Assembly: GCA_951406725.2 (NCBI GenBank)
Contig: OX597831.1
Span: 78,182,001 to 78,246,000 of the forward strand
Source: Octopus vulgaris
Lineage: Eukaryota
Length of the DNA stretch: 64,000 bases
Direction: 5' to 3'
How positions within the stretch are numbered: position 1 is the first letter of the stretch; every line of letters begins with the position of its first letter. The notes under the pieces were generated by a model. It was not told where the DNA came from and did no database searches. It saw nothing but the letters and a program-made list of their open reading frames with translations. The position numbers and the translations under genes are program-made. Positions 1 through 64,000 of this stretch are shown piece by piece.

Positions 1-175
1 GAGCCCGGCATTTCGCTGATAAAGTCAGTGTGTACTAAGAAACCAGTGATGTGGTGGCGGTGGTGGTGGTGGTAGTGGTGGTGGTGGTGGAGTGGGAGGG
101 AGGGGAAGGGATAAAGACGTTTGTTTGTAGATGATCATCAGTGGATTTGTTAATGTAGTCTTTAAATAAACATGT

Positions 176-209
<34 letters not shown>

Positions 210-272
210 AGAGAGAAAGAGGAAGATCGAGATAGATAGATAGATAGATAGATGGATAGGTAGATAGATAGG

Positions 273-315
<43 letters not shown>

Positions 316-488
316 TGACAAAAAGGGAGAGTGGGAGTAAGTGTGTGTGAGAGGGAGAGAGTAGAAGGGGAGCTAAAATGTGATCATGGGATAGCTTTTC
401 TAGAAAGTGTTTTAAGACTAAAAATTAGATACAACACACACACACTCTCTCTCACATATATGTAAACGTATGTTTGTAGGAATTTATA

Positions 489-687
489 TACTCTTTTACT
501 TGTTTCAGTCATTTGACTGCGGCCATGCCGAGCACCGCCTTTAGTCGAGCAAATCGACCTCAGGACTTATTGTATCGGTGTCTCTTACCGAACTGCTAGG
601 TTGCGGTGACGCAAACACACCACCATCGGTTGTCAAGCGATGTTGGGTGGACAAACACAGACACATAAACATATACACACGAATACG

Positions 688-732
<45 letters not shown>

Positions 733-872
733 GACGGGCTTCTTTCAGTTTCCGTCTACCAAATCTACGCACAGGGCTATTTTTGGCCCGAGGCTATGGT
801 AGAAGACACTTGCCCAAGGTGCCAGGCAGTGGGAATGAACTCGGAAACATGTGGTTGGTAAGCAATCTACTC
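489..872 (-). mobile_element. tRNA-derived SINE, family A (internal TA/CA microsatellite)
   Basis: Reverse complement of the element at 20098-20524: tRNA-like head, ACCTTGGGCAAGTGTCTTC body, internal (TA)n, tail CAAATGACTGAAACAAGTAAAAGAG. Confidence 0.9.
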
Positions 873-876
873 ATAT

Positions 877-1400
877 ATATAAAGGAATACCAAAACTGGG
901 ACAAGAACGTAAAACATCCAGACAGACGATACAAAAAAACAAGGATGGATCATTCGGAGCTTCCTTTCTTCAGTCGAGTTCCAGATTATCTTTGCAATTT
1001 CTGCTGGTTATACGCGAGATTGCTCCAATCTGGCCAGCCCCTAGAAAAAACTAAGCTAACAGCATTAGATTCCTTGGAAGAAAGCAGCGAATGCATTAAA
1101 AAACAAGGACGGAAATAACGGAGAAATGGTACGCAAATACAAATGCAAATAAGGACATTAACAACAGGTGTCTTTCGACTAAGGACGAATTAAATTAAGT
1201 GTGTGAATGTGAAGCCTTACGGCAGGGACATAAGACATGACAGGCATAGGGAGGAATATACATGTTGCACGGGTGGAAGTCGAACCAAGACAGGAAAGTC
1301 AGACTTGGCCGAACAGCAGTCACGTGGAGAGAGAAGAGAGAGAGGTCGAGGCAGAGGGATAGAAGAATTAGGGAGGAACGAGAAGAAAAGAAAAGGGACA
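877..1400 (-). mobile_element. Penelope-like terminal-repeat remnant carrying permuted hammerhead-like motif
   Basis: Homologous to 6100-6209, 13500-14000, 20995-21265 and 30470-30870; flanked by TA runs; contains CTGAAGA and GAAA core strands on the minus strand; PLE origin is inferred. Confidence 0.55.
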
Positions 1401-1549
1401 GCATGTATATATATATATATATTTAAATATACATGTACATACATGGGATCATGGGATAGCTTTTCCACAAAGTGTTTAAAGACTAAAGATTGGATATAGC
1501 ATACACACTCTCACACATATATGTAAACGTATGCATGTAGGAATTTATA

Positions 1550-1602
<53 letters not shown>

Positions 1603-1603
<1 letters not shown>

Positions 1604-1727
1604 CGCAAAAAATGTTTATTTAATTCATTTTGCGGGAAGGCTGCTTCGGCCTGGCTGTGTTCTGCCCTTACCTTCGAAACACGCATTGAGTCGAAACAGG
1701 GGCAGCTGAAGAAGGGGAATGTTCCTT
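1603..1727 (+). ncRNA. Candidate hammerhead-like ribozyme with non-canonical strand order
   Basis: TGTGT-T-CTGCCC (1656-1667), CCTTC-GAA-ACACG (1671-1683), GGGCAG-CTGAAGA (1700-1712); stem II partner GAAGG at 1636-1640; extra helix 1641-1650/1690-1699. Confidence 0.55.
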
Positions 1728-1913
1728 GCATTGCTTGTCTTGTACTCTGTTTTTTCGTTGTTAAAAAAATTCGTTTCCTTGTTTGATTTTATGTTTTCGT
1801 TTCTACGTTTATTTGTGGTGTCCTGTACTCATATATGCATGTATATATACACATAGATGTAGGTATGTACATATATGTATGCATGTATGCATATGTTTTA
1901 TTTATTAAATTGT

Positions 1914-1957
<44 letters not shown>

Positions 1958-2051
1958 TAGCGGAGAATTTTTTGCTACCCTTATATTTATTAATATATAC
2001 ATATATATATATATAAATACATATATATATATATATATATACATACATACA

Positions 2052-2111
<60 letters not shown>

Positions 2112-2114
<3 letters not shown>

Positions 2115-2318
2115 TCCAAACATGAAAACACAAAGAGAAAACACAACAACGCGAGGATGTGGAACAAGTATAGTGTTATTGGACGCTCGCAAAAGGAAAG
2201 AAAGAAGGAGGACTTAACGTTTCGAGCGGAGCTCTTTGTCAGATACATAGGAAAAGGAAAGATCCAAGGAAGGGAAGATGGAGGAAAAAAATCGCCAACG
2301 ATACCACGCGGTCATATT

Positions 2319-2320
<2 letters not shown>
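2112..2320 (-). mobile_element. PLE-like terminal remnant with degenerate minimal HHR
   Basis: Reverse complement of 29050-29270; minus strand CTGACAA-A-GAGC-TCC-GCTC-GAAA-CGTT at about 2215-2242; inserted in (TA)n. Confidence 0.6.
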
Positions 2321-2365
<45 letters not shown>

Positions 2366-2367
<2 letters not shown>

Positions 2368-2563
2368 GGAGTAAACACATAAATGTGAAACAAGGTGGAA
2401 AAAAGAGTACTCAAATACCAGTGGTAGAGTAATATGCTTTATTTTAAGCAGCAGAAAATTCTCTGAGTTTCTCGTTGCCGTTCATCAGACAGTTTTTGCG
2501 TCTGATGAACGGCAACGAGAGACTCAGAGTAACAGATTTTGTTGAATTTTCTGCTGCTTAAAA

Positions 2564-2566
<3 letters not shown>
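2366..2566. mobile_element. PLE-like fold-back remnant with two inverted partial HHRs
   Basis: Nested inverted repeats 2439-2461/2544-2566 and 2461-2490/2500-2529 containing CTGATGA-A-CG-GCAA-CG-A-GAAA-CTCAGAG; same family as 39171-39304. Confidence 0.65.
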
Positions 2567-2601
<35 letters not shown>

Positions 2602-3169
2602 ATATACGTATAAATATACATGTTAGAGTGAGAAAGAAAGAGGATAAGAAAGGGGGAGAAAGAGAGAAAGAGGAAGATCGAGATAGAAAGATAGTTAGAT
2701 AGATAGATAGATAGATAGACTGATAATGAAAAACAGTTAGAGAGAGAGAATGTGTGTGTGAGAGAGAGAGAGAGAAATTAGAAAGGGAGATTATGGGATA
2801 GCTCTTCTAAAAAGTGTTTTAAGACTATAAACATTTTCTAGAAAAGCTATTCCATAATCCCCTTTCATCTTCCCTTCTACTCTCTCCCTCTCTCACACAC
2901 ATTCTCTCTATCCCTGTTTGTCACTCTCTGTTTACTTATGTATCTCTCTATCTCGGTCTTCCTCTTTCTCTCTTTCTCTCTCTCTCTAACATGTTTATTC
3001 ATATATATATATAAATTCCTATATACATACATCTACATCTATGTGTGAGACTGTGTGTTGTAACCATTTTTAATTTTAAAACACATTCTATAAAATCTAT
3101 CCCATGATCTCATGTATCTATGTATATGTATATCTGAATATATCTCTATATATATCTAAATATATATAT

Positions 3170-3263
<94 letters not shown>

Positions 3264-3280
3264 GTGTGTGCATATATGTA

Positions 3281-3460
3281 CAGCCTACACCAAAAGTATT
3301 AGGCCACCCCAATGTTTTGGGGTTCTTCTATCTCAATCTTAATGAAACTCGTGCACGTGACAGATACAGTTAATAGACAGTAAAATGTCTAAAACAAGGG
3401 TGTTGAGTGAGTGTGAATGAGAGATGGAATGTGTCAAAGGTAAATTGCTCAGAAGGTGAA
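3281..3460 (+). mobile_element. Tc1/Tc3-like DNA transposon 5' fragment
   Basis: TA followed by TIR-like CAGCCTACACCAAAAGTATTAGGCCACC; ATG at about 3385 gives MSKTRVLSECE, resembling Tc3-type transposase N-termini, then a stop. Confidence 0.45.
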
Positions 3461-3674
3461 AAGTCCTCGATGTGCGGTGCAAACGTCCCTCCAGCGCTCC
3501 AGAGAGACAAAAGATGTGAAGAGGATACAAAGAACGGGTAGAGAAATGTCGAGCCTCTCCTCGTACGTCATCTCTCTCTCCCTGTTTGTCACTATCTGTC
3601 TACCTACTTATCTATCTACCTCCACCTTCCTCTTTCTCTCTTTCTCAGTTTCTTTTTCTCTCTAACCTCTCTCT

Positions 3675-3729
<55 letters not shown>

Positions 3730-3984
3730 TCTTACGTACATACGTTTACATATATGTGTGATAGTAGTGTGTGTTGTATCGAATTTTTAGTCTTAAAACA
3801 TTCTAGATAAGCTATCCCATGAACCTATGTATATATGCATATGTATATCTAAATATATATATATATATACATGCAAATATATATGTATATATATATATAT
3901 TGATCAAAATGGTAAGACAGCAAAAGAATAAAGGAGATCTCGATATTATGTAAATAGAGGAATTTATCTGTAAATGTAATATGT

Positions 3985-4045
<61 letters not shown>

Positions 4046-4156
4046 GTATATATAAGGGTTACATAATTTGATAACTGTTTTAACTTAGCTACATGCATCA
4101 TAAAGTTTTGTAAGGTCGTAAAACGAACCTATCTCCTCAGGCGCCAAGAGGGGAGT

Positions 4157-4197
4157 TGCCTGACGAGTTATGCTTGTCTTAGAAACTTTAAGTTGCA
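4157..4197 (+). ncRNA. Degenerate type I hammerhead motif
   Basis: TGC-CTGACGA-(poorly paired stem II)-GAAA-CTTTAAG-TT-GCA; stems I and III pair, stem II is decayed. Confidence 0.4.
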
Positions 4198-4679
4198 TTT
4201 AACTGAATCAAACTGTTACTATGTGTGTGTGCGTGTGTGTGTCTACGTGCGTGTGTGCAACATTTATGTGTGTTTAAACGCATACATTTATATCACACAT
4301 CACATACACCACATAAAGAGATACACACACGCATCCTTATATGTAAAAGAGAGTGATTTTCCCACTGAAATATTTCAATGGCTCATCTCAATATCCACAC
4401 GGACACACACATTATAAGGCACACGCAAATACGCACATACACAAGCACATATTTACATTCAGGCACACATGACTATATATATATGTGCTGGTTAAGGAGT
4501 GTGTGTGTGTGTGCGTGTGTGTGTGTGTGTGTGGACCTGTAACAATGTTTTAAAACCACTGATTGGCATATTTACATAAACAGTCACTCGAACTCTTCTC
4601 TTATCCTCGCATCTGTCTGTTGCCAGTTAGCAGCCGGACAACGGAAGCATTCACAGGGCCAAACGAAATCGGTTCGCTG

Positions 4680-5200
4680 GTATGTATGCATGTATGTAAG
4701 TATGTATGTATGTATGTATGTATGTATGTATGTATGTATGTATGGTTGTATGTATGTATGTATGTATGTATGTATGTATGTGTGTATGTATGTATGTATG
4801 TATGTATGTATGCATGTATGTATTCGTGTATGTATGCGTGTATGTATGTATGTATGTATGTATGCATGTATGTATGGATGTATGTATGTATGTATGTATG
4901 TATGTGTGTATGTGTGTATGTATGTATGTATGCATGTATGTATGTATGTATGTGTGTATGTATGTATGTATGTTTTTATGTATGTATGTATGTATGTATG
5001 TATGCATGTATGTATTCGTGTATGTATGCATGTATGTATGCATGTATGTATGTATGTATGTATGTGTGTATGTATGTATGTATGTATGTATGTATGTATG
5101 TATGTATGTATGTATGTGTGTATGTATGCATGTATGTATGTATGCATGTATGTATGTATGTATGTGTGTATGTATGCATGTATGTATGTATGTATGTTTG
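4680..5200. repeat. (TATG)n microsatellite, about 520 bp, imperfect
   Basis: Direct reading; source of the MYVC/TYIH pseudo-ORFs. Confidence 0.98.
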
Positions 5201-5550
5201 TCTACATTCGTGTGTGCGTGCGCGACGTTTATTGTAGAAAAATCCCATTTATGAACAGAAGCTCTATTTTAAATACATATATAGTCACTTCTGTGTACAT
5301 TCCCATACACACACAACATGTGTGTGCGTGTGTGCACATATACATATCTTACTCTCTCTCTCTTTCGCTCTGTATCTGTATGTCTGTCTGTCTGTCTCTC
5401 TCTGTATCTCTCTCATTATATATATACACACACACACAAATATATATATACATATATAAACATACATTGATACACACATATGCATATATACATAATCATA
5501 TATATAGTTGTACATATGTACTTGTCTATATGTATCTGTATATGTGTGTG

Positions 5551-5597
<47 letters not shown>

Positions 5598-5672
5598 TTA
5601 CGCATTTATATATATCTACATATATTCTTACACATACACGCACACACGCACATACATACATACATACATACG

Positions 5673-5704
<32 letters not shown>

Positions 5705-5713
5705 TATATCCTA

Positions 5714-5766
<53 letters not shown>

Positions 5767-5895
5767 AAAAAAATACAAACTAGGACAAGAAAGTAAAACA
5801 TTTAGAAGACGATACAAAAACACGGACGGGCCAGAGAAATGTGAGAGAGTGGGGGAAGACCAAAGAATCAGAGGCAAGAAAAGAGAAAAGGAGGA

Positions 5896-5933
<38 letters not shown>

Positions 5934-6899
5934 AAGAGAGAGAAAGAGACAGATCAAAGTGGAGTGCAAAGTGTGAAAGGCAGAGAAATGTAGGACAGGG
6001 GGGAGAGAGAGACAGTGTTATAGAGTCGTACCAAATTTAAAGAAATACGTACTTACATACAAAACCAAAAAGGGTACGGGTGTCGCTATATATATTATAT
6101 GTAGAACAATACAAACTGGGACAAGAACGTAAAACATTTAGAAGACGATACAAAAAACACGGACGGGACATTCGAAGCCTTCAATCTTCAGTCAAGAACC
6201 GGATCATCCATATATATCCTAATACGCAACCCTGTATTTTTGCTTTGTTGTGCTTTTAACCTTTCACATTGAAATCTCTTCTGTTCTCGAGTCTTTACGC
6301 TTTAGCGTAACATTTTCAGCCATGTTTTTCCGATCAGAGGTCGTCAACGAGGTCAATGCTGACTTCTTACCGGTGTGGATAGGATCTGTGCCTGTTTCCC
6401 AGAGATCGATAAACACCTAAAACAAATATAAAATGTCCCGAATTATTGGCAAACTGAAACTGTAAGAGCCATGCGTAATTTAAGGCGAAAACTCACTAAT
6501 TTTTTAACTAAATATCTTTGGACTTGTAGCACGTATTTCCCAAAACATACAATTCATATTAAAGGTTCCGATTTCATTAATATAATATTTATCTTTCTTC
6601 ATCAATTTCTTTAACGATTTTAAATTTCTTCAAATATTTCTTGCTAAAAAAACCACAATGACTCAAAAGAACGGAGAAATTTACAGTTGGATATTGGAGG
6701 GTTTGGAATATTTATGATGACTAGAATAAGGGACCAAGGAATATTTATAACGACTAGAAAGACTTTTTTTTAATATATTGGCGACTTTAGTTTGTTCATC
6801 AAATTTCAGATATTAGAATGTTGGATTTTCTAATATATCTAAAAGTTGAAGAACAAACTAAATTTGTTTCTCCATTTTCTTATTTGTATTATATATATA

Positions 6900-6941
<42 letters not shown>

Positions 6942-6957
6942 AAGAGAGAGAAAGACA

Positions 6958-7361
6958 GGTTGTATAAAGTCAACATAACGTGACAGTCCCGTAGAAAGAC
7001 TTACACCACCGCTATATAGCCCTAGGAAGCATCGACGCCTCCTGTTGGCCTTGACACATTCCTGTGTCCTTATATGACCAGTGAATAAATTTCACTGTAA
7101 ATCGATATATTTGCGAGGGCTTGGTAAGTATCACCGCTAGCGAGGATACGCTACCCCGGACTGACGAAGGGCAAGACCCAGAAACATGCATGTCTCCAGG
7201 TTTCTAGTTCTAGCTAGTGGAGGTGCTTACCTCCCCTTTGCAAATATAAGGACACAGGAATGTGTCAAGGCCGACAGGAGGCGTCGATGCTTCCTAGGGC
7301 TATATAGCGGTGGTGTAAGTCCCTCTACGGGACTGTCACGTTATGTTGACTTTATACAACC
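6958..7361. mobile_element. Fold-back element with 118-bp terminal inverted arms and central HHR
   Basis: 6958-7075 is the reverse complement of 7244-7361 with 3 differences; inner imperfect stem; HHR in the loop. Confidence 0.85.
7155..7200 (+). ncRNA. Minimal type I hammerhead ribozyme
   Basis: CCCGGA-CTGACGA-A-GGG-CAAGA-CCC-A-GAAA-CATGCATG-TC-TCCAGG; palindromic stem III ACATGCATGT; GUC triplet at 7192-7194. Confidence 0.75.
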
Positions 7362-7859
7362 ACTCTATCGCTCCACCACCGCTCATGTCTCGTTGAGACA
7401 TTTAGAAATTCAATATTTCTAATATATATATATATGCACACATATATACATATACATTCATATATATATAAATATATATATATACATACATATTTATATA
7501 TACATATATACATATATCTGTATCTGTGTGCTGTGTACATGTGAGCGAATTTGTGTTTATGTGTGTGTGTGCGTGTGTGTACGTATAAGTGTATAGGTGT
7601 TTATGTATGTGCGCTTGTCTGGATGGACGCTTGCAAGTAAAGTTTCACCCAGAAAAATAAAAATTAAGGGTATATCTCAACCCACGCACCCAACTCTCTC
7701 TCACACGCTTTCTCTCTCTCCCTCTCTCTCTCTTTCAAACCTCTTCGCGGCGTTTTGACATATGACCTGTCAGTGAAGATGGGTTACCATGGAGATAAAC
7801 TTTGAAACAATTTGATCAACAAGAACAAGAACGGCAACAACAACAGCAACAACAAAATT

Positions 7860-8222
<363 letters not shown>

Positions 8223-8608
8223 AATTCTACCTTAAACTTATGAAAGATATGCTGGATTGTGTAATTCTAGAGACGCAACGTCTGAAGATAAGATTCGATG
8301 GTTATGACATGATTGGAATGTCATTGACCACAGGAGGCAGATCCGGGATCAAAATCAAAGCTATTTACGACGAGCAAGTGAAGGAGCTTGTACGTGGCAA
8401 TGCAACCTGACAAAAACGGCAGACACATCTCTCTCAAGCAACACCGGTATTGGATGTAAACAAACAAACGCCAGTTTTCAAGCGGCGGCTGGAGGACAGC
8501 GGCACACAAAGTGACGCACAGATAGGCACACACACACATGCACACACTTAAAACACACACACACACATAGACAGACAGACAAACAGACAAACAGACAGAC
8601 AGACAGAC

Positions 8609-8649
<41 letters not shown>

Positions 8650-8690
8650 TAGATAGACAGATAGATAGATAGATAGATAGATAGACAGAT

Positions 8691-8764
<74 letters not shown>

Positions 8765-8765
<1 letters not shown>

Positions 8766-9110
8766 CGCTAAATATGTTTCTTTATTAGCCACACAGGGCT
8801 GCACACAGACGGGACAGATTACAAAGTAGAGCTTTTCTTTTTTTTTGGAAAAAAAAAGTGGAGTAGGTTTTCGAGCAAAAGGGATCGTAAAAGGGAAAGA
8901 AGAAAAAAAGAAAAAAAGGAACAGAAACAAAAAAAAGAAAAAAGAAAAAATGAGAAAAAAAGGAAAAAAGGGGAAAAAGAAAAAAAAGTGATGAATAGGG
9001 ATCGATGTATCACAGTGTCATGATGTACGGTGTAAAGGGGAAGCAGATAAGGTTTATCCGTGGGAAGAAAAGCCTACGGAAAAGACTACGGTAACCTCGG
9101 TCAATATTGT
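8765..9110 (-). mobile_element. Probable LINE 3' UTR fragment sharing its tail with SINE family C
   Basis: Minus strand ends TGTCCCGTCTGTGTGCAGCCCTGTGTGGCTAATAAAGAAAC, similar to the SINE-C tail TGTCCCCTCTGTGTTTAGCCCCTTGTGGGTAATAAAGAAAT. Confidence 0.45.
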
Positions 9111-9252
9111 TACGTGTTACCACATTTGTTTGCAAGTGGGTAACCCTCTGTTTTCAATTTCTGGGTTCATAGGATTATGCTCAAGGTGGCTTCGTCATTC
9201 ATACGTGCCATCCTTGCTACATTCACCAATGCATACATACATACATACATAT

Positions 9253-9324
<72 letters not shown>

Positions 9325-9469
9325 TTCAACAATTGAGGGTAAAATTAATTAATTAATCAATTTCACCAAGTATTCAGTATACAAAGGGACCATTTAAGGC
9401 GAATTTTTTTAGCTGCTATTTCTAATGAGTTCAGTATGCGGCAAAGTAATTTATTTTACTAAGCCCTTT

Positions 9470-9506
<37 letters not shown>

Positions 9507-9644
9507 TAAATGTATATATATATATATACATACATATATATATATATGCATGAATGTATATATATATATGCATATGCATAATTACAAACAATATAACATA
9601 AGAGAATGTATATACACTCACACACGCGCGTACACACACAGATG

Positions 9645-10058
<414 letters not shown>

Positions 10059-10533
10059 GTTCCATTTACTCTTACATGATGTGGTTGACTTAAACGATCG
10101 AAACTGGTTGGTATTTCTTTTCTTTTCCTATTCTAAGAATTTTCTTGTATTTATTTAAATCCACACATGGAAAACTTCTAGAAAGACGAGTACCTAATTT
10201 CGGCATTGGATGTTATATAAATGTCAGAACTAGACACCATTGTATTGTACCAAATGTACAAAAATGGCTGACGGTTAGTAAGGAGAGATACAAATAAGAA
10301 AGAAGAAAACAAAGGACCACTGATGCGGTCACAGGAGTGTGACGAAAGAACTCTGGCCGAAATAAGATTAAGATTAATGTAAAAAATAAATAACACTGAA
10401 GCAAAATAACACCAAATATATAGTGCGAGTGTTTTTATTGGCTAAACTGGCAAAATGACCATTCCGAAATATAACAATATCTGTTTCAACACACGACTTC
10501 ACATAAAAAATCTTGCACAACAAATATTTAAAC

Positions 10534-10598
<65 letters not shown>

Positions 10599-11329
10599 AT
10601 AAATATACATATATAAATATGTATATATGTTTCTAATTATGCATGTGTATATGTACATAACTACACACGTACGTATGTACATACTCATTTTCATGTGTTT
10701 ATATATATATATACATATGCATACACATTTATACGCACACACATATACTCACGTACACATGCGTTTGTGTCTGTGTGTGTTTGTTCATTTACATCCCTAC
10801 ATACATATGTATATACATTCACTTACATAAATGTATTACATTTATTTATGTAACTTAATATATCTGAAAGCTTACGTTATTACATCAAAATTAGTAGATT
10901 TAAATTTCATATTTGCAAAAACGAAAAATGGGCAGGTAAAAAGGTAGAGGGGACAAAATCTCAAAAAGAAAACAACAACACCAGCAAATATAAACAATAA
11001 ACAACAAAACTGGCGGTAAAGATCAAAGAAATTAAATAGCTACATAGAAAATGTTACTGCGAATAGTTTGTCTCTCATTCAGTCACTGTTCATGCCGCTG
11101 CTGTTAATGTCTAAAGCAAGGTCAGCCGATTGAGGCGGCGTATGATCAAAAGGTTTTCTAACCATTAGCATCAAGTAATGTCTGGTATAGTTTATCTAGG
11201 AATACATTATATGATTTGTGTATTCTAGTAAATTGTTTTCTTCTTTTTATGGGTTTAAGGTGCGATTTGCGCTTTTCGTTTGTTTTGACTTCTGCAAGCT
11301 TTGATTTAGGCAACAAATCTACCTCAATT

Positions 11330-11639
<310 letters not shown>

Positions 11640-11969
11640 CATTCTTTTATTCGTTTCAGCCATGCATCTGCGGTCATGCTAGAACACCTGATTTCCTCAG
11701 GCTGGCTGGGTTTCACATCACCACTCCTGTGTAAGTCATTGTCCCAGCTGTTGGCCCATTTGGCGCATGAGGGTGTTGACTGCGCTGCCTTCGCCTATAC
11801 TTCATGTCAGGGCGTTGGTTCATCCGGCATTGTGGAGAGGCGGATGTCTAGTTCGTTTTCCTAATATTACAGGTCAATGGCATTTTGCTATTCATTTATT
11901 TATATTTATATAAATATGTACATTTATTTCTATGCAGGCGTCGTTTAGAAATAGTATAAAATCGGGAAT

Positions 11970-12205
11970 GGAGTTCATAAAACATCTACGTCCATTTTAT
12001 GGAGATGTCATAATTTTTGTGACAGGGCATTGAAGACCTGTACGTTTTTGGATCCTGGAGTATAGCAGTACCTAGTCCTGAATTTAGATGGAGTAGATGA
12101 TACATTTGGTACAATACAATGGCGTCTAGTTCTGACATTTATATAACATCCAAAGCCGAAATTAGGTACTCGTCCTTCTAGAAGTTTTCCATGTGTGGAT
12201 TTAAA
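11970..12205 (-). mobile_element. CR1-like LINE ORF2 3' fragment
   Basis: LLEGRVPNFGFGCYINVRTRRHCIVP...RTRYCYTPG...VFNAL aligns by eye with the CR1-like fragment at 61975-62545. Confidence 0.7.
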
Positions 12206-12349
12206 TAAATACAAGAAAATTCTTAGAATAGGAAAAGAAAAGAAATACCAACCAGTTTCAATCGTTTAAGTCAACCACATCATGCAAGAGTAAAATGGAA
12301 AGAAGAATTTGAAAAATACAAACTTTCTCAACATGTGTTCTATAAATCA

Positions 12350-12505
12350 AGGCGGCAACCTCGTAGAATCGTTTGCACGCCGGGCAAAACACTTAGTAAC
12401 ATTTCGTTTGCTTTTACGTTCTGAGTTCAAATTATGCCGAGGTGGATTTTGCCTTACGGGGTCGAAAAAAATGTGTACTAGTTCAGCACTAGGATCGATA
12501 TAACC
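12350..12505 (+). mobile_element. SINE family C, degraded
   Basis: AGGCGGC...AGAATCGTT...TTACGTTCTGAGTTCAAAT signature. Confidence 0.75.
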
Positions 12506-13499
12506 GATTAGATTAATCTGAATTTAGTATTAGTCCTGGATTTTCTTGTAAAAGTTCTCTAAATATTTCCATCTTCTTATTTTTACCAGTATATATATAT
12601 ATATATATATACTGTTACAATTAGCCATTTTAGCTATTTTGAAACACGGCGCGAATTTGCAATATGACGTAATGTATTGCCGAAGAATTATTATTTTCGT
12701 TTTTTCCATTGGTTAATATAACTGCTCATATAAGGATTCTAAAAAGTTATGTAAAGAATATTTGTAATGGATTTCGATTCTTTTTAAGTCAAGTTGAGCA
12801 GTTATAAAAACCCTGGATTTGGGGAAAAACTTTAGTGTTTGTTGGATGTAACTAAACTCCACGACGCTCACCCCTTGAGACATTGGTGATTTTATGCCAT
12901 GTCCAAAGAAAATAATCACAAGTCTATTTTGATTTGTTAATTAATCTATTGGTTAGATTTACGAATTAGTTAATGAATATATAGTCGTCCTTCTACACGA
13001 TGGAAATTATCTTTCCTTTCTAGTGTAAATTATATAAAATGTTATATATATATAATAAAACTAATTAAGAAAATGTTTCTCTTCGCGTTTGTTTTTCAAC
13101 TGAGTATAAATAAATATGCATTTCTGTAATCATTAAATTATATTTTCTTTATAGCGGTTAAATGAACACGAAGAAAATATTATACATACATGTCGTTAAT
13201 ATTCATAGCGTTTCATGAGTATATATCTCTATGGCGTTATATACTGTAGTCCGGATTTGTGTATAATGATAACACTTAAGTTATAAGTAACGTTCAGCCA
13301 TTATATTCACCCTTACTCAAAAAAGCCAAATAAAATAATCTATTTCCCAATAGTAAACAATAAATAGCATTACATCACTGTAACAAAACTAAATAGAGAA
13401 TGTACTATAATAATATAACCTAAGAGAAAACACAAGATATCCTAAAACCAGCTATAATACTTAGAAGGTGAGCAAAAGTGTACGTACGTCGCTATATGT

Positions 13500-14000
13500 A
13501 TATATAATTCCAAAACCATGGAACTAGAACGCAAGTGACCCCAATAAAAAGACGGGCCGGAAAAAACAAGGACGGGTCATTTGCAGTCTCCTCTCGTCAG
13601 TGAAGTTACCAAATTATCCTTACAGTTTCGGGCAGTTACACTTGACACTTTTCAAATCTGGCTGTTCCCAAAGAGCATTAAATTTTGGGGGAGAAAGTAA
13701 GCAAAAGTTTATGACCACAAAGGCAAAAGAACGGAGAACAGGTTACCCAAATACAAATACAAACGAGAAAATAACAACAGGTGTCTTTCGACTAATAAGA
13801 ACTCAACAAGTTAGGCTGACGTGTGTAGAGTGAAAGCTTGAAGCAGGAACACAGGAGATGAACATTAGAGATGAAAGTCAAGAGACAAGAATACAAGAGA
13901 TGCTTCACGGCCGGCAGTTGAGTCAAGAAAGAAAGATCATGCCTGACCGAACACCGGTCACGTGGAAGGAAAAATAAGAGGTAGGGAGCAGAAGGATTTT
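13500..14000 (-). mobile_element. Diverged PLE-like remnant of the permuted-HHR family
   Basis: Colinear with 877-1400 (ACAACAGGTGTCTTTCGACTAA, GTCACGTGGA); CTGACGA and GAAA on the minus strand at 13580-13670. Confidence 0.55.
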
Positions 14001-14154
14001 CTCTGCCCCGAACATCTCTTAAAAGTACAACACGCAGCCCGGTTCGGGAATCGAACTCATTACCTCATGATTGTGAGCCGACGCTCTAACTCCTCAGCCA
14101 TGCGCTTTCACATGAAAATAAAGTAACTAAGTATGTATGTACGTATGTATGTAT

Positions 14155-14520
14155 GTCAGGTCACTTTCGAGTGCTACTGGTAACATGTAACCCAGTACAA
14201 CCTGTTGCATGGTCGGGTCGTCGGCGACTAAACCGGCAACCCCACCAACCTTGCTTGGTGAGGAGGGTGTTTATTGGACACCCTGCGGGATGAAAAACAA
14301 AACCCGTCAAAGGGCGGAGGAACTCTTGAGAGTCAACGGCCATCCAATAAATGTCTTAAGGCTGTATTATGCGCGGGGACACAGAAATAATCGGACTGAA
14401 TACCCGATCGCGCGGTTAAACCATTAGGAGTGAAGGACTCCTAGCCTTTGTTTGGGCATCCTTCTAGGAGAAGGTAACTCAGGTAACTGGGATAACTTGG
14501 ACATAAATCTGCGGCTCAGT
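14155..14520 (+). mobile_element. Possible RTE-like LINE 5' region fragment
   Basis: GC-richer island with TCTAGGAGAAGGTAACTC, reminiscent of RTE 5' UTRs; a similar island lies at 15085-15400; recalled resemblance only. Confidence 0.3.
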
Positions 14521-14722
14521 GGTTACCGATGATGTTGACTTGTTCTTCTTTTCGGATTATGGCTGCTGTTGCTTAGTGAGTGGGATTGACTCAGTGCACA
14601 GCCTTTCCTCACTTTAAAAAAATCTTCTTGCATAGGCATTGCACAATAACAACATTGTTCATGATTGTTGATGGTGCTGTGAGTCTCAACTGAAGGGCTG
14701 GCTGTAGCCTTAAAAAGCAAAT

Positions 14723-14802
14723 AAAAGTCACATTCTATCACAGCACCAATAACAGTTAAGCTTCGTGCAATAGCCATACTCGATAACGAGAGGCAGCCAT
14801 CA
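14723..14802 (+). mobile_element. RTE-like LINE extreme 3' end
   Basis: Reverse complement match to 62700-62780 (AAAAGTCACATTC...AAGCTTCGTGCAAT...AGCCATCA), followed by a microsatellite tail. Confidence 0.75.
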
Positions 14803-16070
14803 TGTATGTATGTGTGTATATATATGTATGTAGCTGTTTTCTTGGTTCTTAGTTCCGAATTCCTGGCGCTATGATTTTGAAAAATGATATCACAAAATGT
14901 AATAAGTTCTTTTTCATATTGTGTAGAAAATGAGACGATGTACATAGCTTTCATTTTTCCGTCTCAAAATACTGTCGTTAATCTGGTTTGTATATATATC
15001 TGGTTGTTAATTTGGTTTGTATATATATATATATATAAATACAATATACAAAGGTAGTGGGTAGCAATTTTCTTTACTACTTCAGCGAGTGGCGACCCTG
15101 CCTGACACGAGTCCCGGGCTCAGCTGGCTCCGGCTGACAGTACCCGGTATGGGTCCCTATCCAGGGTTACAGAAAGGAGACAACCTTCAAAGAAATCCAG
15201 AGTGGAGCCCCGTAGGCTGTTTAGTATACGACTCGACACTCTTCCAGCAACCCCTGCAACCAAGCTGGTGCCAAACGTAATGCTCTGCACGTCTTTGGAC
15301 TACGTCAGCAAGGTCGAGAGATGAATCCTGAGAATTGGGCTTCCCAGGATTTTCTTACATCTAGCCCAGGCCTGCGCAAAACTGGAGAGGACATGAAATG
15401 TGAAAACCAGACTTTCAAATTGTGACCATCCAGTGATATATTTTTTGTCATACAAATAGCGTATTTATAAAGTGATCAGATGATGAAATTCAGTCAAACA
15501 GCGACCTGTGTATATTTCTGAATAGCCTGCGAACGGAACATCACCTTGGACCTTTTTAGTACTGCTGCCTACCTGTTGATGAAGTATGCTTCAGGCGGCT
15601 CGCTTTTTGTCGAAAGATGTTGCCCATGTCATATCAAATGATTTCTTCCATATCGAAGTCGTTAATGTGACAGTTAAAGAAATTTTTAGCTGTTCTTTCT
15701 AGAATAACAGGTCACCATATAGGGACTTCCTCGTTTGCTCATCTCGTCACTTGTTTGTACATGTGTGGGTGTATAGGTGTCGTGTCGTGTCTGTACCTAT
15801 CTGTGTGTATTGTGCTTCGTGATTTCCTCCCTTTTGTAGTTCAACAGATTAAATAAAACACATCTTTGTACGAACAGCGACTATCACAACCGTTTTATTA
15901 ACTCCGTTTCCGATTTTATACTATTTTTAAACGACACCTACATAGAAATAAATATACGTATGTATATAAATATAAATAAATGAACAGCAATATCCCAATA
16001 ACCTGTAATATTATCAACTTCCTAATTAATTCACCTTCAGCCTATTTCAAAATGTGAGGAATCCTGTTGA

Positions 16071-16143
<73 letters not shown>

Positions 16144-16660
16144 CACACAAAACTTAACATATATATAAAACTAAATATATAAGAAATAAATTTTTTTTTT
16201 AGATAATACATCCAATAAAAACAACCTTAAACAGTTAATAAAAGAATACCAAAACAAACTAAAAAGACAGAACAAACATCAAATGTTACATAGAAAATGT
16301 CGGGAAAAGAAGTAGAGAAACAAAACAAGAATTCAACAAGCAAAATAACAAAATTCATTTATGGACAAAATGGCTGACGTATCAAATAAAATAAATAAGG
16401 GAACAAAAAAAAAAAGCGGAACCTCTAATATGACGTCATCGGAATGTAGAAAACCCACACAGGCAGTTGTAAAATTATCTCTTTATTTTCTCTTGTTTTG
16501 TTTAGTTTTATTTTATTTTTATGTTATTTCGTGTTATTTTATGTTATACTTTTCTCGTCTTTGTCTTTGTTCCTTTCTTTCTGACTTGTCTATCGTTCTC
16601 ATCCTTTTCCCACAGCCTTTCCTTTCTTCCTCACTCGCTAATTTCCGTTTACATTATGTA

Positions 16661-16745
<85 letters not shown>

Positions 16746-16793
16746 TATGGGTGTGTGTACGTATATGTATACATACATATGTATATACACACA

Positions 16794-16865
<72 letters not shown>

Positions 16866-16911
16866 CATGTATGTATGTAGACATGTATGCATATATGTAT
16901 ACATGTATATA

Positions 16912-17140
16912 AGGCGACGAGCAGGCAGAGTTGCTAGAGCGTCGGAAAGAATGCTTTGCGGTATTTCCTCTCGCCTTTTACGTTCTGAGTTCAAATGACA
17001 ACGAGGTCAATTTTTGCCTTTCATTGTTCGGGACCGATAAAATAGAGTACGTTAAGTACATCTCTCATGATGAGATGGATAACATCGACTCGCCCATTTT
17101 TCTCAACCTTACTGGGCTTGTGCTAAAAGTAGAAAGTTCA
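16912..17140 (+). mobile_element. SINE family C, degraded
   Basis: AAGGCGACGAGC...TTACGTTCTGAGTTCAAAT...TTTGCCTTTCAT. Confidence 0.75.
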
Positions 17141-17161
17141 TTATAAAAACGCACACACATG

Positions 17162-17232
<71 letters not shown>

Positions 17233-17254
17233 ATATCAATCTATCTATCCATCC

Positions 17255-17309
<55 letters not shown>

Positions 17310-17335
17310 CATCCATCCATCTATCCATCCATCTT

Positions 17336-17366
<31 letters not shown>

Positions 17367-18515
17367 CCCATAAATAATGCGGTTTTTCAATTGCATCAAC
17401 TAAAAGTGGAGATGGACAGGATAAACTGCCTGCATCAACTTGCTATAAAACCAGGTGGTAATTTTACCTTGACTTATTCTTAGTGCAAGTTTTGAAGAGT
17501 GCAGTTCGATTTTAACAGTTATTTTCTCAAAGTTATAATAGAAGTGTCAAAGGAGCCTACTCGGAATGTTTTGCTTTATGATAAAGACACCAGCACAATT
17601 AAGGTGTGAGGAATATTAATGCAGTATATGGGGATTGGACATAAGCGTAAGCCAGCGTCAACGGTGGTTCCAGAAATTCCGAGTCGGAAACTACAGCCTA
17701 GAAGACGGGCCACGTCCTGGAAGATCTGTAGAGCTCGACGAGGACGTCCTGCAAAACCTGGTGGAACAAAATCCAATCGTAACTGTTTAGGAGCAAGCAG
17801 AGAAGCTTTGATTTGGTCATTCTACCATTTATCGACATGTATGTCATCGGAAAAGTCAGCAAATTGAGTCAATGGGTTCCTCACAAACTTTCCGAGTATA
17901 ATCGTGCGCTGAAAGTGAACGTGTGCTCGTCTTCGCTGTCGCGTCTCACGAATGAACCTTTTCTGGACCGAATAGTGACTGGTAACGAAAAATGGGCTCT
18001 CTATAAAAATGTCAAGCGCGGAACACAGTGGGAGAAACACCGGCACCCTAGGTTAAAGAAGGTCTTCACCCACGTAAGATGTTGTTATTTGTTTGGTGGG
18101 ATATGAAAGGTTAAGTCCACTTTGAACTTTTAAACCCAAACCAAACGATAATTCAGATCTACTGCGAACATCTTGAGCCCTGGAAGAAGAACGGCCATCT
18201 TTGGTTTCAAGATGAAAGGTGTTCTTCCATCAGGATAATGCTCAGCCACATACAGCAAGGATGACATTCGAAAGGCTGGAGCAGTTTCAATGGGAAACGA
18301 TGCCCCACCCACCATATTCGCCGGACATTGCCCCATTTGATTATCATTTATTCCGCAGTCCTCAAAATCATTGGGACGGAAAAGAAATGAATTCTGTGGG
18401 GAAGGTCAGAAAAGTATTGGAGGAGTATTTTTCACCATGGACAAGTGAATTTTGAAAGAGAGGCCTTGCAAGTCTACCAGATAAGATCGAAGAGCATTGC
18501 AGAAAATGAAGGAGT
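17367..18515 (+). pseudogene. Decayed mariner (D,D34D) transposon
   Basis: Frameshifted motifs WVPHKL, DRIVTGNEKW, FHQDNAQPH and HPPYSPDIAPFDYHLF; 5' TIR remnant CCCATAAATAATGCGGTTTTT; 3' end lost in (GT)n. Confidence 0.93.
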
Positions 18516-18953
18516 GTGTGTGTGTGTGTGTGTACTCCGAAATGCACGCACGCTCATGATATTTACCAAAGAGTGGTGAATTAGTACAATCGTTGTGCAT
18601 CGGATAATATACTGTTGATATTTGTTGCGGATCATTGCTCTCTGAGTTCAAATCACATTAGTGCCAAACTCGCTTTCCCCGCTTGCTGATATTCACTAAG
18701 TGGAACTGCGACGGATTGGCAATAAAGGAAAATGATAATAGAAGTTCTCTCAAGGCCTCGGGATGGCTCACGGCAATCAACGTTTTCTGGAATACTATTT
18801 CTTACTGCAAACACATGCACGCAGACAAGCAAGTAGTTAGGTAGTTAGACCAGTGAGTGTATGTGTGTAAGCATTTATTCATACACACACACACATACAT
18901 ACACATGCAATCACAGTGCCCTGCATACATATACCAACAACCAGTTAATATAT

Positions 18954-18989
<36 letters not shown>

Positions 18990-19089
18990 GCACATATACA
19001 TTGTGATGAATAGCTATATCGATAGAGAGAGAAGGGGGGTAAAAGAGAAAGTGAGGGAGAGACAAGATACGTAGTTATTTTAAATTTTA

Positions 19090-19525
19090 TAAATACCTAA
19101 TTCATTTAGTCTTTCGATTTCCTGCACAAAAACCGAAATAATAATCTCTTGAGCTACCTTATCTTGGAGTACTGCTGTGATTTCGGCTTCGTAAACAACT
19201 GAGTTTATCTCTGACGACTGATCGAGCGTCTATCAAATAAAAAAATCTTCCTGTTTTTGTGGTTTATTGGGAAATGCTTATTTAATAATGCCGGGAATTC
19301 CTTCCTTATATTGCTTTTGACATTTAAGGGGAAAGGTGCGGAGTGAACCATATTTTCCAAGGTCTATTTTAGGCTTCATATTTTTAGCTGAAAGGTTATA
19401 TATCTTATCTGTGAAGCCGCTGTTAGCTAGGGCATTGTTATAGTAGGGGGCTGCTTTATCAAATATTGCATTTGAAGAGAATAGATTAGATAACCCATTA
19501 CTGATGTTGGCTATCCTATCATGTT
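19090..19525 (-). pseudogene. Penelope-like element ORF fragment (RT C-terminus, linker, start of GIY-YIG)
   Basis: Frameshifted peptides LSNLFSSNAIFDKAAPYYNNALANSGF, VKSNIRKEFPALLNKHFPINHKNRKIF and NSVVYEAEIT are typical of PLE ORFs. Confidence 0.75.
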
Positions 19526-19534
19526 TACAGAACT

Positions 19535-19604
<70 letters not shown>

Positions 19605-19626
19605 ATGAAAAGGAACACACGAGTTG

Positions 19627-20607
<981 letters not shown>

Positions 20608-20994
20608 CTTCTCATTCTGTTGAAGCTAGGATTTATATGAGCGTAAGTTCAAACCCAGGGAAACGCCTAAGAAACAAATTTGGGATAAATTAGTAATTTT
20701 GAGTCCTAATTGACTAAAGATATATAGATATATGGGGGTTTTTTTCCACTAAATTTCTTACATATTCTCATAGAGCAACGACCTGATTTTCGAATGGGAC
20801 TAATGCTATGCACTGAGCCTGAAAGAGTGCTTCGAGATACATTGCATGGAAATATAACAGTTCTTTCTTCAATTCTGTGTGCGTTAAATGATATTTATCT
20901 TTCACGAGATGGAGTACGTTTTTGCTGATCCTACCTTTTATGGAACAGTAGACTATATATACATACATACATACATACATACTTACATACACCC

Positions 20995-21265
20995 GCTGTT
21001 TTTGTCCTGTTATTACTATTATTGTTTTTTGTATTTATATTCGTGTGGCATCGTCCGTTTTTCTGTCCTAGTTTCGTATACATTCGATCCTTTTTCCAAG
21101 ATTTCTAATGCTCGTAGCTTAGTTTTTCCTTGGGGCTGGCCGGATCGGAGCGATCTCAAGATTAATCAGCCGAAATTGCGAGGATGATCCGGTTCTTGAC
21201 TGAAGATTGTGTCGTCTCTTTGAGTGTTTTGCGTTCTTGTCCCATTTTGTATTTTTATATATATT
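20995..21265 (+). mobile_element. PLE-like remnant carrying permuted hammerhead-like motif
   Basis: Motif at 21134-21206; homologous to 30575-30870 and to the reverse complement of 877-1150. Confidence 0.6.
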
Positions 21266-22388
21266 TTTTTATACATATATATATATATATACAAACACGC
21301 AAAGAAAGAGAGAGAGTAGGAATAGATATTTGTCTTCGAATTTACAGATGTATATATTTATTTTGTCTTTTGTTTGTGTTTAATACTAAATTTCAAACTA
21401 CCGCATATATGTGTGTGAGTTGGTGTGCGTGTGTATTTATGTGTGTGTTTATGTGTTTGTGTTTATGTATGTATACATGTATGTTTATATATGAATATAT
21501 ATATGTATGTGTATATATATATTTATGTATATATACATACACATGTACATATACATACAAATATATGTATACATGCATGTATGTATGTATGTATGTATGT
21601 ATGTACGTATGTATGTATGTATGTATGTATGTATGTATGTATGTATATACGTATATATGTATGCATGCATGCATGTATGTATGTATGTATGTATGTATGT
21701 ATGTATACGTACAAGACAGAGATAAACATTTATTTTCAATTTTACAGATATATACAATTCTTTTCTTTGTGCTTTGTTAATACATTTTAAACTTATATAT
21801 ATGTGTGTGTATGTATGTATATATATGTGTGTATATATAATGTATATACATACATACTCGCATGCACGCACACACACATATACACACAAAAGTGTTCCTT
21901 AGCAAGTATATGTATATATACATAAATATGTATGTATAGATACATACATATTTGTATGAGTGGATTCTTTTCTCATTAATATTTGTAAAATGTCTCGTAT
22001 TTAACATAATTTCCTCCTCTCCATAATTAAATTCGTAACTCTTATATTCTTTCCTCTTTTCCTAGACATTCTGGCTCGAATACTCACTCCCACCGCCAAA
22101 ACACTTTTATAAGTTCTTTTTCTTCTTCCATTTTAATATTCGTTCCAACCTCAGTGCATTTGATTTTTCTCGTCGTTACAACCCCACCCTTTTCGTAGGA
22201 AGAGTTAATCATATAGACCCCCACCATACCTTTTCTATTAAAAATTATGTTCTATTATTCTGTCACCTCACCTCCCCGTATACAGGTTTGTTAGTCTTGT
22301 ATTCTTTCTCTTTTCTAGTAGTGCTTATACTTCTAGTCTTTCTCCTTTTTTGTAAGACGTTTCGTTTTAGCACTTTTCGCAGTGTGTA

Positions 22389-23590
22389 AGGCGGCGACCT
22401 GGCAGAATCGTTAGCACGCCGGGCGAAATTCTTAGCGCTATTTCGTCTGCCGTTACGTTCTGAGTTCAAATTCCACCGAGGTCGACTTTGTCTTTCATCC
22501 TTTTGGGGTCGATAAATTAAGTACCAGTTACGCACTGGGGTCGATATAATCGACTTAATACCTAAGTCTGTCCTTCTTTGTCCCCTCTATGTTAAGCCCC
22601 TTGTGAGTAATAAATAAATAGGTATTTCGTCAGCCGCTACGTTCTGAGTTCAAATTCCGCCGAGGTCGACTTTGCCTTTCATTCTTTCGGGGTCGATTAA
22701 ATAAATACCAGTTACGCACTGGGATCGATATAATCGACTTAATCCATTTGTCTGTCCTTGTTTGTCCTCTCTGTATTTAGCCCCTTGTGGGTAGTAAAGA
22801 AATAGGTATTTCATCTGTCTTTACGTTCCGAGTTCAAATTCCACCGAGGTCGACTTTGCCTTTCATCCCTTTGTGGTCGATAAATTAAGTGCCAGTTTCG
22901 TACTGGGTTCGATCTTATCCACTGTACCCCTCCCCCACAATTTCGGGCCTTCTGCCTAGAGTTTAAAAAAATCGTTAGCACGACGGGCTAAATGCTTTCA
23001 GCATTTCTTCTATCCAGCTTTACGTTCTGAGTTCAAATTCCACAGAAGCCAACTTTATTTTACATCATTTCGGGGTCGATAGAATAAGTACTTGCTTACC
23101 TCTGGGGGTCGATGTAATCCTTGAAACTGCTGGCCGTGTGCCAAAATTAGAAAGCAGTATTTTTGCTGTGTGTGTAAGGTGGCTAGCTAGCGGGATCGTT
23201 AGCACGCCGGATAAAATGCTTAACGTCATTTCGTCCGTCTTTACATTCTGAGCTTAAATTCCGCCGAGGACGACTTTGCTTTTCACACATTCGAATTCGA
23301 CAAAATAAGTTCCTATGGGTATTTATATCAGCGACCATTGTTGTCAATGAAATCGCCTTGACTCCCTTCAGCTAAAATTTCAAACCTTGTGCCTAAAGTA
23401 CAAAGGCCTATTAAGGCGACGACCTGCCAACCTTTTGGCGCGTTGGACAAAATGCTTAACTGCATTTCTTTCGGTTTTTGATCTCAAATTTGCTATTTAT
23501 CTTTTGAGGGTCGATAACAAGAAGTACCGGTCAAGTTTTGGGTCCCGTAAAATCGACCAGCCCCTCACCACCCGGAATTTTCAGGCTTTA
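22389..23590 (+). mobile_element. Cluster/concatemer of SINE family C (about 6 units)
   Basis: Repeated GTTCTGAGTTCAAATTCCGCCGAGGTCGACTTTGCCTTTCATCCTTTCGGGGTCGATAAATTAAGTACC; head-less units of about 185 bp joined at 22621 and 22806. Confidence 0.92.
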
Positions 23591-24399
23591 TTCCTCGGAT
23601 TATCATTGCTGATATTAGTGTAAATAACGATGTTGTTGCTATTGGTGTTCGTGTTTTCTTTAGCTGCACTGTTATCGTTTTGTACTTTATTTTTTCGTCA
23701 AGGTAAAATGCAGGGTCCATGACCCGTTATGAATCCACCAAGACGGATTGGAGGGAAGGAGGAAGGTCCTCTCAAACAGCAAGCAGGACGTTTGCAGCGG
23801 AGTGGAGTTCACTAAAGCTACAGAAGGTGCCTGGTGGTTTGTTAAACAGAACCGTATATTAACTCACCCACCCAAGTGGTACAGGGCGAGATTTGAACTC
23901 AGAATGCAAACAGCCGGAACAAATAATACAAGGCATCCAGCCTGAGCTCTTACAGTCCTAGGAATTCATCGCCAGAGATGAGTATTTTTTTTTTTAATGA
24001 CTCAGAATAGTTGACAAGTAAATTTGACCTCGTTTGGTTTTAACCTCAGCGCTCAAAGAGTCGGAATTGTTCTTGTTATGTTGCTACTGCTGTTGTTGTT
24101 GTTGTCGTGGCGGTGGCAGTAGTGGTAGAGGTGGTGGATGGTGGTGGTGGTGGTGGTGGTGGTGGTGGTGGTGGTGGTGATGGTGATGTTGATGTTGGTA
24201 TACAGAAGGTCAGCCATACATTATTATTCAACAAACGCTGCGTTGGTCCTACTCGAACTTGATTCTCGAGCAACGATCGAGTCTCCAACAGAGCTATCAT
24301 ACTTTTCTGCTTGATATGGTTGTTGTTGTTGCTGTTGTTTTTATAGTTGTTACTACTATTGCGGATACTATCTTTTTTTTGCATGGAGTCACTGTTTTC

Positions 24400-24484
<85 letters not shown>

Positions 24485-24490
24485 TATTAC

Positions 24491-24536
<46 letters not shown>

Positions 24537-24538
<2 letters not shown>

Positions 24539-24926
24539 GACGGCAGATTCGTTAGCACGTTGGACGAAATGCTTAGCAGTATTTCGTCTGCCGCTACGTT
24601 CTGAGTTCAAATTCCGCCGAGGCCGACCTTGCCTTTCATCCTTTCGGGGTCGATAAATTAAGTACCAGGTACGCATTGGTGTCGATATAATCGACTTAAT
24701 CCGTTTGTCTGTCCTTGCTTGTCCTCTCTGTGTTTAGCCCCTTGTGGGTAGTAAAGAAATAGGTATTTCGTCTGTCTTTTTGTTCTGAGATCAAATTCCG
24801 CCGAGGTCAACATTGCCTTTCATCCTTTCGGATTCTATAAATTAAGTACCCGCTGCGTACTGCGGTCGATCTAATCGTTTGGCCCCCAACCCCAAAACTT
24901 TTGGGCCTTGTGCCTAAATTAGAAAA

Positions 24927-24987
<61 letters not shown>

Positions 24988-25226
24988 GTTGTTGTTGATG
25001 TTGTTGTTGTTGCTGTTGTTGATATTAAGACGGCAGATTCGTTAGCATACCGAGCAAAATGCTTAAAAGCATTTCGTCCGTCGTTCTTAGTTCAAATTCC
25101 ACCGAGGTCGAGTTTGCTTTTCATCCTTTCAGAGTCGATAAATTAAGTACCTGTGAAAGACTGGGGTCGATATAATCGACTTAACCCCTCCTCAAAATTT
25201 CAGCCCTTTAATTGAAACGATTATTA

Positions 25227-25264
<38 letters not shown>

Positions 25265-25478
25265 GGTGACGTGCTGGTAGAATCGTTAGCACGTCGGACG
25301 AAATGCTTAGCAGTATTTCGTCTGTCTTTATGTTCTGAGTTCAAATTCCGCCGAGGTCGACTTGCCTTTCACCCTTTCTGGGTCGATAATTTAAGTACCA
25401 GTTGTGTATCGGGGTCGATCTAATTGACTGGCCTCCTCTCTAAAATTTTCGGCCCTTGTACCTAGAGAAGAAAAGAAT
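24537..25478 (+). mobile_element. SINE family C copies separated by (ATT)n
   Basis: Copies at about 24537-24925 (dimer), 25027-25220 and 25263-25478. Confidence 0.9.
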
Positions 25479-25705
25479 ATTTAGTCCCAGCACAGCTCCG
25501 ACTTAGAAGACCATTAAGCTAAGACTTTCTAACCATGCCCATCACTTTTTCCATTTCATTTTTTTTTTCTGTGAAAAGCCAAACCAAGATCACGTTATGC
25601 TAATGCTGTGTGGCGCGATTTGAAGATTTGTCTGCTGTTTTAGGTGGTCAACCGACCACATAGAGGAAACCTCGCTTCATCATTGTTGCCGGTCTTTGTT
25701 GAGGA

Positions 25706-25776
<71 letters not shown>

Positions 25777-25955
25777 CTACTGCTGCTGCTGCTGCTTTTG
25801 TAATATTATGTTACGTGTTTATACAATATCAGTTTTTTTTGTTTTACTTTTAAGCCCCATGTTTTATTATCGAAATGACATTTGAAGCAGCGAAATAGTA
25901 AACCATGTAGTAACCATGTATTCATGTAGCAACGGCAACAGCAGCAGCAGCCGCC

Positions 25956-26145
25956 GTCCAAGAATTTGGACCTGGAGATCTCCATTTCCAGCGACTCCGA
26001 GGGTCACCTCCCAGTGGTGTCGGGCGTCAACGAAGAGCCCCCGACTACAACAAGACGACCAAAGTTTTTTTTTCCAAGGTCTGGGGTCTCCCGCCCCCAG
26101 GCCCTAGACCATCACCTAATCACCCTTACCCGTCTTGTTGCTTAA
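25956..26145 (+). repeat. GC-rich 190-bp interspersed repeat flanked by (CAG)n, copy 1
   Basis: Reverse complement of 36051-36240, roughly 90% identical by eye. Confidence 0.85.
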
Positions 26146-26151
26146 CAACAA

Positions 26152-26208
<57 letters not shown>

Positions 26209-26488
26209 GCGTTCTTCGCTGGTGACTGGTGGCTGTGGGAGGAATTCCGATAATCTTTTTATCATTAGTGTTATTATTTCATTTGACGTAATGGTTTGGA
26301 TTATAAATAACGAAACACAAGCGTTGGTGGTGGTCGTGGACGTACACCGTAAGATAGAGGCATTAAAAGTTAGACAGGAGGAGGAGAGGTGGAGAAAGAG
26401 GAGAAGGTGAGAGAATGAATGAATGAGTGAATGAAATAAAATTCCAATGAAAGATTGGATAAAGCAAACAGTAAATTAATGAATGAAT

Positions 26489-26527
<39 letters not shown>

Positions 26528-26659
26528 AGAAGAAAAAGGGAGAGAAAGACAGAAAGAGACAGAAAGAAAAAAAGAATGAATGAGTGAATGAGTGAATGAG
26601 TGAATGAAAGAAAGAATGAAAGAATGAGTGAATGAATGAATGAATGAATGAAAGTGTGA

Positions 26660-26695
<36 letters not shown>

Positions 26696-27109
26696 AATAA
26701 GAGGAAAACCTCATCTGAGGCTGGAACAGTTCCACTTTCTCAAAACAAAAAAAATAGCTGACTGATGTCTCTAAAGACCAGTCACACCAAATATGAATAT
26801 TTTGCACCTCTTTAATAAATGATCAACAGAAATCTTAGAAGGTAAAAGGTAGAAAGAAACACCAGAAGGTATTTTGTTCGACGCTCTGACGATTCCGCAA
26901 TAAGAAACAGAATATTGGTTTATAATTTAAAAACAGGACCAGCAAGGTCGGGGGATGGGGAGGTACATTGACCCCAGCGCTCAACTGGTACTTATTTTAT
27001 CGACCCCGAAGGCACGAAAAGCAAAATTGACCTCGATGGTGGTTTGAACTCAAAATGTAAAGAACCGGTGAAACATACTACATTTTGTCAGTTATTAGCC
27101 GATTCTTCT

Positions 27110-27390
27110 CATGATCGTAAGGTTTTGGTTTCAATTCCTGGTGGCGCCTCGTGTCATTGAGCAAGACAATTTATTTCACATTGTTCCCATCCATTCTGTT
27201 GTACCTGTAATTAATGAGGGCCAGCTTTGTCACACTCTGTGTCACGCTGAATCTTCCTGAGAACTATGTTATGGTTATGCTTGTCTATGGAATACTCAAC
27301 CACTTGCAGGTTAATTTCACGAGTAGGCTGTTCCATTGATCGAATCAACTAGAACCTTCGTCGTCGTAACCGACGGAGGACCCGTTCGTT
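27110..27390 (+). mobile_element. SINE family B variant
   Basis: Degenerate tRNA head, TTGAGCAAGACAATTTATTTCAC domain, different 3' body. Confidence 0.65.
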
Positions 27391-27589
27391 AGATCAACGT
27401 TTTTATTATTTTGTCAGCTCACTTTTTTTCATGAATTCCACTTTCAGCACCATGCCTGCAATTCTGAGATTATTGGACTCAAAGACGATATAGCCGCAAG
27501 CTCTTGACGGCTACATTTATCGATCCAGAGGATGGAGAGCAAAGGTGAAACATGGCGACTTCTGAATTCATTACGTAAAAGCCAAGACA

Positions 27590-28275
27590 AATATTCCTTG
27601 GTACACAGCCAGCAAGATAGGGGTTCTGAGTAAGTCAGTTACATGGATGCCAGTACTTATATTATTGACCCCCAAAGGATGAGAAGCAAAGTAGGCCTCT
27701 GCGAAATTTGAACTCAGAACTTAAAGAGGGAGTAAATGGCGCAAAACATCTTGCAGCGCGTGCTAACGATTCCTTTCTACTCTAGGCACAAGGCCCGAAA
27801 GTTTGGGAGAGGGGTTGAGTCCATTAGATCGACACCAGTACGCAACTGGTACTTAATTTATCGACCCAGAAAGGATGAAAGGCAAAGTCGACCTCTGCGG
27901 AAATTGAACTCAGAACGTAAAGATGGACAAAATGCCGCTAAGCATTTTGCCCGGCGTGCTAACCTTTCTGCCAGCTCACCCGCCTTTAAAGTGAGACAGA
28001 TTCTTTTCTACTTTAGACACAAGGCCCGAAATTTTGGGGGAAGGAGCCAGTCGATTAGATCGACCCCAGTTCGCAACTTCTACTTAATATATCGACCCCG
28101 AAAGTATGAAAGGCAAAGTCGACCTCGGCGGAAATAGAACTCAGAACGTAAAGACAGACGAAATACCGCTAAGTATCTTATACGGCATGCTAACGATTCT
28201 GCCAGCCCGCTGCCCTTATGAAGCCAAAGTAAATATTACAAAGCATTTTGTTCGACGCTCTAACGATACCGCCAA
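27590..28275 (-). mobile_element. SINE family C cluster
   Basis: Three or more reverse copies (GGTACTTAATTTATCGACCC...GAACTCAGAACGTAA); another at 26840-27090. Confidence 0.85.
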
Positions 28276-28983
28276 CACGCGGGTCTTCCATTCTTTATAT
28301 ATATAAAAAGTCAAATTAAAGTCCATAACCATATCATTTTCCTTTCTATAGACTGACAATTTTGTCAGAATTATGGCTTTAAAATGAAAAGAAGAAAACG
28401 AATGTAATTGCTTCAAACAGCAAATTTATACCCCAATCCTTTAAATTCAGGTAAAATATCCTCATCCCGCATACCTCACGGGGGTTTGGGCAATAACAAA
28501 AAAAAAACCCTGAAGCGCTAAGTTATCGAATGTAGGTGAGAAAAGGTTGGGTTCCGTAAATTAACATGGCCTTCTGAATGGATAGACATGCGATAGCAAG
28601 AGGTTTATTTAAAGGTGGGGCCGAGATCATAGGAAGCCACATAGAACGGCAGGGAATCACAAAAGACGGAAAAAGACATCGAGGGAGTATAGAGGGGCGA
28701 ACATATTCAAAAAGAACTTTGCTTGGACGCAGATTCAATGTTACATCGTCTTCAGGTGTTTTCGATAAATTGTCAATATCATTCAAGATACACACATACA
28801 AATACATAAATAGATACAGACAAATACAAACATACACACACGCACACACACACCAACACACACACGCGCGCGCACACATACAAACATATATGTGTATTTA
28901 ATCCTATATATATATATATATATATATATATTTACAAACATACATACATATGTATATATGCATAAATATGCATAAATATATAA

Positions 28984-29018
<35 letters not shown>

Positions 29019-29049
29019 AATGTATATATATATATATGTATATATATAT

Positions 29050-29266
29050 ATAAGGCACTCAGTAGACCTCGTGAGCACCGCCAGCAATTTTTTTTTCCTC
29101 TGTCTTCCCTTCTCGGGATCTTTCCTTCTCCTTTGTTTCCGACGAAGAGCTCCGCTCGAAACGTTAAACCCTCCTTCTTTCTTTCTTTCCTGAGCGTCCA
29201 ATAATACTTTATTTGTTCCACGTCCTCGCGTTGCTGTGTTTTTTTTGTGTTTTCTTGTTTGGATTA

Positions 29267-29270
<4 letters not shown>
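29050..29270 (+). mobile_element. PLE-like terminal remnant with minimal HHR motif
   Basis: GTTT-CCGACGA-A-GAGC-TCC-GCTC-GAAA-CG-TT-AAAC at 29135-29169; flanked by (TA)n. Confidence 0.65.
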
Positions 29271-29328
<58 letters not shown>

Positions 29329-29591
29329 AAATTTAGAGGACTTGCTTAGTTTTACATTTTGGTTTTTTGCTGAGATTTTACTTGAGAACACATTCTTCGT
29401 CGTAACGCCGATTTGACGTCTATGTTTAGCATATAGGCTGTCTACTTTTAGTGGTCAGTCCTCTAAATTTTGTATGTGAAACAATTTTTAATCTTCGGAT
29501 TTTTTTAAAATATGGTAAGCCACTGGTTTTAATTGATTAATATCAATTTCTACCCTTTTTAATTATATATATATATATATGTATGTATGTA

Positions 29592-29653
<62 letters not shown>

Positions 29654-29890
29654 ATGACACACACCAACACACAGACTCACTCGTATATCTATAAAGGTTT
29701 GTGCGCTTGTGTGTAGTTATATGTTCACTGATGTGTGTGTGTGTATGTGTGTGCGCGCGTGTGTGTCTACATGTCATAAGGAGTCGTGAGAAACAGTTGT
29801 TGTTGTAATATGTACTCAGGTCAAGTTACCATATAAGGGTACTTCCTTGCTGCAGAGCATTGATTTCTACTTCTACAAGCGGGTGTAAGA

Positions 29891-29946
<56 letters not shown>

Positions 29947-30469
29947 ACGCACATATATGAAAGAAGGGAAGAGAGAGAGAGAAAAGAAGATAAAGTGAGA
30001 AAGCGATAAAATAAATATGAAAGAAAAAATATTTTGCCTCAAGCCACACCGGAAATTCCCAACAATACAAATCAGAAATATATACACACACATGCACTCA
30101 GACACACACACACGCACACACATACACATACACACTTTGATATATACATTCACATAATTCATTCATATATTTTTTGGCATACGCGCATTCATTCATGCAT
30201 GCATACAAACATACATACAAACGTACGTACGTACGTCCGTACAAATTTACATACTCACCCACGCTCATAGATGGCCGTTGAAGCATGCAGATATATCGCT
30301 AACATAACTGAACGTATAAATCGCTGGTTACTCTACTTACACCTTTTATACATTTCACAAACACTGAGTAGTACTCCTCTAGACATGCCTTTGTATATAT
30401 ATCTATATATATATATATATGTGTGTATATATATATATATGTGTGTGTGTATATATATATATCGTGCTT

Positions 30470-30870
30470 AGCAGCCGTCGCGGCAAGACACGTTTTTTCT
30501 CTCTTTGCCCTAAGGCATTTTTCTAACACACCAGCTCAAAGTTTTCTCGTCCTGTCGAAAGATGCCTCCTCTGTGACGTCCTGTTTTTGTTATTATTATT
30601 ATCATTATTGTTTTTACGTATTTTTGTATTCTTATTCGTGTAACATCGTCCGTTTTTCCGTCCTTGTTTTGTATACATTCGAGGCTTTCTTCCAAGGAAC
30701 CTAATGCGCTTGGCTTAGATTTTCCTTTGGAGCAATCTCAAGATTAATCAGCCGAAATTGCGAGGATGATCCGGTTCTTGACTGAAGATTGAAGGTTTCG
30801 AATGTCCCCTCGGTTTTTAGTATCGTCTTCTAAACGTTTTGCGTTCTTGTCCCAGTTTGTATTTTTTTTA
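30470..30870 (+). mobile_element. PLE-like remnant, permuted-HHR family (5' part of motif deleted)
   Basis: GCAAT-C-TCAAGA...CAGCC-GAA-ATTGC...TCTTGA-CTGAAGA at 30732-30788. Confidence 0.6.
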
Positions 30871-30873
30871 CAT

Positions 30874-30927
<54 letters not shown>

Positions 30928-30937
30928 TTGTGTGTAT

Positions 30938-31109
30938 GTTCTTTTATTCGTTTCAGTCATTTGACTGTGGCCATGCTGGAGCACCGCCTTTAGTCGAACA
31001 AATCGACCTCTCGGCCTTTTTTTTTACCAAATCGCTAAGTTAGGGGATCTAAACACACCAACATCGGTTGTCAAGTGATGGTGGTGGAGGCACAAACACA
31101 GACATACAA

Positions 31110-31140
<31 letters not shown>

Positions 31141-31142
31141 CA

Positions 31143-31175
<33 letters not shown>

Positions 31176-31220
31176 TTATACACATACGACCGACCTCTTA
31201 GTTTCTGTCTACGGAATCCA
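30938..31220 (-). mobile_element. SINE family A, partial
   Basis: Tail half plus internal (CATA)n; a head-half copy on + lies at 31997-32136. Confidence 0.8.
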
Positions 31221-31331
31221 CCGAATGGTGCTGTTGTTTCGATCGCAAGGACATGCGCTGTGAATTCGGCGTATCCAATCATTTTACGCATCACCGCTCT
31301 GCACAGTTGCGAGTGTCTACCAAGAAGAGAG

Positions 31332-31630
31332 TGGATGCACATGGCCTAGTGGTTAGAGCAGCGGACTCGCGGTCGAGGTATCGCAGGTTCAAATCTTAGA
31401 CCGAGCAATGTGTGTGTCTATGAGCGAAACATCTAAGCTCCACGCGGCTCCGGCAGAAGGTAAAGGCGAACCTCTGCTGATTCTTTCGCCACAACTTTCT
31501 CTCGCTCTTTCCTCCTGCATCTTGCAGTTCACCTGCGACGGACTGGCGTCTCGTCCAGGTGGGGAACCTATACGCCAAAGAAACCGGGAAACCGGCCCCC
31601 TATAAGCCAAGCATGGCTCAAGAAGGAACA
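31332..31630 (+). mobile_element. tRNA-derived SINE (B-related, GGACTGGCGTCCCGTCCAG tail type)
   Basis: A box TGGCCTAGTGG, B box GGTTCAAATC; tail AGAAACCGGGAAACCGG shared with 45875-46122. Confidence 0.8.
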
Positions 31631-31727
31631 AAAAAAAAAACAACAAGAATAGAAGACCCAATACATAAGGAAACAAACTCATAACAGCGAGACAACAGTT
31701 AGCCAGGAACCAACGAGGGTAGCTTAA

Positions 31728-31946
31728 CCCTGTAACATTTAAAATGATCATATAAGTCCAAAATATCCTACATGATTTATGTTCAAATTAGCAAGGTCTG
31801 GCCTCTCACATCCATGCTCCAATGTCGTTCTAAATGACAACAATCACGGCATTGAAATTTCAAAGCCACGACGTAAGGAACGATTAGTAAAAATCACGGT
31901 GAATAAACAACCAGACTTTTGACAGGACAACCGGAATGCTCAACGG
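31728..31946. mobile_element. Degraded piggyBac-like MITE
   Basis: TTAA-CCCTGTAACATT ... AATGCTCAACGG-TGAA, a decayed CCC..GGG/TTAA architecture. Confidence 0.5.
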
Positions 31947-32135
31947 TGAAACATGGTCATTGGAGATGCTTCGTAATATCAGACAAATCTCACTCGGGTG
32001 TGGCTGTGTTGTAAATAGCTTGTTTACCAGCCACATAGTTCAGGGTTCAATCCTACAGTGTGCCATCTTGGGCAAGTGTCTTCTACAAAGCCTTGTGAGT
32101 GGATCTGGTAAACGGAAACTGGAAGAAGTCCGTCG

Positions 32136-32200
<65 letters not shown>

Positions 32201-32330
32201 AGAAATTGTTTTTTCTGATAATTTTTCCCTCTTAATGATATTTATAAGAACGTTTTGTAAAATTATAAACATTTAATTATTAAAGTGGAAATATTGGGAC
32301 AAATGTCATTTCTATTAATTTTTTCATATA

Positions 32331-32708
32331 CTAGCAGTATCGCCCGGCCTTGCTCGGGTTTGTTTTGACCCTTTAGAATTGGAATTTTTCAAAAGTAAAA
32401 ATTCTGCATTATGTAGCTTGCTATTCTCTTTAAGTGAACATTTTTCTGGTTAAAATACACCGAAAAATGGCGACCCAGCAGTAAAAAAATCGTAAAACAT
32501 AAGGATTTTCATAGAAGAAAAGCACCTTTTTGATGTAAATAATTTTTGGTGTTAACATGGTCCGATTCGAATGAAGAGCAAGCCTTTTTTCTATCCTACT
32601 CTCAATTTTGGTCAACTTGCGTCGCAGGGTCTCGGAGGAGATAGTGTTAGTTGAAGGCAACCAAACCTGCCATCCACAGACAACTTTAGCTTTATATGTA
32701 GAGAGAGA
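32331..32708 (-). mobile_element. Non-autonomous Helitron-like element, copy 1
   Basis: Minus strand starts A|TC and ends with hairpin CCCGAGCAAGGCCGGG then CTAG|T; second copy at 42509-42909. Confidence 0.75.
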
Positions 32709-32753
32709 TATAGAGATATATAATACTGTATCAAAAACTTTCTATTTCTTATT

Positions 32754-32784
<31 letters not shown>

Positions 32785-32799
32785 GTGTGTGTGTGTGTG

Positions 32800-32834
<35 letters not shown>

Positions 32835-33635
32835 GGATAATGAGATTCCGGATTGCTTGCATTTATGAGTAAGAAAAGACTGCCACGGATGGAATGCCGT
32901 TAAGTTTATGAATGTTAATATATTGGTTAATGTTTTGATAGAGGTTAAGTTTGCTCACGTCGACAGTGAGATCTACACAGGCCCATATCCACACAGTTCT
33001 GTACCTACTCAAATACATAGCAAACTACTTACCTGTCTATCTACCTGGAAGTAGACCTAAGGTTAAACAACAACAACATAGATTAACAACATTAAGAAGT
33101 GTCAATGAATTCAAGTGAGATAAATATGACGTAAATGGTTCATTTTTTAAAATCTATTTTCAATCTTATTGATAAAATAATATAAAATAAAATAAAATAG
33201 AAAAAAAAAACAAATTTACCTCTTAACGTATACAAGTCTAGTGTTTAATGAGAGTTGAGACGTGAGGTACATGAAGAAGACAGACAGACAGACAGAGAGA
33301 GAGATAGGTTAAGGTATGTATCGAAGTGGATAGGTAGGCAGGTATGTAGGAAGGTAGGCAGGCAGGTAGATAGAGCGTGAGGGAGGGAAAGAGCTAGGTG
33401 GGTAGGTGGGTGCTGTTTCTATATCACAATGAACAGCTGTCAAGCAGAGGAAACTTAGTCGCTCTCGAAAGTTTTATCACGAATTAAAGGATTAAACCAG
33501 GAGAAAAAGACACTTTGTAAAAAAAACCGCCATTTATTTTGACGTTTTGAGCTCCGTCAATTAATCAATTATATGTATGTATGTTGGTATGTATGTATGT
33601 ATGTATGTATGTATGTATATATATATATATATTTA

Positions 33636-33671
<36 letters not shown>

Positions 33672-34610
33672 CATACATATATATATATGCACACAGATAT
33701 GTGAAGGGGAATATATATATAAATGTATATATATATATATATATACATACATATATAAGTATAATGCATATGTATATATATATATGCATACATACCTATA
33801 GATGTTTAAGTGTATATATTTATATCTATCAATCTATCGTTTTATCTATATATATGTGTGCGTGCGCGCGCACGCGTGTATCTGAGTGTGTGCATGTGAG
33901 ACTATGTCTACAATGTGAGACTATGTCTACAATTGGTGGTGTGTAGGCGTGCGTAGGCGTGCGTAGGCGTACTGTACATAATCACCAAAAAGTCCCCGTA
34001 AAGATCGGAACCTTAGACATCTGTTTATGTAGGCTATAGAAAGAACTGTCCATTTAGATGGAAACACTGTGAGTTTCGAGGCAGGCGAGTTGGCACAAAG
34101 TGTTCTGCAACTAAGAGAAAAGGTTGAGTTGATCGAGGGCTAGTGTTAATAGATCTGTGGGGTCTCCTGACTGGGCTTGGTTGGAAGCCTTTCTGTATGA
34201 GGAGGACTGCATCATCCATGTGTTACCATCATCAGTCCTTCTCAACAGACACCCTTGAAACAAATGCTAAGCACTTAGTCACGCGCCTTTACGGGGACTT
34301 GGTAAAAGATGGGCGGTTGACAGAAGCGGAAGATGGCTGTTTTCAAGACTCGTCTACAAAACAATCTCTTCCTCCGTAGTCGCTAGGCATAGGCAGACCA
34401 TCTACTCCGCCTTCATCGCGGCCAATGGTGGAGCGACCCTCACGATGGCGACTACTGATGGCTGGATTCGTTCAATACGCGGAAACAGCTGCACTACACA
34501 ACTCTGCAATTCAGCAATACTTAAACAAGGCCCTTGCGAATGTAGTGAGTTTCGTGGCTGTGGGCGCATCTCGAACAGTCCTTCCTGGCGGTATTTCTCT
34601 ACTTATGTAG

Positions 34611-35156
34611 TTTATATAGAACTCGTAGTGCATCTCAGTAGCGCTGCCAGGATAACGCGAATTTTTCCCCACGAGAGTTCTGGACCCCAGTTATGAACTC
34701 ATTTGCATACTGCCAATCAGAGCACAACTATCAAACTAATTTATGAGCGCATAATTGATGGGCGATAAGATAAGGTCACTTTTCACTTTCAAGAATGCTT
34801 GTTTTTGTTCGTTTCAACCATGGCTGCCTCTGCGTAGTTATTTGTATTGCTTTATACTTTGTAAAACAGATGTCGCTAGCACATCACCCTCTACCCACAT
34901 TTTTCCCATCCGTGTCTTTACCATATGGGGCCTCTAACAAAATCCGATAATAGGTATAGATGCAAATCTAATCATTTGCCCCCAAAATAACTTGGCGATC
35001 GGTCGACTTACAGCACCGTTCTTCGTCTTGAGTTTACTTGGTAGTGTGTGTTTGTTAACTTGACAACAAGGTCAAGGTGAGCTCTGATTGGCTGTATGCA
35101 AATGAGTTGATTACTGGGATCCGGAACACCCGTGGGAAGAAAACTTAGCATCCTGG
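34611..35156. promoter_or_regulatory. Inverted pair of octamer + CCAAT modules, TATA box on the leftward side
   Basis: CTCATTTGCATAC-TG-CCAAT at 34698-34717 and its reverse complement at 35087-35106, within about 77-bp inverted arms; TATATAAA on the minus strand at 34611-34618. Confidence 0.45.
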
Positions 35157-36050
35157 ACGTCCTCCAAAACAGGCCAGCTAGTTTATTCTTGTCGTGACTT
35201 AGATTTTTTCCCCGAAATGTTAATGCTCTTCTGCACCACTAGGTCCTCCAAAATTGCTAAAGTAGAACTTCTACCATCAGTATAGCCCGTCTGGTAGAGT
35301 ATGACAAATTCCTGACGATATTCCAGAGGCAAGACGCTAAATCTTAATCTTTTCTGGAATCCGAACACCATCACCATAACAACAAAATCAGCTGCAGTTG
35401 ATTGTGTCCTAAGACGGGGATCACACCTGGACACCATCCAGAAAAAATCTTCAGATAGCACGACCTTAGTGCACTGGCGTTGGCTACAGATAGTCAGCTT
35501 GAGCAATGGAATGCGGTTTTTAAACAGGAAACGAAAAACCAGATGCTTAAGTGCTGCCAAAGGTGGAATGTGTCAAGACAAAATGGTCAGACGATAAATT
35601 ATTCTCGCCCATTAGAGAGTAGATTCCTTTCTTGGCCATTTCTGAACGAGGATAACCTCCCTGCTACTTACCTCGTCCCAGCTCTTTTCAGTGTGGAGGT
35701 CTGAAGCACACAACATGCCGTAAAGTTTAACACCAATCTATCTGTCCGGCAATCTACGACGTTGATCGATGGCATATACTTACCTGTTCAGGTACCAAGC
35801 TTCAAGTCCTTCACCTTGTGTATATTTGTTCCTGCTATCTTCACATATTCCTTTGAATGGTACCGACTACTTCAAGTTCTGTAATGTTCAACGCCATTAT
35901 AGTGACGTTATAGAGTGATGTCATATAGTGACGTAGCCCAGTCTCCAAAGAGATGCCCATCAGAGGATTTGGTTTCCGCAGGAATTGCTCCTAAGTGCCA
36001 GTGCGCGATGGAATGCTGCTGCTGCTGCTGCTGTTGTTGTTGTTGTTGTT

Positions 36051-36237
36051 GTTAAGCAACAAGACGGGTAAGGGTGATTAGGTGATGGTCTAGGGCTTAA
36101 GGGTGGGAGACCCCAGACCTTGGAAAGAAAAACTTTGGTCGTCTTGTAGTCGAGGGCTCTTCGTTGACGCCCGACACCACTGGGAGGTGGCCCTCGAAGT
36201 CGCTGGAAATGGAGGTCTCCAGGTCCAAATTCTTGAA

Positions 36238-36240
<3 letters not shown>
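36051..36240 (-). repeat. GC-rich 190-bp interspersed repeat, copy 2
   Basis: Inverted copy of 25956-26145 with the same CAG/CAA flanks. Confidence 0.85.
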
Positions 36241-36268
<28 letters not shown>

Positions 36269-36684
36269 CGACGACGACGACGATGATGACGACGATGAAT
36301 TTCATTTACTTGCCAAGCCCGGGGGTGATGAGAGATTTCGATTGAAGAAGGCATTGCAGAGACAGGTTATACAAAATGTGCGCGTTTTTTTTTTTACGGA
36401 GAACTGGATGGGAGTGGGGGGGGATTGAACTTACGCATTGAAATAATTATAATTATAAGGATTTTTAATAGTTTTTTTCATACAAGTTTCAGTATCGATG
36501 CGATACTGCTGAATTTTTATATAAAATATCTGTTGTTGTTGTTATTGTTGTATTTGTTGTTGTTGTCGATTGATGTTGTAATCACCTTTATCACCGACGT
36601 CATTGTTGTTATTGCTGCGCTGTTCTTAGTTTTTGTTATTCTCCCCACCACCTTCTCCTCACCTCGACAACACTTAATCTACCC

Positions 36685-36692
36685 TCCATACA

Positions 36693-36769
<77 letters not shown>

Positions 36770-36849
36770 TTATATATATATATGTATTATATATATATGT
36801 ATGTATATATATATATACATATGTATGTATATATATACATATACATACG

Positions 36850-36881
<32 letters not shown>

Positions 36882-36887
36882 CATATG

Positions 36888-36922
<35 letters not shown>

Positions 36923-36936
36923 ATATATACATATAC

Positions 36937-36980
<44 letters not shown>

Positions 36981-36999
36981 ATATATACATATACATATG

Positions 37000-37052
<53 letters not shown>

Positions 37053-37059
37053 GTATATA

Positions 37060-37144
<85 letters not shown>

Positions 37145-37145
37145 C
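36685..37145. repeat. Long compound (TA)n/(CATA)n tract
   Basis: Direct reading. Confidence 0.97.
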
Positions 37146-37554
37146 TTACATGCTACACGTAGGCTTGAGGGCCTTCATAACTGCTTGTTATCAGATATCG
37201 ATTTTGACAAGTTCACCTCAGAGTTCACCACCCCACACGAAGCACGGAAGCTGATAAGCTCTACTCTGTCTGCTCTTTATGTTCGACGCACACATAAATA
37301 AATAGATAAATAAATAGATAAATAAATAAATAAATAAAATAGATAGATATTATAAATAAATAGATATAAGACGGACTTCTTCCCACTGCCGAGCACCCTG
37401 TCCTGCCCTCATTCCCGTTTTCTCCCTGCCATGAAATTTGCCAACCACCAAAACCCTATCCCACCAGAAAAAAAGAAAAAAATAGTTATACAAGAGAAAC
37501 TCACTGCTACTACGGCTGTTGCTATAACTTCTCCTCGTCCTACTCCTCCTGCAA

Positions 37555-37558
37555 GCAT

Positions 37559-37616
<58 letters not shown>

Positions 37617-37810
37617 GCTACTACTACTACTACTACTTCTACTGCCACCATCACTAATGATACCACCACCACCGCCAACACAATCACCACCGTCACCACC
37701 ACTAAAACTACTACTCCTACTACCATTACCATGACCGCCAACACAATCAGTACTACTGCTGTCACCACCACCATTATCAATACTACCACCACCACCACCA
37801 CTACTACTAT

Positions 37811-37852
<42 letters not shown>
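37555..37852. repeat. (ACT)n/(ACC)n low-complexity tract
   Basis: Direct reading; explains the poly-S/T/V pseudo-ORFs. Confidence 0.95.
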
Positions 37853-37925
37853 ACTTGTTAGTCTCAAAGGAAACAGATTTAAGCACGTTAACATTAAGGT
37901 CCGATAACCTAGAAGAAAGTTCGGA

Positions 37926-37959
<34 letters not shown>

Positions 37960-38217
37960 AATAGGATAAGCATAAAGTACAGTATATACCATTTGTTCCT
38001 TACGAACGTTTCGCCGTTGTGGGTAGACGCATCCACTGCAGTGGGTATTGAGAGTGCAATGGAATGCTGACCCAAAACCGTTGTTCACAGAAACACTTCC
38101 TTACATTACGTCAACACATCAAAGGAAATATTACGCGCGTGCCCTCGAGCACACACGTACTCCCCGAGCCCACCCACCCCCCGACACATACGCACACAGG
38201 TATACTTATACGTATAA

Positions 38218-38447
38218 GGCGGCGAGCTGGCAGAAACGTTAGCACGCCGGGCGAAATGCTTAGCGGTATTTCGTCTGCGTTACGTTGTGAGTTCAAAATC
38301 CGCCGAGGTCGACTTTGCCTTTCATCCTTTCGGGGTCGATAAATTAAGTACCAGTTACGCACTGGGGTCGATGTAATCGACTTAATACCTATGTCTGTCC
38401 TTGTTTGTCCCCTCTGTGTTTAGCCCCTTGTGGGTAATAAAGAAATA
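38218..38447 (+). mobile_element. SINE family C, full-length young copy with target-site duplication
   Basis: AGGTATACTTATAC is present both upstream (about 38198) and directly after the tail (about 38447). Confidence 0.93.
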
Positions 38448-38977
38448 GGTATACTTATACACGTAGATGTGTATGCGTGTGTGTGTGTATGTATGAATGG
38501 GATGACGTGAACCACAGGACTATCGGATGTTGTTATACATCGCTGGCCCCAATGCTTTGCATAGTTATAGCTATCGAAGGATGCCACCTCGCTGGGCAGG
38601 CGTGCAAACGGACATACCCCTTGACTGGAAGGCTGTACCGCCGTGAGGCTACCCATTTATAGGGGAGTGGACGGGATCGAAATCAACAGAACACAAAACG
38701 CCACCCGAACTCACGGTCAAGCGATTGTGAGTGCAACACACTAAATACTAGGGCCACGCAACTTCGTATATATATATGTGTGCATGTGTGTGTGCGTGTG
38801 AGTGTGTGTGTGTTTGTGGATACGTTTACACATGAATGTATTCATAGATATAAATATGTGTGTGTGTGTTTATATATGTACATGCCTGTGTGTGTACATA
38901 TATATATATATATATGTGTGTATATATGTATATATATATATATATATCTATATATGTATATCTATATGTATATATGA

Positions 38978-39015
<38 letters not shown>

Positions 39016-39125
39016 ACGAGCGTGTGTTTATGTGTGTGTGTATACATCAATATATGAAAGTACGCATGCATATATACATACATACGTACATACATACGTA
39101 CGTACATACATACATATATATATAC

Positions 39126-39170
<45 letters not shown>

Positions 39171-39171
<1 letters not shown>

Positions 39172-39317
39172 TTTATTTAAAAGCAGCAGAAATATAACAG
39201 CTTTTGTTATATTTCTGCTGCTTTTAAATAAAGCATATTACTCTACCTCTGGTATTTGAGTACTCTTTTTTCCACCCTGTTTCACATTTACGTGCTTACT
39301 CGGTATATATATACTTT

Positions 39318-39367
<50 letters not shown>

Positions 39368-39530
39368 AAAGTTTACGAAAAAAACAAAAGACGAAGACAG
39401 GTGGTGTACAAAACAAACAGATGTATTAGTATAATGCTCAGGAATAGTAAAAGTCTTTTACGTTTCGAGCCTACGCTCTTCTACAGAAAGGGACGCAGAA
39501 AAAACAAGGAGAGAAAAATATATGTGTAGT
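39171..39530. mobile_element. Two PLE-like remnants: 29-bp perfect hairpin element and HHR-bearing element
   Basis: Arms 39171-39199/39205-39233; minus-strand CTTT-CTGTAGA-A-GAGC-GTAG-GCTC-GAAA-CG-TA-AAAG at 39455-39490. Confidence 0.65.
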
Positions 39531-39604
39531 GGCTGCGTTTCCGTTTTGTGGCACGTCTATGGATAACAACATCAATGTATGTTCGTGTGTATATACAATA
39601 CAGA

Positions 39605-39848
39605 GGTTGAGTGCAATTGGAAGTATCAGCACTCAACTGCCAACATGCCCCCTAAAAGATTTCTCCAAATGTAAACATAGAAAACCTACAAAAATCATCA
39701 TTCCTTGGAACTGCAAGAATTCTCCGCAAAGTCCTTCACCGCATGACCAGTAAACAAGTGCCACCTGAGTCTGCTGGCTGAGGACGGCTCACATTTTTCA
39801 TCAAAAACAGGAAAATAAGCTGAGTTTTCATGAAGCAATGATAATAAT
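39605..39848 (+). mobile_element. R4/Dong-like (RLE) non-LTR retrotransposon 3' fragment
   Basis: Peptides AIGSISTQLPT and QKSSFLGTARILRKVL, followed by ATAATAAT. Confidence 0.6.
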
Positions 39849-40054
39849 TGTTTCAAATCTTTGACACAAAGCCAGTCTGTTGCTTTCCCGTTTATTTATT
39901 TATTTATTCATTTTTAGGAAAGCGTTATGTCAGTAGTATCCACTCCAGTACTCAGCTAGCACACTATTTTCTCGATCTCGAAAGCAGGAAGGCTAAGGCA
40001 AAATAATGTAAGTCTTGAGACAAGATTTAGCCAGTATCCTCCAAAGGTGTATTT

Positions 40055-40262
40055 CCCCTTCTTCTTCTTCATTTTCTCCTTCGTTTTCTTCTTCTTCTTC
40101 TTCTTCTTCTTCTTCTTCTTCTTCTTCTTCTTCTTCTTCTTCTTCTTCTTCTTCTTCTCCTCCTCCTCCTCCTCCTCCTCCTCCTCCTCCTTCTTCTTCT
40201 TCTTCTTCTTCTTCTTCTTCTTCTTCTTCTTCTCATCCCCTCCTCCTCCTCTTCTTCTTCTT

Positions 40263-40340
<78 letters not shown>
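40055..40340. repeat. Compound (CTT)n/(CCT)n/(ATT)n repeat
   Basis: Direct reading. Confidence 0.97.
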
Positions 40341-40342
<2 letters not shown>

Positions 40343-41064
40343 TTGTTATTCTTTATTGTTACTGCTGCTGTTGTTGTTATTATTTTTTCTACTTCTTACA
40401 ATTTTACTTCCATTTCTTGTCGAGTGTCTTCCCGAAACCTAGGGCAAAGGAACTCACTGTATCCATTGGTAAGCCATTAAAATAAAGACACCAGATTGCT
40501 CCTTTACAAAGACATGTTATTTAAAAGAAAAAAAATAGGAAAAATAAATAAAGTAAAAAAAAAAAAAGCGAAAGAGAAAAATAAAAGAAATGGCGGTATT
40601 TCGTTCCTCCTTATATTCTGATTTCAAATTCCGCCAGGGTCGGCTTTGCCTTTCAACCTTTTGTGGCCCCATAAATTAAGTACCAGCGAAACACTGGGGA
40701 CTATCTAATCGAGTAGGCCCCTTTGTGCCTGTAGTAGAAAGGATTATGATTAAATTTATTATCCTTATTTACATTTTTATTCTTTTCCTTCTTGCTTTTA
40801 TGGTTGTGAATGTCCGCGTGTGACAGGCTGACATATCCGTTTATATAGAAAGAGATAGTTGCGATGACATTAAACATGGCTTCAATTAAGCCATCAACAA
40901 CACAAATGGTACACACTCCCTTAACACTTATAAACTCTTAACAGACCGGATTACATAATAATGCATACTTTGCATTGCTATATACATATGTATCTACACA
41001 CATACATGCATATCTTCATATGTATGCATTTATGAACATATGTGCATATACACACGTGTATGTA

Positions 41065-41114
<50 letters not shown>

Positions 41115-41161
41115 ACATATTTGTAAAGACACACACCGACACACACAAGCACACACAAACA

Positions 41162-41226
<65 letters not shown>

Positions 41227-41347
41227 GTTGTATGCGTGTTTTTGAATTTGCACGCGAAGAGGAAACAATTTAGTTACTAAATAAGGAATCACAAATATTT
41301 ACTCTAAATATATCTAAGTTGTAGGCGGCCAGTCTCTCCCTCCCCCT

Positions 41348-41395
<48 letters not shown>

Positions 41396-41418
41396 GTCTG
41401 TCTGTCTGTCTATCTATG

Positions 41419-41488
<70 letters not shown>

Positions 41489-41513
41489 CATTATATCTAT
41501 CTATATCTATCAA

Positions 41514-41676
<163 letters not shown>

Positions 41677-41695
41677 GTCTGTCTGTCTGTCTATG

Positions 41696-41746
<51 letters not shown>

Positions 41747-41767
41747 GTCTGTCTGTCTGTCTATGTA

Positions 41768-41802
<35 letters not shown>

Positions 41803-41869
41803 ATATATATCCAAACATACGTATAAGCCCATACTTGCCCTCATAAATACATGCACATACAAACGCAAA

Positions 41870-41907
<38 letters not shown>

Positions 41908-42228
41908 CACACTCACGCACACCTGAACACCCACACATCCACACACACGCATATATGAATGGCTTGATGTTCTCATTCTGCGTAGTTTCTATACAATGCC
42001 CGGTTTCCGCTTTTTTAAACTTCCTCCAACTCTACACATGGCGCCTTCCAATGGCGTCATCTCCGTAAACTCTCTGTGGCTGTCAGTGAATGTCGGACAA
42101 CTCCTGCACCACTCATTCGACACGAACCCAATGACGATAAGGTACTTCTTGGAACTCTTAATTGTCCTGCAATGAAAGGAAAATGGACGAAGGGTTACTC
42201 AGCCAACAGGGGAAACTTTAACGAACTA

Positions 42229-42496
42229 CAGTAACCCCTCGCCATATCACGGTTCACCTATCGCTGTTCACCTATCGCTGTTCACCTATCGCGATTTACT
42301 TATCACAGTTTATTATTTAAGCTTACGTCAATTCTTCTGTGGTGTTGTTTTGCGTTTATAATAAAATAAATATATACAAATTATAAGAGTAACAAAAAAT
42401 AAAATATTACAGTAGAGTACTGATTCTTCTTCACGGATTTTCACCTGTCGCGTGGTGTTTTGGAACGTAACACCCGCGATTGTCGAGTGATTACTG
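42229..42496. mobile_element. Tigger/pogo-like MITE
   Basis: TA|CAGTAACCCCTCG ... CGAGTGATTACTG|TA; internal 14-bp tandem GTTCACCTATCGCT x3. Confidence 0.8.
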
Positions 42497-42508
42497 TATA
42501 TCATTTAA

Positions 42509-42909
42509 CTAGCAGTATCGCCCGGCGTTGCTCGGGTTCGTTCTGACCCTTTAGAATTGGAACTTTTCAAAAGTAAAAATTTTGCATTATGTAGCTTGTT
42601 ATTCTTTTTAAGTGAACATTTTTCTGGTTGAAATACACCGAAAAATGGCGACACAGCAGTGAAAAAATCGTAAAAAATAGGGATTTTCATAGAAAAAAAG
42701 CGCCTACATCAAAAGATGTAAATAATTTTTGGTGTTTTTGATGTAAATAATTTTTTCTTCTACGGAAGGAGGAGCAGGCCTTTTTTTTTTTTTTTATCAT
42801 ACTCTCAATTTTGGACAACTTGCGCCGCAGGGTCTCAGAGGAGATAGTGTTAGTTGACGGCTACCAAACCTGCCATACACAGACAACTTCAGATTTATAC
42901 AAAGAGAGA
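42509..42909 (-). mobile_element. Non-autonomous Helitron-like element, copy 2
   Basis: Colinear with 32331-32708; TC...hairpin...CTAG termini. Confidence 0.75.
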
Positions 42910-43204
42910 TATGCGAAGGTGTGTTTCCTGGAGCTTACAGCGTTGCATTCATGATCGCTAGATCCTGAGTTCGATTCCTGGACCGATTCACGAGTTGTTT
43001 TTTTTAGTAAATCGCTTCATTTTACGTGTCTCCAATCCACTTGGCCGTAAAATGTCTTACCCTACGATAGACTAGCTTTCCAATCAGTGTTGGTCTGCTC
43101 GCCTAGTGACATCATTCGAAAGTTAAAACGATCGTAAGCGAATTGATTCATTCAATGATTAAATTATTTAATTGTTCAGTTTATTGTTTTGTTTCTTTTT
43201 CATT

Positions 43205-43270
<66 letters not shown>

Positions 43271-43470
43271 TGAGTGTGTGTATATATATATATAGTACAA
43301 AGTAAGATAGGGGTTATGAGGGTAACCCACTATGGGATATCAGTTATCCAATATATACTGTTGGTAAAGTACCCAAATAGGAAATACATAAATGCATATA
43401 ATTGCAATGCAATTAATTCATTTATTGTATTGAATGGGTGAAGGTAAAAAGTATTTTACCGTAAATTCAT

Positions 43471-43869
43471 AATACAAATAAGAAAATGGAGAAAGAAATT
43501 CATTTCGATCATCAACGTACAGGAAATTACAATTTCATATTATTTATCAATTATATAAATAGGAACATGAAAATCGAACAAAACAATATACAACAATATG
43601 CAAATTAATAAAATAATGCAAATAAACTGCTCCTTACAGCTGTTTCAGCCTATGGTCAAGAGGTAATCGACCTTAAATTGCTCATAAATTTATTTGATTT
43701 TGCGGATATATACTTTAATATCCATACAATAGGAATGTAAACACTGTGAAATCTAATATACATCATAACGATTTTCAAGTTCCTATTTATATAATTAATA
43801 AATAATATGAAATTGTAATATCCGTAAGTTGATGATCGAAATGAATTTGTTCCGCCATTTTCTTATTTG

Positions 43870-43873
<4 letters not shown>
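43471..43873. repeat. Fold-back with about 105-bp inverted arms (PLE-like remnant)
   Basis: 43471-43576 is the reverse complement of 43769-43873; the spacer holds a half-HHR GAAA-CAGCTG-TA on the minus strand. Confidence 0.75.
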
Positions 43874-43952
<79 letters not shown>

Positions 43953-44039
43953 TATATACATATGTATATATGCATATATATATATATACAAATATATATA
44001 TATACACATATATATATATATACATACATACATACATAC

Positions 44040-44070
<31 letters not shown>

Positions 44071-44526
44071 TATAAATATATATATATATATATCCCCACT
44101 ATCTGATGGCGCTTGGTCAGAGGTGAAGGCTTGTGGCATTTGGTAAATCTATCGAATATGGTGTTGACGAAGGAAATCAAGCAATTTCTAGCTTGTGATC
44201 TAGAAACATGTTCACCATTCACGGTATGAGATTGTTTTCGTTTATTGGCTACTCCGATTTTGCGTATGTGAATCGCAGGGTTTGTCGTATATGGAACCTC
44301 CACTTGTAGAAAATGGAAAAAACATTCTTTGACTGCCATTTCTAATTCCTTCGGTATGCGGCAAAGCAGCCTGTTGCCCGCCCTTCTAATTATTTTTACT
44401 ATATACTGAACTTTACAGAAGTTCCTGACGCTGAAATTGTCATATTTACATACCGAAATTTACCGTAAATAATTGTTGGTTGTATGAAAAACCACTGAAA
44501 AATTATTTACCATCTTTATTGTATAC

Positions 44527-44651
<125 letters not shown>

Positions 44652-44907
44652 CATATATATACATATATGCACACACACACACATATATATATAATATAGC
44701 ATAAAATTTTTAGAAAAAATTTTATCAATGGCCAGCATATTAAAAAATACCTTTAAAGGCTAAGTTTTTAGTTCGAATCGCAGGTGTCTCGTATGCGCTG
44801 GAGAATTTCTATTGTGGATACATTTAGGGTACTTAGTTGTGCTCATGACTTAGTGTTTGCTTCTTCCAAGGGTATGAGTAAGTATTTCAGTTATTCCTTT
44901 GCCGCAT

Positions 44908-44968
44908 TTATCACTGACGAACGGAATTTTCTTATGAACTAACTCTGAAATCGGGTCCGATATGTTAA
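44908..44968 (+). ncRNA. Candidate type I hammerhead with extended stem II
   Basis: TTATCA-CTGACGA...GAAA-TCGGGTCCGA-TA-TGTTAA; stem III ATCGG/CCGAT; one mismatch in stem I. Confidence 0.45.
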
Positions 44969-45108
44969 TAACGGAATTTTTTTAGAAATTTCTATCGGCT
45001 GTCTTAGAAACACGTACTTATAGTGATGAATTATATGGTTATGGACAATGTGTCTAGTTTCGGCATATTTGGCATTAGAAAATTTTTCATTTGCCCTTGT
45101 TTATAAGT

Positions 45109-45170
<62 letters not shown>

Positions 45171-45834
45171 CATACATATACATACATATATATACATATA
45201 TATATGTGTGTGTATAAAATTATGTGAGTGAGTGAAGAATTGAAAGCAGCACTCCCTTATTCTATAGGCTAGTCTTCCGAAATTTTGCATGTATTTTTAT
45301 AACCTTAATTAATGTTGTTTAATTGGAATTTCTTGATTAGTATTTCACTTTTGAGATTTGTGAAATCCGGTTTTGTTAATATACAAGTGAGTCAGTAAGC
45401 TAATTACTCCCTAATGACAGGAAAAAGTCTAATTTTGTGGTCCCAATAGACTCTCACTTTGTTCTGCGGGAAAACAAAACTGCAACTGATGGTGAGAATA
45501 CGAAGGTACACCTTATTCATCATTATTGCCAGCTCAATTCTGCTATACCTTTGTAGTGGCAGTCATAGGCTTCAGTTAGGGGTCAAATAGCCGATGATGG
45601 CTCTGTGGTTAAGGCTTCAAAACTTCGAACCTAACACTGCTTGTATGGGAACATGTCCTTAGGCTATAGAAGTTGTCAAAATAACGTTCTTTTAACTGCA
45701 GCACCTAACTGGATAAGACATCGTCCGAAAACATCGACATTTTAAGGCACTGACCTAGCAGGTCTGTGCCCCAGCATGGCTGCGGTCTAATGACTGAATC
45801 AGATAGGGGGCATATATGTATGTATGTATGTGTG

Positions 45835-45866
<32 letters not shown>

Positions 45867-45874
45867 ATAAAATA

Positions 45875-46122
45875 AATGCGCCCTTTTAAAGCCTAGCCAG
45901 GCTCATAGGCCCGGTTTCCCGGTTTCTAAGGCGTTTGTGTTCCCCAGCTGGACGGGACGCCAGTCCATCGCAGCCTTACTCATTTTTGCCAGCTGAGTGG
46001 ACTGGAGCAATGTGAAATGAAGTGTTTTGCTCAAGAACATAAAGCGCCGTCCGGTCCAGGAATCGAAACCACAATCTTACGTTCATGGTGCTGACACCCT
46101 CATCACTAAGCTACGCGCCTCC
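45875..46122 (-). mobile_element. SINE family B variant
   Basis: Minus-strand tRNA head GGCGCGTAGCTTAGTG...GGTTTCGATTCC and TTCTTGAGCAAAACACTTCATTTCAC domain. Confidence 0.85.
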
Positions 46123-46136
46123 ACTACGTATGTATG

Positions 46137-46372
46137 TACTCTTTTACTCTTTTACTCTTTTACTCTTTTACTTGATTCAGTCATTTGACTGCGGCCATGC
46201 TGGAGCGCCGCCTTTAATCGAGCAACTCGACTCCGGGACTTATTCATTTTGTAAGCCCTGTACTTATTCTATCGGTCTCTTTTGCCGAACCGCTAAGTGA
46301 CGGGGACATAAACACACCAGCATCGGTTGTCAAGCAATGCTAGGAGGACAAACACAGTCACACAAACACACA

Positions 46373-46413
<41 letters not shown>

Positions 46414-46577
46414 GACGGGCTTCTTTCCGTTTCCGTCTACCAAATCCACTCACAAGGCTTTGGTCGGCCCGAGGCTATAGTAGAAGACACTTGCCCAAAT
46501 TGCCACGCAGTGGGACTGAACCCGGAACCATGTGGTTCGTAAGCAAGCTACTTACCACACAGCCATTCCTACGCCTA
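46137..46577 (-). mobile_element. SINE family A, full length
   Basis: Near-identical reverse complement of 20098-20524, with (TACTCTTT)n tail repeats. Confidence 0.93.
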
Positions 46578-47071
46578 TGTACGTTTACTTAAAATTACCA
46601 TCGCATCTAACGTTAAAATAAATATACATATAAGAAGACCTCTGCACACAACATTTACATGTCCATAGAACGAGATCAAGCAAGTTCTTGAAAGCTCAGC
46701 TTTTCTATAGAATAATATTTGAAATGCCGTTTTTCTTTTATATAGGTTGCGTCACTCAGCAGCCATTTTGAATTCACGCAAAAGGAGAGGAGTTATGTTA
46801 AGTACTTTGTCCAAGGTCAGCAAAGAAAATCTTGTAACAAAATCTGAACGCACGGTCCATTTGCTGAGTGAGGTGATACTGTTTTCAGAATGGCTTTTGA
46901 GTCCCTATGAACAACAGCACAACAAAACAACCCTAAATGTATAGATAAATGTGTATGTATATATATGCATGTATGTATGTATGTATGTATGTATGTATGT
47001 ATGTATGTATGTATGTATGTATGTATGTATGTATGTATGTATGTATGTATGTATGTATGTATGTATGTATG

Positions 47072-47121
<50 letters not shown>

Positions 47122-47192
47122 CATGCATACATATATATATAAAATACAAAATGGAACAAGAACGCAAAACATCCGGACAACTAGTTGATATG

Positions 47193-47251
<59 letters not shown>

Positions 47252-47578
47252 GTACATATATACATTTACATATATATATACACAAAATCTCACACGAGCA
47301 CATATATATATTATCCTCATTTTAAAGTTCGTTGGTCTTGACACCTTTTCTTCCCTCTCCTTTATTCCAAGAGATGTACATATACATTTTTCGCACACAC
47401 ATAAATATATATACGTACATATATACATGCACACATAGACAAACATATATGTATATACACATGCATATATATATATACATAAGTTTTATTCCCAGACAGC
47501 AGCAAAACACACACATACGTGCAAATATAAATAAATATATATATACATTATATATATGTATATATATGTATATATATG

Positions 47579-47750
<172 letters not shown>

Positions 47751-48233
47751 CCTGTATGCATCCTTGAATCGCGTCTCTCCTTCCTGGTCATGATATATTG
47801 TCAATTTACATAAATATCTCTTCAGGTAAACCAGCAGGAGACAGCTACAGTGGGACAACACATATATCTTCACATAGACCCTCCCGACCAAAACCTAATA
47901 TATGCTTGTTTGTTTGTTTCCTTCTTCTTTTATTACCTTTAGCACTGCTTTGTTTCGTTAGGTTTTCTTTTATTTTATTTTATTCACTTATAATTTATCT
48001 ATTTACTTGTTTATTTATTTCTTTATATGTTTTATGCATTCTTAGGACATTCAGAAAGTGCAAGTGGTGCTCTATTTTATGTGTTAAAAACGATTGTCCA
48101 ATCATTAAGATGTCTGACCATAAATTATGTTATGTTATGTATATATGTATGTATGTATGTATATATGTATCTATCTATCTCTAGTTATACATATATATAT
48201 ATACAAATATACATGTATATAAAAAGGATATAT

Positions 48234-48283
<50 letters not shown>

Positions 48284-49109
48284 GTACATATATACATATA
48301 TACATTCTACGTGTGAGTGTGTGTATACATGAATATATATGTCTATATATATATATATGTATATATGCATGTATATATATATATACAAATTTCCATTATA
48401 TATATGTAAAAGCATACACACAGGCATACACACACACACACACGCACACACACACATATATATATATATATATGCTATTGAAAGACATACATACACACAT
48501 ATACATATATATATATATACACCAATGTATCAACGTACATACATATATGTATATGGGGCTTATGAATGTATGTATGTATGTATGCATGTATGTATGTATG
48601 CGTGTATGTATGTATGTATGTATGCATGTATGTATGTATATATGTATGCATGTATGTATGTATATATGTATGTATGTATGCATGTATCTATACATGGAGG
48701 TTTTGTATCTTTGAAGTTTCACTGCGTACCTCTCCATTCTTACCAATTCGATCGCATGTGTCAATGGCGTAACACACACATACTCACACACACAAACCCA
48801 CACACATACAGACTTATGTACATGCATATATATATTTGATACATTACTTATATGCCTGTACATTCCCACACACACTGATGTGTTCTAGGCTATCTTCGTA
48901 ATTGTTTAAGCCTCAATCTGGAGGATGTCAGATTTTTATGTAAAGATTGGAACAAACTAACACGGATTTTACACATGCAATCTCTTAAGTGGAGAAATGA
49001 AAATATGCAAGACTTTTTAAAGTTCAAAATATAAGGATTATCGTTGATATTATACAAATCAAATCGTGGGCCTCTTTTTTGTTAGAAACCAGCTCCCTAA
49101 ATCTTAAAA

Positions 49110-49274
49110 GTTGCTGTGTGGTAAATAGCTTGCTTACCAATCACATGGTTCCGGGTTCAGTCCCACTGTGTGACACCTTGGGCAAGTGTCTTCTAATACA
49201 GCCTTGGGCCGACCAAAGCCTTGTGAGTGGATTTTTTAGTAAACATAAACTTAAAGAAGCCCTTCGTATATATG

Positions 49275-49373
<99 letters not shown>

Positions 49374-49480
49374 GTTTATGTGTTTGTGTTTGTCCCCCCA
49401 ACATCACTTGAGAACCGATGGTGGTGTGTTTGTGTCCCCGTAACTTAGCGGTTCGGCAAAGAGACAGATAGAATAAGTCC
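49110..49480 (+). mobile_element. SINE family A, 3' truncated
   Basis: Head, body, internal microsatellite, partial tail. Confidence 0.88.
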
Positions 49481-50057
49481 TAAACCGTGTTAAACCTTCT
49501 GGTTCAGTTTATCTACAGGATGCTTGATGAAATATGGACAAACTGCAGAAAGGATGACTTCTTTTCACATTGGATTTCTTTACAAAATAAGACTAAAAGT
49601 AAATTAGAATTCTGACGTTCTGTAGAAAAATCGGGCGAGAGGTTGAGAGGAAGGGAAGAAGAGAGTAAGAGAGAAACAGTGAGAGAGAGAGGGAGAGGGA
49701 GTCAGAGAAATGGAGAGAGATGAAGGAAGAGAGTGAGAGACTTAAGCTCGTGAGAGTGTGCGTCTGTTTACCTCCAGTGACAAAAAGCACTGTCGCATAA
49801 TAAGATTTATTATCCAGTCAGCCGCATCAAATCGCCAGTATCCAGAAGTCACGCAATCGATTATTTCCGGTCGATTTGTCATCGGGATTGATTTTAATCA
49901 AAGTTGATCCCAAGGAAGTTAAATCCGACAATCCATTTTGTTTTGTTTTTTTTTCCTAATTCAACTCTTTCCGAGCAAAAACATGATTGAAAATCATTCT
50001 AGCTATAACTTGCCTCCATTCATATTTTATTTATTTTAAAGCGTTTCAGGTATCTTT

Positions 50058-51142
50058 TGTTTACTTGTTTCAGTGCTTCGACTGCGGCCATGCTGGAGCA
50101 CCACCTTTTGTCGACGAAATCCACCTCAGGACTTATTCTTTGTAAGCCTAGCACTTACTTTATCGGCATATTTTGCCGAACCGCTAGATGACGGGGATGT
50201 AAACACACTAGCATCGGTTGTCAAGCAATGGTGGGGGGCAAACACACACACACACACACACAAACATACACACAATACACACACACAATACACACGCACT
50301 CAAACACACATATATGTGCAGGAGTGACTGTGGTAAGTAGCTTGCTAACCAACCACATGGTTCTGGGGTTCACTCCCACTGCGTGGCATCTTTGGCAAGT
50401 GTCTTCTGCTATAGCCTCGGGCCGACCAATGCCTTGTGAGTGGATTTGGTAGACGGAAACTGAAAGAAGCCTGTCGTTTATATGTATATATATATATGTG
50501 TGTATGTATGTGTGTTTGTGTGTCTGTGTTTGTCCCCTAGCATTGCTTGACAACCGATGCTGGTGTGTTTACGTCCCCGTCACTTAGCGGTTCGGCAAAA
50601 GAGACCGATAGAATAAGTACTGAGCTTACAAAGAATAAGTCCCGGGCTCGATTTGCTCGACTAAAGGCGGTGCTACAGCATGGCCGCAGTCAAATGACTG
50701 AAACAAGTAAAAGAGTAAAAGAGTAAAGAGTAATATATTAATAGTGGCTGTGTGGTAAGTAGCTTGCTTACCAGCCACATGGTTCCGGGTTCAGTCCCAC
50801 TGCGTGGCATCTTGGGCAAGTGTTTTCACCTATAGCCTCGGGCCAACCAATGCCTTGTGAGTGGATTTGGTACGCGGAAACTGAAAGAAGCCTGTCGTAT
50901 ATATGTATATATATGTGCATGTGTGTGTATGTTTGTGGGTCTGTGTTTGTCCCCCTAGCATTGCTTGACAACCGATGCTGGTGTGTTTACGTCCCCGTCA
51001 CTTAGCGGTTCGGCAAAAGAGACCGATAGAATAAGTACTGGGCTTACAAAGAATAAGTCCCGGGGTCGATTTGCTCGTCTAAATGCGGTGCTCCAGCATG
51101 GCCACAGTCAAATGACTGAAACAAGTAAAAGAGATAAAAGAT
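50058..51142. mobile_element. SINE family A cluster: one reverse half copy and two forward full copies
   Basis: 50058-50260 (-), 50317-50731 (+), 50743-51142 (+). Confidence 0.92.
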
Positions 51143-51144
51143 AT

Positions 51145-51213
<69 letters not shown>

Positions 51214-51260
51214 ATATATATATATATGTGTATATGTATATATATGAATATAAATATATG

Positions 51261-51302
<42 letters not shown>

Positions 51303-51362
51303 TAAGTATGCGTGTGTATGTATATGTATCTACATATATATACATGTATATATATATATGCA

Positions 51363-51404
<42 letters not shown>

Positions 51405-51409
<5 letters not shown>

Positions 51410-51580
51410 AATTTACAAAAAAATAAACAAAGAAAACGCTCAGACTTGTGTGTAAAGAACAAACAGATGTATTAGTTTAACGCTGGGAAAGTGAGGAAGT
51501 CCTTTACGTTTCGAGCCTACGCTCTTCAACAGAAAGGAGCGCAAAAATAAACAGAGTAAGAAACTAAATAAATAAATAAA
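51405..51580 (-). mobile_element. PLE-like remnant with minimal HHR (U6 variant)
   Basis: Minus strand CTTT-CTGTTGA-A-GAGC-GTAG-GCTC-GAAA-CG-TA-AAGG at 51501-51537; same family as 39365-39530 and 60780-60945. Confidence 0.65.
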
Positions 51581-51956
51581 TATATATACATACATACAAA
51601 CATATATATATATATATATACACATACATACATACATACATACATACATACATACATACATACATACATACGTATATACATATATACATGCATATATATA
51701 TACATGAATGACTCATAGAAAACTAGTTTCTCTTCCTTTTTTCCCCCAAATTATCGAATTATCTAGGGAGGACAGAAGACTTCTTGTAACAATCACTGAA
51801 ACAGTCATTACAACTGTTATTGTAATAGTCATTTTCTTCTCAGGAAACCCACGCTCTCACTGTCAATTGTGTCATTTCCCTTAAGTTTGGAGATTTTCCC
51901 ATTTTCATTTAAACTGAAATAGTAACGAAATTATATATATACAGAGAGAGAGAGAC

Positions 51957-51997
<41 letters not shown>

Positions 51998-52181
51998 GAT
52001 AGATAAATAGATACATACATACATACATACATATATATATATATATATCAATATTTATATATATAATATATTATATATATATATATATATATATACATAC
52101 GTATATATATGTATACACGTGTGAAATTTGACTGTTGTCTGCTGTTGCTGCCATCTACAATTGTTTTCATATATGCGTAGG

Positions 52182-52258
<77 letters not shown>

Positions 52259-52969
52259 GTATGTTTATATATATATATATATATATGCGTGTGCGAGTAT
52301 ATGTATGTATATACATACATATGTATGTATATATATATATATATATATATATGCATATATGTATGTATATGTATGCTTGTATGTATGTATGTATATACGT
52401 ATGTATGTATGTGTGTGTTTGTGTGTGTATGTGCATGCGTATACCTCTCGGGGCACATACACACACACATACTTATACACGTGTATGTGTGTGAATGTGT
52501 GAATACATACATACACGTACATATATATATATATAAATACATGTATGTATGTGTGTCTTTGCATGTGTGTGTTTGTGTATGTATGCGTGTGTGTGCGTGT
52601 ATGTATTCGTCTGTGTGTTCGCCTTGTTAGAAGTGAATAATGTCAACATCAATTTGAACATGCTTTGTTTTTATCCTTTTTTCGTTGTTGTTCTTTAAAT
52701 AGGGATTGGCTCGTTAACGACATCGGATTGACTCATCTTTCTGCCTTTGTCAAGTGCCATGTCTTCACCTAAAATTTGTTATCAAAGACACCGCCATTGT
52801 ACTCCCACAAAGGTATTCTTTGCAATCACTAACTGTGACGTAATAACGCCGGACCACTTCCGCTGTCACTTGAAAAACATTATGTTACAACAACAACAGT
52901 CGGAAATACCCGAAAAGCCTGAGAGCTAATGTGCTCCAACGAATCATCACGTTCTCTTCTTCTTCTCCT

Positions 52970-53450
<481 letters not shown>

Positions 53451-54011
53451 TTTCCTTCTTTCTTCAAATTTTCTTCCGTTTCTCGCCGAGTGTTTTCCAT
53501 ACACCTAGGGTAGAGAAGCTCATTGTATGCATTCCCAGATTACACACGCAAATTCACAGGTAAAATATGTATTTAAAAAATACATAAATAAATAAACCGG
53601 ATTGTTATAGAAAATTCCTGAGCTAACTTCGAAATCCTCCTGATTGTTAGTAAGCAATTCCTTTTCCACTGAAAACATGACCAGTTTCCAGTATAATAAT
53701 TCGCTGCATAACTTTGCCGAAATTCTGAGCACTTCATTTACTTCCCTCTTAAGAGGAAACGTGCAAATTTGGAAGAGCTTTCCACTGGCCGTGGAACACT
53801 TAGAGGAGTTTACGTCTAGCAGTGAACCTTTGGAAAATATCTCGAATCCTTTTTACTGGAGCTATCAAGAAAATCGTCAGAAACTCAGTGGAAAAGTTTC
53901 CTGAGATAGGGCGCATATTACATGTAGCTGACATGAATCTTTCATGGCTTTTATTAAGGACACCTTGTTTATATCACTGAATGTCTTCGTAATACGCATA
54001 CCAAAATATGT

Positions 54012-54170
54012 AAGTGTAACTGTGTAGTAAGAATTTTGTCTCCCAAACACACGGTTCCGGGTTCAGTTACCCTGCATGGCATCTAGGGCAACTGTCTTCT
54101 ACTAAAGCCTCGGACCGATCATAACCTTCTGAGTAGAGTTGTTAGGTGGAAACTGAAAGAAGCCCGTCGG

Positions 54171-54222
<52 letters not shown>

Positions 54223-54490
54223 GTGTGTGTATGTGTGCGTGCGTGTGTGTACATGTGTGTGTGTTTGTGTGTGTTTCTGTTTGTGTTTAACTGCCAACAC
54301 CGCTTGACAGGTGGCATTACTGTTTTTACGTTTCCGTACCATAGCGGTTCGGCTAAAGAGACCCATAGAATAAGTGCAATAAGTGCCAGTCATACAAAAA
54401 TTAGTCATGGACTTCATTCGATCGACTAAAATCCTTAAATGCGTTCTCCCAGCATGGCCGCAGTCAAATGGCTGAAGCATGTAGAAGATA
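54012..54490 (+). mobile_element. SINE family A, diverged
   Basis: All modules present, with many substitutions. Confidence 0.85.
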
Positions 54491-55779
54491 TCTTCCTTGT
54501 TCCTCGACTCTTAATTCCAAATTTCTAATCTCACCGAATATTATGTAGAAAGGGTTATCTCCCTTACATTCACTAGCCACCAGGGAGTACAATGCACTTC
54601 GAGAATTCATTTGACTTACTTATCTGTACGTGTCCTATAGAGCGATGAAAAGCACATCCAGTGCTTTGACAGAAGTAGATCTTTGAATCGATCGCCCTGA
54701 ATTTGATCCTTTTTTTATGATCTTTTACTGCCGATGTTTCTGTTTCTGCTAAAAAAACCAAGAGAACATCCAGTTCCTACCCTAACATATTTCTATATAG
54801 AAGATAATTACAGAAAACTTAAGTGATTTGTGCTAATAAAACTTAAGTGATTTGTGCTAATAAATCAAGCAATATTTATTAATTTTCATTTTCCGTCCCA
54901 CACAAAATAAAAAATAAATAAAAATGAGCGGCATTCGAAGAAATATATTTCTGAAGAATCAAAGAATTCTGAGAAGCCAAAGAACAATTGTTGTAAATAG
55001 TTTAATAAAAAAAACTTAATAACAAAGACTGCTATTTAGAAATGAAGAATTTATCCCTAAATTGTTTCCACTTTATTGAAACAATCCTTACAAAATGCCT
55101 TTCTTGGAATTTATACAAATGCAGTTTTTTCAGGAATTATTACTGCGAGCTTATTTTCTAAGATGTATTTTATTGTTAATATTTACGAACATCTTGTTGA
55201 AAGTGCAATTTTGCGTTGTCTCTGATTTGTTTTTCTATTTTTCTGGAGTTTTTTTGGGGTTTTTTTTTCTCTTACATTTAAACGGTTTTAAGACCGTTGC
55301 TCTTCATTTCATTTCAGTTCTTTTCACCCTGGTAATTATATTTTGTTGAATGCTAGCCTTTCTTTCAGGGACACATTTAATGCCTATCGCCTGCAATAGC
55401 AACACAATTTAATGCATATAAATAAAAATACGTAGAGTCTGTCTTTTGAATGTAATTTCTCTGATGTCGCATGTCGGTCATTTAGAGAGACACTTTAAAG
55501 TGAGTTTTGTTTAAAATTTCTTTTGGTGCTAATTTCCATGAACACTTCGAATATTAAAGCTGAATAGAGACTGGAATCTTCCAGTGAGGTACATAACCTC
55601 GGTTTCTACAAGAACATATATTGGTTCCATGAAAACCCTAACACACACACACACGCGCACATACACAGACATACAAACGCACATAAACACACGCACACAC
55701 ACATTCACTCTATCTCTTTCTCTTTTTCTCTCTTTCTCTGAAGTAATATATATATATATTCTTTTATTCGTTTATTCTT

Positions 55780-56011
55780 TTACTTTTTCAGTCATTTGAT
55801 TGCGGCCATGTTGGAGTGCCACCCCAAAGAGTTTTATTCGAACAAATCGACCCCAGGGCTTATTTTTTTAACGCCTAGTACTTAATCTAGCGGTCACTTT
55901 TTGCCGAAACGCTAAGTTACGGGGATGTAAGCACAAATACCGGTTGTCAAGCGGTGATGGGGATGGGGGATGGACAAACACGGATACAAAGACACACACA
56001 GATATATACAT

Positions 56012-56075
<64 letters not shown>

Positions 56076-56612
56076 TTTTGCTCTTTTTGCTCTTTTTACT
56101 TGTTTCAGTCATTTGACTGCGGCCATGCTGGAGCACCGCCTTTAGTCGAGCAAATCGACCCCGGGACTTATTCTTTGTAAGCCCAGTACTTATTCTATCG
56201 GTCTCTTTTGCCGAACCGCTAAGTGACGGGGACATAAACGCTAGGGGGACAAATACAGACACACAAACACACACACACATATATATACATATATACGACA
56301 GGCTTCTTTCAGTTTCCGTCTACCAAATCCACTCACAAGGCATTGGTCAGCCCGGGGCTATAGCAGAAGACACTTGCCCAAGATGCCACGCAGTGGGACT
56401 GAACCCGGAACCATGTGGTTGGTTAGCAAGCTACTTACCACACAGCCACTCCTGCGCCTATATATATATACGACGTGCTTCTTTCAGTTTCCGACCACCA
56501 AATCCACTCACAAGGCTTTGGTTGGCCAGAGGCTATAATAGAAGATACTTGCCCAAGGTGCCACGCAGTGTGACTGAACCCGGATCCATATTAATGAGAA
56601 GCAAGCTTCTTA
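55780..56612 (-). mobile_element. SINE family A nested pair
   Basis: Young copy 56075-56460 lies between the tail half (55780-56010) and head half (56470-56612) of an older copy, i.e. inside its microsatellite. Confidence 0.88.
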
Positions 56613-56790
56613 CTTGCGCATGTGCAAAAGCACCAGCTTAGCTACTTAGTTCCTTGCTATTGAGAATTAGCTTGTAATGACAGAAAGCTAACGCGCACAG
56701 CGCACACGCGCCATCGTCCCGCTCGCTTATACAGCATGCTAATATGCGTTTTCGGTTTCTTCTCAACTCCTTTCAACCGAATATTGCTAA

Positions 56791-57012
56791 CCCTTTTGTT
56801 ACCGCCCTGGCTGTAACCACCCCTTGCTCTGTAATACAAATGTCTTGCTTTCATAAGTTTTGTATTAAAATCTGCCACCAAACCTTAGTCACAATTTATG
56901 TTCCTAACACTAGCTGAATGATAACTAAGTTATTTTACTAAATTATTTGTTGTATTTAAAATTAATTGAAAGAAACACAGAGCATCTCAACAGAAATACG
57001 GTAACCAAAGGG
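56791..57012. mobile_element. piggyBac-like MITE
   Basis: CTAA|CCCTTTTGTTACCG ... CGGTAACCAAAGGG|TTAA. Confidence 0.8.
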
Positions 57013-57149
57013 TTAATGAATAAAAGCAACGCACACGTAGAATAATCATACGTACGTTTATATAAGCGTCGTGCGATCATACAATGACATATTTGCACAC
57101 TTATAAGACACACATACTCGTGCATACATGTATACATAAGCCTTTCCAG

Positions 57150-57757
57150 TACTGGCCCAAGTCCTAGAAATTGGAGGGGAGGATAGGTTGATTATATCGA
57201 CCCCAGTGTGCAACTGCTACTTATTTTATCAGCCCCGAAAGGATAAAAGGCAAAGTCGGCCACGCCGGCGTAATCTGAACTCAGAACGTACAGGCGGAGC
57301 AAATACCGCAAAGGATTTTGATCCGGTGTGCTAAAGATTCTTATTTCTTTATTGCCCACAAGGGGCTAAACATAGAGGGGACGAACAAGGACAGACAAAC
57401 GGATTAAGTCGATTATATCGACCCCAGTGCGTAACTGGTCCTTAATTTATCGACCCCGAAAGGATGAAGGGCAAAGTCGACCTAGGCGGAATTTGAACTC
57501 AGAACGTAGCAGTAGACGAAATACCTATTTCTTTACGGCCCACAAGGGGCTAAACACATAGGAGACGAACAAGAACAGACAAACGGATTAAGTCGATTAT
57601 ATCGACCCCAGTGCGTAACTGGTCCTTAATTTATCGACCCCGAAAGGATGAAAGGCAAAGTCGACCTTGGCGGAATTTGAACTCAGAACGTAACGGCAGA
57701 CGACATGCGGCTACGCATTTCGCCCGGCGTGCTAACGTTTCTGCCAGCACGCCGCCT
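57150..57757 (-). mobile_element. SINE family C concatemer (3 units)
   Basis: Tail-to-internal junctions at about 57525 and 57340. Confidence 0.92.
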
Positions 57758-57808
57758 CCATACATCTATACATCATGATAGACAGTTAGCCAGCCAGCCA
57801 GCCAGCCA

Positions 57809-57853
<45 letters not shown>

Positions 57854-57860
57854 ACACACA

Positions 57861-57900
<40 letters not shown>

Positions 57901-58549
57901 CTCATACACACACACACGCACACACTCATACACACATACACACAGATGGACAAACACGCTGGCAAAAGGCAGAAACAGACGAACACACGAACGCATTCTT
58001 TCCTCTCATAAACTAAACAAGGAATCGCGAGGAATTCCGCATTAACAACGCCAGAATATGCAGATATTGAAGTAAGTACATCCACATTTAACTGCGCACA
58101 ATGCATTGCTTATGCATCGACTCATATATTTTCATTCCAAACTGCATAGAATTATAGACATGCAAATATGCTGCATGCGGTCTATTATTTATTTCTTCAC
58201 TCAACATGCATTCCATCAGCACATGCATAAATTATCGAAATGCGGTTTGGAAGAATGGTTGCAGCACCCTGAAAACAATTTAGGGATAAAGTCTTCATTT
58301 TTAGAAATGTCGTTTTAAGGCGCATCTACGGCATTGATGTTTTTATTCTTTGTTCTCGCCCTCCCCCACCATTTAAAGGATTTGTAATTATTGGTCTTTT
58401 AATCTTTAGAATTCTTCGAGTCATCAGAAATATATGTTTGAGAATGTGGATTATTTGATTGTTTCTTTTGTTTTTCTCTGGGACAAATTCCACATATACA
58501 GCTTGAATCATTTGGCATAAATAGCTAAAGTTTTATGTCATTATATTAC

Positions 58550-59150
58550 AGGCTCTTTACGTTCTGAGTTCAATTTCCACCGAGGTCGACTTTGTTTTTC
58601 ATCCTTTCAGCGTCGATAAATTAAGTACCAGTTGCGGACTGGAGTCGATCTAATCGACTGGGCCCCTCCACCAAAATGCGGGTCTTGTGCAGAAAAGATT
58701 GTATTCTTTTGTACTCTAGGCACAAGGCCCGGAATTTTGGGGGAGGGCCCAGTCGATTAGATTCGACCTCAGCACTCAACTGGTACTTAATTTATCGACC
58801 ACGAAAGGATGAAAAACAAAGTTGACCTCTGTGGAATTTGAACTCATAAAGTAAAGACAGACGAAATACCGTTAAGCATTTTCCGGGTGTGTTATCGTTT
58901 CTTATTTCTTTACTACCCACAAGGAGCTACACACAGAGGCAACAAACAAGGACGGACAAACGGATTAAGTCGATTATATCGACCCCAGTGCGTAACTGGT
59001 ACTTATTTAATCGACCCCGAAAGGATGAAAGGCAAAGTTGACCTCGGCGGAATTTGAACTCAGAACGTAACAGCAGACGAAATACCTATTTCTTTACTAC
59101 CCACGAGGGGCTAAACACAGAGAGGACAAACAAGGACAAACAAACGGATT
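58550..59150. mobile_element. SINE family C: one forward copy and a reverse concatemer
   Basis: 58550-58700 (+), 58715-59150 (-). Confidence 0.88.
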
Positions 59151-59243
59151 GGAGCCCTAGTAATCCATTACAGAACTTAACTAGCGTACATAATCGTTTA
59201 GATTACCTCGATTAAACCCCCATACTTTGTATATATATCAATA

Positions 59244-60741
59244 TCTATAGACCTGAAATGCGAAAAGTTTGTTTGTCTGGTTTTGGCATTGGAACGGGTT
59301 AAAGGCCACTAGATCACGTCGGATTGACTCCAAAATTTACAGGGGCATGGAAAATGAGGTTAGGATGTTAGTGAGCTAGGTTAGAAATCCCTATCTTAAA
59401 AGGTGTGGTTACTAGGGCAAAAAACGCACACTTTGACAAGTCTTCTCTCATTCTCTTATCGGCCTGTCTTCCTTCGTCTTTCCTCCCTTCCTTTCACATT
59501 CACTCTATAACGTCGTTTGACAGTGTCTACTATATTTCCCACGCCGCCTTCACTCTTTCTTCCACATCCTCTCTCTCTCTCTTTCTACGTCTGTCTGTAT
59601 TCATAGAGAGAATTATTATCGCCACTACCACACAATCATGAGAACAAATATTATGAATCAGATATATTTGGGGTTGATTTATGTGTGTGTGTGTGTGTGT
59701 TCTATATATAAATATGTATATATAATGCATATATACAAAGTGTATATAACTGTATTTATATATATATATATATATACGCATTAAATATATATATGTACAT
59801 ATATACGCATTATATATACAAATGTATACAAATTATATATATATATATATATATATATAATGTGTGCATTATGTGGTCGGTTGAGCTGAAAATATGCACA
59901 CCTATGTTAAAAGTGCTGGCGAGTTTGCATGGCAACTATTTTTTTCCTCAAATGAAAGGTGTGACCTCTAGGACAAAATTTCTCATCTTATAAAATGTGG
60001 CCCGAGTAGACCCGAATGAAATCGGGTTATATTAACCAAAATGTGAAAAGAGGTCTAAATGGGGCTGGAAGGGGATTAACATTTACAGAAGCGGGTGTTT
60101 AGGAATTCTCTGTTACATCAAGCTAACAAATTTGTGCCACCCTTTAAATCTTCAATGTGTTGCCGTCCATGATGAAGAAGGTTTGAATGCTTGCCATGGT
60201 GAGTCTATTGTCGTGAGAAAGAATCACTTCAAAACTTGATGTTTAGGAATATTCTTTTACATCAAGTTCAAAATTTTACGCCAGCCGTTAAACTGCCACT
60301 ACGTTGCTGTCCGTCGTTAATAAAGGCCAGTCATGGTGACTCTACTATCCTCAGATTCTATCCCCTCAAACTTTGGTTTCCAATATTTTTATTCAGCTCG
60401 CATGTTCGTCTGTCCCTTTTAAATGTTAGCGTTTTGCTGTCTGCCTTGAAACAGACCTTTCCGTTGTCACTGCCTGATATTTATGATTGATCTTTCAACC
60501 TATTTTCTTTCTCAACTTACTTTTGTTGTTTATAAATGGGAGAGATAGAGATAGAGAAAGATGCAGAGTAAGAGAAAGCGAGGGAGAGTCCAAGAGAAAG
60601 GAAGAGCAAGAGAGTGGGAAAGTGAGAGAGAAAGGAGAGAGAAACAAAGAGGGAGAACGTGGTGATAAAAAACTGAAAGGAAGCAACAGAAAGTAACAAC
60701 CACACTCTTACCCGCGCGTAGAGCGGGTCACCTTAGGCTAG
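59244..60741 (+). mobile_element. Helitron-like element, about 1.5 kb
   Basis: 3' hairpin ACCCGCGCGTAGAGCGGGT (60710-60728) then CTAG|T; candidate 5' end A|TCTATAG; the 5' boundary is uncertain. Confidence 0.55.
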
Positions 60742-60779
60742 TATATATATATTTGCCATGATGGATCGATAGCAACTAC

Positions 60780-60945
60780 ACATTCTTTATTTTTTCTCCG
60801 TGTTTCTTTCTGTGTACCTTTCTTTGGAAGAGCGTAGGCGCGAAACGTTAAAGACTTTTTCACTTCCCGAGCGTTATACTAATACATCTGTTTGCTCTCT
60901 ACACCACCTGTCTTCATCGTTTGTTTTTTTTTTGTGAATTCTCCC
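60780..60945 (+). mobile_element. PLE-like remnant with degenerate minimal HHR
   Basis: CTTT-CTTTGGA-A-GAGC-GTAG-GCGC-GAAA-CG-TT-AAAG at 60818-60853. Confidence 0.55.
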
Positions 60946-61222
60946 TATATATATACATATATATATATACATATATATACATACATATACATACATATAT
61001 ATATATACACACACACATACAAGTATGTAAAAAGTATATATAAATTTATCTATATAAATATGTGTGTGTGTGTAAAATATATACATATGCATATATGCAT
61101 ATACATACGTACATACTTAAGTAAATGTAAGTGTGCGTTTGTATTTCATAGCATATGTTTGTATGCATTCATCTACCTGATTCCTTTTCACCGATAAACG
61201 GATGTTTGATAATAAAAAAACA

Positions 61223-61271
<49 letters not shown>

Positions 61272-61875
61272 TTATATTCACGCATTAACACATACACGCA
61301 CATATATACCCACACAATTAGAATCCCATACATATGATTCTTTTCATTACTGAATTGGAAATTCGACTTGCAATTTGCATTTCCAACATCGGATTATGCA
61401 TATTGATACAGGTAAACGTACACGTGCAGTAGAATCTCTATTGTGCACATCCTTGCACATGTGCATTTACATGTCCAGATTATGCACAGATGAACGGTTA
61501 ATGTACGTGTGCAGCATGCACGTAATTGTTCTTTTATTTGCAAAAATTTGCATTGAAAATTCGGCTTTTTAATGCGTTTTCAAAGACTTGTTTCGATAGA
61601 ATCAAAGGATCAAAACAATATATGTCTCTGTGCGTAAGTGCGTATAAGTAATTATATATATATATATATATCTTTTTTTTTTCTTTACTAGTTTCAGCTG
61701 CGGCCATGCTGGGACACTGATGTTAGCGTTTTCAAAGACTTGTTTCGATAGGACCAAAGAATAAAATCAATGCGGAGAGACATGAGAAATTTGAATATAT
61801 GTACGTGTGCGTGTGTATGTGACTGTGTCTGTGTGTATATGTATGATTTTACATATATGGGTAAGTGTGTTTAAG

Positions 61876-61937
<62 letters not shown>

Positions 61938-61974
61938 TTTTCTTTACTAGTTTTAGCACTAGAGCTGCAGCTAT

Positions 61975-62545
61975 GCTGGGGTACTGATGTTAGCTTTTCT
62001 ACGCTTCCGCTAAGTCTCCTCAGATGTGTGTGACATTTAGTTGATGTTTCTGCCCTCGTCTGCGATTCTTGCCGCGAGGTAGGTTCATCTGGGACTCTTG
62101 AAAGGGAGAGATCCAGTCTTGTACTGAAGATAACTATATCCACTTTATGTAGGTCTCTCAGGTTTTCTGGGAGGATATTGAAGAACCGAAAGCTCTTGAA
62201 GCCCAAGCTGTTGCAATATCTGATCCTGTGTCCAGACGGCAACGGTGGGGTACTTTGTACTATGGAGTGGCGCACCGTCCTGCTCTTTGCACAACTTACA
62301 ATGCCAACGTTTTGTACAAGTTCTAAGATCTTCTAGGTGTGTATCACAGCGTATCTTTCTCGCCTTCGATCTAGGGAGTAGTATCGTAACTGTTTCACTC
62401 TCTCCCAGTGGCTGATGTGTCGCATTTAAACAATCTTCTTTGTGTAGCTTCACTAGATTGCTTCGAGTTCCGTCGTTACTTTTAAACTGTGTGGTGGCCA
62501 TGAGATAAGAAGAGTTATCCAAACGGCTGAGGACAAATGACATCT
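61975..62545 (-). pseudogene. CR1-like LINE ORF2 C-terminal fragment
   Basis: SFVLSRLDNSSYL, WERVKQLRYYSLDRRRERY and FFNILPENLRDL...LDLSLSRVPDEP, with stops and frameshifts. Confidence 0.8.
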
Positions 62546-62623
62546 CTCGTACTGAAAGTTCTGCCCAACCGCTTTATATATATATATATATATATATATA
62601 ACCCAACTGCTATAAATAAATAA

Positions 62624-62699
<76 letters not shown>

Positions 62700-62705
<6 letters not shown>

Positions 62706-63290
62706 TTCCTCCTCATTATCGAGTATGGCCATTGCACGAAGCTTAACTGTTACTGGTGCTGTGATCGAATGTGACTTTTTAGCCCAGCTAAAGATCTACA
62801 ATGTCTTGTACAGAATTGGCAACTAAAACCTTTACCGGTAATAGCCGGCTGTAGTTGTAACTGGGCTTCATGTACCTTTGCATGTCGTTTAAGTCCTCTT
62901 GCCGAATTACACTCTCTTCCACATGCCCGACAGATATGATTAGTATGGTATCTAACACCAACACCAGTGGCCAGGTGTCACTCATCTGTCTCGCTTTATG
63001 ACTACGAAGATGACTCTTGAGTCCAGCTTTACCGAGGCAGGGTCTTGCACAGACATTGCATGTCAGCATCAAAGGAAGACCCTTCCCATCTGGAAATGTA
63101 ACAGCGATGCCCGTCCTGACATCCCTCCTTACTTTCTCATGTACAACTCGAGATTTCTCAAAAGTGGCTGTCCCCTCGTGCACAATCCTTCTCCACCTGC
63201 TACGATCAATAGCTATGCCTTCCCATGTGTCAGGAGAGATGCAATCATCTCTTATGGAAGCCTTCATCAAGTCCTTATACCACTTTTTTT
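62700..63290 (-). pseudogene. RTE-like LINE 3' fragment with three C2H2 zinc fingers
   Basis: YKDLMKAS...WEGIAIDRSRWR, then CNVC..SHLRSH, CRAC..RHAKVH and CQFC..SHIRSQH (one frameshift); short 3' UTR. Confidence 0.82.
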
Positions 63291-63317
63291 TTTATAATAT
63301 ATATAATATATTAGAGG

Positions 63318-63380
<63 letters not shown>

Positions 63381-63624
63381 CATAGTTCGATACACACGCA
63401 CACATACATATATGTATCTATGAACATACATATAAATATAATGCTGAGTAGCGTATTCCTGGTGGTGACGTATAACCAGTCAGAATGTTGCCGACTACTT
63501 CGTGCCGGCTGCGGCACTTGGCAACATTCACAAATCTTGTGGCGCTTTGTCTGCAGGCGCTTCCTCTCTTTTATGCAGCAATCATCTGTCGCACGGTGTT
63601 GATAAAATACAGAGAGAGTGAGAG

Positions 63625-63900
63625 GGAGGTTGTGAGTTCGATTCCCGGACCGGGATGTGTGTTGTGTTCTTGAGCAAGACACTTTATTTCACGTTGCTCC
63701 AGTTAACTCAGCTGTGGAAATGAGTTGCGACATCACTGGTGCCAAGTGGTATCGGCCCCTTCGCCTTCCTCTTGGATAACATCAGTGGTGTGAAGAGGGG
63801 CGGCTGGTATGCATGGACAACTGCTAGCTTTCCACAAACAATCTTGCTCTGACTTGTGCCTCGGAGGGTAACTTTCTAGGTGCAATCCCATGGTCATTCA
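63625..63900 (+). mobile_element. SINE family B, 5' truncated
   Basis: B box GTTCGATTCCC and body colinear with 9850-10058. Confidence 0.85.
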
Positions 63901-64000
63901 TATATATATATAGGAGGGGAAAAGTATAACATTTTCCGGGCGTATAAGTAGAATTACGTCCCATGATGCAATGTCAGTTATGTCACAAGTGAAGACAGTT

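Follow-up and report, generated by a model that had tools for sequence, protein, structure and literature searches.

A hammerhead core opened between A9 and stem II, associated with retroelement 3′ ends in the Octopus vulgaris genome

The hammerhead blocks C, G and S were defined by Eckert et al. (2023; PMC10085705), whose available text assumes that CUGAnGA and its stem II strand are inseparable, gives six permutations and validates type SGC. In that text, type SGC (HRIMA-1 and variants) is known from metatranscriptomes, with none in genomes of known organisms, a form with helix X and a 3-nt linker cleaves in vitro, during transcription, and the search pattern requires CUGAUGA(U)G and then stem II. 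Type I hammerheads of minimal form, described for Penelope-like elements and for non-LTR retrozymes (PMC4209133; bioRxiv 10.64898/2026.07.22.740005), follow, in the portions of these sources at hand, the canonical cyclic order; their stem III is minimal, and no more than one base is added after A9. The hammerheads in the accessible part of the preprint are of type I only. In addition, variants with additional helices are mentioned in the available part of PMC13725137, which cites Weinberg et al. (2015).

Layout of the window element compared with described hammerheads

The element lies in a window of 64,000 nt of Octopus vulgaris DNA, to which all positions refer, within a copy of a repeat that we call family A (Table 1). 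It shares with type SGC the order S-G-C, the 3-nt linker between stems I and II, a helix joining the ends of these stems and a full core (CUGAnGA, GAAA, A15.1-U16.1, H17 and G10.1-C11.1 are all present), and differs in the upstream position of the stem II strand and X and in the replacement of the link between A9 and G10.1 by Z and P0, whereas in type SGC stem II directly follows CUGAnGA. An intact block C, with stem II at most 1–2 nt from A9, is lacking, and the window RNA does not fit the published SGC search pattern. Since the six types presuppose, in the available text, that CUGAnGA and the stem II strand are inseparable, the opened form is none of them, and the assumption behind the six permutations is broken. 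It has neither the canonical cyclic order of types I, II and III nor a match to their covariance models, and it differs from the type I hammerheads of Penelope-like elements and retrozymes in cyclic order, stem III and the bases after A9; the shared traits, as far as those sources are available, are the partial-tandem terminal repeats of retro-repeats and a proposed role in making unit-length or circular RNA. An HDV-like or theta ribozyme was rejected by eye, as no fitting J4/2 or L3 was seen.

An earlier, sequence-only reading of this DNA had placed the reversed strand order outside types I, II and III, which stands, but the block order as such had already been described as type SGC in the available text of PMC10085705. 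We could not find in print the opened block C, the Z/P0 junction or the genomic occurrence. Indeed, neither the layout nor a non-circular hammerhead from a retrotransposon or an animal genome was reported in the full-text literature covered, which was mostly open-access and included the accessible parts of PMC10162972, PMC3088659 and PMC13159263. The expectation that standard descriptors would miss the element was borne out, since Rfam gave no gathering-score match in the window and no hammerhead among 80 weak matches at 1400–2700.

Table 1. Parts of the family A element in the window (cut site and structural roles as predicted)
Feature	Position	Strand	Remarks
Family A retro-repeat copy, 5′-truncated, non-coding	1601–1915	+	between (TA)n tracts; full unit about 760–800 nt
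Helix Z, 5′ strand remnant	1601–1602	+	5 nt in intact copies; rest here mostly (TA)n
Hairpin P0	1603–1635	+	1603–1610 pairs with 1628–1635; abuts helix Z and stem II
Stem II, 5′ strand	1636–1640	+	G10.1 = 1636; partner 1671–1675
Helix X, 5′ strand (stem I–II interaction helix)	1641–1650	+	partner 1690–1699
Block S	1656–1667	+	stem III strand, U16.1 = 1660, H17 = U1661, then stem I strand
Predicted cut, block S	between 1661 and 1662	+	hammerhead consensus; 5′-end cliff of family A copies
Block G	1671–1683	+	stem II 3′ strand, G12-A13-A14 at 1676–1678, A15.1 at 1679, stem III strand
Helix X, 3′ strand	1690–1699	+	pairing with 1641–1650 and alignment covariation
Stem I strand and CUGAnGA	1700–1712	+	C3 = 1706, A9 = 1712
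Helix Z, 3′ strand	1713–1717	+	directly after A9; not stem II
Repeat 3′ tail	1718–1915	+	ends at a fixed point before (TA)n or next unit

A check of the window sequence located every segment named in that reading at the position assigned to it, and the three core strands pair as proposed, with stems I, II (through the upstream partner) and III fully paired. The additional helix, now X, does exist and joins the ends of stems I and II, but nine of its supposed ten pairs form. The hairpin placed 3′ of the core (1713–1718 with 1722–1727) can form as well; however, the conserved partner of 1713–1717 is the strand 5′ of the upstream hairpin, with which it makes helix Z. In the window copy stem III holds one G-U pair, where many other copies have C-G, and the 1-nt spacer that most copies have between stem II and helix X is absent. 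The 5′ strand of helix Z is complete in 30 of 33 and in 29 of 32 aligned family A copies (the two sets overlap), as against the two bases kept here. The window copy is a truncated and probably impaired member of its family. Its energies give a competing fold, in which 1711–1715 is mis-registered on 1671–1675, the same stability as stem II. A better canonical pairing of the cores had been named as grounds for rejection, but the canonical pairing with 1711–1715 would use up G8 and A9. Note that pseudoknot-free folding of the window copy does not produce the hammerhead structure (z −0.83), which is to be expected where helices cross.

The same window holds five decayed or truncated copies of another repeat, family E, with the same ribozyme layout (934–1093, 6152–6209 and 13542–13674 on the minus strand, 21106–21206 and 30727–30804 on the plus strand). 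It also holds minimal type I hammerhead-like motifs in canonical order, at about 2215–2245 (minus strand), 2460–2530 (an inverted pair) and 7147–7205 (plus strand); like those of Penelope-like elements, they carry an additional A behind A9.

Upstream stem II, helices Z and P0, and covariation

Scans of this genome with the S-G-C strand order, a descriptor search that the sequence-only reading had proposed, gave 3,425, 3,183 and 1,104 matches against 161, 383 and 752 in the respective reversed controls; the first two scans exclude the stem I of family A. Fetched loci gave 197 core matches, among which 114 distinct copies had stems I and III of at least 4 bp and fell into 19 clusters. A stem II partner of at least 5 bp was found upstream in 80 of the 114 copies, in an equal control window in four and after A9 in three, and the upstream stem II occurred together with helix X in 72 copies as against three in the control. 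With the stem II strand upstream, there is no link from A9 to G10.1. Because stems I and III had been chosen for pairing and the upstream stem II was placed by best pairing, only the controls and the types of base pair count as evidence. On these, the S-G-C pattern with its covarying stems is present beyond chance, and non-circularly permuted hammerheads, which so far had come from metatranscriptomes and metagenomes, are placed in animal genomes at thousands of copies.

The bases that follow A9 directly form helix Z with the strand just 5′ of the hairpin P0, and P0 itself adjoins the stem II strand; as a rule, none of the three joints holds an unpaired base. Among the 89 copies whose stem II partner lies upstream, 44 have Z and P0 abutting in this way, compared with means of 2.6 and 8.0 in the controls. 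Judging from the sequences, stem II, P0, Z and the core could thereby form a four-way junction able to keep stem II stacked on the core, which would offer a new site for helix insertion in the hammerhead core.

For an out-of-sample test, metagenomes were scanned with a pattern made of stem I, GAAAC and CUGAnGA only, which left stem II, X, Z, P0 and the cut site of block S free. The scan gave 111 loci, with 104 matches having enough flank and 68 of them distinct. Among the 14 distinct matches with a GUH site and a stem III, 11 have the upstream stem II, 11 have X, ten have Z and P0 and nine have all of these, whereas none of the 54 other distinct matches has all helices. A scan of viral contigs with the pattern gave two loci, neither listed with a cut site and a stem III. 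An alignment of eight families, six from metagenomes and two from this genome, pairs 93.9% of the cells of the six-helix structure, with both sides changed in 20 of 34 pairs (nine of nine in helix X), a score reached by none of 500 shuffles and compared with 39–49% in slid controls; these figures lean towards the structure, as it was drawn on one of the eight sequences, which moreover are related to one another. Anchored counts and this eight-sequence subset were used because MAFFT across all families misaligned block S. Thus the hammerhead opened between A9 and stem II, with its partner upstream, held up in cross-family covariation and in the metagenome test, and the stems covary between families, the lack of covariation across genomic copies having been named beforehand as a refutation.

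Within family A, sequence divergence is 1.7–2.3% in the core, 4.3–5.6% in the 3′ flank and 27–30% in the linker between X and stem III. Shared differences avoid the core and cluster in this linker, at N7 and in one compensatory change of P0, from C-G to U-A, that marks a subfamily.

We consider it highly unlikely that the element is an ordinary type SGC hammerhead, in which the G-rich run after A9 (1714–1717) would serve as stem II and the upstream strand would be incidental or an inhibitor. A downstream stem II of 4 bp with two G-U pairs can indeed be drawn in 51 of the 114 copies, and Penelope-like hammerheads usually have an extra base behind A9, according to the available part of PMC4209133. 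However, by cluster median this option is confined to three of the 19 clusters, all of the family A lineage, and it is weaker than the upstream pairing (−4.1 against −8.7 kcal/mol). In family C no pairing is possible between the bases after A9 and stem II, a 4-bp downstream stem II occurs in none of the 14 metagenome matches with a GUH site and stem III, and in the alignment the downstream stem is 53% paired, with 63 of 500 shuffles scoring as high, which is the level of shuffled sequence. Moreover, the bases after A9 covary as helix Z instead.

Predicted cleavage and the 5′ ends of copies

Altogether, we read the element as a standard hammerhead core in an opened topology, carried in a retrotransposon 3′ region and predicted to cut after U1661, and give this reading a probability of about 0.8. 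From 5′ to 3′ the parts would follow in the order Z, P0, stem II strand, X, block S, block G, X′, stem I′ with CUGAnGA, and Z′, that is, a type SGC opened between A9 and G10.1, in which stem II, P0, Z and the core would meet in a four-way junction that takes the place of the backbone link. The chain ends would exit through Z, helix X would hold stems I and II together, and self-cleavage after U1661 would proceed by ordinary hammerhead chemistry. Within tandem transcripts, cleavage would release unit-length RNA, and the two products would remain paired with each other by helices Z, II, X and III, which in intact family A copies amount to about 25 bp; this should make it easy to re-ligate or circularise them. 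Starting from the tail, reverse transcription would run off at the cut and leave short copies starting at or just 3′ of 1662, and an uncut or re-joined template would be read through into full and more-than-unit copies. Note that unit-length or circular templates and more-than-unit insertions have been proposed for Penelope-like elements in the accessible part of PMC4209133.

The 5′ ends of family A copies were scored in 98 of the first 100 listed copies, picked by a motif 3′ of the core; the second copies of two pairs were removed and one inverted pair was kept. Ends fall in 1662–1699 in 48 of the 98 copies and in 1620–1661 in four, and their rate rises from 0.13–0.33 per base per 100 copies at risk across 1620–1661 to 2.6 in 1662–1672. 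A single TA at 1669–1670 takes 12 of the 48; when it is excluded, eight ends in 1662–1668 compare with four in 1620–1661 (p = 1.6e-4, for copies that are not fully independent). Single-site junction counts, which are ambiguous, gave seven at the cut, four at 1666, 51 at the TA and eight at a control TA. This cliff gives a hint of cleavage in vivo, and the pile-up fits reverse transcription running off cut RNA, to which stalling and microhomology may contribute.

It seems unlikely that the fold is hammerhead-derived and cleaves rarely or not at all, serving instead as a handle for the retrotransposon protein or as an exonuclease block, the pile-up then resulting from stalling of the reverse transcriptase and from TA microhomology. 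Such a role would agree with the twelve ends on one TA, and with the read-through of the site in about half of the family A copies and in all 40 of family C (the first 40 of 1,077 copies), none of which has a 5′ end within 28 nt 3′ of the cut. In addition, a cut in the 3′ UTR would part the ORF from the priming tail. Yet all catalytic bases are kept and, between families, the core varies at N7 and H17 only (the core bases being part of the search pattern), as in active hammerheads; the 5′ ends continue to 1662, beyond the last 3′ helix strand, before they drop; and a twister-like motif, seen by eye at the same place in one Naiad of the available supplement, suggests that cleavage is needed there.

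It is possible, if doubtful, that the same core is active only as a dimer, formed in tandem transcripts, in which X and III make a rod whose terminal loop docks on the basal loop of the second unit. By rough helix lengths, X and the shorter linker cannot span II and III in eight of 20 representatives unless 1–3 pairs open, the same geometric puzzle that Eckert et al. flagged for SGC in the available text (PMC10085705); the minimal hammerheads of Penelope-like elements are thought to work as dimers (PMC4209133, accessible part), and the 5′-end cliff occurs in the tandem-forming family A and is absent in family C. Against this, the linkers of family A and of the Naiad family are long enough for a monomer by the same rough geometry, and the published SGC constructs, as described in the available text of PMC10085705, cleave during transcription.

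Separately, at three loci (L356, L357 and L358) the insertion begins exactly at the predicted cut, with short pieces of the ribozyme, duplicated or inverted, in front of it, a pattern that resembles template jumps.

Carriers of the opened layout

With stems that differ and covary, the layout is found again in many repeat families of the genome, in metagenome contigs, in R2-group elements and in Naiads; its sequence, its covariation and its association with retroelement 3′ ends are established. In family A, 40 scored matches of 91–100% identity were obtained among 2,848 candidates in the 2.8-Gb genome, where the exact 22-base motif of the family occurs 881 times. The full unit holds no ORF but intron-like signals, and occurs in partial tandems and inverted pairs. 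Its 3′ ends lie at a fixed point, which in the 29 copies scored leads into (TA)n in 19, into the next unit in seven and elsewhere in three. Together with the variable 5′ truncation, these are the traits of a non-autonomous Penelope-like repeat or retrozyme. Searches for an ORF upstream of family A copies and for a coding partner found neither; a GIY-YIG search returned Neptune-type elements, without this ribozyme in the stretches examined. Families D, E and G also appear non-coding and likewise came without a partner. Stem I of family A is identical to that of the Naiad family of this genome.

At two loci (L008 and L017), in the middle of the family A unit, motifs like a splice donor, a branch point and an acceptor lie on the ribozyme strand, and related families share the donor-like motif and a CACGTG box with family A. 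In G000:C1, at 132.40–132.54 Mb, a ribozyme-bearing copy is repeated at a spacing of about 20–27 kb; these copies probably lie inside a large tandem duplication.

Naiads were reported to be without canonical hammerheads, with unexplained cores and half cores noted (Craig et al. 2021; available part of PMC8557442). By eye, five of the seven complete Naiad 3′ ends in the accessible supplement of that paper show the opened layout (Naiad_Plae, Naiad-2_Movir, Naiad_Anas, the entry preceding Naiad_Anas, and Naiad_Obim), one shows a twister-like motif and one nothing, and two further entries, whose names lie outside the accessible parts, show it as well. Naiads, as described there, share with family A the (TA)n targets, the partial tandems and the inverted truncated copies, but family A is without an ORF of its own, and a Naiad partner for it is not proven. 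In this genome there are 538 occurrences of a motif taken from the published octopus Naiad; broken reverse transcriptase frames lie upstream on the same strand at two of 30 such loci, and one of four frames from Naiad loci matched RVT_1 (E 1.3e-5, below the curated cut-off). The opened layout thus provides a testable answer to why Naiads seemed to be without hammerheads and to what their half cores are. In the accessible part of the supplement, the motif of Naiad-1_Movir, seen by eye, lies in the 3′ UTR, where the other Naiads carry the opened hammerhead. Three further entries, near parts 13 and 15 of the accessible PMC8557442 supplement, appear by eye to have type CSG order; only two sequences of this type have been published. 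Several intact Neptune-type Penelope-like ORFs of 781 aa, together with an overlapping ORF on their upstream side and a 3′ region repeated in tandem, lie at loci L346–L349, and these elements have probably been active recently; the opened ribozyme was absent from the Neptune-type elements examined. The motif of Naiad-1_Movir is presumably of the twister class.

Families B and C follow ORFs with, by eye, zinc knuckle and restriction-like endonuclease motifs, which we take to belong to R2-group elements, of the HERO clade. In family C about 75 nt of 3′ UTR separate the stop codon from the ribozyme, and relatives of the family C protein carry reverse transcriptase domains (259 matches); the search for loci related to this protein gave one weak match in prokaryote genomes and none in viral contigs. 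The protein had no match to solved structures, and Pfam gave no match for five of six frames and a weak, unrelated one for the sixth. The known ribozymes of R2-group non-LTR retrotransposons, elements under development for gene insertion, are HDV-like and lie at the 5′ end. Both are self-cleaving motifs (here a predicted one) in an element with reverse transcriptase and a restriction-like endonuclease, but here a hammerhead is predicted in the 3′ UTR, where a cut needs explaining. In metagenome contigs, six of eight upstream frames tested were ubiquitin-hydrolase (UCH) domains, and at six loci (L263, L271, L282, L303, L315 and L332) the ribozyme closely follows ORFs that end in such a domain.

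We lean somewhat towards a wider interpretation, in which a class of active hammerheads that have a four-way junction instead of the A9–G10.1 bond would be the common 3′ ribozyme of several unrelated groups of animal retroelements (Naiad Penelope-like, R2-group endonuclease-bearing, UCH-ended and non-coding parasites), would act as a nick-and-hold or self-circularising device rather than by plain cutting, and would explain the seeming lack of hammerheads in Naiads. Finally, the family B ribozyme at one locus is followed, some 35 nt further downstream, by another S-G-C-like core (L063, minus strand, about 1425–1467).
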